64,000 nucleotides of DNA, from the NCBI GenBank assembly GCA_037441385.1, contig JBBISH010000016.1, forward strand, positions 8,700 to 72,699. The letters are read 5' to 3'. Source of the stretch: Myxococcales bacterium (GTDB lineage: Bacteria; Myxococcota_A; UBA9042). Shown here piece after piece: positions 1 to 64,000 of the stretch; within the stretch, counting starts at the first letter, position 1; each line of letters opens with the position of its first letter. The translations under genes were made by a program, and so were the position numbers. A model generated the notes under the pieces. It was not told where the DNA came from. It made no database searches and saw nothing but the letters and a program-made list of their open reading frames with translations.

Positions 1-253
1 ACCAGGGAGGATGGTCCGCCCGGGACAGGACGACGTCGCTACCGGGTTCACCTGTCCGACCGATCAGGACAGCAGCCTTGGGTTCCAGGCGTGCACCGCC
101 AAGGGGGTGACTGTGCCCGTAGGGCAAGGCCGCCCACCGGTGCAACAGTTGCTCGATGGCGGCTTGAGCGGTCGGCGCCAGGACCAGCTCGCCCGACGGG
201 GGGCGGTCTGGAGCCGGCACATGGGACGGCACTGGGCCAAGTGGCGCAGCCAT
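1..253 (-). CDS. Hypothetical protein, 5' part only (runs off left edge)
   Basis: ATG at 253-251 overlaps the TGA of the upstream gene (TGATG coupling); frame is open to the window edge (MAAPLGPVPSHVPAPDRPPSGELVLAP...). Confidence 0.5.
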   Translation of the reverse strand, partial: MAAPLGPVPSHVPAPDRPPSGELVLAPTAQAAIEQLLHRWAALPYGHSHPLGGARLEPKAAVLIGRTGEPGSDVVLSRADHPPW

Positions 254-2073
254 CAGGGTACCTCTGGGCGCGGCGCGGGCGCTTCAAGTTCGAGTAAACA
301 CGGTGGGTTGGCGGTGGTGCCCGCCCAACCGGAGCAGCGGCGGCCGATGGCCTTGCCTAGCTCCAGGGTTGTTTGGGTGCCCAGCGCCGGAAGCGTCACC
401 GAGCGGCGGTCGTTGGACAGCTGGGCTCCTGGGTGCGCGGTGCGCGTGATCGTCCAGGGGCAGTTGGGGTCGTTGTCCAGCAAGAACACGGTGCGATCGG
501 TGTCTCCGCCGCTGTGGACCTGGAGCGAAAGAGTGACCTGGGCGGTGGCGGTGGGGTCGACGGGCAGTTGGAACGACTCGGGCATCGCCCGTGTATGGAG
601 TGGCGCTCCGGGGCGAACGGTGGGCTGGCTCGAGGGCGATAGCCATAGTCCAGGAGTGATGGTGGTGCAGGTCCGGCCATTGGGGCCGTCGAGGCAGGCT
701 TCGCCGCGGCTGGCGTCGACCCAGAGCGGAACCATGCGCCACCAGGTGGTCAGATCGGCGCGAACGGCCGCGGCTTGCCAGCCGGGCGGCTGCGGCTGGT
801 CGCTCGGCAGGTCCAACACTTGTACGCCAAGGGGCGAGGGCGCCTGAAGCTGCCACGGGTGGCCCGGCGCGTCGACTTCGACCGCTCCGGCGAGACGCCT
901 GCAGCCGTAGCCCTGGATCCGTGCCGCGCTGAGCGGGTAGGCCAAGCCGGCGACTTGGAGGGCATTTTGCACCTGGACCACCACCGGCCACGGGTGTCCC
1001 ACAGAAACGCGGCCCGGGCCGTGCAGCCCAGCGAATAGGGCTGCGGCGATCAGGGCGGGCAACGCCGTTGGCGCCCGATGTGCCGGCCAAGGGGCGAGCG
1101 TCACCGCGGCCACGCCCACGAGCAGGCTCGCGGTCAGGTAGCGCGGCTCAAGGGGCCGGTCGAGCAGGACCGTGCCGACTAGCAGGCCGCACGCCGACAG
1201 AGCAGACACGATGCAGAGGCCCAAGAGGGGGACCGATCGCCAGGAGCGCAGCAGCCGGCGGCTGGCCAGCGCAACCGCGAGCACGGCGCAGACGGCGGCG
1301 AGCGGCGGCACGGTCTCCCAGGCGGGGCGCAGGTTTTCGAACTGGGTCTGTGGGGCGAGCAATCCCGTCGCCGCCAAAAATCCAACCCCAAGCCACGCCA
1401 GGGCGGCAAGCGGCCTGGTGTCTGTGACCAGCACTGCGACCAACCAGGCAGCCACGCAGGGCCAGGTCGCCGGGTGGCTATCCGCTAGCAGCGCCAGCAA
1501 CGCGCCGTGAACCAGCGGGCCCCACGGTCTGGGCGGCGGATCGCTCTGCCAATGCAGCCACCATGCGATCGCCAGGGCCGTCAGCCACGGCCCCAGCGCC
1601 GGTGACCACACGGTATTGGGGGTGCGCTCCACCGCCAGCACGGCCACGGCAAGCACTGCCGCCCAAGCACTGGCTTGGGGGCGGTGGCGCTGGACTGCAG
1701 CATAGATCAAGGCGACTGCCGCCGCGTCGCAGGCCAGCACGCACCAGGCAATGGCCGGCGTTGGCACCTGCATCGACCGCAGAAGCACCAGTAGGAACGG
1801 CCACAAAGCCCCGTTGTGCAAGCCAGCCAGGCTGGAGGCCGCCCCTTCAGCGGCGCAGTCGCCGCGGTCGACACAGTCGCGCGCGGCCAACAGGTCGCGC
1901 AAGGTGTCTGGATGGTCCGAGAGCGGCAGGCCGCAGTAGCCCACAACCGCGGCAGCCACGGCGCACCAGAGCCAAGGGCCCGCAGATTGCAGCCGTGCTT
2001 CCAGCGGGGCGAGACCTTGGATTGCCCTGCCCGCTTGGCCAGCCCAGGTGCGGACGCGTCCGGCTACCGCCAT
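253..2073 (-). CDS. Polytopic membrane protein, possibly GT-C-like, with soluble C-terminal domain
   Basis: Many hydrophobic segments in the N-terminal two thirds (PDTLRDLL...GLHNGALWP), hydrophilic Cys-containing C-terminus; start placed at MAVAGR just after the glnS stop. Confidence 0.55.
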   Translation of the reverse strand: MAVAGRVRTWAGQAGRAIQGLAPLEARLQSAGPWLWCAVAAAVVGYCGLPLSDHPDTLRDLLAARDCVDRGDCAAEGAASSLAGLHNGALWPFLLVLLRSMQVPTPAIAWCVLACDAAAVALIYAAVQRHRPQASAWAAVLAVAVLAVERTPNTVWSPALGPWLTALAIAWWLHWQSDPPPRPWGPLVHGALLALLADSHPATWPCVAAWLVAVLVTDTRPLAALAWLGVGFLAATGLLAPQTQFENLRPAWETVPPLAAVCAVLAVALASRRLLRSWRSVPLLGLCIVSALSACGLLVGTVLLDRPLEPRYLTASLLVGVAAVTLAPWPAHRAPTALPALIAAALFAGLHGPGRVSVGHPWPVVVQVQNALQVAGLAYPLSAARIQGYGCRRLAGAVEVDAPGHPWQLQAPSPLGVQVLDLPSDQPQPPGWQAAAVRADLTTWWRMVPLWVDASRGEACLDGPNGRTCTTITPGLWLSPSSQPTVRPGAPLHTRAMPESFQLPVDPTATAQVTLSLQVHSGGDTDRTVFLLDNDPNCPWTITRTAHPGAQLSNDRRSVTLPALGTQTTLELGKAIGRRCSGWAGTTANPPCLLELEAPAPRPEVP

Positions 2074-2104
2074 GATCCAACGCCAAGCGCGGCCGCAGGT
2101 GCCG

Positions 2105-4390
<2,286 letters not shown>

Positions 4391-4449
4391 GGGAACCTCG
4401 CGCCCATGGCCGGGCGGGACGGTAGCATAGCGATGCAAAGTGAATTCTT

Positions 4450-5241
4450 CTAGCGACCGCGGAACTGCGGGGGTCGCTTGGCCAGCAGCGCCTCGACCCC
4501 TTCGCGGGCGTCGTCGGTCTGCAGGGTGGTCGCCTGGGCAAAGGCTTCGCGCCACGCGGCGGCCCGCGGATCCCAGCCCAAGTTCTGGTAGATCGACCGC
4601 TTCATCAGGCGCACAGCGATCGGCGCCGAGCGGGCAATGTCGGCGGCCAGCGCCAGCGCTTGGGGCAGCACTTGATCGGCCGGGACCGCGCGGTTGAACA
4701 ATCCCCAGGCCGCGCCTTGGTCGCCCGAGATCAGTTCGCCGGTCATGAGCAGCTCCATGGCCCGTGGCACGCCGATGAAACGCGGCAACAGGTCGCTGAT
4801 GGCCAGGCCAGACGAGATGCCCAACTTCGCAAAATTGGCGCCGTAGCGCGCTGTGCTGCTGGCTACCCGCAAGTCGCAGCACAGCGACAGGCCAAAGCCG
4901 CCGCCGACCGCGTGGCCTTGCAGCGCGCCGATCACGGGCACTTCCACGTCGATGAGACTCAGGAACGGCGCATACATCGCGTACGAGCGCTCGCCGGTGG
5001 TGCGGCCGTGGCCTTCGCGCTGAACCGCGGCGCGGAAGTCGGCGCCGGCCGAAAAGCAGCTGCCCGTGCCCGTGACCACGACGCAGCGTAGATCCTCGTC
5101 GGCGCGGAGTTCGGCGACGCGCCCGGCAAACGAATCCAGCAGCTCGGGCGTCATGCTGTTGCGGTTGTCCGGCCGATTCAGGCGCAGAACGGCGATCGGG
5201 CCGGATTTTTCGATGACGACGGCCGGCTCGGGGCTGGACAT
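4450..5241 (-). CDS. Enoyl-CoA hydratase/isomerase family protein
   Basis: LNRPDNRNSM, FSAGADF, GHAVGGGFGLSLCCDLRVA crotonase motifs. Confidence 0.92.
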   Translation of the reverse strand: MSSPEPAVVIEKSGPIAVLRLNRPDNRNSMTPELLDSFAGRVAELRADEDLRCVVVTGTGSCFSAGADFRAAVQREGHGRTTGERSYAMYAPFLSLIDVEVPVIGALQGHAVGGGFGLSLCCDLRVASSTARYGANFAKLGISSGLAISDLLPRFIGVPRAMELLMTGELISGDQGAAWGLFNRAVPADQVLPQALALAADIARSAPIAVRLMKRSIYQNLGWDPRAAAWREAFAQATTLQTDDAREGVEALLAKRPPQFRGR

Positions 5242-5316
5242 GCGCTTCTCGTACCGGATCCGTTCAAACCGGATCCAAGGCTCGGGCATTTCTTTGGGCC
5301 CGAATTGGGGGGCGGA

Positions 5317-6192
5317 TCACATGGCGGCGGCCGCCGACGCGTCTCCGTACAACAAACGGCCGCCATCGTCGAGTGCGTCCAGAGTCTGGTAGCGACGCTG
5401 CGCGGGGTCCAGGACCCACACCCGCCCGTCGCGACTGGCAAAACGTACCCACGCGTGACTGAACCAGCCCGCCACGAACTTGCGCTCGAGCGACGCGGTC
5501 CCCTGCAGCCAGCCCTGATCGGCCAGACGCTCCAAGATCGCGCCGACAAAGCAGACTTGGTGGCGGCAGACGCCGCCCTTGGCGTGCAAGAACAGGTCCA
5601 GGTCCACCGGCTCGTCGGGCTGCAACACGCCCAAACGCTCGAGTTGGTGCACCGCGGCCTCGTCGTAGGGCATGTAGGTCGCCACCAACTCGGCCACGTG
5701 GCGCGCCAGGTTGTCGTTGAGATCACGGCGGACGTCGGCTGCTTCGCGGACGCCGCAGATCGCCTGGACCCAGTCGTCGTAGACCTGGCGCAGGGTGCTG
5801 CCGGGCCGGCGCATGTCCACGACGATCGCCTCGCGCGGCTTGCGGCCAAAGTAGATACCGCCGTCGACCCGGCTGCCCGAGCCGATCACCTGCCAGCCAC
5901 AGTAGTAGCCGTACGGCGACCCAGGGCCGTCGCTCGGCTCCAATTTTCCAGCATTGCTGAGCCGTTGCATGGCGATCACGGTGTTGCCGGCGCGGGCGCG
6001 GTCAAAGCGGTGCAGCGCCTCGACGCGCAGGGGATCGCTGCTGCTTAAGCTGGGGAGCACCCCGGTGCGGTCGTCACTTTCGTCGGCCAAACGCGTGTCA
6101 AAACCGCCCGATTGCGACCAGTTACGCAAGTTGCCCCAGGTCCGCACGGGGAGTGGGTCGCCAAGGTGCACGTCGCGGTCGCGCTCGATCAT
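5317..6192 (-). CDS. Transglutaminase/papain-like fold protein (Cys-His-Asp triad candidate)
   Basis: GGVCRHQ...HAWVRF...WVLDP motif order is typical of transglutaminase-like catalytic cores. Confidence 0.65.
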   Translation of the reverse strand: MIERDRDVHLGDPLPVRTWGNLRNWSQSGGFDTRLADESDDRTGVLPSLSSSDPLRVEALHRFDRARAGNTVIAMQRLSNAGKLEPSDGPGSPYGYYCGWQVIGSGSRVDGGIYFGRKPREAIVVDMRRPGSTLRQVYDDWVQAICGVREAADVRRDLNDNLARHVAELVATYMPYDEAAVHQLERLGVLQPDEPVDLDLFLHAKGGVCRHQVCFVGAILERLADQGWLQGTASLERKFVAGWFSHAWVRFASRDGRVWVLDPAQRRYQTLDALDDGGRLLYGDASAAAAM

Positions 6193-6338
6193 GGCGACAG
6201 CCTACGCGAATGGCCGGGCCCAGTCCAATCGCCCGCGCGCGCCTGGGGTGTTGACGTCCTGCTGCGGCCTTGCCAGCATCGCAGCCGCTTGCGTCCGCCG
6301 TGCCGTGCGGTCGCCGCAATTTGCGAGGAGAGTTCACC

Positions 6339-7865
6339 ATGTCCACGGGTAGTCCGAAATTCTGTGCGGCGTGCGGTCACGCTCTGCAGCCTGGGGCCAA
6401 GTTCTGCCCCGATTGCGGCGAGAAACTCACGCCGGCCCAAGCGGCCGAACAAGCCAAGATCGAAGAGAAAAAGGCCGAGCCCGCCGCCGCCGAGCCAGCG
6501 CCTGCCGCTCCCGCCAAGCCGGCCGCCGCCAAGCCTGCTCCGGCGCCGAGTGCCGCCAGCGATCACGACGATCACCTGCCGCCGCCGGATCACGACGACG
6601 ACCTGGACGAGTTGCACCCGCACAAGCTGCACAGCGGGCCGTCTACACCGCTGATCGCGGGCGGGATTGCCCTGGTGGTCATGCTGGGCGCGGTCCTGTT
6701 CCTGACGACCAACCCCGAGCGTTTGGCGGCCTTCCAGTGCCGCGTGCTCGGCCAGGCCGACAAGTGCGAGACCGAGGCGATGAAACTCGCCAAGCTGAAG
6801 AAGCAGCAGAACGAAGAAGAGCAGCAGCTGATGGTGTCGGCGGCGGCGCAGTTCGATCTGAGCTTCGACCCCAAGGAGTCGTGGGTCACCATCGTGCAGA
6901 AGCGCTACGAAGAGCCGCGCGACGACTTCGTCAAGCGGGTGCGCGACAACGGCCCCGACGCCCGCAAACTGGTCGAGACCCGCTTTGGCGACTACGTCGT
7001 CAGCAAGGCCAAGGGCGAGCAAGGCCAAATCAAGGGCGCTATTGCCTTTGTCACCGCCGAAGAGTGGACCGCCAAGCACTCGTCGCCCGAGACGCAGCCT
7101 GCGCTGATCCCCGAGTCGCCTCCGCCGCCGCCCAAGCCGGGTGATCCGCCACCGCCGCCGCCGCCGCCGGTTCCGGTGCCGCCCAAGGGGCCGATCTCGT
7201 GGTGGCCCAAGAAGAATCAAGAAATCACGCTGCCCATGGCGGTGCAGAACTTGCCCATGCTCGAAAAGGAGCAGGCCGACGGCGCCGGCAAGCGCCTGAC
7301 CGCCGAGGCGATCGCCGAGTTGCAAAAGAAGATCGAGGAAGCGGCGAGCGCCAATGCCGCGCCCAAGAAGGAAGGGGAAGAGGTCAAGAAGGAGGATCCG
7401 ACCAAGGATATCAAGACTGTGGCCGTGTCGACCTGGATCTACGAGGTGCACCTGTGGGCGCCCGGCTACTTCCAGCGCGACATCGTCTTCTTCGACGATC
7501 CGCTGCCGCCCGACCTGGACAAGAAGAAGCTGGAGGCCGACAAGTGGACCGTGCGCAAGTTCAAGAAGACGCCCGACGGCAAGCTGGTCATCGACAATGC
7601 TAGCTTTGACCTGTTGCCCGAGCCGCGCACGCTGCAGGGCCGCTATCTCCGCGTCCTGAAAGAAATCCACTGCATCAAGCAGAGCAAGGAATACCAGGGC
7701 AAGAGCGCCCAGGGCCAGAAGGACGACGAGGAATTGCTGTGGGAGCAGGCGGCCTTCACCAAGGAGAAGAAGGAGATCGCCATGAAGAACGACGGCGATC
7801 CCCAGTTCGAGGCCGAGCGCCAGAAGATGCTCAAGGAAGCCAAGTGCGAAAAGGCGCCCCAATAA
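6339..7865 (+). CDS. Zinc-ribbon membrane-anchored protein with Pro-rich segments
   Basis: N-terminal CAACG...KFCPDCG zinc ribbon, Ala/Pro linker, one TM (LIAGGIALVVMLGAVLFL), large soluble C-terminus; GAGGAG RBS; strong GC3 codon bias. Confidence 0.8.
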   Translation: MSTGSPKFCAACGHALQPGAKFCPDCGEKLTPAQAAEQAKIEEKKAEPAAAEPAPAAPAKPAAAKPAPAPSAASDHDDHLPPPDHDDDLDELHPHKLHSGPSTPLIAGGIALVVMLGAVLFLTTNPERLAAFQCRVLGQADKCETEAMKLAKLKKQQNEEEQQLMVSAAAQFDLSFDPKESWVTIVQKRYEEPRDDFVKRVRDNGPDARKLVETRFGDYVVSKAKGEQGQIKGAIAFVTAEEWTAKHSSPETQPALIPESPPPPPKPGDPPPPPPPPVPVPPKGPISWWPKKNQEITLPMAVQNLPMLEKEQADGAGKRLTAEAIAELQKKIEEAASANAAPKKEGEEVKKEDPTKDIKTVAVSTWIYEVHLWAPGYFQRDIVFFDDPLPPDLDKKKLEADKWTVRKFKKTPDGKLVIDNASFDLLPEPRTLQGRYLRVLKEIHCIKQSKEYQGKSAQGQKDDEELLWEQAAFTKEKKEIAMKNDGDPQFEAERQKMLKEAKCEKAPQ

Positions 7866-7930
7866 CCAGCGCTTGGACAGCCTGTTGAAGTTTCTTGCAA
7901 GTCGCATCGGCCCGGAGCAGGATCGGGTCG

Positions 7931-10375
7931 ATGCGTTTCGCCCGCACCAGCGCCGTTGTCTGCCCTCGCCACCCCGCTAGACCGGTGATCTGTCTAGCGA
8001 TCCTTGCGACGCTAGCCATCGCCACGACGGGGCCTGCCCAGGCCGCCGAAGACGGCGAAGATGGTGAACCGGAGACCTCGCCGGTCTGCGAAAATGCGGC
8101 CGAAGCTGCGCCAGCAGCTAGCCAGGGCCGAATTTCGACCGAAGAACTCTACGATCTGACGCTTTTCGAGGAGCAGGACCCCGGCTTCCGGGCGCTGCGC
8201 GAGGCCTACTCCAAGCGCCAGTGGGCGGCGGTGGTCAAGCTGGCCCCCGACGTGGCGGAGCACAGCCGCGTGCCCGGTTTGGCCGCGGCGACGTGGATGC
8301 TGCGCGCCCAGGCCCACGAGGCCCTGCGACAATGGCCCGACGCGGAGCGCAGTTGGCAGCGTTTGGCTCAGTCCGGCGTATTGGCCCAGCGGGCGCGCCT
8401 GCACTTGGCGGAGCTGGCGCTCAAGCGCAAAGACGTGGGCGAAGCGCTGGTGCAGCTCGCAGCCGTGGCGCTGTGGCACGTGGCCCGCGACGAAGCCACG
8501 TTGACCATGGCGCGCCTGGAGTTGGAGCGCGACCACGTGGGGCCTGCGCGCGATGCCCTAGAGCGGATCGAGGCGCATCACCTGCGGCCCGAGCAGCGCG
8601 CCATGTACGCGTACTTGCTGGGAGAAGTGCGCCATCGCTCGGGGCACGACGACGAAGCGCGCGGCCAGTACCGCCAGAGCTGGAACTTGGACAGCGAGCC
8701 TTATTCGGCCAAGGCTGCCAAACGTTTGGCTGACTTGCAGGCCGCGCCCAGCCCGGCTGACCAGATCGAGCGCATCTTGCGTCGCCGCGAAGTCAAGCCC
8801 GGCCAACTCAAGGCTTGGCTGCGCGAGGCTGAGGCGATCACCGAAGAAGACAGCGGTCTGCGCCTGTACGTGCAGGGATCGCTTTGGATTCGCGAGCGCA
8901 ACAGCCGGACGCGGGCCGTAGAGGCTTTGCAGAAGGCGACGGACCTGCTCACCGATCCCGTGCAACTGGCGCGGGCCCTGTACGCCTATGCCGACGCGCT
9001 GGGCAAGACGGGAGACGATCAGGCCGGCATCGAAGCACTGCAGCGGATCGCTACCGTGATCCAAGGCGAGACGAGCCCAGCCGCAGCCGAGGTGTCGGCC
9101 CGCAGTCTGGCCCGGCTGCACCGCCTGTACAACGCCGTCGATCGGCCCGGCGACGCGCTCGCGGCGCTGCGCAAGTTGCTGGATTTGCACCCCGATGCCC
9201 AAGAGCGCGAGTTGGCGGTGTGGGGCCTGGGCTGGCAGCACTTCTTGGCGGGCAATTACCCGGCCGCGCTGGAATTGTTCGTCAAGCTAGAGCGCGAGCA
9301 CGGCAACCTGTGGACCGGCGCGCAGCAGCCCTGGCGGGCCAAGGCCATCTACTGGCAAGCGCGCTGTCTGCAGCAGATGGGCCAGGTCGACGCTGCGCTA
9401 GACGCGTGGTCCAGCGTCACCAACACCTACGCCCAGACCTACTATGGCATCTTGAGCTTGGACCGCATCGCCGAGATCGACGCCGATCGCGCGGCCCGCC
9501 TGCAGGGACCGCCACCCAGCCCCACCGGTACCGACACGCCGCCGCCCAGCCTGGCGAGGTTGCGCGTCACCCGCTCGCAAGCGCTGGACGAAGCGGCGAT
9601 CTTGCTCAAGTCCGGGCTGCAGGGCGAGGCCAAGGCGTTGCTGTCGGAACAGCTGGCCAAGGGGCTGCCGCGCGACGGCGTGCACTTGCTGGCGACCCTG
9701 TACGACATCGGTGGCAACCGACGGTTGGCCTACGGCGTGATGAGCCGCCACACCCGTCGGGCGGCCCGGCCCGACGATTCGACTGCGCAGGTCTGGCGGC
9801 AGTCCTTCCCGCGCGCTTTCTACGAAGAAGTCGACGCCGCCACTGCCCAGGCCGCGATCGGTCGCTCGACGTTGTATGCCATCGTTCGCCACGAGAGCGC
9901 GTTTGTGCCCACGGTGGTCTCCAAAGCTGGTGCCTACGGCCTGGTTCAAGTGCTGCCCAGCGCGGCCCGGTCGATCGCCGAGCTCTACGGTGTGGCCTAC
10001 AGCGGTCCGGGCTCGCTGCTCCGGCCGGCGACGAACCTGCAGATTGGCGCCCTGTACCTGGCCCAATTGATGAGCTTTTACAAGGGCAATCTGCCCGTGG
10101 TCGCAGCGGCCTACAATGCCGGGCCCTACGCGGCGCGCGACTGGGTCAAGCGCTGGCAAAATCAGCCGACCGACGTGTTCGTCGAGAACATCCCTTACCC
10201 CGCCACGCGCGCCTACGTGATGCAAGTGACCGCCAGCGCACAGACCTACGCCTGGCTGTATCCCGAGTGGCAAGAGATCAGCGCCGGCCCGCTGCTGCGC
10301 ACGCCCAACCTGCCGCGCGGCTTTGGCCCGTTCATGCAAAAGCCGGGCGTCGGCGCCACCGCCCTCGTCAATTGA
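7931..10375 (+). CDS. Soluble lytic murein transglycosylase (Slt-like) with TPR repeats
   Basis: Signal peptide, TPR-like helices, C-terminal AIVRHESAF, GAYGLVQV, AAYNAGP, ENIPYPATRAYV; start uncertain. Confidence 0.9.
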   Translation: MRFARTSAVVCPRHPARPVICLAILATLAIATTGPAQAAEDGEDGEPETSPVCENAAEAAPAASQGRISTEELYDLTLFEEQDPGFRALREAYSKRQWAAVVKLAPDVAEHSRVPGLAAATWMLRAQAHEALRQWPDAERSWQRLAQSGVLAQRARLHLAELALKRKDVGEALVQLAAVALWHVARDEATLTMARLELERDHVGPARDALERIEAHHLRPEQRAMYAYLLGEVRHRSGHDDEARGQYRQSWNLDSEPYSAKAAKRLADLQAAPSPADQIERILRRREVKPGQLKAWLREAEAITEEDSGLRLYVQGSLWIRERNSRTRAVEALQKATDLLTDPVQLARALYAYADALGKTGDDQAGIEALQRIATVIQGETSPAAAEVSARSLARLHRLYNAVDRPGDALAALRKLLDLHPDAQERELAVWGLGWQHFLAGNYPAALELFVKLEREHGNLWTGAQQPWRAKAIYWQARCLQQMGQVDAALDAWSSVTNTYAQTYYGILSLDRIAEIDADRAARLQGPPPSPTGTDTPPPSLARLRVTRSQALDEAAILLKSGLQGEAKALLSEQLAKGLPRDGVHLLATLYDIGGNRRLAYGVMSRHTRRAARPDDSTAQVWRQSFPRAFYEEVDAATAQAAIGRSTLYAIVRHESAFVPTVVSKAGAYGLVQVLPSAARSIAELYGVAYSGPGSLLRPATNLQIGALYLAQLMSFYKGNLPVVAAAYNAGPYAARDWVKRWQNQPTDVFVENIPYPATRAYVMQVTASAQTYAWLYPEWQEISAGPLLRTPNLPRGFGPFMQKPGVGATALVN

Positions 10376-10400
10376 GCGCGCGGACTGCTATGCTCGCCGC

Positions 10401-12206
10401 ATGAGCGAAGCCCCGCGCATCCACCTTCTAGACGCTGCTGTGGCCAACCAGATCGCCGCGGGCGAAGTGGTGGAGCGCCCGGCGTCGGTGGTCAAGGAAC
10501 TCGTCGAAAACTCGGTAGATGCCGGTGCGCGACGCATCACCGTGCGTCTGGTCGACGGTGGCCGCACCTTGGTGGCGGTCAGCGACGATGGCTGCGGCAT
10601 GAGCGCCGGCGACGCCCGCCTGGCCTTTGCCCGCCACGCCACCAGCAAAATCGCCAGCGCCGAAGACCTCATCGACATCGGCACCTACGGCTTTCGCGGC
10701 GAGGCCCTGGCCTCGATCCTGGCGGTGGCGCGGGTCACGCTGACCACACGCCGGCAGCAAGATCCGGTGGGCACGCGCCTGCGCGGCGCTGGGGGCGTCG
10801 ACCTGGACGAGAGCCCGGTTGGCTGCGCGGTCGGGACCAGCATCGAGATCGCCGACCTGTTCTGGAATGTACCGGCCCGCCTGAAGTTCTTGCGCACCGC
10901 CGCCACCGAGCTGGGTCAGGTCGTCAAGTACCTGGACGCCTTGGCGCTGGCCCGCCCCGACCTGCACGTGACGCTGTTCTCGGGCGACCGCAAGCTGCTG
11001 GACTATCCGCCCGACCCGGATCTGCCGCGGCGGGCGGCGGCCGTGCTGGGGCGTGAGGTGGCCGATCGTCTGTATCCTGTGGAAGAGAATCAGGAATACG
11101 TGGTGCGCGGCTTGCTCTCGGACCCCGGGCTGACCCACGGCGGCCCCGGCCAGCTGACCCTCCTCGTGGGTGGACGACCAGTCAGCGACCGCGTGCTGGC
11201 CCAAGCGATCGCCCAGGCTTACGGCACGTTGCTTGAGCGCGGCCGCTACCCGATGGGCGTGCTCCGCATCGACTGCCCGCCCGGTACGGTGGACGTCAAC
11301 GTGCACCCCGCCAAGACCGAAGTGCGCTTTGCCTCCAGCGGGGCCGTGTTTGGCGCGGTGCTGCGGGCCCTGCAGCCGATGCTAGCGGCGACCCCGTGGA
11401 TTGCTCAGCAACTGCAAGAGGATGCCAGGCCTGCGTCCAGTGTCAGTGCCCTGCCGCGCTCGCCCTCTGCCACCCGACCGAGCGACTGGTCCGCGGGCCT
11501 GCCATCGGTGCTTCGGCCGCAAGCGGTGTGGTCGGGGGGCGTTGCCGATGCCGGTCCGGCGCGGTCGGTGGCGTTGGAGTTGCCCGCCGCGCCCGCGTTG
11601 GACGCCGTGGGCGCAGGCACGGGGCCGTGGTCCAGTCTGCGCTATGTCGGGCAGGTGGGCCGCTGCTACCTGGTGTGCGAGTCGCCCGAGGCGCTACTAC
11701 TCATCGATCAACACGCCGCCCACGAGCGCATCCTTTACGAGGAGTTCAGCCAGTCGATCCACGCCGGCAACTACCCGTCGCAGCGGCTGTTGTCGCCGAT
11801 CGCCGTGCCGCTGCCCCCGGCGGAAGTGGCGGCGCTGCAGGCCGATACAGAACTGCTGGACCGCCTGGGCTTTGAGATCGAGCCGGGCGGCGAGCGGCTC
11901 GTGCGCGTGCGCGCCTATCCGTCGCTGCTGAAACCCGCGGCTGTGGCCGGCGAAGTCCGCGAAATTGCTGCGTCGCTGGTCCAGGGCGGCCAGGCCCAGT
12001 CCACTAGCGAGCGTTTGCAGCGCTTTGTGGCCACGCTGGCCTGCCATGCAGCGTTCCGCGCCGGCGATCCGATGTTCGAGGCCGACGTGCTGCGCCTATT
12101 GCAGCAGATGGACCGCATCGATCTGGCCGCCTATTGCCCGCATGGCCGACCCGTGTGGATGCGCGCCAAATTCGACGACGTCGGGCGCTGGTTCCACCGG
12201 ACGTAG
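10401..12206 (+). CDS. mutL: DNA mismatch repair endonuclease MutL
   Basis: NQIAAGEVVERPASVVKELVENSVDAGA, GFRGEAL, DVNVHPAK, DQHAAHER, ACH, CPHGRP motifs. Confidence 0.97.
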   Translation: MSEAPRIHLLDAAVANQIAAGEVVERPASVVKELVENSVDAGARRITVRLVDGGRTLVAVSDDGCGMSAGDARLAFARHATSKIASAEDLIDIGTYGFRGEALASILAVARVTLTTRRQQDPVGTRLRGAGGVDLDESPVGCAVGTSIEIADLFWNVPARLKFLRTAATELGQVVKYLDALALARPDLHVTLFSGDRKLLDYPPDPDLPRRAAAVLGREVADRLYPVEENQEYVVRGLLSDPGLTHGGPGQLTLLVGGRPVSDRVLAQAIAQAYGTLLERGRYPMGVLRIDCPPGTVDVNVHPAKTEVRFASSGAVFGAVLRALQPMLAATPWIAQQLQEDARPASSVSALPRSPSATRPSDWSAGLPSVLRPQAVWSGGVADAGPARSVALELPAAPALDAVGAGTGPWSSLRYVGQVGRCYLVCESPEALLLIDQHAAHERILYEEFSQSIHAGNYPSQRLLSPIAVPLPPAEVAALQADTELLDRLGFEIEPGGERLVRVRAYPSLLKPAAVAGEVREIAASLVQGGQAQSTSERLQRFVATLACHAAFRAGDPMFEADVLRLLQQMDRIDLAAYCPHGRPVWMRAKFDDVGRWFHRT

Positions 12207-12208
12207 CC

Positions 12209-13150
12209 ATGCTCGCGCCACCCCTTCGTATTGCGGCCATCGTGGGGCCCACGGCCGCCGGCAAATCGGCCCTGGCGCTGCGCCTTCACGCGGCCGGGCT
12301 GCCGGTCGAGCTCGTCAACTGCGACGCGCTGCAGGTGTACCGCGGCCTGGACGCGGGGACCGCCAAACCCGATGCGACCGAGCGGGCGCAAGTGCCGATC
12401 CACCTGTTGGATCTGGTCGAGGCGCACGAGGCCATGACTGCCGGTCGCTGGGCCGACCTGGCGCGGCCGCTGTTGGCGGATATCGCCGGGCGTGGGCACC
12501 TGCCGCTGCTGGTGGGCGGCACGGGGCTGTATGTGCGGGCACTCCTGCGCGGCTTGGCGCCGATCCCGCCGGTTGACTCGCAGTTGCGCGCCGATCTGGA
12601 GCAGCGCTACCGCGGCGCCGGCGCCCTGGCCCTGCACGCGGAGCTGGCGGCCCTGGACCCCGAGTACGCTGCCCAGACGCCGGCCGCCAACCGCCAGCGC
12701 GTGTTGCGGGCCTTGGAAGTCGCCCTGGGCACGGGCAAAGCGTTTTCGCAGTGGCACCGCGAACATCAGGCGCAGCCGCCCGCCTACGACTGCTTCTTGG
12801 CCGTGCTGCAGCCGCAGCGGGCCTGGTTGATGGAGCGCATCGACCGCCGCGCCGCCGCGATGGCGGAGCCTTTGCTCGCCGAGGTTGCGCAACTGCTCGC
12901 GACCGGGGTCGACGCCACGGCGCCCGGCATGCAGGCCCTGGGCTACCGCGATGCCGCCCTGGTCGCCACGGGTCAAGCCGACGCGGCAGGATTTGCCCAG
13001 CGCCTGGCCCTGGCCCATCGCCAGTACGCCAAGCGCCAACAGACTTGGTTTGCCGCCGAGTCAGCCGACCTGCGCTTGGACAACGCCCAAGAGGACCCGC
13101 TCGCCGCGCTGCGGCAGGCCGTGGAACTGCACTTCACCACTGCACTTTGA
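12209..13150 (+). CDS. miaA: tRNA dimethylallyltransferase
   Basis: GPTAAGKS, DALQVYRGLDAGTAKP, VGGTGLY, YAKRQQTW; canonical position after mutL. Confidence 0.95.
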   Translation: MLAPPLRIAAIVGPTAAGKSALALRLHAAGLPVELVNCDALQVYRGLDAGTAKPDATERAQVPIHLLDLVEAHEAMTAGRWADLARPLLADIAGRGHLPLLVGGTGLYVRALLRGLAPIPPVDSQLRADLEQRYRGAGALALHAELAALDPEYAAQTPAANRQRVLRALEVALGTGKAFSQWHREHQAQPPAYDCFLAVLQPQRAWLMERIDRRAAAMAEPLLAEVAQLLATGVDATAPGMQALGYRDAALVATGQADAAGFAQRLALAHRQYAKRQQTWFAAESADLRLDNAQEDPLAALRQAVELHFTTAL

Positions 13151-13631
13151 GTAACTGTACTTTGATCCACTGCGCCAGCCGCAGCGGCAGCGCATCGCGG
13201 GCCACCTGGTCCTGCCAGCCCGGCGTACCAAAGAAGTCGACCAGGCGTGCCGCCCAGAACACCGTCAAGATCAACAGCATCGCCCCGCCCAGCCAACGCG
13301 GCGACCGCGGCAGCGACTGTCCGCGCACCCGCCGCAGGATCGCCAGGCCCCACCAGCCCAGCGCCCAGGTCCACCACAGCGGCGCCAGCAGGTTGAAGCC
13401 CAGCGCCGCCCGCCATTCGCCGTGCATCAGCGCCACCGTCGCCCGTGTCAGGCCGCAGCCCGCGCAGGGCACCCCAAAGCTCAAGCGAAAGACGCACAGG
13501 ATCGGCCCTGCCTTGACTTGCGGCAACTCCAGGGCTAGCGCCACGGCCAGCGCCAGGGGAATCGCCCACAGTCCGGGCTGGTCCCTCAGGTCGGTCCACA
13601 GGGCTTGGCGCTGGAAAGGGGCAATGCGCAT
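13134..13631 (-). CDS. DUF2752-like small membrane protein
   Basis: CVFRLSFGVPCAGCGLTRA motif with flanking TM helices. Confidence 0.75.
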   Translation of the reverse strand: MRIAPFQRQALWTDLRDQPGLWAIPLALAVALALELPQVKAGPILCVFRLSFGVPCAGCGLTRATVALMHGEWRAALGFNLLAPLWWTWALGWWGLAILRRVRGQSLPRSPRWLGGAMLLILTVFWAARLVDFFGTPGWQDQVARDALPLRLAQWIKVQLLKVQW

Positions 13632-13815
13632 CGCAACCGAGCATTGTCCGCCAGCCCCGGCCCGCCGTCTACCGGTCGGTGAATGCGTCGGGTCAGGCAT
13701 GCGTATCTGCCTGTGACGGGGGCGGTTCGCTGCCGGTTGCGCCGATCGCCGCGCCGGGCTACCCTGCTGCCGACGAACCAGGCTGCTCGCCAGCCGCTCG
13801 CCTTTGGAGTCTGCC

Positions 13816-14643
13816 ATGCGCCGGATGTTCCCTCAATTCGCCATGATGTTCGCGATGGCGGCCGCTGTTGGCTCTGCCGTTGCCCCCGTCGCGCCTGCCT
13901 TTGCCGAAGCGCCCGATGCGCCCAAGACCGACGAGCCGGCCGACCGCGCCGCCGAGCGCCTGAACGAAGAGGGCAAGAAGCTGGTGGTCTCTGGCAAGTA
14001 CGAGGAAGCGCTAGAGAAGTTCCGTGCGTCGCTCAAGCTTTTCCCGCTCTCCAACGCGATCTTCAACGTCGGCTCGATGCTCTACACGCTCAAGCAGTAC
14101 GAAGAGGCGTTCCCCTACCTGGACTACACGCTGCGCGCCCCACTGGACCCGCGCCAGCGCGAGATCGTGCTGCAATACCGCGAAAACGTGATCACCCAGC
14201 TCAAGGGCACCCACGCGGTCATCCAGGTCGAGTCCAGCCCCCCGGGTGCCCAGGTGGCCCTCAACAACAAGCCGCTCCCCTTCGAAACGCCTATGAAAGT
14301 GCTGGTGCCGTTTGGCGCCGCAGATGTCACGGTGACGCTGCCCGGCTTCAAGGCCACCACCAAGGTGGTCACGAGCAGCCGCGCCGATCCGCCCAAAGAC
14401 GTGCGGGTGCGCCTAGAGCGCGACGATCCCGACGCCGCCGTCACCGTGTTTTGCCCGCCCGGTGCCGACGTGTTCATCGACGGACAAATGGTGGGCGTCG
14501 AGCAGGTCCGCACGCGGCTCCTGGTTGGCGCGCACATGGTCCGGTGTGGCAAAACGTCCAAAAACAAGGCGTTCGAACGTGAGATCCAGGTGCGCCCTGC
14601 GCCGCAAGCCAACGCCTTCGAATTCAGCACGGTCAAGCAATAG
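13816..14643 (+). CDS. Secreted TPR + PEGA domain protein
   Basis: Signal peptide; TPR pair (GKYEEALEKF..., QYEEAFPYL); PEGA-like VESSPPGAQVAL and PPGADVFIDG. Confidence 0.8.
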   Translation: MRRMFPQFAMMFAMAAAVGSAVAPVAPAFAEAPDAPKTDEPADRAAERLNEEGKKLVVSGKYEEALEKFRASLKLFPLSNAIFNVGSMLYTLKQYEEAFPYLDYTLRAPLDPRQREIVLQYRENVITQLKGTHAVIQVESSPPGAQVALNNKPLPFETPMKVLVPFGAADVTVTLPGFKATTKVVTSSRADPPKDVRVRLERDDPDAAVTVFCPPGADVFIDGQMVGVEQVRTRLLVGAHMVRCGKTSKNKAFEREIQVRPAPQANAFEFSTVKQ

Positions 14644-14673
14644 TCCATTGCCCCGTCCAAAGTAGCCAACCTC

Positions 14674-15753
14674 ATGAATCCCTCTGTTGCCCCCGGCTTC
14701 TCCTTCCGCAGTGGGGGTGACGCGCTCGGTCTATGCCGCGTCATCGAACCCCTTGGAATGCTTCCCCAAGCTGCTGAGCGCGTCGACAATCAACTGCCGC
14801 CCTACGCCAGCGAGGTCTGGCTCGATGTCGAGACCCTGAACATCGACGCGGCTTCGTTCGTGCAGCTCGAGGCCACTGAAAAGGCGGGCGGCCCGCCGGT
14901 GGCTCAACAGATCCTTGATATTATTGCGGTTCGCGGCAAGATGCAGAACCCGGTCACGGGCTCGGGCGGCATGCTGCTGGGCCGCATCAAGGCGCTGGGT
15001 CCCGACTACACCGGCCCGCTGCAGGGCGCCCCCGTGGGTACCCGTGTCGCCACCCTGGTCTCGCTCACGCTGACGCCGCTCCATATCGACCGCATCGTCG
15101 AGTTGCGGCCGCAGGCCCATCAGGTCGTCGTTCAGGGGCGCGCGCACCTGCCGTCGTCGGCGCCCATCGCGGTGCTGCCAAATGATTTTCCCGACGCCCT
15201 GGCGCTGTCGATCCTGGACGTGGCGGGCGCGCCCGCGCTGGTCGACCGCTGGGCCAAGCACCTGCCCCACGGGGGCTCGCTGCTGGTCATCGGCGCCGGC
15301 AAGGCGGGCATCCTGTCGCTGGCGGCTGCTCGCCAGGCCCGTCCCGACCTGAAACTGTTCGCGATTGACTACCACCAGGCCTCGGTCGACGCCGTGTTGG
15401 CTGCCGGGCTGTGCGACGACGGCCTGGCCCTGGACGCCAGCCGCGCCATCGACGTGCGGGCCGCCGCGCAGCAGTGGACTGCGGGCCAGGGCATGGACGC
15501 GGTGGTCAACATGGCCAGCCTGCCCGGCACCGAGATGGCCACCATCCTGGCCGCCAAGTCGCGCGCCTTGTGCTTGTTCTTTGGCATGGCGACGTCGTTC
15601 ACCCGGGTCGCGCTGGGCGCCGAGGGCGTGGGCGCCGACGTCGACCTCCTCATCGGCAACGGCTACGCCATCGGCCACGCGGACTTCGCGCTGGATCTGG
15701 TGCGGTCGATGCCGGCGGTCCGCGAGTTGCTGGTGCGGCGGTTTGCGGCCTAA
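14674..15753 (+). CDS. kdd: L-erythro-3,5-diaminohexanoate dehydrogenase
   Basis: RVIEP.GMLPQAA, DVETLNIDAASF, RGKMQNPVTGSGGMLLG, ATLVSLTLTPL, LGAEGVGADVDLLIGNGY match the Kdd family as I recall it. Confidence 0.85.
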   Translation: MNPSVAPGFSFRSGGDALGLCRVIEPLGMLPQAAERVDNQLPPYASEVWLDVETLNIDAASFVQLEATEKAGGPPVAQQILDIIAVRGKMQNPVTGSGGMLLGRIKALGPDYTGPLQGAPVGTRVATLVSLTLTPLHIDRIVELRPQAHQVVVQGRAHLPSSAPIAVLPNDFPDALALSILDVAGAPALVDRWAKHLPHGGSLLVIGAGKAGILSLAAARQARPDLKLFAIDYHQASVDAVLAAGLCDDGLALDASRAIDVRAAAQQWTAGQGMDAVVNMASLPGTEMATILAAKSRALCLFFGMATSFTRVALGAEGVGADVDLLIGNGYAIGHADFALDLVRSMPAVRELLVRRFAA

Positions 15754-15770
15754 GTTTGCACATTTGCCCT

Positions 15771-15810
15771 AAAAAACGTCGAAGCCGACGACCGCAAGGC
15801 CGCCGGCTTC
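15771..15810 (-). terminator. Rho-independent terminator downstream of the OmpA gene
   Basis: Minus strand reads GAAGCCGGCGGCC-TTGC-GGTCGTCGGCTTC (with G-U pairs), then GACG and TTTTTT; lies between convergent genes. Confidence 0.75.
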
Positions 15811-15833
15811 TTCGTCTTGGGTCTGGGGAGCGC

Positions 15834-17015
15834 CTACTTTTCGGGCGGCAGGAAGTTGAACTCGACGCGGCGGTTCTTCTCCCACGCGGCTTCGGTGTGA
15901 CCTGGGTCCAGCGGCCGTTCTTCGCCAAAGCCGATCGGAATCAGGCGGCTGCGGGCAATTCCGCGACCGACCAGCGCCGCTACCACGCTCTCGGCGCGGG
16001 CCTGGCTCAGCTTCTTGTTCTTCTTGTCCGGACCGCGCTCGTCGGTGTGGCCTTCGACCTGCACCTTGACCTCTGTCTTCTCTTTCAGGGCCTGGGCGCA
16101 CTCGTTCAGGATGTCTTCGGACAACTGCCCGACGATCTTGGCCGAGTTGGTGGCGAACTGGATCTGCTTCTTGAACACGATGCGATCCGACTCGACCACG
16201 ATGTTCTTGAATTCAGGCGGCGGCGGCGGCGCTTCGGGCAGCTTGTCCGGGCAGCCGTCGGTGTCGTCCAGGCCGTTGAACACTTCGGGTTCGTTGGGGC
16301 AATTGTCCACCTTGGTGGGGAAGTCGTTCAGGCCGTCGCCGTCGTTGTCGCAGTCGGGGCAGCCGTCGGCGTCGTCAAAGTTGTCGCGATCTTCGGCCAC
16401 GTTGGGGCACTTGTCCTTCTTGTCCGGCACGCCGTCGGCGTCGTTGTCGTCTTCGGGGCAGCCGTCCTCGTCCAGGTAGCCGTCCTTGTCCTCGGCCTGA
16501 TCGGGGCAGCGATCGAACTGATCGTGAATGCCGTCGCCGTCGCGGTCGTACTCGGGGCAGCCGTCGTCGTCTTGATCGTTGTCAAAATCCTCGGGATCGT
16601 CCGGGCACTTGTCCTCGGCGTTGCAGATCTTGTCGCCGTCGTTGTCCGCGCAGCAGCCCTTTTGGCCCTTGACCGCCATCACTTTTTCGGTGTGGGCCTT
16701 GGCCTGCTCCAGGTGATAGGCGGCGTTGATCGAGTCGCCACGCTCACTTTCGTAGCGGGCGTAGTCTAGATTGGCCTCGGCCAGCGCCAGATCGCGCGGC
16801 GCGCAGTAGTAGGCCGGCTCGCGCACGGATCGCACCTGCTCGGCCAGCTCGGTGGTCTGCTTGTCCACATCGGCGCTGGTCACACAGGCCGGCGCCGCCA
16901 GCGCTGCCAGCACGGTCGCTAGCCAAGCGGTCCGTGTCGCCAGCGGGCGATGGGGCGGCGTGGCCTGGCGGCGGCAGGCTTGCTGGTCGAATTGGGCTCG
17001 CGGCATCCAGGCCAT
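15834..17015 (-). CDS. OmpA-family lipoprotein with thrombospondin type-3-like repeats
   Basis: Lipobox-like LAAPAC; repeated D.DGDG..D..DKCP..PED.D...D.DGCP; C-terminal VQVEGHTD, LSQARAESV, NRRVEF. Confidence 0.92.
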   Translation of the reverse strand: MAWMPRAQFDQQACRRQATPPHRPLATRTAWLATVLAALAAPACVTSADVDKQTTELAEQVRSVREPAYYCAPRDLALAEANLDYARYESERGDSINAAYHLEQAKAHTEKVMAVKGQKGCCADNDGDKICNAEDKCPDDPEDFDNDQDDDGCPEYDRDGDGIHDQFDRCPDQAEDKDGYLDEDGCPEDDNDADGVPDKKDKCPNVAEDRDNFDDADGCPDCDNDGDGLNDFPTKVDNCPNEPEVFNGLDDTDGCPDKLPEAPPPPPEFKNIVVESDRIVFKKQIQFATNSAKIVGQLSEDILNECAQALKEKTEVKVQVEGHTDERGPDKKNKKLSQARAESVVAALVGRGIARSRLIPIGFGEERPLDPGHTEAAWEKNRRVEFNFLPPEK

Positions 17016-17072
17016 TGCGTCCTCGTTGGCGGTCGCGCTTGTTGGCGGTCGCGGTTTGCGCGTGGGAGCGAC

Positions 17073-17513
17073 CTACTTGTCCTCGGCTGGCACGCTGGGG
17101 GCCTTCTCGCGCTCCCCATTCTTGGGCGCGAATTTCTCGCGGCGGCTGGCTTGGTCGCGGCCCTGGCGGGCCATTTCCAGGGCCTTCTCGCTTGCCCCCT
17201 GGCTGGTCCGCGCGTACTCGGTGGCCACTTGGAATTGGCCCATGCCGTTGCACTCTTTGGCTTTGGCCAGGTACGACTCGGCGCGGGTGTAGTAGTACAC
17301 CGCGTATTCGGGCGCCTTTTGCGCTTCGGTCTCGCGCAGGTCGCGGGTCGCGTCCGAAATGGCCGACGATGCCGAGACGGACCCACAGCCCACGGCGACC
17401 AAAGCCAACGCGACGGAGCCCAGGGCTGCGATCCACCGGCCGCGCCGGTGGCTGCGACCGGTGCCGCATCGAGTGTCGCGGCAATTTGCGCAAGCTTCTG
17501 TATTTGCGAGCAT
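17073..17513 (-). CDS. Small lipoprotein (DUF4398-like), partner of the OmpA gene
   Basis: ALALVAVGC lipobox; APEYAVYYYTRAESYLAKAKE helical motif; directly upstream of OmpA; start uncertain. Confidence 0.65.
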   Translation of the reverse strand: MLANTEACANCRDTRCGTGRSHRRGRWIAALGSVALALVAVGCGSVSASSAISDATRDLRETEAQKAPEYAVYYYTRAESYLAKAKECNGMGQFQVATEYARTSQGASEKALEMARQGRDQASRREKFAPKNGEREKAPSVPAEDK

Positions 17514-17775
17514 CTCTGGCCTCTCCCACCTGCGGGCGCTCACCGGGTCCACGCCTGCCAAGCCCAAGCTGTGCTCCGGGCCGGTGCCGTCTACTGTCGC
17601 GCTCGCCCGCAACCCTGTCAAGCCGCAGACCCTGCGCAGCGAGGCACACTTGTGCCGGGGCCGGGTTCGCGCCAAGATGCACCGTCGCGGCGCGGTGGGG
17701 CGCGGCGGCTCCTTGGGGTTCTGCACGGGATCCCCTGTCGGTTGCAGCGGCATGAAGACAGCGAATTGGAAAGCA

Positions 17776-18399
17776 ATGTCAGGCGCGTACCCAGGTTTTG
17801 GCCTGGTGCGACGCGTGGCTGTTGTGCTGGTGTGCGCGGCTGCGTTTGGGGCGGGCTGTAGCCGTGTCTCGGCCGACCGCGCCCAAAACCAGGTGCTGGC
17901 CCAAGCCGCCAAGGCCATCGAGCGCTATTCCACTGCGTCCGAAGACGCCAACACGGCCCACAAGAAGGTCATGGAGGCCTTTGCCAAGGCCAACGCCGCC
18001 ACGACGCTGGCCGAGTACCAAGAACGGCTGCGCAACGACGTCATTCCTGCCCTGAACACGTTTGTGGGCGTGCTGCGGGCCATGCCCACCGAGACGCCCG
18101 AGCTCAAGGCCATCCACGCCCGGTTGGTCGAGGCCTACAACAAGGCCAGCAACCGCATCCGCGACTTTGAGCAAAAGCTGCAGGATCCTCGGGGACTTTC
18201 GGAGTTCGACGCCATTCGCAAGGAATTGCAGGACGCGGTGGCTGCCTACAAGAACGAGCTGAACCAGTACTACGCCAAGAACAAGCGGCAGTTGCGGTTC
18301 GAGGGCCGGGTCGGCGGCGTGCCGGAGTCGGCCGCCCCCGCGGCGCCCGCGACCCCAGCCAGCGCCGCCGCTTCGGCAAGCGCAACGTCCGCGCCGTAA
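17776..18399 (+). CDS. Helical lipoprotein, unknown function
   Basis: AFGAGC lipobox, amphipathic helices, high GC3 codon bias. Confidence 0.7.
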   Translation: MSGAYPGFGLVRRVAVVLVCAAAFGAGCSRVSADRAQNQVLAQAAKAIERYSTASEDANTAHKKVMEAFAKANAATTLAEYQERLRNDVIPALNTFVGVLRAMPTETPELKAIHARLVEAYNKASNRIRDFEQKLQDPRGLSEFDAIRKELQDAVAAYKNELNQYYAKNKRQLRFEGRVGGVPESAAPAAPATPASAAASASATSAP

Positions 18400-18427
18400 C
18401 GGCCCAAGGTGCCATGGCGAGCCGGGG

Positions 18428-19375
18428 TTGGTGTCGCCGCCGCCAAAGAGGAACGAAGCCGCCTTGTCTGCACCTTCCCGTAGCTTGTCTCCTTTGGTGG
18501 CCTTGCGCGCCATGCGGCCGCACCAATGGGTCAAGAATGCCTTTGTGCTGATCCCCGCGGTTTTCGCCGGGCCCGATCTGCTCGCCACGGGGCAGGTGAC
18601 GTCGCTGCTCGCGGTGCAGGTGGTGCTGGCCGCCATCGCCTTCAGCCTGGCTTCCAGCGCGACCTACTTACTGAACGATATTCATGATGTCGAGGCGGAT
18701 CGCCGCCACCCGGTCAAGTGCAAACGTCCCATCGCGTCCGGCGAATTGCCGGTACGCACGGCTTGGGTGCTGTTCGGCGTCTTGCTCGCCACCGCGCTGG
18801 GAATGGGGACGTGGGTCCGGCCGAGCGTCGCCGGCATCGTCTTGGGCTATTTTGCCGTGAACGTGGCCTATTCCAAGGGCTTGAAGCGGCTGGCATATGT
18901 GGACGCCGCGATCATCGCGCTGGGCTTCTTGCTGCGCCTGTTGGCCGGCGGCGAGGCGGCGCAAGTGCACCTATCGCGTTGGCTGGTCTCGTGCACCGTG
19001 CTGCTGGCCTTGTTCTTGGCGCTGGGCAAGCGGAAACACGAGGTGCTGACCACTTCGGTGGGACACCGCAAGTCGCTCGAGCGCTATCGGGTCGAGCACC
19101 TCAACTTTGCGCTGGGCGTGTTGGCTGCGGCTACCGCTGGCGCCTACTTGGTGTACACATTGGACCCGGCCACCCGCGCGCGCTTCCACACCGAAAGTCT
19201 GCCGCTGACCACGCCGTTCGGCGTGTTTGGCCTGTTGCGCTTCTACCAGCTGAGCGACGACGCCAAGGTCGCCACCAGCCCCACGGACCGGATGCTCCGC
19301 GACCCCGCCTTTGTGATCAACGCCGTGGTGGGGGCCGCCGTGATTGTGGCGATGATCTACCGAGTCGCGGCGTGA
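18428..19375 (+). CDS. UbiA-family prenyltransferase (decaprenyl-phosphate phosphoribosyltransferase-like)
   Basis: MRPHQWVKN, YLLNDIHDVEADRRHPVKCKRPIASG, LFLALGKR; start may be 18464 or 18512. Confidence 0.9.
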   Translation: MVSPPPKRNEAALSAPSRSLSPLVALRAMRPHQWVKNAFVLIPAVFAGPDLLATGQVTSLLAVQVVLAAIAFSLASSATYLLNDIHDVEADRRHPVKCKRPIASGELPVRTAWVLFGVLLATALGMGTWVRPSVAGIVLGYFAVNVAYSKGLKRLAYVDAAIIALGFLLRLLAGGEAAQVHLSRWLVSCTVLLALFLALGKRKHEVLTTSVGHRKSLERYRVEHLNFALGVLAAATAGAYLVYTLDPATRARFHTESLPLTTPFGVFGLLRFYQLSDDAKVATSPTDRMLRDPAFVINAVVGAAVIVAMIYRVAA

Positions 19376-19818
19376 CGCGGGCGCGCCTGACCGCAGCGCT
19401 GCTGGCGCTGACCGTGGGCTGTGGGGCGGCCGATGGCCAGCGCAGTCCGCCCAATCCGCAAGCGGACCGGCTGCTGGCTGATCTGCGCGCCGCCAGCGAC
19501 AAGCCGATCGTCGCCCGCTGGAACCCCGCCCCTTGCGCCTGCCCGCCTTTTGAGGTGCTGGTCGGCGCGACCTGGGTGCGCGCCGAGTTTCTGGCTACCG
19601 ATGTCGAAGCGCTCCTGGGCTGGCAAGCGTTCTTGGCGGCCACGCCAACCGAGGCGCTGCCGGTGCCCCTGCAGATCGAGGGGCGGATCGAGCGGCAGAT
19701 CCTGCGCACCAGCACCGGCGCCTACGCGGTCCGCGTCGAGGTGTCCTCTGTGCTCGGGCCCAAGCCCGCCGAGGCGGTCCCAGCCAGCGCGGTCAACCCT
19801 GCGCCCGCCCCACCTTGA
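19372..19818 (+). CDS. Hypothetical lipoprotein
   Basis: GTG overlaps the upstream stop (GTGA); LLALTVGC lipobox; CACPPFEV motif. Confidence 0.6.
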   Translation: MTRARLTAALLALTVGCGAADGQRSPPNPQADRLLADLRAASDKPIVARWNPAPCACPPFEVLVGATWVRAEFLATDVEALLGWQAFLAATPTEALPVPLQIEGRIERQILRTSTGAYAVRVEVSSVLGPKPAEAVPASAVNPAPAPP

Positions 19819-19903
19819 GGCGAGCGGGCCGGGGCGGCGCGGTGCCCGGTAAAAAAGTGGACGCGGCCGCCGGTGCGCGCCATGATCCAGGGCGGAGGTT
19901 CGT

Positions 19904-20728
19904 ATGTCTGCACCCTTGGCGTTCTTTTCCCGACTTGCCCCCACTTGGACTCGCGCTGGCGTGCCGCTGGCCGCGCTGGCGCTACTGGGTGGCACAGCGG
20001 CCACTGCCGTAGAGGATGCCAAGCCCAAGGGCGTGGAACTGCAGGTGTTCTTGGGCGACAAGCCGGTGGGCACCGAAGTGTTTCGCAGCAGCAAGGGCAG
20101 CGAGGCGCACTTCTTCTCGACCGAGGCCCAGCTGCAGGACAAGGTCGGCAAGGCGGCTTGGAAGGCTTTCAAGCAACGGGCCGCGTTGCAGACCGGCACG
20201 GACGGCGTTCTGCAGCAGTACGATCGCTGGATCGACGTCACGGGCGCGACCCAGCAAAGCAAGCTTTTCAATTTCCAGGGCAAGTGGCGGATTTCGGTGG
20301 TCGACGCGGCCTTCGAGGGCAAGAAGCCCAAACCCAAGGTCACCGACGTCAAGGCCGGCAACCCCACGGTGGTCTTTGACGAGCGCCTGCCGTCGCTGGT
20401 GGTCCTGGCTGCCGAGCGCGCCGAAGGCAAGGGCGAGGTCGAGTTCGTGCGCGTCGACGACGCGAGCTCGGGCAAAGTCCACGTAGCCACGGAGCATTTG
20501 AGCGACGCCAAGGGCGGCAAATTCACCCGCACCACGCTCAAGGGCGACAAGGTCGACGCCTGGGTCCTGCGCGACGGCAGCGGCGCCGTGGTCGCGATCA
20601 AGGGCATGGACAATTGGCGCGCGGTCGCCAAGGGCGCCAAGGTACCCGCCGATGGCAGCCTGAAGCCGGCCGAAGCCCCGGCCAAGGCCGCACCGTTGCC
20701 CGCAGCCAGCACGCCCGCCAGTCGTTGA
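19904..20728 (+). CDS. Secreted hypothetical beta-rich protein
   Basis: GGAGG RBS, signal peptide, alternating beta-strand pattern, strong codon bias. Confidence 0.75.
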   Translation: MSAPLAFFSRLAPTWTRAGVPLAALALLGGTAATAVEDAKPKGVELQVFLGDKPVGTEVFRSSKGSEAHFFSTEAQLQDKVGKAAWKAFKQRAALQTGTDGVLQQYDRWIDVTGATQQSKLFNFQGKWRISVVDAAFEGKKPKPKVTDVKAGNPTVVFDERLPSLVVLAAERAEGKGEVEFVRVDDASSGKVHVATEHLSDAKGGKFTRTTLKGDKVDAWVLRDGSGAVVAIKGMDNWRAVAKGAKVPADGSLKPAEAPAKAAPLPAASTPASR

Positions 20729-20780
20729 GTCTCGCGCGCATTCTGGGCATACTCTGCGGCCATCGCGCCGGAGTCTTGCC

Positions 20781-21269
20781 ATGCCCACGCTGTCTGCCCC
20801 TCGTTCCCTGTCGCGCACTTGCGCTCTGGTCCTGCTGACTCTTGCTGGCACGGCCTGCGGCGCCAGCGTGCAGTTCGAGCGGAGTGCCGGCGTGCCCAAG
20901 TACAAGGCCCTGCCGGCCAAGACCGCCGTGCAAGTGGTCGAAAGTGCCGACACGCTGCCGCAACCGGTGGTGGTGGTGGGCAACCTGCACACTGCGTCGC
21001 CCAAAGGCGAGGCCGATCGCGCCGAAGTCACCGCTGGGATGCAAAAAGAGGCCTTCCGCTTTGGCTGTGACGCGGTCGTGGGCCTGAAGCTAGAAGATCA
21101 TGTCGAACGGTCGATGAAGTGGGTCGACAAGCCGGGGCCGGCGGGCAAGTCGGTCCGTCAGCAAGAGCCGGTCGAGAAGCACACCTGGAATTGGAGTGCT
21201 CAGTGTGTCCGGTCGGCCCAGCAACCGGCTACGCTGCCGGCGGCGCCTGGCAAGTCTTCTGGCAAATAG
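20781..21269 (+). CDS. Hypothetical lipoprotein
   Basis: GGAG RBS, LAGTAC lipobox, EAFRFGCDAVV motif. Confidence 0.7.
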   Translation: MPTLSAPRSLSRTCALVLLTLAGTACGASVQFERSAGVPKYKALPAKTAVQVVESADTLPQPVVVVGNLHTASPKGEADRAEVTAGMQKEAFRFGCDAVVGLKLEDHVERSMKWVDKPGPAGKSVRQQEPVEKHTWNWSAQCVRSAQQPATLPAAPGKSSGK

Positions 21270-21306
21270 CCTAGTTTGGAGCGCGGGCTCTCAGCCCAAG
21301 GCGGCA

Positions 21307-22242
21307 CTACAGCGGTGGGCAGAACTTGTCGTCGCAGCCGGGGCCCGTCTTGGTGCTCTCGTCTTTGGCACACACGGCGCAGTAGTAGCCACAGGGCAGC
21401 ACATCGTAGTTGCCGGGCGCGCACGGTGGCTGGAATTCCTTGGGCAACGCCATCGTCGAGCACTGCCGCCACTGATCGGCCGGATCCACATTGGGATTGC
21501 CCGGCACCGACAAGAGGCAGCCCCAGCACACGTCCAAGGGGTACTCCATAGTGCCCGAGACCACGTTGTTGCCGCCGGCGGTCTTGCCCTGCAGCTGGAA
21601 CTTCAGCACCACTCGCTCGATGGTGCGGGCGCGGTCGGTGAACTGAGAGAACCGTTGCTGCCACTCGGCGCCCACCGGCTTGCCCGGCGCCGCAAAATCG
21701 GGCACCAGATTCATCCCGATCAAGGCTTTGCTGTTGGCCGGGATGAAGGCCTGCACGGGCAGGTCCCACTGGGCCAGGTTCTGACCGGTGATGGTCTTGT
21801 TGACCTTGACCGTGCTGCTCGGCAGCGAGAACGGCGACGTGGCCTTGGTCGACGGCGAACGCACCATAGTCACGTTCACGTTGGTGATGTTGACCGAGTT
21901 AGGATCCAGACGCAGCGAACTGGGCCCCGAGCCGTTGATCAGCTGCAGCGACGGCAGGTTGTTCTTGACCGACCCGACGAACTTGAACTCGCGCGACAGC
22001 GCCACATCCATCACGCCGTCCAGATAGAAGTTCTGACCGCCGGTGTACGAGCACTGCAAGATGCCGTTGACCACCGTGGCTTGCGGCACCACGTTGCCTT
22101 CGACCGCCAACGCCGTGTTGTTGTAGGAGTCGCAGCCGGCTGCCAACGCGGCCAGTCCCAGGCCCGCGACACCGATGCAGACACGGCGCACCGGCAGCTG
22201 GCGGGTCGCTCCACTAAGCAATCCGTCGAAATTAATCTGCAT
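21307..22242 (-). CDS. Lipoprotein with Cys-rich C-terminus, last gene of the pil-aroKB run
   Basis: GAGGAGG RBS, LAAGC lipobox, start overlaps the aroKB stop; C-terminal VCWGCL...CAPG...CGYYCAVC...C...C. Confidence 0.75.
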   Translation of the reverse strand: MQINFDGLLSGATRQLPVRRVCIGVAGLGLAALAAGCDSYNNTALAVEGNVVPQATVVNGILQCSYTGGQNFYLDGVMDVALSREFKFVGSVKNNLPSLQLINGSGPSSLRLDPNSVNITNVNVTMVRSPSTKATSPFSLPSSTVKVNKTITGQNLAQWDLPVQAFIPANSKALIGMNLVPDFAAPGKPVGAEWQQRFSQFTDRARTIERVVLKFQLQGKTAGGNNVVSGTMEYPLDVCWGCLLSVPGNPNVDPADQWRQCSTMALPKEFQPPCAPGNYDVLPCGYYCAVCAKDESTKTGPGCDDKFCPPL

Positions 22243-23932
22243 TCTTGCCTCCTCGCTGCTGTGCAAAACCGCCCGGCAGCGGCGACGACGCGGCCGGCAG
22301 GGAAGTTCGCACATGGGTCGGCGCCGTCGCGCCCAGTTCGGCCAAGCGGGTTTGCCAGAGGCCGGCGTCGACCGCCAGCAACTCAGCATGCCCGACGCCG
22401 CGGAGCAGTGGCAACCACAGCTGGTGCCCGCGGCGTTTCTTGTCAGTAGCGGTCCGCGCCAGCGTAGTGGCGGTCGCCCATCGTTCCCATTGGGTTTCCA
22501 AACCCAACGCTTCCAGTCCCAGCCGCACCGCTTGCGCTGTGCCGACTTCGGCCAGGCCCAAGCTCTCGGCACACTCGGCCTCGCCCACCAATCCCAGCGC
22601 CACGGCCTCGCCGTGCAGCACCGCGAACTTGCTCTCGGCTTCGATGGCGTGGCCCAGCGTGTGGCCCAGGTTGAGCAGCGCCCGCGCCGATGCGTGGCCG
22701 GGGCCCTGCCGCTCTTCTGGATCCGCGGCCACCACCGCGGCTTTGTGGCGAATCGCCGCCCGCAGGTGCGGGGTCAGCGCGGCCAGCGAGCGCCGCCGCA
22801 ACGCCGGGGCGTCGGCCAGCAACGCCTGCCAAGCCTGGGTATCAAAGGTAAGGAAAATCTTGGCGATTTCTGCCAGACCGGCCCGGAACTGCCGCGCCGG
22901 AAGGGTCTGCAGGGCCTGCAGCGGCAGCCACACCCACTCGGGGCTGTGGAACGCGCCGACTAGGTTCTTGCCTTCTGGTGTGTCGATCGCGGTCTTGGCG
23001 CCCACCGACGCATCGGCCATCGCCAGCACCGTCGTGGGCAGCAAGGCCGTGCGCATGCCGCGCTGCCAGGTCGCCGCACAAAAGCCGGCCACATCCGTCG
23101 TCGCGCCGCCGCCGATCGCCACCAGCAGATCGCTGCGACCCACGCCGGCGGTGGCTAGCGCCGACCAGATCCGGCTGGCGGTGCGCAGGTCCTTGCACTT
23201 CTCGCCCCCGGCCACTTCGATCACCGCGGTGGCGAGTCCGCGCGCTTGCAGCATCTCGACCAGCGGTTGCGCCCACTTGGCCACGCCCCGATCGATCACC
23301 AGCGCCACCTTGCCGCCCGCCGCCAGCGCCACAATGGCTTCCGCAGCTTGGGCCGGTGCGCCGCCGTGCAGCCACACCGGGTGGGTCTGGGCGGCCACGG
23401 TCGCGTCCAGCACGGGCTCGGCCGGCTCCAGCGCACCCAGCACCGCCGTCACCACCGCGCTCAGCGGTTGCGCCGCGTCGACATGCGCGTGGGCCTTGGC
23501 ATAGATCGGCCGGCGCCGCAGCTCTAGCTCCACGAGCGCTGTGCGTGCGCTTTGCCGCGTGTCGCCCAGCAGCGGCCGGTCGGTGTCGTCGTGCAGGGCG
23601 CGCTCGCTCAGCACGTCGACCGGCGCGTCGAGCCACACCACTTGGGCCTTGTCGCGCATGCGCTCGATGCCATTATGGAAACACGGCGCACCGCCGCCAG
23701 CGGCGATCACGGCGGGCGGACCTGCCAGCACTTGCTCCAGTAGCGCCGCCTCGTGGATGCGAAACACCGTCTCGCCCTCGCGACGTAGCATTTCGGCAGC
23801 CGTGCGGCCACTTTCGCGCTGAAGCACGGCGTCCAGATCCAGGCACGGCATGGCCAGCCGCTCGGCCACACGGGCGGCGACGGCGGTCTTGCCAGCTGCG
23901 GGCATGCCTATGATCACGACGCTTTGCCTCAC
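22232..23932 (-). CDS. aroKB: Bifunctional shikimate kinase / 3-dehydroquinate synthase
   Basis: N-terminal GMPAAGKT P-loop, GETVFR, RPLL; C-terminal GEKCKD, GGGATTDVAGF, PTTVLAMADASVGAKT, LNLGHTLGHAIE, LHGEAVALG. Confidence 0.93.
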   Translation of the reverse strand: MRQSVVIIGMPAAGKTAVAARVAERLAMPCLDLDAVLQRESGRTAAEMLRREGETVFRIHEAALLEQVLAGPPAVIAAGGGAPCFHNGIERMRDKAQVVWLDAPVDVLSERALHDDTDRPLLGDTRQSARTALVELELRRRPIYAKAHAHVDAAQPLSAVVTAVLGALEPAEPVLDATVAAQTHPVWLHGGAPAQAAEAIVALAAGGKVALVIDRGVAKWAQPLVEMLQARGLATAVIEVAGGEKCKDLRTASRIWSALATAGVGRSDLLVAIGGGATTDVAGFCAATWQRGMRTALLPTTVLAMADASVGAKTAIDTPEGKNLVGAFHSPEWVWLPLQALQTLPARQFRAGLAEIAKIFLTFDTQAWQALLADAPALRRRSLAALTPHLRAAIRHKAAVVAADPEERQGPGHASARALLNLGHTLGHAIEAESKFAVLHGEAVALGLVGEAECAESLGLAEVGTAQAVRLGLEALGLETQWERWATATTLARTATDKKRRGHQLWLPLLRGVGHAELLAVDAGLWQTRLAELGATAPTHVRTSLPAASSPLPGGFAQQRGGKNAD

Positions 23933-23953
23933 GCTGATGCCTTGCCTATCCGC

Positions 23954-26900
23954 CTACTTGCCCACCGTCAAAGACGACGAGCGGTTGACGATGCGGGGGG
24001 TGATGAAGATGAGCAGTTCCGTGCGCTTGTCTTCTTCGCGGCGGGTGCGGAACATCGCGCCGATCAGCGGAATGTCGCCAAAGAACGGCACCTTCTTGGT
24101 CGAGAGCGAGGTGTTGCGGGTATAAATGCCGCCGATCACCGTCGTCTCGCCGTCGCCCAGCAAAAGCTCCGTATTGGCTTCGCGTTGCGTGATGGTCGGG
24201 TTGCCGTCTGCCGCGCGGTTGCTGAAGTCCGGCTCGTTCTTGGTCACGTTCACGGCCAGCTTGACGTTGCCGTCCTGGGTGATATGCGGCGTGGCCGAGA
24301 GCTTCAGGTCGGCGCTGAAGAAGCGCGTCTGCACGCCCTGGGCCGACACGACCGAGATCGGGATCGAGATGCCTTGCTTGATGGTGGCCTGGTAGTTGTC
24401 CAGCGTCAGCACCTTGGGACTCGAGACGATCTTGACCACACCTTCTTGCTCGGCCGCGCTCAAGCGCAGGTTCAAGTTGCCCGCGCCGCCCAGCGAACCC
24501 AAGGTCAGACCGATCGCACCACCGGCGCCGGTACCCACGGCGGCCGGCAGGTTCACGGCGTAGTTCGGAATCGCCGTCGCAACGCCGTCTTTGTTGGGCG
24601 CCTGGCTGTCCGCGCCGCCGCCCACGCCCACCACGCTGGGGAAGGGCAGGCCGGTCTCGTTGCCGTAGACCGAGCTCATGGCGTAGTTGCCGCCCCACTG
24701 GATACCGACTTCCTTGCTGAACGCCGAGCTGGCCTCGACCACTCGCGCTTCGATCAGCACTTGCGGCGTCTGCCCGTCCAGCTTGCGCACCAGCTCTTCT
24801 ACGGCTGCCACGTGGTCTTCGGTGTCGGTGACCACCAGCGAGTTGGTGCGGGCGTCCATCGTCACCGAGCCCTTCTTGCTCTTGATGGCGTTGGCCTGCG
24901 GCACGAGCTGTTCGGCCTGGGCGTAGTTGACCGGAATGATGCGGACGACCAGCTGCTTGACCTCTTCCAGCTTCTGCCGGCGCTCGACTTCGGCGTCGAA
25001 CTCCTTCTTCAGCGAGTCGATGGTCGCGACGCGGATCACGCCGGCCTGGCGCACGTAGTCGTAGCCGCGGGCGCGCAGGATCACGTCCAGCGCCAGGTCC
25101 CACGGGATGTTCTCCAGGTGGAACGTGACTTTGCCTTGGACTTCCGGCCCGGCGATGATGTTCAGCTTGCCTTCCTTGGCCAGGAACGTCAGCACGTGCT
25201 GGATGTCTGCGTCCTTGATGGTCAAGTTGATGCGCTTGCCGGTGTAGCGGCGGTTCTTGCGCCACGGCGTCTTGATGTCGCCGCCCCCTTCGCCGCCACC
25301 GCTGGGGCCGCCGGCATCTTCGGGCGCCATCACAGGTTGCGGGGCCGCGGCCAACACATCGCCGCCCGACTTCACGGCGCGCGACACGCCCTTGGGGCCG
25401 TCGGCCACTTCTTGGCGCTCGGCGCCTTCCACGCGGTCAAAGTCCCACATCAGCTGGCCGTCACGCAGCGTCACGCGGTCGGCGGCGCGATCGCTCAGAT
25501 CGACCACGACGCGCACTTCGTCCTGCACACCCTCGGGCCGGAACACGGTGACGCGCTCGAGCGGACCTTGCAGCGCCTTGGTGTCGTAGGCGCGCTGCAG
25601 GTGCTCGGGCAGGCGCACGCCGCGCACGGCCAAGACGACGCGGTTGGGCTGGCGGCTGACCACTTCGGCGCGCGCCATCTCGGCGCCGCCACCCAGGGCT
25701 AGCTCGACGTGGCCGCGGCGCCGACCTTCGGCCGTGATGCGCACGTCGTCGATGCGGCCCATGTCGTCGCTCTTGGCGGCGCGCTCGTTGCGGGCCTTCT
25801 GCCGCTCTTGCTCGGCTTCGCGGCGCAGCACCTGGGCCTGGGCGGCGGCCTGCTCGGCGGCAGCCTCGGCATTGCGGCGCTGCTCGGCACCCTGGGCCTC
25901 GCGGCGGGCGCGCTGCAACTCGTCGGCCAGGCGCTGCTTCTCGGCGCGCTCGGCCGCCAAACGCTGCTCCTGCTCGGCGATGCGGCGCTCGGCGTCGGCG
26001 GTCTGGCGCGACTCGGCCTCGCGCTCTTGCCGCTCGCGCTCGGCGCGCGCTTCCAGAACGGCGATGCGGGCCTGCTGGCGCTGCACGTAGTCGCCACCGC
26101 CCTTGCTGCCCGCCGCCGCTTCGGCCTGCTTGCGCCGGTTCTGCTCGGCGGCCAACTGCGACTGCAGGTCCTGCTCGCGCTGGACGTACTTCTCTTCCAG
26201 GGCTTTTTCGCGGGCCTCGTGCTCGGCCTGCAGCTGGGCGCGCACGGTGGCCAGCTCTTTCTCTACGCGCTCTTGGGTGCGCTTTTGCTGCTCGGCAGCG
26301 GCCTTTTCGGCCATGGCCACCTTGGCGCGCACGTCGTCGACCGCGCGTTCGGCCGCCACGATGCGAGCGCGCGACGAGGCGCGATCGCTGCGCATGGCTT
26401 CGAGCTCGCCTTCGCGGGCACGCAGGTTGCGCGACAGATCACCCATCTTCTCTTCGGCTTGCCGGCGAGCGGCCTGCTCGCGTTCGGCTTCGCGCCGCGC
26501 CGCCGCCACCGCCTGGTCGCGGTCGTGCAGCGCCTTCTTGGCCATCTCGGTGTCCTTGCTCAGGCGCTGCGTCTCGCGCTGCGCGGCCTGCGCCTCCTGG
26601 TGCCGACCGGCCGCCGCCGCCGCCTGCTCGCGCCGCTTGGACTCGCCCAGGGCGCGGTTCAGGGCGTCGATGCGCTCTTGGGTCTTGGCCTGCAGGTTGC
26701 GCAGCTCGGCCTCGCGCTGGTCCAGCAGACCCTGTACGGCCTCGGCCTGCTTGCTGGCGGCCGCAGCCTGCTGGCTTGCGGCCACGGCCTTGCGCGACTC
26801 TTGGGCCCGCGCCGCTTCCTTTTCGCGAAGTTGCGCCTCGTACGAGTTGCTGAGCGCCTGCTCGCGACGGGCCAGTTCGGCCTTCAACTCCATGCGCACC

Positions 26901-29900
26901 TGGGCCACACGATCTTCGGCATCGCGCTCCATCTTGCGGACTTCGGCGTCGCGGGCGGCCATCGACGCGTCGATCTGCTTGCGCAGCGCGGCCACCTGAG
27001 CCTCGGCCTGAGCGACCGACTTGCCTTGATCCTGGCCACCCACGCGCAACCGCTGCAGCTCCGCCTCGCGCTCGGCCAGGGCCGTCTGCAGGCGCTGTGC
27101 CTCTTGCTCTGCCGCCGCGCGGGCTTCGGCTTGCCGCTTGGACTCGCCGACTGCATTTTGCAGCGCCGTCTCGCGGGCCTTCAGATCCGTTTGCAGGGAT
27201 CCCAGCGCCGTCTCTAGGCTCTTGCGCTCTTCCTTCGCCTTGTCCGCCTCGGCCGCGCGGCCCTTGGCCTGGGCGTCCTTTTCGCGCTGGCTGGCTTCGT
27301 CCAGCTGGGCTTCCAGAGCCGCCTGGCGGACTTGCATCTCGTCGTGCAGCCGTTGCAGCTCTTGCTCGCGGTCCTTCAGCAAGCCTTCGACGCGGGAGGC
27401 GCGCTCTTGCGCCTGGCGCGCCTGCTCGCCGCGCTCGCTCTGGACGCGGGCCAACTCGCGGGCGTGGGCCTGCTCCAGCTCTTGCCGCATCGCGCCCAGC
27501 CGGCTGTCGAACTGCTCGGCCATGGCCCTTTCGCGGCGGGCCTGATCGGCAAGCTGACTCTGCAGGCGCTGGCGGGCCTCGGCCACGGCGCGCTGGGCGC
27601 TGGCCATTTCGTCCGCTTTGGCGGACTTGCGGGACTTCAGGCTGCCCAGCTCGCGCTCGCGGTCGGCCAGGGCCTTTTGCAGGCGATCCGCCTCTTGCTC
27701 GGCTTTGTCACGGGCTTCGGCCTGCAGCTTCGCCTCGCGGCGCGCGGCGGCCACCGCGTCGGTCTGGCTCTGCAGATCCTTGCGCAACTGGGCCTGTGCG
27801 GCTTCCAGCCGCTGGCGCTCTTGGCGGGCGCTCTCTTGATCGGCGCGTCGACCCTCGCGCAGCGCCTTGTCTTCGGCCGCCTTGACCTCGCGCATCTGGG
27901 CCGCAAGTTTGTCCTCGCGCTCGCGGACCGACGCCTTCAGGGCGGCCACTTCTCGCTCACGCGCGGCCAACTGCTGTTCCACGCCCTGGGCGCGCTGAGC
28001 CGCAGCCGAGCGCTCGCGTTCCAGATCCGCCACCGCCGCCTTGGCGCGCTGCAGCTCGGCCTGCGACGAGGCCAGCTCGGCGCGGACACCCTGCAACTGC
28101 CCCTGCAGCTTGGCCTGCAGCTCGGCCACCTGGCGATCCTGGTCGGCTTGCTGGGCCGCAAGTTGCTGGCGCGCCTTCTGCACCTCGGCTTGGGCCGCGG
28201 CGATCTGATGGTTCGAAGCAGCTTTGCCCTTGGCCAACTCGGCCAGCGCTGCTTCGCGCTCGGCCAGACTGTTGCGCAGCTTTTGGGCCTCGGCCTCGGC
28301 CTGCTGACGCGCCTTGCCGTTGCGCTCCGCCTCGCCGCGGGCCGTCGCCAACTCGCGATCGCGACTGGCCAGCTCTTTGGCCAGCTCGGCCTGCTTGGCC
28401 TCGATGTCGCCGCGCGCCTTTTGCGCCGCCGCCAGCTCACTCTGCTTGCCGGCCCGCTTGGCTTCATCTTCGCGGGCCTTGGCCTGACTCAGCTCGGCCT
28501 TCAGGTTTGCCTCGCGGTCCTTCAGGGCGGTGCGCAGGTTCTGCAACTCGCGCTCGCGCTGATCCAGCAGGTCTTGCACTTGCGCTGCCCGCTGGGCTGC
28601 CGCGGCGTTCTCGCGCTGCAATTCGGCCTTCTCGGCGCGCAGGTCGGCCAGCTGGGCTTGCGCCGCCGCCAAGTCCTTTTGCACGCCCTGCAGCTGACCC
28701 TGGAGCTTTTGCTGCAGCGCGGCCAATTGCGCATCGCGCTCGGCCTCTTGATCGCGCAGCTTGGCGCGCGCGGCTGCCACTTCCGCTTCGGCCTTGGCGA
28801 TCTGCTGACGGCTCGCAGCGGTGCCCTGACCGAGCGATTGCAGGGCGGCCTCGCGCTCGGCCAGCGCCGACCGGAGCTTCTGATTCTCGACCTCGGCTTG
28901 CTGCCGGGCCTGGGTGGTCTTTTCGACTTCGCGGCGCGCGGCCTTCAACTCCTCGTCGCGGCGGCTCAATTCGCGGGCCGCTTCGGCCTGACGACGCTCG
29001 ACGTCGGCACGGGCCTGGCGGGCGGCCTCGACTTCGGCTTGCTTGCCGGCTCGCTCGGCCGCCTGCTCGCGCTGGCGGGCTTGCGCCAGTTCGGCCTGCA
29101 GACCCGACTCCTTGTTCTGCAGCGTTGTCCGCAGGTTCTGCAGCTCGCGCTCGCGCTGGGCCAGCAGGTCTTGGACTTGCTCGGCGCGGGCGGCGGCGGC
29201 GGCCTTCTGCCGCTCCAGATCGGCGTTTTGCTTCTTCAGGCCTGCGACTTCGGCTTGGGCCGAGGCCAGATCGCGCTGCACTTCGTCCAGCTGACCCTGC
29301 AATTTTTGCTGCATGGCCTGCAGTTGCCGGTCGCGCTCGGCGGCCTGCGCCACCAACTGCGCTCGGGCCGCGGCAACCTGGGCCTGCGCCTGCTGGATCT
29401 GCTGGGCGCTCGCGTCCTTGCCCTTGGCCAGGGACTGCAGCGCAGCCTCGCGGTCGGCCAGCACGTTGCGCAGGCGCTCGGCTTCCTGCTCGGCTTGCTT
29501 GCGGGCCTGGGTATTGCGCTCCACGTCTTGACGGGCAGCCGCCAGATCCGCGTCGCGCTTGACCAATTCCTTGCTCAGTTCGGCTTGGCGGGCGCGAATG
29601 GTCTCTTGGGCTTGCTGCGCAGCCGCGACTTCCGCCGCCTTGCCGCCTTGCTTGGCCTGCGCTTCGCGGGCCTTGGCCTCGGCCAATTCCGCGGCCAGCG
29701 ACGACTCGCGATCCTTCAGGGCCAGGCGCAGGTTTTGCAGCTCGCGCTCGCGCTGCCCCAGCAGATCCTGGACGCGACCGGCGCGCTCGGCCGCGGCAGC
29801 CTTCTCGCGCTCAAGGTCGGCCACCTTGGCCTGGCTGGCCGCCAGCTTGCGCTCACTCTCGGCCGCCCGCTCTTCGGCCAGGCGCCACTTGCGCTCGGCC

Positions 29901-31078
29901 TGCTCGCGCTCGTAGTCGGCGCGCTTGGCCTTTTCCAGGGCGTTCTCGGTGTCCATCAAGCGGCTGCGCGCCGCGGCGAGTTCGCCGGCCAGTTGCTCCT
30001 GCTTGCGCTTGGCCTCGGCGTCCGAACCCGCGCGCGCGGCCTGCAGATCGCGGTCTTTTTCGGCCAAGATCTTCTTGAGGTGCTCGACTTCTTCGGCTTG
30101 GGCTTGCCGGCGCGACTCGCTGGCCCGGCGCATCTCGTCGCGGAGCTGCTCGGCCTGTTGCTTGGCCCTTTCCAGCTCGGCTTGCAGCACCGCCAAACGC
30201 TCGTCGCGGGCCGCGCCTTCTTGCTTTTGCAGCGCGGCGATCTGCTGGCGCAGCAGTTCCACGCGCGCTTCCTCGGATTGCCGTTGCGCGACCACAGCTT
30301 GCAGCGAGGCGCGCTCTTTGTTCAGCTCGGCGCGCAAGGCGTCAGCGGCCTTCTGCTCGCTCGCCAGCCGGGCGGCGGCAGCTTGGGCGGCCTGCTCGGC
30401 GTCGGCTAGGCGCTTCTTGAGCGCCTCTTGGGCCTGCAGGTCGGTCTTGGCGCGCGCCAGTTCGTCGGCCAGGCGGTTGCGCTCGTCTTGCGCTTGCTTA
30501 CTGGCCAGCGCGGCTTGCTCTTCGCGGGCGCGGGTGGCGCGCAGTTCGTCGGCCAGCTGCTTTTCGCGCGCGGCGGCGGTCTTGACGGCCTGCTCGTTGG
30601 CCGCCACCTGGGCGCTCTGGGCCTGGTTCAGCTTGCGGTCGCTGCCGTCGACCACGACCACGACGGTATTGCCGTCGGCGCGGACGTGGTACAGGGCATC
30701 TTGTTCAAAGGTCACGACAATTCGACCCACCGGCGCGCCCGACTTCTTGGTCGACTGCACCTCGATGGACCGCACCACGCCGTTGCCCACGTACTTGGGT
30801 GCTTCCAGCCCTTGCACGTCGCTGCCCGCCACGTCGATGAACAGGCGCGAGGGCTTGTCCAGGCGGAAAGTCGTAAACGTAGGCGCCGCCAGACCGCGCA
30901 CCGTGATGACGGTGGTCTGGGTCGCTTCTTGCACGTCGACGGCGGTCAGGGTGTTGCTCGCCTGGCCAGTGCCCTCGGCCGCGAACAAAGGCGTCGCCGG
31001 CAGGGCCATGGTCGTCGACAAGAACAAGCCCATCGACGAGCGCAGCAGCCGCTTGGCCATCGTTTGCTTGGTTCTCAT
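23954..31078 (-). CDS. pilQ: Type IVa pilus secretin PilQ, giant variant (2374 aa) with ~1,600-aa coiled-coil insertion
   Basis: Signal peptide; AMIN-like domain (FRLDKPSRLFIDV); long Ala/Glu/Gln/Arg helical region; second AMIN-like domain; YTGKRINLTIKDADI, IPWDLALDVIL, PQVLIEARVVEAS, GETTVIGGIY, KVPFFGDIPLIG, ELLIFITPRIV; last pil gene of pilMNOPQ. Confidence 0.95.
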   Translation of the reverse strand: MRTKQTMAKRLLRSSMGLFLSTTMALPATPLFAAEGTGQASNTLTAVDVQEATQTTVITVRGLAAPTFTTFRLDKPSRLFIDVAGSDVQGLEAPKYVGNGVVRSIEVQSTKKSGAPVGRIVVTFEQDALYHVRADGNTVVVVVDGSDRKLNQAQSAQVAANEQAVKTAAAREKQLADELRATRAREEQAALASKQAQDERNRLADELARAKTDLQAQEALKKRLADAEQAAQAAAARLASEQKAADALRAELNKERASLQAVVAQRQSEEARVELLRQQIAALQKQEGAARDERLAVLQAELERAKQQAEQLRDEMRRASESRRQAQAEEVEHLKKILAEKDRDLQAARAGSDAEAKRKQEQLAGELAAARSRLMDTENALEKAKRADYEREQAERKWRLAEERAAESERKLAASQAKVADLEREKAAAAERAGRVQDLLGQRERELQNLRLALKDRESSLAAELAEAKAREAQAKQGGKAAEVAAAQQAQETIRARQAELSKELVKRDADLAAARQDVERNTQARKQAEQEAERLRNVLADREAALQSLAKGKDASAQQIQQAQAQVAAARAQLVAQAAERDRQLQAMQQKLQGQLDEVQRDLASAQAEVAGLKKQNADLERQKAAAAARAEQVQDLLAQRERELQNLRTTLQNKESGLQAELAQARQREQAAERAGKQAEVEAARQARADVERRQAEAARELSRRDEELKAARREVEKTTQARQQAEVENQKLRSALAEREAALQSLGQGTAASRQQIAKAEAEVAAARAKLRDQEAERDAQLAALQQKLQGQLQGVQKDLAAAQAQLADLRAEKAELQRENAAAAQRAAQVQDLLDQRERELQNLRTALKDREANLKAELSQAKAREDEAKRAGKQSELAAAQKARGDIEAKQAELAKELASRDRELATARGEAERNGKARQQAEAEAQKLRNSLAEREAALAELAKGKAASNHQIAAAQAEVQKARQQLAAQQADQDRQVAELQAKLQGQLQGVRAELASSQAELQRAKAAVADLERERSAAAQRAQGVEQQLAAREREVAALKASVREREDKLAAQMREVKAAEDKALREGRRADQESARQERQRLEAAQAQLRKDLQSQTDAVAAARREAKLQAEARDKAEQEADRLQKALADRERELGSLKSRKSAKADEMASAQRAVAEARQRLQSQLADQARRERAMAEQFDSRLGAMRQELEQAHARELARVQSERGEQARQAQERASRVEGLLKDREQELQRLHDEMQVRQAALEAQLDEASQREKDAQAKGRAAEADKAKEERKSLETALGSLQTDLKARETALQNAVGESKRQAEARAAAEQEAQRLQTALAEREAELQRLRVGGQDQGKSVAQAEAQVAALRKQIDASMAARDAEVRKMERDAEDRVAQVRMELKAELARREQALSNSYEAQLREKEAARAQESRKAVAASQQAAAASKQAEAVQGLLDQREAELRNLQAKTQERIDALNRALGESKRREQAAAAAGRHQEAQAAQRETQRLSKDTEMAKKALHDRDQAVAAARREAEREQAARRQAEEKMGDLSRNLRAREGELEAMRSDRASSRARIVAAERAVDDVRAKVAMAEKAAAEQQKRTQERVEKELATVRAQLQAEHEAREKALEEKYVQREQDLQSQLAAEQNRRKQAEAAAGSKGGGDYVQRQQARIAVLEARAERERQEREAESRQTADAERRIAEQEQRLAAERAEKQRLADELQRARREAQGAEQRRNAEAAAEQAAAQAQVLRREAEQERQKARNERAAKSDDMGRIDDVRITAEGRRRGHVELALGGGAEMARAEVVSRQPNRVVLAVRGVRLPEHLQRAYDTKALQGPLERVTVFRPEGVQDEVRVVVDLSDRAADRVTLRDGQLMWDFDRVEGAERQEVADGPKGVSRAVKSGGDVLAAAPQPVMAPEDAGGPSGGGEGGGDIKTPWRKNRRYTGKRINLTIKDADIQHVLTFLAKEGKLNIIAGPEVQGKVTFHLENIPWDLALDVILRARGYDYVRQAGVIRVATIDSLKKEFDAEVERRQKLEEVKQLVVRIIPVNYAQAEQLVPQANAIKSKKGSVTMDARTNSLVVTDTEDHVAAVEELVRKLDGQTPQVLIEARVVEASSAFSKEVGIQWGGNYAMSSVYGNETGLPFPSVVGVGGGADSQAPNKDGVATAIPNYAVNLPAAVGTGAGGAIGLTLGSLGGAGNLNLRLSAAEQEGVVKIVSSPKVLTLDNYQATIKQGISIPISVVSAQGVQTRFFSADLKLSATPHITQDGNVKLAVNVTKNEPDFSNRAADGNPTITQREANTELLLGDGETTVIGGIYTRNTSLSTKKVPFFGDIPLIGAMFRTRREEDKRTELLIFITPRIVNRSSSLTVGK
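26150..29810 (-). repeat. Six tandem ~199-aa (about 597-bp) repeats within the PilQ coiled coil
   Basis: Anchor motif V(Q/E)xLLxxRExELxxL recurs at ~29731, 29134, 28537, 27940, 27349, 26695 (spacings 597, 597, 597, 591, 654 bp); ends approximate. Confidence 0.9.
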
Positions 31079-31138
31079 TGCGGTTCTCCTCGCTGGTCTC
31101 GCTCGCCGTCGGCCACGATGGGGCCGCGTCGGGCGGGG

Positions 31139-31810
31139 TCAGGGTACGTCGCCAACATCTTCGTCGCCGGGTTCGCCCACCGAGATGGGCGGAGCCAGCG
31201 ACAACGTCACCGGTTTCTCTTTGCCGGGCACAGACAGAATCACCTTGTACTGGGTGATCGCCGTCACGCGCGCCCCGTCGTTGCCCAATGCGTCGCCGCG
31301 CACCACGTCGCAGCGCCCGCCATCGGGATCCGTAAACACGGCCTTGGGTTGCGCCACGCCGGTCATGATCATGAACAGGACATAGCGCTCGATTGGGCCT
31401 TTGGTCGCACAGGTGTCAGGCAGGTCCGCGGGCCGCTCGTCCATGCCCACGGGCTGGTCCACCACGGCTTGCTCGGGCACCTTGGGCCACTCGACGACCT
31501 TGGTCGTGTTGTCCAGCGACCAATTCACCACGCCGTCGATGGGCTCTTTGGTATACCGGTCGAACAAACCCTTGATGGGCCGCCACTTGGGATTCTCGCC
31601 CAACACTTGATACGCGCCCGAGGCGGCGCTGCTGCTCGAGTTGCTGGACTCCGTGCCGGCCAAGCGGTTCAGGGCCTGGTTCATGTCCTTGGGTGGCGGC
31701 TTCTTGGCCTCGCCGCCGCCGCCACATGCCACCAGCGCCAGCGATGCCAACGCCAGCAGCGCGCGCGCCGCTGGCTTGCCCAGCATGTTCAGGACAGCTG
31801 ACTGCAGCAT
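31139..31810 (-). CDS. pilP: Type IV pilus assembly lipoprotein PilP
   Basis: LALVAC lipobox; PIERYVL.MIMTG...PKAVFTDPDG...VVRGDALG..GARVTAI; position between pilO and pilQ; TGATG coupling to pilO. Confidence 0.8.
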   Translation of the reverse strand: MLQSAVLNMLGKPAARALLALASLALVACGGGGEAKKPPPKDMNQALNRLAGTESSNSSSSAASGAYQVLGENPKWRPIKGLFDRYTKEPIDGVVNWSLDNTTKVVEWPKVPEQAVVDQPVGMDERPADLPDTCATKGPIERYVLFMIMTGVAQPKAVFTDPDGGRCDVVRGDALGNDGARVTAITQYKVILSVPGKEKPVTLSLAPPISVGEPGDEDVGDVP

Positions 31811-32556
31811 CAGGTCCTCTTCTTCTTCGGCTTTTCGCGCCGAGCCATGCCTTCTTTGAGCTCGGCCGGCTTGCCGGTCCACACAAAGGCGTAGGCGGTA
31901 AAGGTCGCCCGGATGGTCGTGCGGTCGCGCGCCATGTCGGCCATCTCGAACTTCTCGTACAAAATGGCCTCGGGGCTCTTGTTCGTTTCTTGCTTTTTGT
32001 CGCCTTCCACGGGCTTGTGCGCCGAGTCGTAGGCCGCGCGCACCAGACCGGATTCTGGCACCACTGTTTCGACGCTGATGCCCCGGATGTTGATCAGGCG
32101 TCGGCTCATGCCCGCGTACAACCGCAAAAATTCGATGAACTGCTGGACGGTGCCTTCCAACGTCACCTTGATCGGGATGGCGTTGTAGAGGTCTTCGCTC
32201 TCTTCCTGCAGGCGGTCGAAGCGCTTGATGGTCAAGTGGATGTCGGTGGCGTCGGCCTGGACCCCGTCGATGAACTTGGGGATCTCGTCGGCCGAGGGGA
32301 AGCCGGCGCGGCGCCGTTTGTCCTCTTCGACCAGATCGTCCTTCTCTTTGCGCAGCTTGTCCGCCGCCTCGCTACTGGCCGAGGACTTCAGCGCATTGAC
32401 GTCGCGCTCCAGCTTGGTCAACTGCGCGCGCGCTTGATCGGCTTTGCCCAACTCGGGATCGACCAGGCCAAAGTACAGGCCCAGCGCGACGACCACCAGG
32501 ATGCCTGCCAACACCGCGGCCTTTTGGGCGGGCGGCAACTTCATGAACTGTTCCAT
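31810..32556 (-). CDS. pilO: Type IV pilus assembly protein PilO
   Basis: N-terminal TM, coiled coil, PSADEIPKFIDGV, YNAIPIKVTLEGT, RLINI; GGAGGAGG RBS. Confidence 0.88.
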   Translation of the reverse strand: MEQFMKLPPAQKAAVLAGILVVVALGLYFGLVDPELGKADQARAQLTKLERDVNALKSSASSEAADKLRKEKDDLVEEDKRRRAGFPSADEIPKFIDGVQADATDIHLTIKRFDRLQEESEDLYNAIPIKVTLEGTVQQFIEFLRLYAGMSRRLINIRGISVETVVPESGLVRAAYDSAHKPVEGDKKQETNKSPEAILYEKFEMADMARDRTTIRATFTAYAFVWTGKPAELKEGMARREKPKKKRT

Positions 32557-32574
32557 GAGTCCTCCTCCCTTGGG

Positions 32575-33645
32575 TTATTCCGCTGCCGGCATCTTGTCGG
32601 CCGGTGCAGCTGCGGGTGGTGGTTCGGCGGCTTGATGGGCAGCCGGCATGGCCGCTTTGCCGTCGTCGCGCGGCAACTCGTCGGCCTTGGCTTTGCCGGC
32701 CTCGGCCTTGGCGGGCTCGGCTTTGGGCGCTTCGGCCTTGGCGTCCGGCGCAGTCGCCGTGTCGGGCTCGCTGTCTTTGGCCTCGGCCGGCGTGTCCGGC
32801 GCCGACCCGGCATCGATGTCGTCGGCTGCCGTCGCCGCTGCGGGCAGGGGCAGTGCCACCTTGGTGCCGATGACGGCCGCGTCGTCGCCGGTGCTGCCTG
32901 CGTCGGCGGCGCCGCCATCCGTAGAGCCAGCGTCCGCGCCATTGCCCGCAGCAGCGCCTTCTTCGGGTTTGGCCGGATTCAGCGGTTCGATCAGATAGAC
33001 CAGCGAAGCCCGGATCGAGAATTCGACATAGGTGATGCCGATCTGGTCGTCGCGCTTCTTTTCTTGGTAAATCAGCTTGGGTTCGCGGAAGTACGGGCTC
33101 GACTCCAAGCGCCACTGCAGCTCGGCCACGTCTTCGTGCCCCAGCGCGCGGCCCTGGATGGTCACCTCGCCGCCCGACTCGCGGTACGTCGTGACCCACG
33201 CGCGGCGCGCGTCCCAGCCCACGTGCCAACCCGCGGCCTCAAAGGCCACCAGATCGGCCGTGGGCGTCTCGTGTTGCTGGCGCGGCTGCAGGATGAACGA
33301 CAGGTATTGCAGGGCGCCCGCCGGCCCGTCCTTTTCGGCAAACAGCTCGTCGAGCACGGCCTTCTGATCGCGGAGTTTCTTGATCTCTTCGGTGGCCAGC
33401 GCGATCGCCTTCTTGTTCTCTTCCAGCTTGACGAGCTCCAGCTTGCGCCGCTCGAGCTGGGACTTGGCGCGCGTCGCCTCTTCCGCGGCGGTGTTTTGCC
33501 ACAGATAGAAAACGGCCAGTTCCATGACCAAGAACAGCACGAACAGCAAGATGCCGACGTTGGGGATATCGGGCAGGCGCAAGCCCGCGCCGCCCTTGCG
33601 ACTTTTCTTACCGGCGCCGCCACCGATCAGGTTGATGCGAATCAT
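32575..33645 (-). CDS. pilN: Type IV pilus assembly protein PilN with low-complexity C-terminal tail
   Basis: MIRINL motif, TM, coiled coil, VTIQGRA...VAEL...LESSPYF. Confidence 0.9.
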   Translation of the reverse strand: MIRINLIGGGAGKKSRKGGAGLRLPDIPNVGILLFVLFLVMELAVFYLWQNTAAEEATRAKSQLERRKLELVKLEENKKAIALATEEIKKLRDQKAVLDELFAEKDGPAGALQYLSFILQPRQQHETPTADLVAFEAAGWHVGWDARRAWVTTYRESGGEVTIQGRALGHEDVAELQWRLESSPYFREPKLIYQEKKRDDQIGITYVEFSIRASLVYLIEPLNPAKPEEGAAAGNGADAGSTDGGAADAGSTGDDAAVIGTKVALPLPAAATAADDIDAGSAPDTPAEAKDSEPDTATAPDAKAEAPKAEPAKAEAGKAKADELPRDDGKAAMPAAHQAAEPPPAAAPADKMPAAE

Positions 33646-33653
33646 GCCAGCAC

Positions 33654-34709
33654 CTACCGATCTCCCAGCCGGCGCATCGCCAGACCCACCGCCACGCCCG
33701 CCACCGGCGCCATGCGCTGCAGCATTTGGGCGTCGAACTTCTTGGGGTCGACGACGACGTTGTTGAAAGGATTGAGCGCCCGCACCGTGGTGCCCAGGCG
33801 ACGTTCGATGCCTTCGATGAGGCCCGCTTGCACAGCCGCGCCGCCGCACAAGTAGATGGCGGCGATGTCCGAGTTCATGGCCGTGGCGGCAAAGAAATCG
33901 AGCGAGCGCTGGATTTCGTTGATGAGCACCTCGGACACGCGTCCCGAAATGCGCTGCACCTCGCGCAGCACGCCCGACATGGACAGCGTCGTCTCCGACG
34001 TGGTCTTCATGTGCTCGGCTTCGTCCCAGGGCACGGCGAATTGTTTGGCGATTTCGTCTGTGAGCAGGTTGCCGCCTACGGTGATGTCGCGGGTGAACGA
34101 GGTCGTGCCGTCGCTGACGACGTTGATGTTGATGGTCGAGGCGCCCACGTTGACCAGCGCCACCGTCTCGTGCGTCGGCACCGCAAAGTTCAACTCGAAC
34201 GCATTGTAGAGGGCAAAACAGTCGACGTCGACTACCACCGGTTCCAGCTTGCAGGCCCGCACCACGTCGAGCATTTCCTCGATCACCGCCTTCTTGGCGG
34301 CCACCAGCAGCACGTCCATCTGGCCCTGGCCGGCGTGCGGGTTGATGATCTGGTAGTCGACGTTCACATCTTTGATATCAAAGGGGATGTACTGCTCAGC
34401 CTCCCACTGGATCTGTTCGTCCAGCTCGGCCGGCGTCATCTCGGGCAGCGAGATCTTCTTGATGATGACCGAGTGGCCCGACAGCGACACGGCCACGCGC
34501 CGCTCGCGCACCTTGTTGGCCGCGATCAACTCGCCCACGCGCTGCGCCAGCAGCGGAGCGTTGAGGATCACCCCATCCTTGATGGCATCGGGCGGGAGCA
34601 TCATCGTGTCAAAGGCCAGCAGCTGCGCGCCCTTGGATGTCTCCTTGAGGTGGGCGAGCTTGATCGACGACGAGCCGATGTCCAAGCCGACGGCATTTCT
34701 GGTCGCCAT
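33654..34709 (-). CDS. pilM: Type IV pilus assembly protein PilM
   Basis: VGLDIGSSSIK, IQWEAEQYIPF, VLLVAAKK, EIQRSLDFF, VAVGLAMR. Confidence 0.96.
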   Translation of the reverse strand: MATRNAVGLDIGSSSIKLAHLKETSKGAQLLAFDTMMLPPDAIKDGVILNAPLLAQRVGELIAANKVRERRVAVSLSGHSVIIKKISLPEMTPAELDEQIQWEAEQYIPFDIKDVNVDYQIINPHAGQGQMDVLLVAAKKAVIEEMLDVVRACKLEPVVVDVDCFALYNAFELNFAVPTHETVALVNVGASTININVVSDGTTSFTRDITVGGNLLTDEIAKQFAVPWDEAEHMKTTSETTLSMSGVLREVQRISGRVSEVLINEIQRSLDFFAATAMNSDIAAIYLCGGAAVQAGLIEGIERRLGTTVRALNPFNNVVVDPKKFDAQMLQRMAPVAGVAVGLAMRRLGDR

Positions 34710-34833
34710 GCTCGCGCTGCTCCTGCACGGGCCGAAGTGGCCCAAACCCACCGACACGCTTCCGGTATGCCTTTTTGGTATGCCGTTGCGGTGGGAGGTG
34801 CGCCGGGCCTAGCCCAACACACTCCAAGGGGCA

Positions 34834-34862
34834 AGGCTAGAAGGGGTGGCGCAAGCCGTCAA
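34834..34862 (-). promoter_or_regulatory. Putative sigma70 promoter of the pil operon
   Basis: Minus strand TTGACG-17 bp-TAGCCT, about 125 bp upstream of pilM. Confidence 0.6.
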
Positions 34863-35116
34863 GAAAACCAAAGGATCCGTCAGATCCTGTGCGGATCTTG
34901 CCGGCGCCGGCCGCGCGCCATCGCCGGAGCTGGGCAATTCGCTTGCGCGGCGCGCCCTTCCACGAAGCCATGACGCCCACTTCCCGCGGATCCTGGCAGG
35001 CGGACCGGCGGCGCGCTATGCTGCCGGCCCGGCGCCAGTGCGCGCCCAGGGCCATGCCGATGCCGAACCCCGCCGTCAGCCCCACTGCCGCCCATCGTGG
35101 GCAACTCAATGAAGTC

Positions 35117-36415
35117 ATGAACAAAGATTCCGCAATGCCTCAGGTCCGTCCGGCCGCCGGGGTATTTCGTCCGCCCGCGTTGGCCGATTCCGAGGTTTTC
35201 GCGCTGGCGCAGCGTTACCTTACGCCCAATTACAAGAATTCGCCGATCGTTTTCAGCCACGGCGAGGGGCCTTGGAACATCACCAGCGACGGACGCCGCT
35301 TCTTGGACATGAGCGCTGGCGTGGCGGTCAACGCGCTCGGCCACGGCCACCCCGACCTGGTTGCGGCGATCGCCGAGCAATCGGCGCGTTTGGTTCATCA
35401 GTCCAACTATTGGCACAACCAGCACGCGGCGCCGCTCGCCGCCGATTTGTGCCAGCGCTTCGAGAAGGCGGTGCTCGCCGCGACGGGCAAGGTCGAGCAA
35501 GGTCGCATCTTCTTTTGCAATTCTGGCGCAGAAGGCACCGAGGCGGCCATCAAGACCGCGCGCCGTTACCACGCTCGCGTGCTGGGCAAGGCGCGGCCCG
35601 GTATCGTGACCGTCCAGGGCAGCTTCCACGGCCGTACTTACGCGGCCATGACCGCCACCGCCCAGCCCAAGTACCAAGACGGCTTCGAGCCGCTGGTGCC
35701 TGGGTTCCGCTATGCCAAGTTCGGCGATTTGGACAGCATTGCCGCGCAGATCGACGACACGGTCGGCGCCGTGCTCATCGAAGTCGTGCAGGGCGAGGGC
35801 GGCGTGTGTGTGGCGCCTGCCGGTTTCTTCAAGGCGCTGCGCCAACTTTGCGACGATCGCGGCGTGCTGCTGTGCCTGGACGAGGTCCAGACCGGCATTG
35901 GCCGCACCGGCACGTTCTTTGCCTTCGAGCAAGAGGGCATCGCCCCCGACATCGTGTGGCTGGCCAAGGCTCTGGGCGGCGGCATCCCGGTGGGGGCGAT
36001 GATCGCCCGCGAGGCGGTGGCCCAGGCGCTGCAACCTGGTACCCACGCTACGACTTTTGGCGCCAACGCGCTGTGCATGTACGTGGGCCGCGTGGTGCTA
36101 GGCGTCTTGGACCGCGACGATCTGGTGGCCAACGCTGCTGCGATGGGCGAGCTGCTGCTCGGCGAGTTGAAAAAAGCCCTGGGCGACAAGCCCTATGTCG
36201 TCGACATCCGCGGCCGCGGCCTGATGTGTGGGGTGCAGATCCGCGGCGACGTCAAGGCCGTGATCGACGCGGCCCGCAGCATGGGCCTGCTGGTCTCGCT
36301 GGCGGGCAGCGACGTCGTGCGCCTGACGCCGCCGCTGATCATCGGCCCCGAGCACGTGGATTTCGCCGTGTCGCGCTTGCTGGCGGCGGCGGAGCAGGTG
36401 CTCGCTAACGCTTGA
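35117..36415 (+). CDS. argD: Acetylornithine aminotransferase (class III PLP)
   Basis: GVAVNALGHGHP, FFCNSGAEGTEAAIK, SFHGRT, DEVQTGIGRTG, LAKALGGG, GTHATTFG; start 35117 or 35135. Confidence 0.88.
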   Translation: MNKDSAMPQVRPAAGVFRPPALADSEVFALAQRYLTPNYKNSPIVFSHGEGPWNITSDGRRFLDMSAGVAVNALGHGHPDLVAAIAEQSARLVHQSNYWHNQHAAPLAADLCQRFEKAVLAATGKVEQGRIFFCNSGAEGTEAAIKTARRYHARVLGKARPGIVTVQGSFHGRTYAAMTATAQPKYQDGFEPLVPGFRYAKFGDLDSIAAQIDDTVGAVLIEVVQGEGGVCVAPAGFFKALRQLCDDRGVLLCLDEVQTGIGRTGTFFAFEQEGIAPDIVWLAKALGGGIPVGAMIAREAVAQALQPGTHATTFGANALCMYVGRVVLGVLDRDDLVANAAAMGELLLGELKKALGDKPYVVDIRGRGLMCGVQIRGDVKAVIDAARSMGLLVSLAGSDVVRLTPPLIIGPEHVDFAVSRLLAAAEQVLANA

Positions 36416-36487
36416 ACCCTGCGACTGGTCTGCTACCCTATTGCCTCGCCTTGGTGCCTTGATTGGGCACCCCAATCTGGAGTTTTT

Positions 36488-37399
36488 ATGCGCATCCGCT
36501 CCGTGACCACCCTTGCTGTCTTGGTTTCTTCCTTTGTTCTGGCCAGCTGTGCCGACACCGGCGGCGGTGGTGGCGGTGGCGGCGGAACCACGACCGACAC
36601 CTCCACGGGCACGGGCAACGACACGAGCACCAGCACGGGCGGCGACACCAGCACCACCAAGACCGACACCACGTCGCAGGCCGGGACCGAGAAGTCGATC
36701 GTCGACATCCAGAAGGCCTCGGTCGCCTGCAAGGCGGGCGCCGACGGCAAGGAACCGCAGTCGTTTGGCGCAGCTGCGGGTATCACCATTCGCAACGCGG
36801 TGGTCACCTCGCCCGGCAGCAAGGCCAACAAGGATGGCAGCTTGGTCGGCATTTACGTGCAGCAAAAGGGTGGCGGCCAGTTCTCGGGCATCTACGTGAC
36901 CGGCAAGAAAGACAGCGAAGTCGGCCAAGTGGCTCCCGGCGACGTGATCACCATCACCGGCGATGTGAGTGACTACTACTGCTTTACCGAAATCTTTAAC
37001 AAGTTTGCGGTGATCGAGTCGCAGGGCCAAGAAATGCCGATGCCCGTCACCGTCACCACCGACGACATTGGCGACATCGCCGGCAAAGACAAGACCGAGC
37101 CGTACGAAGGCGTGCTGGTTCAGCTGCACGACGTGACCGTGGGCGACGACGCCCTGGGCAGCGATGGCAAGCCGCACGGCGAGCAGTACGTGGGCAAGAC
37201 GGCCGACGACAAGGCGTTGCGCATGGGCTCGACGTTCTTTGGCGTCTACCTGAGCGACAAGAACGCCGACGGCACCTACACTCCCAAGTACCCCAAGGGC
37301 ACCAAGCTGGGCACCGTGACCGGCGTGCTGCAGTACAGCTTTGGCGCCTTTACGTTGGAGATCACCAAGGATCCCGAGAACGTGATCAAGGCGAAATAA
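36488..37399 (+). CDS. Lipoprotein with Gly/Thr linker and OB-fold-like domains
   Basis: VLASC lipobox; IYVQ...FSGIYV, PGDVITITGDVSDYY..TEI, EPYEGVLVQL..VTV, VTGVLQYSFG resemble OB-fold modules of extracellular nucleases; no catalytic domain seen. Confidence 0.7.
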   Translation: MRIRSVTTLAVLVSSFVLASCADTGGGGGGGGGTTTDTSTGTGNDTSTSTGGDTSTTKTDTTSQAGTEKSIVDIQKASVACKAGADGKEPQSFGAAAGITIRNAVVTSPGSKANKDGSLVGIYVQQKGGGQFSGIYVTGKKDSEVGQVAPGDVITITGDVSDYYCFTEIFNKFAVIESQGQEMPMPVTVTTDDIGDIAGKDKTEPYEGVLVQLHDVTVGDDALGSDGKPHGEQYVGKTADDKALRMGSTFFGVYLSDKNADGTYTPKYPKGTKLGTVTGVLQYSFGAFTLEITKDPENVIKAK

Positions 37400-37611
37400 C
37401 GCCGGTAGCCCAAGGGTTGCATGGGCGGCGACGCGGGCGGCGCAGCGAGCGGACCCGTCATACGGAATCCGCCTGAATCGGCTCGAAATCTCCGGCAATT
37501 CCCCGGGCTCGAACCGGGGTCCACGCCTGATTCTCGCTAGTTGCACAACAGGTCAGAGAAGCCATGCAGGCGCGAATCAGGTGGGGTTCGTACTACAACT
37601 GAGGAAAAAGA

Positions 37612-38577
37612 ATGGACAAGAGCAATCTCTATGCCCTGTGCGCCTTGATTGGTGTGGCGGGGTTCGCCGTGGGGCGCTTCGATGCGAACGGTCGCGCCGG
37701 TGGTGCCCCTGCGCCGATGCCGGCCATTGCTCAGCCGGCGGCCGCGCCGGCCGCGGAACCGCCCAAGGCGGCCGAAGCGCCCAAGCCCGCCGAGGCCCCG
37801 CCCAGCCAAGCCGCCCAGGCCCCGGCCGCGGTGGCCGCCAAGCCAAGCGAGCCCAGCAAGCCCAGTCTGCTGGATACCCAGAGCGACGAGGGCGCCGGCA
37901 AGGGCGTCGACGTCGCCAAGGTGGGCGTGTCGCCGCCGGGCATGGCCAGTCCGTACATGGGGCCCAAGGACGCGCTGGTTGTGGTCAACGTGTATTCGGA
38001 TTTCCAGTGCCCGGTGTGCAAGCGGTCGGCCGACCCGATCAAGCAGCTGGCCGCCGACTTCCCCGGCAAGGTCAAGGTCTACTTCCGCAACAACGCCCTG
38101 GCCATGCACGGGCGCAGCAAGCCGGCGGCGCTGGCGGCTTGGGCGGCCAAGAACCAAGGCAAGTTCTGGCAGTACCACGATAAACTGTTCCAGTCCGGCC
38201 AGCTCGACGATGGCAGCCTGGAGCAGGCCGCCAAGGATCTGGGCCTGGACGTCGCCAAGTGGAAGGCCGACATCGCCGACCCCAAGAACGGCGAGCGCCT
38301 GGATCAAGAGGCCAAGTGGGCCGAAAGCATGGGCGCCACCGGCACGCCCGGCTTCTTTGTCAACGGCGTCCGCCAAGTCGGCTGGGGCTCGTACTTGGCG
38401 CTGAAGTCGATCGTGCAGCGCGAGCTGGACAAGGCCGACGAGCTGATCGCCCAGGGTACGCCCAAGAACCAGGTGATTCAGAAGCGGATTGCTGCCATGG
38501 CCAGCCAGAATACCAAGGGCGAGGGCGAGGCCGCCATCAACGGCGAGCTGTGGGTCAAGCAATTGGCCGCCGACTAG
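37612..38577 (+). CDS. DsbA/thioredoxin-family protein
   Basis: YSDFQCPVCKR, QGKFWQYHDKLF, GATGTPGFFVNG. Confidence 0.9.
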   Translation: MDKSNLYALCALIGVAGFAVGRFDANGRAGGAPAPMPAIAQPAAAPAAEPPKAAEAPKPAEAPPSQAAQAPAAVAAKPSEPSKPSLLDTQSDEGAGKGVDVAKVGVSPPGMASPYMGPKDALVVVNVYSDFQCPVCKRSADPIKQLAADFPGKVKVYFRNNALAMHGRSKPAALAAWAAKNQGKFWQYHDKLFQSGQLDDGSLEQAAKDLGLDVAKWKADIADPKNGERLDQEAKWAESMGATGTPGFFVNGVRQVGWGSYLALKSIVQRELDKADELIAQGTPKNQVIQKRIAAMASQNTKGEGEAAINGELWVKQLAAD

Positions 38578-38593
38578 CTCAACGGAGGGTCGT

Positions 38594-39025
38594 ATGCGCT
38601 ATGGCTGGATGATCCTTGCTGTTTTGTGGTCCTCCACTGCCTGGGCCGGCGATGGCGCCGACTCCCCGGCGCAGATCGACAAGTTCACCAAGCAGTTGGC
38701 CAAGATCAAGAAGTGCACGCTGCAAAGCGGCGAGGTCAAATTCGCCCCGGCACCGTGCAAGGCCACGCCCACCCAAGCGAAAGCCCCCAACGGCGCCACG
38801 CTGTGGCAATTCAGCTACAACGGCAAGGCGCAAAAGCTGAGCGGCACGCTGGCGCCAGAGAACGGCAAGGTCACCTTTGCCGGCACGTCCACCTGTTCCG
38901 GCGCCAAGTCCACGGTCTACAACGGCATTCTGGAACGCGACGGCCCTACGGTGTGGTTCGGCACGCTCTCGCCGCAGCCCAAGTCGGCGCTGTGCGGACC
39001 GTTTGAACTCACGCTGGGCAAGTAG
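38594..39025 (+). CDS. Small secreted hypothetical protein
   Basis: GGAGG RBS, signal peptide (..STAWA), four Cys. Confidence 0.7.
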   Translation: MRYGWMILAVLWSSTAWAGDGADSPAQIDKFTKQLAKIKKCTLQSGEVKFAPAPCKATPTQAKAPNGATLWQFSYNGKAQKLSGTLAPENGKVTFAGTSTCSGAKSTVYNGILERDGPTVWFGTLSPQPKSALCGPFELTLGK

Positions 39026-39043
39026 AGCAAAAACAAGCCAAAA

Positions 39044-41629
39044 CTAGCCGGCGCTCGGCGCGAGCACGACCTCGACGCAGTGCTGCGGGTCCAAAAAGTG
39101 CTGGGCTGCAGCCTGCACATCCGCTGCCGTCACGGCCAGCAGCGCCTCGATCTGGCCGCGGTAGGCTTGGCGCCCCAGGCCATACAGCTCGTTCAGGCAC
39201 AGGGTCGCTGCCCGCGACGACCGCCGCTGCAGACCGATGGCAAACGCCCCCACCATCGACTGGCGGGCACGCTGCAACTCCTCTGCACCAATCGGATGTT
39301 GTCGCAACCGGTCCAGCTGGTGGTACAAACCGGTCAGACCCTGCTCCACTTTGTCGGCGCCCGTGCCCAGGTAGACGGCAAAATAGCCCTCGTCTAGGCC
39401 CTCGACGTGCATCGCGCTCACGGCGTAGCCCAGCGACTGCCGATCGCGCAGCTCGATGAACAGCCGCCCCGACTGACCCGACAGCACGGTAGCCAAGATA
39501 TCCAAGGCATAGCGCGACTTGTCGTCCAGCCGTGCCCCCACATACCCCAGAGCCAGGTGGGCCTGCTGCTTGTCCGTCCGGCTGCGGACCTGGATGGGTT
39601 CCCCAGGGCGGGCCACGGGTTGCGATGGCGGCGGCGGCTCGCCTGGGGCGGCGGTCGGCGAATGGGCGACGATGGCCGCGGCCAGTTCGTCTGCGTCGAT
39701 GTCGCCCGAGGCGGCGTAGACCAAGCGACCGGGGGTCAGCCGCCGGCGCAAGTACCCGCGCAACGCGTGCGCCTGCAGGCCGGTGACTGCGGGGATATTG
39801 CCAAGGAGATCCAGCGAGTAAGGATGCCGCCCATACAGCGTCGTCGCCAGTAGGCGCAGGGTCTGGCGGGCCGGCGCGTCGCTCTGGTGGCGCAGGTCTT
39901 CTAGTTGCACGGCGCGCTCTTGCTCCAGGTCCGCTTCCGGCAGATCCGAGGCAAACAGGCAATCAAAGAACACTTCCAGCAGCCGATCCCGCCCCGACGA
40001 TAGCCCCGTGGCCATCAGGCCCAGGGAATTGCGCCCGGCGAACCCAGCGAGTCCGGCGGCCAGGGTCTCGACCTCTTTGGCGATGGCACCCGAGGAACGG
40101 GTCGCGGTGCCGCGGGTCAGCATCTGGCCGCACAAGTACGCGCGGCCGTTGACGTCGGGCGTCTCGTCGCGCAGACCGCCATGCGCCGCCACCCGCAAGC
40201 CCATCAGCGGCACCGAAGGGTCGCGCTGGACGATCAGCACGTCGCCGGTGGGCAGCTCCAAGCGCTCGATGCCGTCGACCAAGTCGCGCAGGCGCCCTGG
40301 GTGCGCCGTCCGCAGCGGCCGCAGCTGATCCTGCAGGGTCTTCCACGTCGCCGGCGCATCGACCTGCCCCGCGCCGTCCTCGCCAGGCAGCTCGACCCAA
40401 GTCAGCTGGTCGGGAGCAAGGTAGCGCTGGGCCACGCGCTGCACGTCGGTGGGCTGCAGTCGGCTGACCGCTTGCACGTAGTGGCGATCCCAGTGCGGAT
40501 CGCCGGTGGCGGTGGCAAAATACCCCAGCGAGTGCGCAAGTCCCTGCACGGTCTCTTGTTTATAGATTGCGTCGGCCAGCACGTTGTGGCGCGCTTTGTC
40601 CAGCTCGGCGCTGTCGACGCCGCGCTCGCGCAAGAGCTGGATCTCGGCCAGGATGGCTTCGCGCGCCGCGGCCAGCCGCTCTGCCGAGGTGAGGGCCGTC
40701 ACCGAGAACAGACCACCCCGCAGCGGAGTCCACGACGCCGCGCCGACATCGTTCACCAACCCATCTTTGCGCTGCACCCGCTGCACCAGTCGCGACGAGT
40801 CGCCTTGGCCCAGCACGATCGCCAGCACGTCCAGCGCGGGCACGTCGCGGTGGTCCAGCGCCGGCACTGGCCAGGCCAGGATCAGCCGCGACTCGGAAAA
40901 CGCCGTGTGCTCGTAGTGGTGCCCAGCGCCCGCGGCGCCCGCGGTCACTGGCTGCGGCGGCGTGGCGGGCTGCGCTGGCAAGTCGGCAAACGCGTGGGCA
41001 ATGGCCGCCAGGGCCTCGTCCGCGTCCACGTCCCCGGCGGCCGTAATCGTAAGGTTCGAGGCCACATAGTGCTGCTCGTAGAACTGCAGCATCGCGTCGC
41101 GCGTCATGGCCCGGACACTGGTCTCGCTGCCCAACACGGGCCGCCCGTACGGGTGGTTGCCAAAAGTGCAGGCGAACAGCCGGCGCCACGCCACCTGCCC
41201 CGGGCTGTCGTCGGCGCGGTGGATTTCCTCCACCACCACCTCGATCTCGCGGGCCAGCTCCTGAGCGTCAAAGGTGCTGTGGCAGACGGCGTCGGCCAAG
41301 GTCTCTAGGCCCTCGCGCCAGGTGCTGGTCGGCATGACCACATGGAAGCAGGTGTGATCCGTGCTGGTCCAGGCGTTGATCTGGCCACCGGCGCGCTCGA
41401 CCGATGCGGCGATCTCGCCCACGCCGCGGAGCGCAGTTCCCTTGAACAGCATGTGCTCGTGCAAGTGCGCCAAGCCGTGCTGCCCGGGCTGCTCGTGGTA
41501 GCTCCCCACGCCCACCCAGACTTGCACGGCCACGACGGGCGCACCCGGCACCGACTGCACCACGGCCCGCAGGCCCGACGCCAAGCGCACATCGCGCACG
41601 CTCTGGCCGGCCGGCTGGTGCGGGCTCAC
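39044..41629 (-). CDS. M16 family zinc peptidase (two-module fusion)
   Basis: GLAHLHEHMLFKGT (HxxEH), NAWTS, HPYGRPVLG; second module with RLFIELRDRQSLGY. Confidence 0.93.
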   Translation of the reverse strand: MSPHQPAGQSVRDVRLASGLRAVVQSVPGAPVVAVQVWVGVGSYHEQPGQHGLAHLHEHMLFKGTALRGVGEIAASVERAGGQINAWTSTDHTCFHVVMPTSTWREGLETLADAVCHSTFDAQELAREIEVVVEEIHRADDSPGQVAWRRLFACTFGNHPYGRPVLGSETSVRAMTRDAMLQFYEQHYVASNLTITAAGDVDADEALAAIAHAFADLPAQPATPPQPVTAGAAGAGHHYEHTAFSESRLILAWPVPALDHRDVPALDVLAIVLGQGDSSRLVQRVQRKDGLVNDVGAASWTPLRGGLFSVTALTSAERLAAAREAILAEIQLLRERGVDSAELDKARHNVLADAIYKQETVQGLAHSLGYFATATGDPHWDRHYVQAVSRLQPTDVQRVAQRYLAPDQLTWVELPGEDGAGQVDAPATWKTLQDQLRPLRTAHPGRLRDLVDGIERLELPTGDVLIVQRDPSVPLMGLRVAAHGGLRDETPDVNGRAYLCGQMLTRGTATRSSGAIAKEVETLAAGLAGFAGRNSLGLMATGLSSGRDRLLEVFFDCLFASDLPEADLEQERAVQLEDLRHQSDAPARQTLRLLATTLYGRHPYSLDLLGNIPAVTGLQAHALRGYLRRRLTPGRLVYAASGDIDADELAAAIVAHSPTAAPGEPPPPSQPVARPGEPIQVRSRTDKQQAHLALGYVGARLDDKSRYALDILATVLSGQSGRLFIELRDRQSLGYAVSAMHVEGLDEGYFAVYLGTGADKVEQGLTGLYHQLDRLRQHPIGAEELQRARQSMVGAFAIGLQRRSSRAATLCLNELYGLGRQAYRGQIEALLAVTAADVQAAAQHFLDPQHCVEVVLAPSAG

Positions 41630-42741
41630 GATTGCCCCGCCCGTCTTCGCTGGGCCTGCGCCACAAAACGCTGCAGATCGTCGGCAAAAGGTGCCCGCGC
41701 CACGCCCTCTTCCGTGATGATCGCCGCAATGAGTTCGGCCGGCGCCACGTCAAAAGCCGGGTTGAACACGCCCACGCCCGTCGCCGCAAAGGGCACGCCG
41801 CGCGGGGTGGTCACCTCGTCGGGGCTCCTCTCTTCGATGGGGATTTGCTCACCCGTGGGGCAGTCCAGGTCGATGGTCGAGGTGGGCGCCGCCACATAGA
41901 ACGGGATGTTGTGGCGAGCACACAGCACCGCCACGCTGTAGGTGCCGATTTTGTTGGCCGAGTCGCCGTTGGCCGCGATCCGATCGGCGCCGACGATGGC
42001 CGCCTGCACCCGCCCGGACTTCATCACCCAACCCGCCATGTTGTCGCAGATCAGCGTTGCCGGAATGCCGTCTTGGGCGCACTCCCAGGCGGTCAGCCGC
42101 GAGCCCTGCAGCAACGGACGGGTCTCGTCGACCCAAACATGCAAGTCCTTGCCCATGGCTAGCGCGCTGCGGACCACGCCCAGGGCGGTGCCGTGGCCGC
42201 CGGTGGCCAGTCCGCCCGTGTTGCAGTGCGTCAGGACCCCGCCGCGATCGGGCAACAGTGGCGCTCCGTGGCGGCCCATGTCCAGGCAGCACTGCACGTC
42301 GTCAACGTGGATGGCGCGCGCCTGATCGACCAAGTCCTGGACGCGCTCCGCCACTGGCTTGCCCGTGCTCGCTTGGCCGTGGGCACGCATACGCTCGATG
42401 GCCCAGAACAAATTGACCGCGGTCGGCCGCGTCGCCGCGTAGTCTGCACAGCTCTTGGCCAGGGTGCTGTCAAAGTCTGCCGCGATCATGCCAGCTTGCA
42501 GCGCCAGCAGCATCTCTTGCGCGATGCCATAGGCCGCCGTTACGCCGATCGCCGGCGCACCGCGCACCGCCAGCGTGCGGATCGCCTGCCGGACCGTGTC
42601 GCCGTCGCGGCAGTCCAGATAGACCGTCTCGCCGGGCAGGCGGGTCTGGTCCAGCAGGGTGACCACCGGGCGGCCATCGTCGAGCTGCCACAGCATGGTC
42701 GCAAAATGTTGGTTGGCGGGAATGGGCGGGGCGAAGGGCAT
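41626..42741 (-). CDS. mtnA: S-methyl-5-thioribose-1-phosphate isomerase
   Basis: LLDQTRLP, VRGAPAIG, TRPTAVNLFWA, LTHCNTG.LAT, DETRPLLQGSRLTAWE, ANKIGTY, NPAFDV. Confidence 0.96.
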   Translation of the reverse strand: MPFAPPIPANQHFATMLWQLDDGRPVVTLLDQTRLPGETVYLDCRDGDTVRQAIRTLAVRGAPAIGVTAAYGIAQEMLLALQAGMIAADFDSTLAKSCADYAATRPTAVNLFWAIERMRAHGQASTGKPVAERVQDLVDQARAIHVDDVQCCLDMGRHGAPLLPDRGGVLTHCNTGGLATGGHGTALGVVRSALAMGKDLHVWVDETRPLLQGSRLTAWECAQDGIPATLICDNMAGWVMKSGRVQAAIVGADRIAANGDSANKIGTYSVAVLCARHNIPFYVAAPTSTIDLDCPTGEQIPIEERSPDEVTTPRGVPFAATGVGVFNPAFDVAPAELIAAIITEEGVARAPFADDLQRFVAQAQRRRAGQS

Positions 42742-42771
42742 CCGAACTCGCTTTGCAGGGCCCGCGCTGGC

Positions 42772-45700
42772 TCAGCGCACCTGCAGGTGGCCGATGGTGA
42801 CGCGGTTGTCGCCGTGCTTGATGACCCCCGGCCCGGTGGCCGAGAGCAGGGGCAGGCGGGTGTCGCTGGACGGGTTGTACCAGCCCAGGATGATCTCGCT
42901 GGGGCCGGCGTTGGTGCCAAGCGGCACCTCTTGCTCGAAGTAGTCGGCGATCACGTCGCCCGGCATCCAGTGGTTGGTCTGGAAGCAGCCGTTGCACGGC
43001 TTGTTCTCGTCTTCGCTGGGGTCCGGCTGGGTCAGGGGCCAGCGGTCCAGGTGCAGCGGGTGCGGGTGCATGAACAGCTTCCACGACACGCTGGTGGGTT
43101 TGATCACCTTCCAGTAGAGGGTCATCTTGTACTTTTGCGACCGCGACACCGCCGAGTCGGCCAGCTTGTAGCCGATCAGATGGATGGTGTTGTCAAAGTT
43201 GGCAAAAATCTTGCGCAGACCCTTCTGCTGCGCCACGTCCGCCTCGGTGATCAGCGCTTTTTTCAGCCAGTTCTGGTCTGGCTGGCTGGGCAGCAAGACG
43301 TTGGCAGCCAGCACCAGCCGCGACGAGCTGTCGTCCAGCAGGGGGATGTGCCGGCCGGCGTGCGCCTGGCGGAAGGTGTGGTTCAGGTCCGAGAAGCTGT
43401 CGCGGGGCAAAATCACAAACCGCTGCACGGCCTTTTCTGCGGCGTGTTGCCAGTCGTTTTCGCCCTTGGCCTTGTCCAGCACGATCCAGCCCTTGTTGCC
43501 GTCGTCGCCGGCCAAGCTGAGCGGTTGCGACAAGGTCAAGTCATCCTTGCCGTTTTCGACCACCGTGGCCGTCTGCCCGGCCGGCGCGTACACCGCGGCG
43601 CCCTGCCACTGGTTGGGCTGCCAGGTTGCCTTGGCCAACTTGACGCGGGTGCCCTCGGCCTTGGCGACCAGGCCAAAATACGCAGGTTGATCGCGCTGGC
43701 CGTTGTTGTCCGTGTCCAAGGCTGGCTCCCAACCCGGCAGTGCCACCAGCCGGGTCGCGCCGCCGTTGGCGTTGTCCACCACCCGCGCGGCCACGTTGTC
43801 GCCGCCCAGCATCGACAGGACCGTCTGACGATCTTCGATGATCGGCAGCGACTGCATGTAGAAGTTGTTGTCGCCGCCGCTCTGGCCGCCGTGGGCAAAA
43901 GTGCGCGGTTCGCCGTGCTCGTCGGGTCCGCTGCCACCGGCGTCGGCGATGCGCTGCAGCAGGTGCTTTTGCGAGAAGTGCAAAGACAGGTCGGGCAAGA
44001 GGTTGAACGCATAGCCGCTGGCAAAGGACACACCCCCAACCACCAGGGCCGCCATCGCCCAGCGCGGTTGCTCCAAATGGCCAAGCAGGGCCACGCCGCG
44101 GTCCAAGCCATCCCGCAACTTGGCGCGATCCAAGGCCCAGCGATTCACCGCCACTGCCGCCGCGGCCACCAGCCACAGCGCGCTGTCGGGGCTGGCCACC
44201 AGCACCTTGGCCAGGTACAGGTAGGCCTCGGAACTTGGCTGAGTCTCTTGGATATAGCGCGCGGCAAGCGGTCCGAACAGCACCTGCATGGTGACGACGC
44301 CCGCCGCCACGCTGGGCCAGGCCAACAGCGCCGGATCTCCCGCCGCAGTGCCCACCGCGACGAGCACGCCCAGCAGGGCCAACCACCAACAGCCGACCAG
44401 GTACAACGGCCAGCTCCAAGTGCCCGAAGCCTGCGACGCGCCCACGCCGATGCCGGCCACCGCTAGCAGTCCCAGCAGTCCAAGGGCCACCCCAGCGTGG
44501 TTGCGCATCCACCGCGCCAGCGGCGACCACAGCGAGTCCCGGTCGTCGTGCGGCAGCACCAGCCGCGCCACCGCCGCCGCCACCACCAACGCCACGGGCG
44601 CCAAGAACGCCGAAGAGCTCAGGCCCGCCGCAAGCGCGCCGCCGGTGCCCAGATTCGGTTGTAGCTGCAACAGCTTGCTGATCCCGCTGAACAGGACCAT
44701 CGCCGCGCCCACGGCGCCCAGGGTCAGAGCCGGGACGGGGCGCGCCACCAGGCCGGCCAGGCGGGCCAGCGGCCGAACAAAGCGCCGCCATCCCGTTGGG
44801 TCGCCACCGGTCAGCAGCGTGGTCAACAGCAGCAGGCCCACGGCCGCAGCGCCCGCCATCACCTCTGGGCGCGTATCCTGGATGGTCACCCACAGCCGAT
44901 CGTAGTTGTAGTTGGTTGTCTGCGCTTGGGTTTTGAGCAAGACATCCAACTTGGTGCCCAGCGACACCAGCGCGTCCAGCGCCCACGCCAGACCCAACAG
45001 GCCCAGCGTCCAGCCGGCCGCCCGCGGCGTCCGCAGCCGTTCAACCGCCGTGCGCACCGCGGCAAAGGGCTGACCCAGGCCGACCGCAAACGCCATCACT
45101 GCCAGAAGCGTGAGCATATGCAGGGGCTTGGGCAGCGTCAGCGCCTCGGGCCACACCAAGTTGCCGGTGCCGCCGGGCGGCTGCAGCGGCGGGTCAAACG
45201 CCAAGAACCGCGTGACCGAGTCGGCGCCGTGGCTGATCTCGCGGTGCAAAAGCAGCGTGGCCAGCGCGACAAACACGGCCGCTGTGCGGCCTTTGATTCG
45301 CCCTTCGAGCAAATCGACCAGCATGGCCGTGGCCGCCAGGACCATGGCTCCCGCGGCTGGCAGCACGAAGTGGTTGAAATTGTGAATGAGCACCGCCACA
45401 ACCGCGTACGGCACCGCCAGGCCCAGCAGCAGCGCCGCCCCCGCCTGCCACCGTTGCGGCGACGATTGCCGATCGCTGGCGAGCAAGCTCCCCAGGCCTA
45501 CGGCCACGGCTGGCCCCCAGGGAAAGCTGGCGAAGCCCACTTGACCAACGAACCAAGCAAAATCACGATGGTACTGATCGGGACCGCTGGAGAATGGCGC
45601 TTGGGTAAAGCGCAGCCCGCGCAGCAGCCACGAGTCTTGGTTGCCCAATACGACCATCGCCGCCACGGCCAGGAGCGCGCCGCTGCCCACCGCCACGGCC

Positions 45701-46884
45701 CAATGCGACCAGCGGCGTTCGGGCGCCACTACCAGCCACGCCATCGCCAGCGACGCGGCCACAACGGCGCCGGCAAGCCCTTGACCGAGCAAAAGGATCG
45801 CCGCGCCCAGCCCGTACCACAGCCACCACGAGCGCGCCGCCGCCGTGGCCCCCAGCGCCAAAGCCCCCACCACCAGCGCGGTGCCCAAGACCGGCGCCGT
45901 CTCCAGCGTCAGAATGCGCGCAAAACCGACCATACTGGGTAGGGTTGTCGCCGCCAACAGCGCCAGCCAGCCCGCCCGCAGCCCCCACAAGCGGCGCGCC
46001 ACGAACACGCACCACAAGCCGGCCAGCAGGACCATCAACGCCGACGGCAGCCGGGCGGAGGCCTCGCTGGGCCCCAATGCCCGCAGACTGGCCCCGGTCG
46101 CCGCTGCGTCTAGCCAGGGGATGGCCTGCAACTGCGTGTCGCGTTTGTGCACCGGCCAGGTCCACGGCGATGGCACGCCTTTGCCCAGCGATTCGCCCAC
46201 CTGGGCGCGAGTTGTGGCCGCCTCCGTGCCCGCAAATAGGGGCCACAAGGATTCGCCACCATTGTCCTTTTCTAGCCAGCCCGCGGTGAGCGGCCCGCGC
46301 CAGCCTTGCGCCAGATTGCGGGCTCGCGCCTTTGCCAGGGCCTCGGTCAGCTCGCGTTGCGGCGCGCTGCTCACGAGCACGACGGCGATCCCCTTGTTCT
46401 GAGCTTCGATGGTGGCAACAGCTGCGGCTGCGTCGGCCAGGTTGCCGCCCCCTTGCACCAAGGCGTCGCCATCGATCACCAGCCCGTGGGCCACTTCGCG
46501 CCCCAGCCGCTGCGAGGCCTGCTGCAAGGCCGCCAGTGCGCTCGCCTCGGCCCGGTTGCCTGCGCGCGAAAACTGATAGCTTGCGCCGTACTTCTGCTCC
46601 AGTTCGGCCAGCAGCGTGCCCGCGGGACCGTCGACCACCAGCACCCGCGGCGCCATCGCCATGCGCCGGGCCACCGCCGCGCGGTCCATTTCCCAGGGAT
46701 CCAGCAAGCCAGCGCGCCCCAAGCCGGGCAGCAGCACCGCCGCGAGCACGGCGATCGCGATCGGCCACTGCCAGCGGGTCAGCCGATCCAGCCACGCCGA
46801 CGCCGGCGCGCCGCCCGAACTCATTGCGTCGGGTGTTGTCGCGGCTTCTTGGTCAATTGAGCTGTTTTCGCGGGGTTCTGACAT
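42772..46884 (-). CDS. Very large ArnT/PMT-like (GT-C) membrane glycosyltransferase
   Basis: LLPGLG..GLLDPWE...VARRM and SEASARLPSAL motifs, many TM helices, C-terminal ANFDNTIHLIGY...TLYWKV...WMPGDVIAD beta domain; about 1370 aa. Confidence 0.75.
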   Translation of the reverse strand: MSEPRENSSIDQEAATTPDAMSSGGAPASAWLDRLTRWQWPIAIAVLAAVLLPGLGRAGLLDPWEMDRAAVARRMAMAPRVLVVDGPAGTLLAELEQKYGASYQFSRAGNRAEASALAALQQASQRLGREVAHGLVIDGDALVQGGGNLADAAAAVATIEAQNKGIAVVLVSSAPQRELTEALAKARARNLAQGWRGPLTAGWLEKDNGGESLWPLFAGTEAATTRAQVGESLGKGVPSPWTWPVHKRDTQLQAIPWLDAAATGASLRALGPSEASARLPSALMVLLAGLWCVFVARRLWGLRAGWLALLAATTLPSMVGFARILTLETAPVLGTALVVGALALGATAAARSWWLWYGLGAAILLLGQGLAGAVVAASLAMAWLVVAPERRWSHWAVAVGSGALLAVAAMVVLGNQDSWLLRGLRFTQAPFSSGPDQYHRDFAWFVGQVGFASFPWGPAVAVGLGSLLASDRQSSPQRWQAGAALLLGLAVPYAVVAVLIHNFNHFVLPAAGAMVLAATAMLVDLLEGRIKGRTAAVFVALATLLLHREISHGADSVTRFLAFDPPLQPPGGTGNLVWPEALTLPKPLHMLTLLAVMAFAVGLGQPFAAVRTAVERLRTPRAAGWTLGLLGLAWALDALVSLGTKLDVLLKTQAQTTNYNYDRLWVTIQDTRPEVMAGAAAVGLLLLTTLLTGGDPTGWRRFVRPLARLAGLVARPVPALTLGAVGAAMVLFSGISKLLQLQPNLGTGGALAAGLSSSAFLAPVALVVAAAVARLVLPHDDRDSLWSPLARWMRNHAGVALGLLGLLAVAGIGVGASQASGTWSWPLYLVGCWWLALLGVLVAVGTAAGDPALLAWPSVAAGVVTMQVLFGPLAARYIQETQPSSEAYLYLAKVLVASPDSALWLVAAAAVAVNRWALDRAKLRDGLDRGVALLGHLEQPRWAMAALVVGGVSFASGYAFNLLPDLSLHFSQKHLLQRIADAGGSGPDEHGEPRTFAHGGQSGGDNNFYMQSLPIIEDRQTVLSMLGGDNVAARVVDNANGGATRLVALPGWEPALDTDNNGQRDQPAYFGLVAKAEGTRVKLAKATWQPNQWQGAAVYAPAGQTATVVENGKDDLTLSQPLSLAGDDGNKGWIVLDKAKGENDWQHAAEKAVQRFVILPRDSFSDLNHTFRQAHAGRHIPLLDDSSSRLVLAANVLLPSQPDQNWLKKALITEADVAQQKGLRKIFANFDNTIHLIGYKLADSAVSRSQKYKMTLYWKVIKPTSVSWKLFMHPHPLHLDRWPLTQPDPSEDENKPCNGCFQTNHWMPGDVIADYFEQEVPLGTNAGPSEIILGWYNPSSDTRLPLLSATGPGVIKHGDNRVTIGHLQVR

Positions 46885-47015
46885 CAAGCGCCTCGTGCTG
46901 GCGGTGCCTCTGGCCAGCAGCCGAGCCGCGAAGTCTAGGCGTGCACGCGCAAATTGGCAAACGGTCGGCCGATCTTGCTGCTTGCTTGGGCGCCTTGGCC
47001 CGCGGGTACGCCCAC

Positions 47016-47043
47016 TTGACAGGTCGGCTGGGGCCGCCATACT
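47016..47043 (+). promoter_or_regulatory. Putative sigma70 promoter facing dnaG-rpoD
   Basis: TTGACA (47016-47021), 16 bp, CATACT (47038-47043). Confidence 0.65.
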
Positions 47044-47416
47044 AACGGGCCGCGTTGTTGGGCAACTGTCCAGTACCGCACTACAATTTGGATAGCCGCG
47101 AAGGCCAGCGTCAGCTGGCCGAAAATCTCAGGCTTTGTCCTGAGTTGGTCAATCGGGTCGCCTGGTACGGCCCGGCTCCGCCAGCCTTGGCTGGCCGCTG
47201 CAAAAAACGCTCCATTCGGGAGCCAAAACCCTTGCGGGCCTGGGCACTTGCTGTGCCGCTGCGTTTGGCTTGCCTTTGGGTTCGGTTCAGCTCTGGCAGC
47301 GCACCTTCCGTCTGTTCGCCCAACCCTGCCGCGCTCTGCCGCCGGGGTTTGCAGTGGGTTGCAGCCGGCACGTCAACGAAGTTCGCGAGAGGCGTCGCGC
47401 CTACGGGTCGGCGACC

Positions 47417-47518
47417 CAAGCTAGTGTGCAGTTCAAGCCGGTGTGCAGATCAAGCTGGTGTGCAGATCAAGCTGGTGTGCAGATCAAGCTGGTGTGCAGA
47501 TCAAGCTGGTGTGCAGAC
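47417..47518. repeat. Tandem repeat, 6 x 17 bp (CAAGCTGGTGTGCAGAT)
   Basis: Units start at 47417, 47434, 47451, 47468, 47485, 47502; three are perfect and three have 1-2 mismatches; no spacers. Confidence 0.97.
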
Positions 47519-47721
47519 TTGCCTTGCGTCGGCGCGGTGGCAACCGTGCCGAGCCGGTAGATCGACCGCCGCCTTTGGCCTGGCGCAGCGTGCGTCGGCA
47601 AAAGCGGCCGCGCGATCCGGGACCGTCGCGTCGCGCGGCGAACGAGGCGGGCTGCAACAAGGCGATCCTACGGGCGAGGCCACTGCGAAGCAGGCCATTG
47701 TGGACACGGCGGAGTGAGTTG

Positions 47722-49620
47722 GTGAGCGGGCGGATTCCAGACAATCAGATTCGCGAGGTCGTCGAACGCAGCGACATGCTGCAGATCGTCGGCGACGTGG
47801 TCGAATTGCGCCGCGCGGGGACCAGCTATAAGGGGCTGTGTCCGTTCCATACGGAAAAAACACCAAGTTTTCACGTCAATCCCGGCTTGAAGCTCTACCA
47901 CTGCTATGGCTGTGGCGCAGGCGGCGACGCGATCCGCTTCGTGCGCGAGACGCGCGGCCTGTCGTTTGTCGAGGCGGTGGAATTCCTGGCTGATCGCGCC
48001 GGCCTGACCTTGGAGCGCGAGGCCGACGACCCGGCCCAAGCGCGGCAGCGCGCCCAAGAGCGCAGCGAGCGCCAGCGTCTGCTGGAGCTGGCCCGCATCG
48101 TGCAGCAATTCTTCCGATCACGCTTCGACTTGCCCGTAGGGCTGGCCGCGCGCCGCTACGCCGACAGCCGCCGCCTGGGCCCCGAGATCGCCGCTCGCTA
48201 TGGCCTGGGTGCGTCCGGGACGGGCTGGAGCGACCTGTGCGACCACTGCAAGCGCCTGGGTTGGGGCGATCGCGACCTCTTGCAGCTCGGCGTCGCCAGC
48301 GCGCGCGACTCGGGCGGGGTCTACGACCGCTTTCGCAACCGCTTGATGTTCCCGATCTTCAACGCGCAGGGCGACCTGGTGGGCTTTGGCGGTCGCACGG
48401 TGGCCGATCCGCCCGACGATGCCAAGTACATCAATTCACCTGAAGTCACCTTGGGTTCCGAGCAAGAGGGCAGCCGCTTCAAGTATTTCTACAAGAAGGG
48501 CGACACCGTCTTTGGCCTATGGCAGGCGCGCGAGGCGATCCGGCAAAGCGGCTATGCGATCTTGGTCGAAGGCAACCTGGACGTGATGACCTTGGCCCAA
48601 GCCGGCTTTCGCAATGCCGTTTGCGCCATGGGCACCGCCCTGACCGAGCAGCAGGTGGCCGCGCTGCGCCGCTTTGCCGAAAAAGTGGTGCTGGTCTACG
48701 ACGGCGACAAGGCCGGCCGCGCCGCAGCCATGAAAGCGGCGCCGCTGCTGATCGGTGCCGGATTCGATGGCAAGCTGGTGCTGATGCCCGACGGCGAAGA
48801 CCCCGACAGCTTGGTGCGCGATCACGGGCCGCAAGCCCTCCAGCAGCGCATCGACACTGCGGCGCCGCTGCTCAATGCCTACCTGGACAATTTGCTGGGC
48901 GAGTGGGACGGCTCGATCCAGGGCCGTGTCAAGATCCTGCAGGCCGCCGGGCCGTTGCTCGCGGTCATGAGCAGCCGCGATCCCACGGCCCGTGATCTCG
49001 CCTACGACTACCTGGTGGGTCGCCTGGCCAAGGACGAGACCTTGGAGCGCGGCCGCGCTCAGTACGGTCGCTACCTCGATCGCTCGATGCAGGCCGCTCC
49101 CGCCGCCAAGGCCGAGGCGCCGCTGCCGGATCCCACCTACGGCGAGCAGCCCGTGGCCACCCGCGATCAGCAGTTGCTCGAGATCCTCATTTGGTACCCG
49201 GTGTTCCTGCCCCAGGCCGAGCAGAGCGGGGTGCTCGACTGCATCGACAGCACCACGGTGCGGCTGGCGCTGCGCGACTTGTGCGCCCACGGCCGCGATC
49301 ACCACCTGGAGCTCGACGAAGTGAGCCGATGGGCTCAGCAATTGTCCGATGGGGCGATGCGCCGGCTGGTGTTGGACCGTCTGATGGCGGCAGTAACTGT
49401 GCCGGCGGCGGCGGCGGCGGCCGAATTCGAGAAGCGGGCCACGCTGGTGCTGACCGAGCATCTCAAAGATCAATTCGACGAAGCGACCCAAGCTTTGCAG
49501 TCCACGCCGCAGTCGGCGGCGCACTGGCCCGAGCTGTATGGGCGCTGGCAGAAACTGAGCGCAGAGATGCGCCGGGTGCAAAAAGGGCGCGGCCAAAGCG
49601 CGGCGGCGCGCTCGGCTTAG
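47722..49620 (+). CDS. dnaG: DNA primase
   Basis: CPFHTEKTPSF...CYGCG zinc finger, DRFRNRLMFPI, KYINSPE, VEGNLDV, YDGDKAG, DPD; GTG start after GGAG. Confidence 0.96.
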   Translation: MSGRIPDNQIREVVERSDMLQIVGDVVELRRAGTSYKGLCPFHTEKTPSFHVNPGLKLYHCYGCGAGGDAIRFVRETRGLSFVEAVEFLADRAGLTLEREADDPAQARQRAQERSERQRLLELARIVQQFFRSRFDLPVGLAARRYADSRRLGPEIAARYGLGASGTGWSDLCDHCKRLGWGDRDLLQLGVASARDSGGVYDRFRNRLMFPIFNAQGDLVGFGGRTVADPPDDAKYINSPEVTLGSEQEGSRFKYFYKKGDTVFGLWQAREAIRQSGYAILVEGNLDVMTLAQAGFRNAVCAMGTALTEQQVAALRRFAEKVVLVYDGDKAGRAAAMKAAPLLIGAGFDGKLVLMPDGEDPDSLVRDHGPQALQQRIDTAAPLLNAYLDNLLGEWDGSIQGRVKILQAAGPLLAVMSSRDPTARDLAYDYLVGRLAKDETLERGRAQYGRYLDRSMQAAPAAKAEAPLPDPTYGEQPVATRDQQLLEILIWYPVFLPQAEQSGVLDCIDSTTVRLALRDLCAHGRDHHLELDEVSRWAQQLSDGAMRRLVLDRLMAAVTVPAAAAAAEFEKRATLVLTEHLKDQFDEATQALQSTPQSAAHWPELYGRWQKLSAEMRRVQKGRGQSAAARSA

Positions 49621-49692
49621 GCCGAGTTCGGACAGGGTGTAACCTCGCAAACGCCAAGCCTTCGCGGGCCGCTGGCGGAAAGGATCAGAGCG

Positions 49693-52407
<2,715 letters not shown>

Positions 52408-52511
52408 CGAACGCGCTCGCCCTCGCCATCCTATTGCGCCGCGGCGCGCACCCCCAAGGTTCGCCCGCACGGTCGGTCTTTGCGGCGGACCGGGGTCACC
52501 AAGCGGGCCTG

Positions 52512-52584
52512 GGGCCTATAGCTCAATGGTCAGAGCTGCCGGCTCATAACCGGCTGGTTCCTGGTTCGAATCCAGGTGGGCCCA
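52512..52584 (+). tRNA. tRNA with CAT anticodon, probably tRNA-Ile2 (lysidine-type); CCA not encoded
   Basis: Acceptor stem GGGCCTA/TGGGCCC+A, D-arm GCTC..GAGC, anticodon arm GCCGG-CTCATAA-CCGGC, T-arm CCTGG-TTCGAAT-CCAGG. Confidence 0.92.
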
Positions 52585-52625
52585 CTGCTCGCACGCGGTC
52601 CGCGCGCCGGACACTCGAGGTCAAC

Positions 52626-53387
52626 ATGCAAGCCAATCCTTCGCCGACTGCCACCACGCCCCGCGAGATCATCGACGAGCTGCGCAAGTTGCAAAACCTC
52701 GACGACGAGATCCGCGAGATCCGCGAACGCCGCGCCGCCCGTCAGGAACAACTCGACAAGCTCCGCAAGGTCATCGTCCACCTCGAGCGCGAGATCGACG
52801 ACAAACGCGGCAAGCTGACCGAAGCCGAGCAGTGGCACCGCACCAAGACCCTGGAACTGACCCTCGAGCGCGATCGCGCCACCAAGTCCAAGGGCAAGCT
52901 GTCCGGCGTCACCCGCTCGCGCGAGTACGTGGCCGTCAACAAAGAGCTCGACGTCATCCGCAAGAACATCGCCAAGGGCGAGGACGAAGTCGAGAAGTTG
53001 GACAAGGCTATCGCCGACTTCCGCGCTGCCATCGCCAAAGAGCAAGAGAAGCTGGCCGATTGGCGCGCCGAGAGCGATCAAGTCGAGCGCGAGAACCAGG
53101 CCAAGCTGGCGGTGATGGACGCCAAGATCGCCGAGGTGGACGAGCGCCGCAAGGTGATCACCGACCGACTCGAGCGGGCGATCGTCCGCCGCTACGAGAA
53201 AATCGCCGAAGCCCGCGCGGGCGCCGCGGTGGTCGAAGTGGTCGCCGAGGCGTGCACGGGCTGCAACATGAGCCTGCAGCCGCGCTTTGTCGAGATGGTG
53301 CTGCGCGCGTCCAGCCTGGTGCAGTGCCCGCACTGCAACCGCTACCTGTTCGGCGAGGCCGACCGCGCCACCGCCACGCCGGCCTGA
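52626..53387 (+). CDS. Coiled-coil protein with C4-type zinc ribbon (DUF164-like)
   Basis: LQNLDDEI, long coiled coil, CTGCNM...CPHCNRYLF; GAGG RBS. Confidence 0.9.
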   Translation: MQANPSPTATTPREIIDELRKLQNLDDEIREIRERRAARQEQLDKLRKVIVHLEREIDDKRGKLTEAEQWHRTKTLELTLERDRATKSKGKLSGVTRSREYVAVNKELDVIRKNIAKGEDEVEKLDKAIADFRAAIAKEQEKLADWRAESDQVERENQAKLAVMDAKIAEVDERRKVITDRLERAIVRRYEKIAEARAGAAVVEVVAEACTGCNMSLQPRFVEMVLRASSLVQCPHCNRYLFGEADRATATPA

Positions 53388-53418
53388 TCGCACCGAAAAT
53401 CGTCCAGACTCCGCCTCG

Positions 53419-54186
53419 TCAGCGCTTGAGCGACCGCAATCCCTTGGTCGCCAGCGCGTCGGCGTACTCGTTCCAGCGGCTGCCGTCGTGGGCCTTGATC
53501 CACTGCAACGTCACGCCCGGGTGCTCGCGGAACACTTCGTAGGCGTGGATCACCAGGTCCAAATTGGCGATCGGCGCACCGCCCTTGCGCACCCAGCCTT
53601 TGGCCTTCCAGCCCTTGGCCCACTCCGTCAACGTCTTGACGCAAAGATCGCTGTCCGAGTGCACGGTCACTTCGGCGTCGCGCGGCAGGTACTCCAGCGC
53701 CCGGATCAGCGCCGTCATCTCCATGCGGTTGTTGGTGGTGTCGCGATCGCCGCCGCAGGCCTCGTGGACGATTTCGCCTTTGCTCACATACACAAAGCCC
53801 CAGCCGCCCGGTCCGGGGTTGGGATCGCAGCCGCCATCCGTAAAGATGCCGTGCTGCGGGCCCGCGGTGTATTTTTCCAAGACTTCATCGGTGGTCAGCA
53901 CTTCGCGCTCGGGAAGGCCGCGGCCAAAGGTGCGCGAGCCGTAGGCGTGGCCGGGGGGCAGTCGCCGGGGCACCACGGGGCCCGCCGGGGCGGCCGGCGC
54001 GGCCTCCGCAGTCGCGGGCGCTGGTGCGGCGGTCGACGGGCTTGGACGCCTTGAAAATCCAGCGCTTTTTTTGCCCGCGTCGCGATGCTGCATGCAGTAG
54101 CGCGGCGTCCAGTTGGGGTACTTTTTCAGGGTCTCGTCGGCAATCTCGAACGGTTTGTTGCAGACGGCACAGGTGAACTCGGCCAT
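53419..54186 (-). CDS. rnhA: Ribonuclease HI with N-terminal Cys/His-rich extension
   Basis: IFTDGGCDPNPGPGGWG, TTNNRMEMTA, HSDS, W...GW, NLDL, WIKAH, WNEYADALA; N-terminal CAVC...YCMQH. Confidence 0.9.
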   Translation of the reverse strand: MAEFTCAVCNKPFEIADETLKKYPNWTPRYCMQHRDAGKKSAGFSRRPSPSTAAPAPATAEAAPAAPAGPVVPRRLPPGHAYGSRTFGRGLPEREVLTTDEVLEKYTAGPQHGIFTDGGCDPNPGPGGWGFVYVSKGEIVHEACGGDRDTTNNRMEMTALIRALEYLPRDAEVTVHSDSDLCVKTLTEWAKGWKAKGWVRKGGAPIANLDLVIHAYEVFREHPGVTLQWIKAHDGSRWNEYADALATKGLRSLKR

Positions 54187-54246
54187 TCGATCTCCGGGCG
54201 TGCGCAGGGGCTCCGCCGTGGGGCGTTTTGACAGGGAAGTTGTGAA

Positions 54247-55734
54247 TTATTGGCTGCGGGCGCGGGCCATCTCGGCCGTGCGCACTTTGAGGGCCTTCAG
54301 CGTGCGGAGGGTGGCGCCCAGGCCGCCGCTGCGCTGGCGATCGATGACCGCCTTCATCAGGTCGACCATCGCGGGGCCGTAGGGGTACCACCACGCCTCG
54401 ATGGCGGTGGCCTTGTCGATCACGATGAGGTGCGGCCGCGTCAGGTGTTCCAGGGCCTCGGGCGAATTGGTCACGCCGGTGCCCGAGTCGCCAAGCCCCA
54501 CCCACGGCAGGTCGGGCAAGGCCCCAGTAAAGCTGTGGTTGTTGACCCAGACCATGCCCGAACGGACTTGGCGAGCCACGCGCTCGGCGCGCTGCAGATC
54601 GCTGCCCCACACCGATGCGCCCAGACCGTAGCGGCTGTCGTTGGCCAGCGCGATCAACTCCGCATCGTCTTTGGCGATCGCCAGCACGGCGATGGGGCCA
54701 AAGCTCTCGTCCTTCCACGCGGGAGCGTCGCGCCCAACTTCGGCAAGCAACAGCGGCGGCAAGGGCCGTTCTGGCGCCGTCAGTTCACCGGTGAGCAGCT
54801 TGCCTCCGCGGGCCAGTGCGTCGCGGACGTGCTCTTCCACGATCCTGCGCTGCGCCGGGGTCACCAGCTCGGGCACGTCGGCCGCGGCCCGCTCCAGCTC
54901 GCGCACCAAGGCCGGCACGAAGCGATCCGCGATGGCCGAGTGCACGGCGACTCGCTCAATTCCCGAGCAATTCTGACCAGCGTTGGTCAGGATGCCCCAG
55001 GCCACGCCCGCCGCGCTGCGTTCGATCTCCGCGTCGTCCAGCACGATCGCGCAGTCCTTGCCGCCCAGCTCCAGGTCGCACGGAATACCGCGCTCGGCAC
55101 ACGCCACTGCCACCTTGCGGCCCGTGCGCGTCGAGCCCGTGAACACCACTTGGTCGGGCCCCGCTTCCACCAGCGCGGCCCCCAGGGCGCCATCGCCCTC
55201 GGCCACTTGGATCACGTCGCCCAGCACCCCGCGCAGGGCGTCCACCAGCCAGCGGCCCGTGCCGGGCGTGATCTCGCTGGGCTTCAGTACCACCGCGTTT
55301 CCCGCCAGCAGCGCCGGCACGATTGTGCGCATCGGTAGTGAAATTGGATAGTTCCATGGCGAGATGCACACCACCACGCCGCGAGGAAGTCGCTCGACCC
55401 AGGCCGCCTTGCCCGGCATCTCCAGCGACGGCACCTTGCCCTTGCGCGGTTTGAGCATCGCCGGGCCGTGCTGGCACCAGTAGCCAAAAAGGTCCGCCAC
55501 GCCAAGCACTTCCGAGCTATACGACTCGGCCAGCGGCTTCTTGGTCTCGGTGCCAATGCGTTCGGCGAGCTCGCCAGCCCGGGCCAGGACGGCCTGCTGG
55601 GCCTGGCGCAGGACCGCCGCGCGCTGCTCGGCCGTCTGGGCCGCCCAGGGCCGCTGGGCGGCGCGGGCGCGCGCAAGAAGTTCAGCCGCGGTCGCGGCTA
55701 AGGGCTGGTCGGCTTGGCCTGACACGGTTGACAT
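54247..55734 (-). CDS. Aldehyde dehydrogenase family protein
   Basis: ISPWNYP, LKPSEITP, FTGSTRTG, ELGGKD, NAGQNC, ESFGP, YGLGASVW. Confidence 0.94.
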   Translation of the reverse strand: MSTVSGQADQPLAATAAELLARARAAQRPWAAQTAEQRAAVLRQAQQAVLARAGELAERIGTETKKPLAESYSSEVLGVADLFGYWCQHGPAMLKPRKGKVPSLEMPGKAAWVERLPRGVVVCISPWNYPISLPMRTIVPALLAGNAVVLKPSEITPGTGRWLVDALRGVLGDVIQVAEGDGALGAALVEAGPDQVVFTGSTRTGRKVAVACAERGIPCDLELGGKDCAIVLDDAEIERSAAGVAWGILTNAGQNCSGIERVAVHSAIADRFVPALVRELERAAADVPELVTPAQRRIVEEHVRDALARGGKLLTGELTAPERPLPPLLLAEVGRDAPAWKDESFGPIAVLAIAKDDAELIALANDSRYGLGASVWGSDLQRAERVARQVRSGMVWVNNHSFTGALPDLPWVGLGDSGTGVTNSPEALEHLTRPHLIVIDKATAIEAWWYPYGPAMVDLMKAVIDRQRSGGLGATLRTLKALKVRTAEMARARSQ

Positions 55735-55923
55735 CGGTGGCAACTCCCACGAAAGTGCGGACGGCCCGCAGCGCTGGAATACGACAATCTGCTTGCTTGC
55801 GCCAGGGGCCGAATCGACTGTTCGGGGCGAAATCGCTGCTTGCGCTGCCCTTGCCGGCCGTGTGGCGGCCTGGGCTTGCTCCACGGCGATGGGCCGCTCC
55901 GGGACGCGCGACGAGGTGCCCGA

Positions 55924-56346
55924 ATGTGGACAGCCCTGGTAAGTTCGGCTCTTCGCTGCATCTTTGTCTCGACAGACGTGCTGCCTGGCCTGGATCGAAC
56001 CGACCCATCTCCAGCCGTGCGCGACCTTCTTCGCGACGCGCCGGCGGCGATGTGGTGGGGTACGGTCGGCTCGGCGCTCTTGTTTCACTTGCTCCCGCTG
56101 TTCTTGATCGGTGTGCCGTTGCCGGCCGTCTGGCTACCCACCGCGGCGCGCGACCGGTATGCCCAGGCCATGGCCACCAGCCGCGTCTATCTGGTGCGGA
56201 TGGCGATGGTGATGCTCAAGACGGTGGGCGGGCTGATCTGGGGCCAAATTCCCGAGGTTCGGACCCGTCTGGCGATGCCGCTGCGACCGGCCGATCCGGG
56301 TACGTGGCGCGGTGATCACTTCGAAACCCGCGGTGGCCGGGCCTGA
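55924..56346 (+). CDS. Small hypothetical membrane-associated protein upstream of GMC oxidoreductase
   Basis: GAGG RBS before ATG, hydrophobic segments, ends 19 bp before the GMC gene start. Confidence 0.6.
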   Translation: MWTALVSSALRCIFVSTDVLPGLDRTDPSPAVRDLLRDAPAAMWWGTVGSALLFHLLPLFLIGVPLPAVWLPTAARDRYAQAMATSRVYLVRMAMVMLKTVGGLIWGQIPEVRTRLAMPLRPADPGTWRGDHFETRGGRA

Positions 56347-56365
56347 ACCCCTGCCAGAGGCCAGC

Positions 56366-57883
56366 ATGTCCAGCGGAAGCCACCACTCTTTTCTCAGCGG
56401 CGCCCGCCGCGAATTCGAGTGCGACTACGTGGTCGCGGGCAGCGGTGCCGGCGGGGCGTCCGCCGCGATCAGCCTGGCGCGCGCCGGTTTTCGCGTGATC
56501 GTCGCCGAGGCCGGCCCGTGGCGTGCACCCGAGGACTACCCCTGGAGCATGCACGGCACCATGCGCGACATGTTCCACGACTGGGGCACCTTGGTGGCCA
56601 CGGGCGACTCGATCATCCCGATCGTCCAGGCCAGCCTGGTCGGCGGGACCCCGGTCATCAACAGCGCGATCGTCGTCCGAACTCCCGGCGACGTCCTGGC
56701 CAGCTGGCGCGACGACCACGGCATGGGCGACGTCTTTTCCGAGGCGGCCATCGGCGACGCCCAGGACGCGATCGAGGGCGAGCTGCAGATTCAAGAGACG
56801 GATTGGAAGGTCGTGGGCACCACGGCAGACGACATGCTCAAAGGCCTGAAGCGGCTGGGCCGCGAGGTGCACCCGATCACGCGCAACGTCGCAGGCTGCA
56901 AGGGCGAGATGCAGTGCCTGCAGGGCTGCAAGCAAAAGAGCAAGCAGACCGCCAACAACCTGTGGCTACCCGAGCTCCTCGACCGCCACGGCGGCACCAT
57001 CCTGTCGTGCGCCTACGTCGACGCCATCGACCTGGGGGGCGGCCAAGCCACGGGTCTCCGTGGCCATTTCCGCCACCCCGTCACGCGCAAACGCGGCGCC
57101 GATTTCCGCGTGGTGGCGCGCCGTGGCGTCGTGGTCGCGGCCTCGGCGACGGGATCGGCGCCGCTACTGCAGCGGAGCGGACTGCGGATGCCGGCGTTGG
57201 GCAAAGGTTTTCGCGGCCATCCGGGCGCCGGCGTGGTCGGCGTGTACGACCGCGAGGTCGACATGCACGTGGGGCCCAGCCAGGCCACCGCGTCGCTGCA
57301 CCACCGCCAGGACCAGGGCATCAAGCTCGAGCACTTGTCTTTGCCGCTCGAGTTGTTCGCTGCCCGCGTCGGTGGCGCCGGCCGCACGCTGATGCAAAAG
57401 CTCGACCACTACCGCCAATGTGCCATGTGGGTCACGGCCGTGCGCGCCGAAGCGGTGGGCGAAGTCCGGCAAACCTGGTGGGGCGGCCGCAGTGTCACGT
57501 ACGCGCCGACCAAGCGCGATCTCGAACGGTTGCGCTTTGGCACCAAGCTGCTGGCGCAGGCGCATGTCGCCATGGGGGCGCGGGCCGTGTGGCCTGGCGT
57601 GGTCGGGCTGCCGCCCGAATTGTCGGCCGATCAACTCGACCTCATCGATCAGGCGCCCTTGGACAACAAGGCCTGGACCTGGGTGCTGTCGCATCTCTTT
57701 GGCGGATGCGTGTTTGGCGCCGACCCTCAGCGCGCCGTGGTGGGCCCCGACCTGCACGTCCACGGGGTTCGCCGCTTGCACGTCGTCGATGCGTCGGCCT
57801 TTCCGACCACTCTGGGCGTCAACCCGCAGCACACGATCATGGCCGTCGCCCGGGTCACCGCGGCGCGCCTGGCCAACGGCTGA
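56366..57883 (+). CDS. GMC-family FAD oxidoreductase
   Basis: VVAGSGAGG, VGGTPVINS, C...CLQGC, HLFGGC, VVDASAFPTTLGVNPQHTIMA. Confidence 0.92.
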   Translation: MSSGSHHSFLSGARREFECDYVVAGSGAGGASAAISLARAGFRVIVAEAGPWRAPEDYPWSMHGTMRDMFHDWGTLVATGDSIIPIVQASLVGGTPVINSAIVVRTPGDVLASWRDDHGMGDVFSEAAIGDAQDAIEGELQIQETDWKVVGTTADDMLKGLKRLGREVHPITRNVAGCKGEMQCLQGCKQKSKQTANNLWLPELLDRHGGTILSCAYVDAIDLGGGQATGLRGHFRHPVTRKRGADFRVVARRGVVVAASATGSAPLLQRSGLRMPALGKGFRGHPGAGVVGVYDREVDMHVGPSQATASLHHRQDQGIKLEHLSLPLELFAARVGGAGRTLMQKLDHYRQCAMWVTAVRAEAVGEVRQTWWGGRSVTYAPTKRDLERLRFGTKLLAQAHVAMGARAVWPGVVGLPPELSADQLDLIDQAPLDNKAWTWVLSHLFGGCVFGADPQRAVVGPDLHVHGVRRLHVVDASAFPTTLGVNPQHTIMAVARVTAARLANG

Positions 57884-57994
57884 CGCTGACCCACCCCGAC
57901 CACCATCCTGTCCTTGCGGCGTGCCCGCCGAATGTGCAACACTCACACGCTGAGTGTGACCTGCGGTGGTCCCGTACCGACCTGGAGCTGCAAG

Positions 57995-60900
57995 ATGGCA
58001 AGCTGCAACCTGAATGCTTTCAACGAATTGGTTCGTCGTTCTGTGCTCGTAGGCCTGCTGCCTCTGGCCCTGGCCGTTGGCTGTGGGGACGAGCAAGCCG
58101 TTGCCGGCACGGGTGCTGGCGCCGACGTGGCAGCCGACACCGACACGGTGACGGGCCTTGGCGACACCGCCGACACGACCGAGACACCCGACACGACGCC
58201 CTTCGATCTTGGTGGCAAAGACACCGCGGCCCTCTGTCCGGGCGGCGCCGGCTGCGCCTGTACCCAAGCCAGTCAGTGCGACTCGGGCTACTGCATTCCC
58301 ACCGCGGTCGGTCAGGTGTGCGCCAAGAAGTGCGAACTCAGCGACTGCCCGTCCGACCAAAAGTGCGTGCAGGCCGGTGGCGCTGACCTGGTCAACATTT
58401 GCGTGCCCAAGACCCCCTTCCTGTGCAACCCCTGCAGCGCCAACAGCCAATGCCAGAACCAGGCGAATCCCGACGCCAAGTGCGTCGACACCGGCGCCGG
58501 CGGCAGCTTCTGCGGCACCTCGTGCTCGGCCGACAGCGATTGCATCGACGGCTACACCTGCTCTGAAATCAAGGATGTGACTGGCACCGCCGCCAAGCAG
58601 TGCGTCCCCAAGGGCGCCGCGTGCGGGTGCACCGAGTACGCCATCGCCCAGCAGCTTTCGACCAAGTGCTACGTGCCTACGGGCGACGGCAAGTGCGAAG
58701 GCAAGCGCACCTGCCTGCCAGCCGGCGCGACCAATGCGCCTGCCGGCGGCGGCCTCAGCGCTTGCATCGCCGGTGACCCCAAGCCCGAGCAGTGCGACGG
58801 CTCGGACAACGACTGCGACGGCCAGACCGACGAAGGCACCTGCAGCGACAACAACCCGTGCACCGACGACAAGTGCGGCGGCGCCGCGGGCTGCAGCAAT
58901 CCCAACAACACCTTGGACTGCGACGCGGATGGCTCGGTCTGCACCGAGGGCGACAAGTGCGCCGACGGCAAGTGCGTGGCCGGCGCGGCGCCCGACTGCG
59001 ACGACAAGAACCCTTGCACCAAAGACACTTGTGATGCCAAGCTCGGCTGCCAGCACACGCCCGACGACGGCGCCTCGTGCAACGCCGACGACAACCCCTG
59101 CACCCAGGGCGACGCCTGCAAGGCCGGCAAGTGCGAGCCCGGCACGCCCAAAGCCTGCGCCAACGACGACGCCTGCCTCGTGGGCAAGTGCAACATCGCC
59201 GACGGCATCTGCAAGTACTCGTTCCAGGAAGGCTCGCCGTGCAACGACGGCAACCCGTGCACGGATCAAGAGACGTGCCAGACCGACGTCTGCAAGGGCA
59301 AGGCCGCCAGCTGCGACGACAGCAACTCGTGCACCTCGGATAGCTGCGACCCCAAGTCGGGCTGCGTCCACACCGGTGTTGCCGGCGGCTGCGACGACGG
59401 CAACAAGTGCACCGAAAAGGACGCCTGTGCCGACAGCAAGTGTGTCGGCGCGCCGATCGACGTGACGGCCACCTGCGACGACAAGAACCCCTGCACGCAA
59501 GAGGGCTGCGACTCGGTCAAGGGCTGCACCAACACCGCCGTCAGCGGCGGCACCTGCGACGACGGCAACCCCTGCACCGAGGGCGACACCTGCAAAGACG
59601 GCAAGTGCAGCAGCGACGTCAACAACTGCTCGTGCCAGGCCGACGCCGACTGCGTCCCGCAAGAAGACGGCAACCTGTGCAACGGCACGTTGTACTGCGA
59701 CAAGTCGGCCCAGCCCTTCAACTGCAAGGTCAAGGAGTCGACGATCATCAAGTGCGACGCCACCTTGAACAGCCCCTGCCAGACCAACACCTGCGACACG
59801 GCTACCGGCAAGTGCGCGCTGCAAAAGAAGCCCGACAATCTGTCGTGCAACGCCGACGACAACATCTGCACCTTGGGCGACGTCTGCAAGGCCGGCGTCT
59901 GCACGGCTGGCGCGGTCCAGACCTGCGACGACAAGAACCCCTGCACCGACGACGTCTGCGATCCCAAGGACGGCTGCCAGTTCAAGCCGAACACCGCGCC
60001 CTGCAACGCCGACGACAACGGCTGCACGGAGAACGACGCCTGCGCTCAGGGTGCTTGCGTGGCCGGCAAGGCCAAGTCCTGCGACTCGGGCGACGCCTGC
60101 ATCGTGGGCAAGTGCTCGATCTTGGACGGTAAGTGCGCCTACAAGCCCAACGACGGCGCTCCCTGCAACGACGCCAACGCTTGCACGTTGAACGACACGT
60201 GCGTCCAGGACCTGTGCAAGGGCGCCGCCGCCAACTGCGACGACAACAACGTGTGCACCGCCGACTCGTGCGCGCCGTCGACCGGCTGCGCCCACGCCCC
60301 CGTGCCCGGCACCTGCGATGACGGCGACGCCTGCACGACCGGCGACACCTGCGGCCAGGGCAAGTGCGGCGGCACGCCGCTCGATGTCGCCAAGATCTGC
60401 GACGACAGCAATGTCTGCACCACCGACACGTGCGATCCCAAGTCGGGCTGCGCTCACGCGGATGCCACCGGCAACTGCGACGACGGCAACGCCTGCACCA
60501 GCGGCGACACGTGCGCTGGCGGCAAGTGCGTTTCCGGCACGGTTACCTGCAGCTGCCAGAAGGACTCGGACTGCGCCGACAACGGCAACCTGTGCGACGG
60601 CACGCCGTTCTGCGACAAGTCGGCCATGCCGTTCGTCTGCAAGGTCAACCCGGCCACGATCGTGACCTGCGCCGACCCGACCGACCCGCAATGCGCCCAG
60701 GTCGCCTGCGACAAGGCGAGTGGCAAGTGCATCACCACCAACAGCGCCGATGGCACGCCGTGCGACGCCGACAAGAACGCCTGCACCGCTCCCGACAAGT
60801 GCACGGGCGGTACCTGCGCCAAGGGCGCCACCGTCGACTGCGACGACAAGAACCCCTGCACCACCGACAGCTGCGATCCGGCCGCCGGCTGCAAGCACGC

Positions 60901-61603
60901 CAACAACACCGATCCCTGCGACGCCGACGGCAACGCCTGCACCAAGAACGACGTCTGCGCCTCGGGTACCTGCACGCCGGGCGCCGCCCAGAAGTGCGAC
61001 GACAACGAGCCGTGCACCCAAGACAGCTGCAACCCGGCCGACGGCAAGTGCGTGTACAAGCCGATCGCCACCACCTGCTCGGACAATAACATCTGCACGG
61101 TGGGCGACACCTGCGGCACCGACCCCACCTCGCAGGCCTACACCTGCCTGCCGGGCAAGGCCCAGACCTGCGACGACGGAAACCCCTGCACGATCAACAC
61201 CTGCGACAAGGACAAGGGCTGCCAGTACCCCGTTGACCAGACGGCCACGGTCACCTGCTACAGCGGCCCCAACGGCACCGTGGGCAAGGGTCTGTGCAAG
61301 GCCGGCAAGAAGACCTGCGACGCCAGCGGCAACCTCAGCGCCTGCACGGGCGAAGTCGTCCCGGCTACCAAGGAGCTCTGCAACAGCCTCGACGACACCT
61401 GCGACGGCGTCACCGACGAAGGCTGCGCGCCCACCTCGTTCGTCGCTCGCGTGGGCAACGCCACCGTAGCCGGCACCAGCGGTCAGCTGACGGCCCGCGT
61501 CGGCGTCGGCATGTCGCAGGCTGCGGGCCCCGCCGCGGGCACCGGCTCGATCAGCGGCAACTTCGGCTTCTACGCCTGGATCCGCAAGATCATCGGCCTG
61601 TAG
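57995..61603 (+). CDS. Large Cys-rich repeat lipoprotein
   Basis: LAVGC lipobox; many CDD(G/K)NPCTxDxC repeats; EQCDGSDNDCDGQTDEG and ELCNSLDDTCDGVTDEG motifs. Confidence 0.9.
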   Translation: MASCNLNAFNELVRRSVLVGLLPLALAVGCGDEQAVAGTGAGADVAADTDTVTGLGDTADTTETPDTTPFDLGGKDTAALCPGGAGCACTQASQCDSGYCIPTAVGQVCAKKCELSDCPSDQKCVQAGGADLVNICVPKTPFLCNPCSANSQCQNQANPDAKCVDTGAGGSFCGTSCSADSDCIDGYTCSEIKDVTGTAAKQCVPKGAACGCTEYAIAQQLSTKCYVPTGDGKCEGKRTCLPAGATNAPAGGGLSACIAGDPKPEQCDGSDNDCDGQTDEGTCSDNNPCTDDKCGGAAGCSNPNNTLDCDADGSVCTEGDKCADGKCVAGAAPDCDDKNPCTKDTCDAKLGCQHTPDDGASCNADDNPCTQGDACKAGKCEPGTPKACANDDACLVGKCNIADGICKYSFQEGSPCNDGNPCTDQETCQTDVCKGKAASCDDSNSCTSDSCDPKSGCVHTGVAGGCDDGNKCTEKDACADSKCVGAPIDVTATCDDKNPCTQEGCDSVKGCTNTAVSGGTCDDGNPCTEGDTCKDGKCSSDVNNCSCQADADCVPQEDGNLCNGTLYCDKSAQPFNCKVKESTIIKCDATLNSPCQTNTCDTATGKCALQKKPDNLSCNADDNICTLGDVCKAGVCTAGAVQTCDDKNPCTDDVCDPKDGCQFKPNTAPCNADDNGCTENDACAQGACVAGKAKSCDSGDACIVGKCSILDGKCAYKPNDGAPCNDANACTLNDTCVQDLCKGAAANCDDNNVCTADSCAPSTGCAHAPVPGTCDDGDACTTGDTCGQGKCGGTPLDVAKICDDSNVCTTDTCDPKSGCAHADATGNCDDGNACTSGDTCAGGKCVSGTVTCSCQKDSDCADNGNLCDGTPFCDKSAMPFVCKVNPATIVTCADPTDPQCAQVACDKASGKCITTNSADGTPCDADKNACTAPDKCTGGTCAKGATVDCDDKNPCTTDSCDPAAGCKHANNTDPCDADGNACTKNDVCASGTCTPGAAQKCDDNEPCTQDSCNPADGKCVYKPIATTCSDNNICTVGDTCGTDPTSQAYTCLPGKAQTCDDGNPCTINTCDKDKGCQYPVDQTATVTCYSGPNGTVGKGLCKAGKKTCDASGNLSACTGEVVPATKELCNSLDDTCDGVTDEGCAPTSFVARVGNATVAGTSGQLTARVGVGMSQAAGPAAGTGSISGNFGFYAWIRKIIGL

Positions 61604-62403
61604 GCCGCGACCGACCCCGCTTCTCGGGTCGATTGCCCTCCGCTCCCCCCCTTGCCTTCCCTCCCAGTGCACCACAGCCGGCCGGCGCCACCGGACCGGC
61701 CCGTGCTGCATTTCGCCTTGACCAAGACGGGACTGCCTTGGTTCGCGTTGAACCCCACCCGCTCTGTGCCTGTGTGGCTTCCCCGATCCGCGCTGAGGTT
61801 GGTCAAGATCAGGCGGAGACGCCGGCCAGGCCCGAAGAACGGCCGAGGTTTTCGAGCCAATTCACAAGGATTCCGTATCCGTCGCGCCAGACCCTCGCCC
61901 CGATCGCGCAGATTGCGTTGGAGCCGGGCCTTGCTGCCTTGCCCATGCTGGGCCTCGGGCCGCCACACCGATCACGATAGGTTGGCCACCGCGATCGCTG
62001 CTCTGCGCGCCCTGCGGGACAGCAAGCGGGGGCGTCTTGCAGAAGTGCTCCGTGTTATCAATGACCTGAGTGTCCGGACCGGCGAGGCAGGGCAAAAATC
62101 TCGCAAAGGTGTTGCCAAACCCGTAGGAGCGAGGATAATGGGTCTGCTGTAACCGCGGCTCACGGAGTGGAGGTTGGCGGCAGCAAGCTGCTGCTGGTCC
62201 AAAAAACGGCAAAGGCAAAGCCTGTGACTACCCTGCCTGCCGGGCCGGGTTGGAAGCGGATCCTGGCCGAAGTCGACTGGGCAGCGACCCAAGCGTCAGC
62301 TGGCCCGATGGGCGCAACGAGTTTGTTTGGGGTCATCCAGCCCGGCATAAGGCCAAAAAAGGGCGCCAGTGGTATACGGCAGATCAACGAGGGGGAACCA
62401 GAG

Positions 62404-64000
62404 ATGCGCAAGCAATCGATTCGGCTCGAACTGAACGGCATTCGCGGTCTGTTTGGGCGCGTGGCCCTGGCGGCCTTGATGGCCGTGGCGCTGGCCGCCT
62501 GCGGCAGTGACCAAACCGCCGAGGGACCGACCGGCACAGGCACAAAGGATACCGGCAAGACGGACCTTGGCGATGACTTGGGCACGCCCGAGGACACCGC
62601 GACCCCCGACACGGTCGATGCCGGTTCTGACATCGCCGTCCTCGACAGCCAGGATACCGGTGGCGGCACCGACGACGTCGCGCAGCCTGACACCACGCCG
62701 ACCGATACTCAGCCGGCCGACACCTCGAATTGCCCCGGTGGCGCCGGCTGCCCGTGCCAGACCAAGAACGACTGCACCGAATCCGGCCAGTGCATCCAGA
62801 CCCCCAAGGGCCAGGTTTGCGCCAAGCTGTGCCAGAAAGCTGAAGACTGCGGCGCCGGCGAAGGCTGCGTGCAGGGTCTGGGCGGCATCGACGCCCCGTT
62901 CATCTGCAAGCCCAAGTGGGCCTCGATCTGCAACCCCTGCAACAGCAACGACCTCTGCCTGCAGCTCGACGCGTCGGCCAAGTGCATCGACGGCGGCGAC
63001 AAGGGTGCCTTCTGCGGCGCTGGCTGCTCGGTCGACACCGACTGCCCCGGCGGCTACGAGTGCAAGAACAGCAAGGACGTGAGCGGCGCCGAGAGCATGC
63101 AGTGCGTGGTCAAGGGCGGCGCGGCTTGCACCTGCAGCGAGTACGCGGTGCAGAACAAGCTCCAGACCACCTGCTTCGTTACCGCTGGCGAGGCCAAGTG
63201 CAAGGGCAACCGCATCTGCACCCCCAGCGGCCTGACCGGCTGCCAGGCCGCGGATCCCAAGCCCGAGGAGTGCAACGGCGCCGACGACGACTGCAACGGC
63301 CAGACCGACGAAGGCACCTGCGACGACAAGAACGCCTGCACCGACAACATCTGCAAGGGCAACGCCGGCTGCGAGAACCCCGCCAAGAACGGCTCGTGCG
63401 ATGCCGACGGCACCGTTTGCACCAAGGACGACACCTGCGTGGGCGGCAAGTGCATCGCCGGTCAGGTCGTCAACTGCGACGACAAGAACGACTGCACCCT
63501 GGACAGCTGCGACATGGCCAAGGGCTGCACCTACACCTTCGACGACGGCAAGTTCTGCAACTCGGACGACAATCCGTGCACCGAGAACGACGCCTGCAAG
63601 TCCGGCAAGTGCGAGCCCGGCCCGGCCAAGGCCTGCCAGTCGAGCGATCAGTGCACCACCGGCAAGTGCTCGACCCTGGACGGCAAGTGCAAGTACTCGT
63701 TCCAGGATCAGTTCTCGTGCAACGACGGCAACGCCTGCACCGACAAGGACAAGTGCGACGTGAACAAGGGCGACTGCTTCGGCACCAGCATCAGCTGCGA
63801 CGACCAGAACCCGTGCACGGCCGATAGCTGCAACCCGACCGCCGGCTGCACCCACGACAAGACCTTGACCAGTGCCTGCGACGACGGCGACGCCTGCACG
63901 GCCAAGGACGTCTGCTCGCAGGGCACCTGCGGCGGCACCGCCATCGACCCCACCAAGCCCAAAGAGATTGGCGGCTGCGACGACGGCAACCCCTGCACCG
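62404..64000 (+). CDS. Second Cys-rich repeat lipoprotein (paralog; runs off right edge)
   Basis: GGGGGA RBS, MRKQSIRL...ALAAC lipobox, CPGGAGCPC, EECNGADDDCNGQTDEG and CDDKN.CT repeats collinear with the upstream gene; missing from the ORF track because there is no stop in the window. Confidence 0.9.
   Translation, partial: MRKQSIRLELNGIRGLFGRVALAALMAVALAACGSDQTAEGPTGTGTKDTGKTDLGDDLGTPEDTATPDTVDAGSDIAVLDSQDTGGGTDDVAQPDTTPTDTQPADTSNCPGGAGCPCQTKNDCTESGQCIQTPKGQVCAKLCQKAEDCGAGEGCVQGLGGIDAPFICKPKWASICNPCNSNDLCLQLDASAKCIDGGDKGAFCGAGCSVDTDCPGGYECKNSKDVSGAESMQCVVKGGAACTCSEYAVQNKLQTTCFVTAGEAKCKGNRICTPSGLTGCQAADPKPEECNGADDDCNGQTDEGTCDDKNACTDNICKGNAGCENPAKNGSCDADGTVCTKDDTCVGGKCIAGQVVNCDDKNDCTLDSCDMAKGCTYTFDDGKFCNSDDNPCTENDACKSGKCEPGPAKACQSSDQCTTGKCSTLDGKCKYSFQDQFSCNDGNACTDKDKCDVNKGDCFGTSISCDDQNPCTADSCNPTAGCTHDKTLTSACDDGDACTAKDVCSQGTCGGTAIDPTKPKEIGGCDDGNPCT

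What the first reader, a model, noticed from the sequence alone, without database searches (positions are those of the whole stretch)
23954..31078. Giant PilQ secretin with a ~1,600-aa coiled-coil insertion between its AMIN-like domains
Seen: one uninterrupted 2374-aa ORF at the pilQ position of an intact pilMNOPQ operon. Order is signal peptide, AMIN-like domain (~30960-30640), about 1,620 aa of Ala/Glu/Gln/Arg/Lys-rich, Pro-free helical sequence (~30640-25765), a second AMIN-like domain, then N domains and secretin core. Known: PilQ is usually about 700-900 aa, multimerises in the outer membrane, and its AMIN domains bind peptidoglycan. Inference: fully extended at ~0.15 nm per residue the insert would be ~240 nm, far more than a normal periplasm. 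It could form lateral spokes that space or anchor pilus machines, a polar periplasmic scaffold, a spacer for an unusually wide envelope, or a folded cage. I know of no described secretin with this architecture.
Basis: partly seen in the sequence, partly recalled or inferred. Interest (0 to 1): 0.93.

Follow-up and report, generated by a model that had tools for sequence, protein, structure and literature searches.

The report
Giant pilus secretin with folded arms
The outer-membrane pore protein of this bacterium's type IV pilus carries a real, conserved 1,630-residue helical insert, mostly six repeats predicted to fold back on themselves, so each pore probably has long side arms anchored in the cell wall, a design widespread in uncultured myxobacteria that appears unstudied.

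Summary
Observation confirmed. One 2,374-aa PilQ (TIGR02515 above cut-off) in pilMNOPQ carries a proline-free 1,630-aa helical insert between two AMIN domains. It is no misassembly: all 26 of 35 fetched relatives that show both AMINs have a 371-2,031-aa insert, dN/dS is 0.07-0.36, and a contig from another study spans the junction. AlphaFold2 (pLDDT 87, pTM 0.58) breaks each repeat into 120- and 72-residue helices that align to antiparallel three-helix bundles. That gives about 7 nm per repeat and an arm of roughly 40-100 nm; 240 nm is only the unzipped limit. The secretin core, PilO and PilP are normal in length, so a wide-envelope spacer is unlikely. Best reading (0.45): 12-15 lateral, wall-anchored, possibly extensible arms that brace or space the machine; function is inferred. 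Shorter inserts occur in other Myxococcota classes. This scan noted the architecture before on other DNA (three notes); the fold-back repeat is what this report adds. Nine literature searches found no description; Neisseria's short repeats at the same site are the nearest precedent.

The parts
23954..31078 (-). pilQ, 2,374 aa, about 257 kDa mature
30980..31078 (-). probable Sec signal peptide (residues 1-33, judged by eye)
30638..30949 (-). AMIN1 (residues ~44-147), predicted peptidoglycan-binding domain at the far end of the insert
   Evidence: Pfam PF11741; own AMIN profile, E 6e-25
29933..30637 (-). N-cap of the insert (148-382): conserved helices with variable loops near 212, 289 and 351
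   Evidence: alignment of 14 family members
26303..29932 (-). six ~199-aa helical repeats (383-581, 582-780, 781-979, 980-1178, 1179-1375, 1403-1592), each with a Gly turn at unit position 97 and a second turn at 171-175
25748..26302 (-). C-cap of the insert (1593-1777): helix, Gly-rich turn, a strongly conserved short motif at ~1662-1680 that fits the R-h-x-x-h-E pattern (recalled as a coiled-coil trimerisation motif), then a last helix
25424..25747 (-). AMIN2 (1778-1885), next to the N0 domain as in ordinary PilQ
   Evidence: the Kofleriaceae counterpart aligns to AmiC and PilQ AMIN folds
23957..25243 (-). N0, second N domain and secretin core (1946-2374), normal length
   Evidence: (M. xanthus PilQ 3jc8, E 3.7e-135)
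31139..31810 (-). pilP, lipoprotein, normal size
   Evidence: position and lipobox; weak match to 3jc8 PilP, E 0.015; no Pfam or NCBIfam hit
31810..32556 (-). pilO, normal size
   Evidence: PF04350
32575..33645 (-). pilN (probable start at 33645), with an extra Pro/Ala-rich C-terminal tail of about 130 aa
   Evidence: PF05137
33654..34757 (-). pilM
   Evidence: PF11104, TIGR01175
22232..23932 (-). aroK-aroB fusion downstream of pilQ (context only)
   Evidence: homologue downstream in most relatives

Best explanation
An ordinary type IVa pilus secretin whose linker between the two wall-binding AMIN domains has become a long, self-folding helical arm. Shown: gene, domains, repeats, conservation and lineage-specific change of repeat number. 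Predicted: each repeat is a 120-residue helix out and a 72-residue helix back, packed as an antiparallel three-helix bundle, advancing about 48 residues (7 nm). Six repeats give about 43 nm, and the whole insert roughly 40-100 nm depending on how the caps fold. Inferred: AMIN2 holds the pore to peptidoglycan beside the machine as in known PilQ. The 12-15 arms (about 2.2-2.7 MDa of helix per pore) cannot stand upright between wall and outer membrane, so they lie sideways and fix AMIN1 to peptidoglycan tens of nanometres away. They would act as guy-ropes that spread pilus-retraction load over a wide patch of wall and keep neighbouring machines apart, with hairpin unzipping as reserve length (up to about 245 nm while still helical).
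For: Real and selected: (repeat dN/dS 0.07 against G005, 0.29-0.36 against three more distant genomes). Fold-back: Gly97 in 99% of 131 units. AF2 helices 2-96, 99-170, 176-295, 298-369, 375-397, pLDDT 87. Model residues ~38-234 align to antiparallel three-helix bundles (APPL1 BAR Z 11.2, rmsd 5.5, 192 aligned; designed bundle 4tql Z 10.7, rmsd 9.3, 215 aligned). A Kofleriaceae insert also folds into long antiparallel hairpins. Length is tunable at the distal end: the three units nearest AMIN2 match the same position in other genera (25, 25 and 22 of 26), while 25 of 31 middle units are closest to a unit of their own protein. Both AMINs are conserved (AMIN1 dN/dS 0.03-0.26). The vertical parts are of normal size. 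AMIN-peptidoglycan binding, 12-15 subunits and bracing by TsaP come from PMC10653833 and PMC11525922 (passages).
Against: No experiment, and no RNA or protein evidence. I could not see model coordinates: the bundle topology is read from helix breaks and alignment ranges, pTM is only 0.58, and Z of 10-12 is what any helical bundle gets. Covariation supported only the short hairpin, and weakly. A charge-complementarity test of the long hairpin was not significant (rank 52 of 397; 208 of 1,000 shuffles as high). A monomer prediction cannot exclude inter-chain coiled coils. If every turn reverses direction, the Kofleriaceae insert brings AMIN1 back near AMIN2 (net about 60 residues, pTM 0.31), so a distant anchor need not be general. 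M. xanthus works with one AMIN and flexible linkers (PMC10653833), the genome also encodes TsaP, and two members of genus g5 have only a 371-374-aa insert.
Confidence: 0.45

Rival explanations
1. Scaffold or mesh: the arms bind each other (between subunits or between neighbouring machines) or a partner protein, forming a periplasmic lattice or an outer-membrane-to-wall tether. AMIN1 may fold back to sit near AMIN2, with the rod projecting as a strut.
For: Cap motifs are much more conserved than a passive rope needs: 26 of 26 family sequences keep Q77, R79, A81, L83, E84 and R86 of the C-cap motif, and short-insert G014 keeps a variant. Kofleriaceae helices nearly cancel in direction. The layout barrel - helical stalk - wall-binding domain is that of SlpA/OmpM tethers (PMC9388160 passages).
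Against: The repeat folds with high confidence as a single chain. Repeat number varies from 4 to 7 within the family, which fits a fixed lattice poorly. The trimer reading of the motif is recalled, and matching hexapeptides occur at scattered places in many inserts.
Confidence: 0.25
2. Targeting reach: the arm lets newly exported PilQ monomers capture septal or polar peptidoglycan from a distance, or sense pole geometry, and so sets where machines assemble rather than bearing load.
For: AMIN domains are needed for septal and polar recruitment in M. xanthus and P. aeruginosa (PMC10653833 passages). The repeat model resembles BAR-type bundles.
Against: One AMIN is enough for localisation in M. 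xanthus (same paper). The BAR likeness is at generic Z, with 10-16% identity and no Pfam hit. 181 kDa per subunit is a high price for targeting alone.
Confidence: 0.12
3. Vertical spacer for an unusually wide envelope.
For: Coiled-coil length varies between species in SlpA/OmpM tethers (PMC9388160). PilN's periplasmic part is longer in this family (rho 0.59 with insert length, n 54).
Against: The insert is N-terminal to AMIN2 and N0, so it is not in series with the membrane-spanning parts. The core is 420-450 aa in 90 of 91 proteins (one is cut by a contig end). PilO (rho 0.21, n 54) and PilP (rho -0.11, n 47) do not scale. In this genome PilN's extra length is a Pro/Ala-rich tail after the core.
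Confidence: 0.07
4. The insert handles DNA or another polyanion in the periplasm, a scaled-up version of Neisseria's small basic repeats.
For: Neisseria repeats lie at the same site, and replacing that region lowers DNA binding (PMC2884949, PMC3441751 passages). Some inserts are strongly basic (+250 to +267 in G015 and G017).
Against: This insert is nearly neutral (+19 over 1,631 residues), and several class members are neutral or acidic.
Confidence: 0.04
5. Tolerated linker bloat with no function beyond staying helical and soluble.
For: Length varies from 22 to 2,031 aa across the phylum, and insert sequences of different families barely align.
Against: Purifying selection, near-invariant positions across 11 genera, three units fixed by position, and the cost of a 257-kDa subunit.
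Confidence: 0.05
6. Assembly artefact joining pilQ to a separate coiled-coil gene.
For: The genome is a 221-contig assembly. No laid contig spans the whole stretch, and the X1 pieces meet at 27054-27081 with under 31 letters of overlap.
Against: The same architecture occurs in 60 other genomes (21 + 22 + 17). Repeats are diverged, not near-identical. A contig of run X3 (another study, about 90% alike) runs unbroken from 22000 to 29932, across core, AMIN2, most of the insert and that meeting point.
Confidence: 0.01

Closest known systems
Myxococcus xanthus PilQ (PDB 3jc8/3jc9, 901 aa; PMC10653833)
   Same: Best solved relative (E 3.7e-135): AMIN - N0 - N - secretin layout, pilMNOPQ order, TsaP in the genome.
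   Different: Three AMINs on flexible linkers; here two AMINs separated by 1,630 helical residues.
Neisseria meningitidis PilQ small basic repeats (PMC3441751, PMC2884949)
   Same: Polymorphic repeats between the two N-terminal beta (AMIN) domains that affect pilus formation; the same site tolerates variable-length inserts.
   Different: Octameric, low-complexity and basic there; here ~199-aa units with a predicted folded bundle, about 1,200 residues in all, near neutral.
SlpA/OmpM outer-membrane-to-peptidoglycan tethers (PMC9388160)
   Same: Outer-membrane barrel, long helical stalk of variable length, N-terminal wall-binding domain.
   Different: SLH domain, parallel homotrimeric stalk of about 28 nm standing across the periplasm, porin barrel; here AMIN, a secretin, a second AMIN at the base and a predicted intramolecular antiparallel fold.
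TolA domain II (PMC8928145); AMIN plus TolA-like helical region in delta-proteobacteria (PMC2572700)
   Same: Charged Ala-rich periplasmic helix proposed to switch between a hairpin ground state and an extended state; AMIN fused to a TolA-like helix was already noted.
   Different: TolA is inner-membrane anchored and energised; the 2008 architecture (viii) is listed apart from PilQ and has no secretin.
EzrA / spectrin-like three-helix repeat rods (PMC4243239, abstract)
   Same: Tandem antiparallel triple-helix bundles forming a rod between two anchors.
   Different: EzrA is cytoplasmic with five repeats in 60 kDa; no Pfam similarity; here units are ~199 aa and predicted to overlap in a stagger.

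Membership tests
Type IVa pilus secretin PilQ | C-terminal secretin domain of the PilQ type | tested here: met
   TIGR02515 414.7 bits against cut-off 284.35; GspD and SctC models below their cut-offs
Type IVa pilus secretin PilQ | Two N domains before the secretin domain | tested here: met
   STN/N0 1954-2017 and Secretin_N 2045-2106
Type IVa pilus secretin PilQ | N-terminal AMIN domain(s) | tested here: met
   PF11741, two stretches, 48.1 bits against 20.5
Type IVa pilus secretin PilQ | Last gene of pilMNOPQ; pilins, PilB/PilT ATPases and TsaP in the genome | tested here: met
   (pilP only weakly); ATPases and pilin-type N-termini by PF00437 and recalled motifs; TsaP-like LysM protein at G000:C5:23235-24362 named by layout. 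PF00114 found no pilin
Type IVa pilus secretin PilQ | Forms a 12-15-mer outer-membrane pore that passes the pilus; AMINs bind peptidoglycan | not testable with these tools
   needs biochemistry or cryo-ET
SlpA/OmpM tether | N-terminal SLH domain and a single-chain porin barrel | tested here: not met
   Pfam finds AMIN and secretin, no SLH
SlpA/OmpM tether | Parallel homotrimeric coiled-coil stalk | not tested
   no complex prediction was obtained; the monomer model is antiparallel
Spectrin/EzrA repeat proteins | Tandem antiparallel three-helix bundles | tested here: inconclusive
   the repeat model aligns to three-helix bundles at generic Z 10-12
Spectrin/EzrA repeat proteins | Sequence match to spectrin or EzrA profiles | tested here: not met
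   no such Pfam hit at E up to 0.01
BAR domains | Curved dimer of three-helix bundles that binds membrane | tested here: inconclusive
   Foldseek best E 0.1, query TM 0.24; VIA Z up to 12.0; no Pfam hit; dimer not tested
TolA | Inner-membrane anchor and C-terminal TolA III domain | tested here: not met
   the insert is flanked by AMIN domains; no TolA hit

The most novel reading that the evidence does not exclude
Many Myxococcota pilus machines carry an undescribed built-in periplasmic structure: 12-15 self-folding helical arms per secretin, several times the mass of the pore, that radiate under the outer membrane, grip the wall at a distance and unzip under load. They would be a spectrin-like shock absorber or lattice whose reach each lineage tunes by adding ~7-nm repeat units at the far end.
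Probability: 0.3. Interest if true: 0.85.

Novelty: new variant of a known kind. Interest (0 to 1): 0.63.

Why it matters
The model type IVa pilus machine comes from M. xanthus, P. aeruginosa and Neisseria, whose secretins are 700-900 aa. In this class the secretin is usually 1,100-2,800 aa, so the model may miss most of the machine's mass in a large uncultured part of the same phylum. How these machines are anchored against retraction force and spaced at the pole is only partly known. A modular arm with a predicted ~7-nm unit and natural variants of 4-7 units gives a direct test: length of arm against spacing, force and localisation. The ~199-aa unit itself matched no known family and could be a useful rod or spring module.

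Tried and rejected
Misassembly: rejected. Straight 240-nm rod: rejected as the resting state. Wide-envelope spacer: disfavoured. Mutual information on 131 units gave only a weak signal for the short hairpin (i+j of 344-355) and little for the long one. Charge complementarity across the long hairpin was not significant (rank 52 of 397; 208 of 1,000 shuffles as high), nor across the short one; the hand-picked opposite-charge pairs are therefore not used as evidence. Fourier analysis of hydrophobic period gave 3.3-3.7 with low power and decided nothing. Tandem Repeats Finder missed the 597-nt unit. Foldseek found no match at E up to 0.001; spectrin and EzrA were not among the 50 VIA rows, which does not exclude them. 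The ESM Atlas gave only hits under 0.9. The repeat profile hit three family PilQs and two short proteins without Pfam hits strongly among 1.84 billion representatives; of the 47 weaker hits 12 were scanned, 10 of them showing generic coiled-coil or unrelated families and 2 none. No second copy of the repeat or of AMIN was found elsewhere in G000 with my profiles. No complex prediction was obtained, so self-association of the arms is untested. No RNA holder was listed. No cultured species name appeared among the 120 + 120 listed homologues, so no cultured carrier was identified. Family f18 gave only GspD-level matches with this query in 4 of 4 genomes searched. The 'Bradymonas + PilQ' search returned 0 papers. 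Supplements of PMC6060248 and PMC13190605 were not read and may list PilQ lengths.
Full report
1. Observation. Window 23954-31078 (-) is one stop-free frame of 2,374 aa. It scores above the PilQ cut-off (TIGR02515 414.7 against 284.35) and below the GspD and SctC cut-offs, with two AMIN stretches, N0, a second N domain and the secretin domain. There is no proline between residues 116 and 1811, and 65-74% of residues 201-1800 are Ala, Glu, Gln, Arg or Lys. pilM, pilN and pilO are above their Pfam cut-offs; pilP rests on position, a lipobox and a weak match to M. xanthus PilP (E 0.015). The genome (6.63 Mb, 221 contigs, 91% complete) also holds PilB/PilT-type ATPases, pilin-type genes and a TsaP-like protein, named by Pfam, recalled motifs and layout.

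2. It is real. I fetched pilQ loci from 35 of the 40 relatives, leaving out four short or cut matches and one genome without a PilQ-type match. 26 of 35 show both AMINs in one frame, and all 26 have a helical insert of 371-2,031 aa. Seven run off a contig, and two have AMIN1 in another frame in a locus with a 100-N gap. Against G005 the repeats have dN/dS 0.07 at dS 0.95; against three more distant genomes 0.29-0.36. Run X1, which may be the source of this DNA, tiles the region with no differences in three pieces. Run X3, from another study, has a contig about 90% alike from 22000 to 29932, across core, AMIN2 and most of the insert.

3. Spread. In the class, 95 of 107 genomes match the core at E up to 1e-90; the stop-to-stop frame is at least 1,000 codons in 72 of 95 and at least 2,000 in 33 of 95, the longest 2,830 (short frames were not all checked for contig ends). 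In an even sample of the phylum 216 of 251 genomes match; of the 104 listed matches outside the class (67 matches were not listed) 38 reach 1,000 codons, 11 reach 1,300 and none 2,000. Among all 75 handle loci fetched, 40 of them picked mostly for length, inserts of at least 250 aa are in 21 of 27 from the family, 22 of 28 from other families of the class and 17 of 20 from other classes; G301 has a 22-aa linker and G117 three AMINs on short linkers. Named relatives are uncultured Myxococcota genomes, with many titles pointing to lakes; Kofleriaceae/Haliangiales records carry 403-1,130-aa inserts and two labelled Polyangia 546-629 aa. A core tree places insert-bearing proteins in every main branch sampled, but the sample is biased to long proteins, so I do not infer a single origin.

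4. Residues 383-1592 are six repeats of about 199 aa (597-nt period), 33-65% identical. A profile of them finds 131 units in 26 proteins of 11 genera of the family, 4-7 per complete protein, none above threshold in the two short-insert members of genus g5, none in 48 loci from outside the family and none in reversed sequences. Gly97 is kept in 99% of units, with conserved Ala and Leu positions mirrored around it, and a second, variable turn lies at 170-176. The three units nearest AMIN2 match the same position in other genera (25, 25 and 22 of 26), whereas 25 of 31 middle units are closest to a unit of their own protein: the base is fixed and the far end expands lineage by lineage. Against 1.84 billion representatives the profile hits strongly only family PilQs and two short proteins without Pfam hits.

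5. Predicted fold. AlphaFold2 on two repeats (residues 781-1178, 81 sequences) gives pLDDT 87.3, pTM 0.58 and helices 2-96, 99-170, 176-295, 298-369 and 375-397, breaking at the two turns. Model residues about 38-234 align to antiparallel three-helix bundles (APPL1 BAR Z 11.2, rmsd 5.5, 192 aligned; designed bundle 4tql Z 10.7, rmsd 9.3, 215 aligned), and longer stretches to Atg17 (Z 11.3, rmsd 7.6, 277 aligned). These Z values are generic, so they show topology, not kinship; Foldseek finds nothing at E up to 0.001. A chain going 120 residues out and 72 back advances 48 residues, 7.2 nm at 0.15 nm per residue, or 43 nm for six repeats, against 245 nm for the whole insert as one straight helix. 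The caps (235 and 185 residues) have variable loops that look like more turns, so I estimate 40-100 nm in all; this is inference. A Kofleriaceae insert (L104, 93 sequences) also breaks into long helices at tight turns (pTM 0.31), and its residues 386-692 align to long two-helix hairpins (chemoreceptor 2ch7 Z 13.2, rmsd 6.5, 305 aligned). Against this reading: covariation was weak, the charge test was not significant, I saw no coordinates, and inter-chain packing is untested.

6. How it most likely works. The insert sits N-terminal to AMIN2, outside the axis that joins the membranes. The core is 420-450 aa in 90 of 91 proteins, and PilO (rho 0.21, n 54) and PilP (rho -0.11, n 47) do not scale with insert length; PilN does (rho 0.59, n 54), in this genome through a Pro/Ala tail after its core. 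Secretins have 12-15 subunits, and AMINs bind peptidoglycan and recruit PilQ to septum and pole (PMC10653833, passages); in P. aeruginosa they are fitted next to N0, and TsaP is proposed to brace the machine against retraction (PMC11525922, passages). With 181 kDa of insert per 46-kDa core, the arms must lie sideways. Best reading (0.45): wall-anchored lateral arms that spread load and space machines, with unzipping as reserve. Rivals: self-associating scaffold (0.25), targeting reach (0.12), vertical spacer (0.07), bloat (0.05), DNA handling (0.04), artefact (0.01). Gene, repeats, conservation and copy-number pattern are shown; the fold is predicted; geometry and function are inferred.

7. 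Known comparisons. It is a PilQ by every sequence test I could run; the best solved relative is M. xanthus PilQ, 901 aa. Neisseria PilQ has polymorphic small basic repeats between the same two domains that influence pilus formation (PMC3441751 and PMC2884949, passages). It is laid out like SlpA/OmpM tethers (PMC9388160, passages) but fails their SLH and porin tests. The hairpin-to-extended idea has a parallel in TolA II (PMC8928145, passages), and AMIN fused to a TolA-like helix was noted in delta-proteobacteria, apart from PilQ (PMC2572700, passages). EzrA is a bacterial rod of three-helix repeats (PMC4243239, abstract).

8. Novelty. Nine full-text searches turned up no description of a PilQ with a long helical insert; most hits were seen only as listings. 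Two comparative papers on myxobacterial pilus genes have no occurrence of 'coiled' in the main text (PMC6060248, PMC13190605; passages); their supplements were not read, PMC3960869 (passages) added nothing, and the library lacks most subscription papers. Databases label such proteins simply PilQ. This scan reported the architecture before in other genomes (e1-3522310, e1-4519470, e1-8047721), describing straight or stiff rods, one of about 200 nm; those notes are leads, not support. The ~199-aa module, its predicted fold-back and the fixed-base, growing-tip pattern do not appear in the lines shown of them. Verdict: new variant of a known kind, interest 0.63.

Noticed in passing
window 32575-33645 (-), pilN: PilN has a Pro/Ala-rich C-terminal tail of about 130 aa; its periplasmic part is 257-339 aa across this family against 164-227 aa elsewhere.
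   Followed up: partly
window 26039-26095 (-); G014 (L049): A short motif after the Gly-rich turn of the C-cap is nearly invariant in the family and survives in short-insert G014, which lacks the helix after it; a candidate oligomerisation or partner site.
   Followed up: partly
L037 (G017), L045 (G015), L062 (G039): Some inserts are strongly basic (net +166 to +267) while most are near neutral.
   Followed up: no
G086, G087, G089, G093 (family f18) and G031: No PilQ-type secretin was found with this query, only GspD-level matches, although the genomes are 90-97% complete.
   Followed up: partly
L088, L092, L093, L095, L098: Record titles say Enterobacteriaceae or Klebsiella, but their PilQ cores are 77-81% identical to this one; the titles are probably wrong.
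   Followed up: no
G000:C115:1-3564 (+): A second long helical protein (over 800 helical residues, acidic, cut by the contig start), unrelated to the PilQ repeat.
   Followed up: no
G000:C133:3936-6476 (-): Predicted lipoprotein with a 240-residue TolA-like charged helical stretch between globular parts.
   Followed up: no
G000:C29:11156-11869 (+) and C171:5249-8074 (+): A LysM protein that looks like a contractile-tail component and a tape-measure-like protein (named from recall of such layouts).
   Followed up: no
L180 (G041), L163 (G202): pilQ has an in-frame stop inside the core in G041 and a frame break after AMIN1 in G202; assembly error or pseudogene not resolved.
   Followed up: no
window 52512-52584 (+): One tRNA, the only Rfam match in the window.
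   Followed up: no
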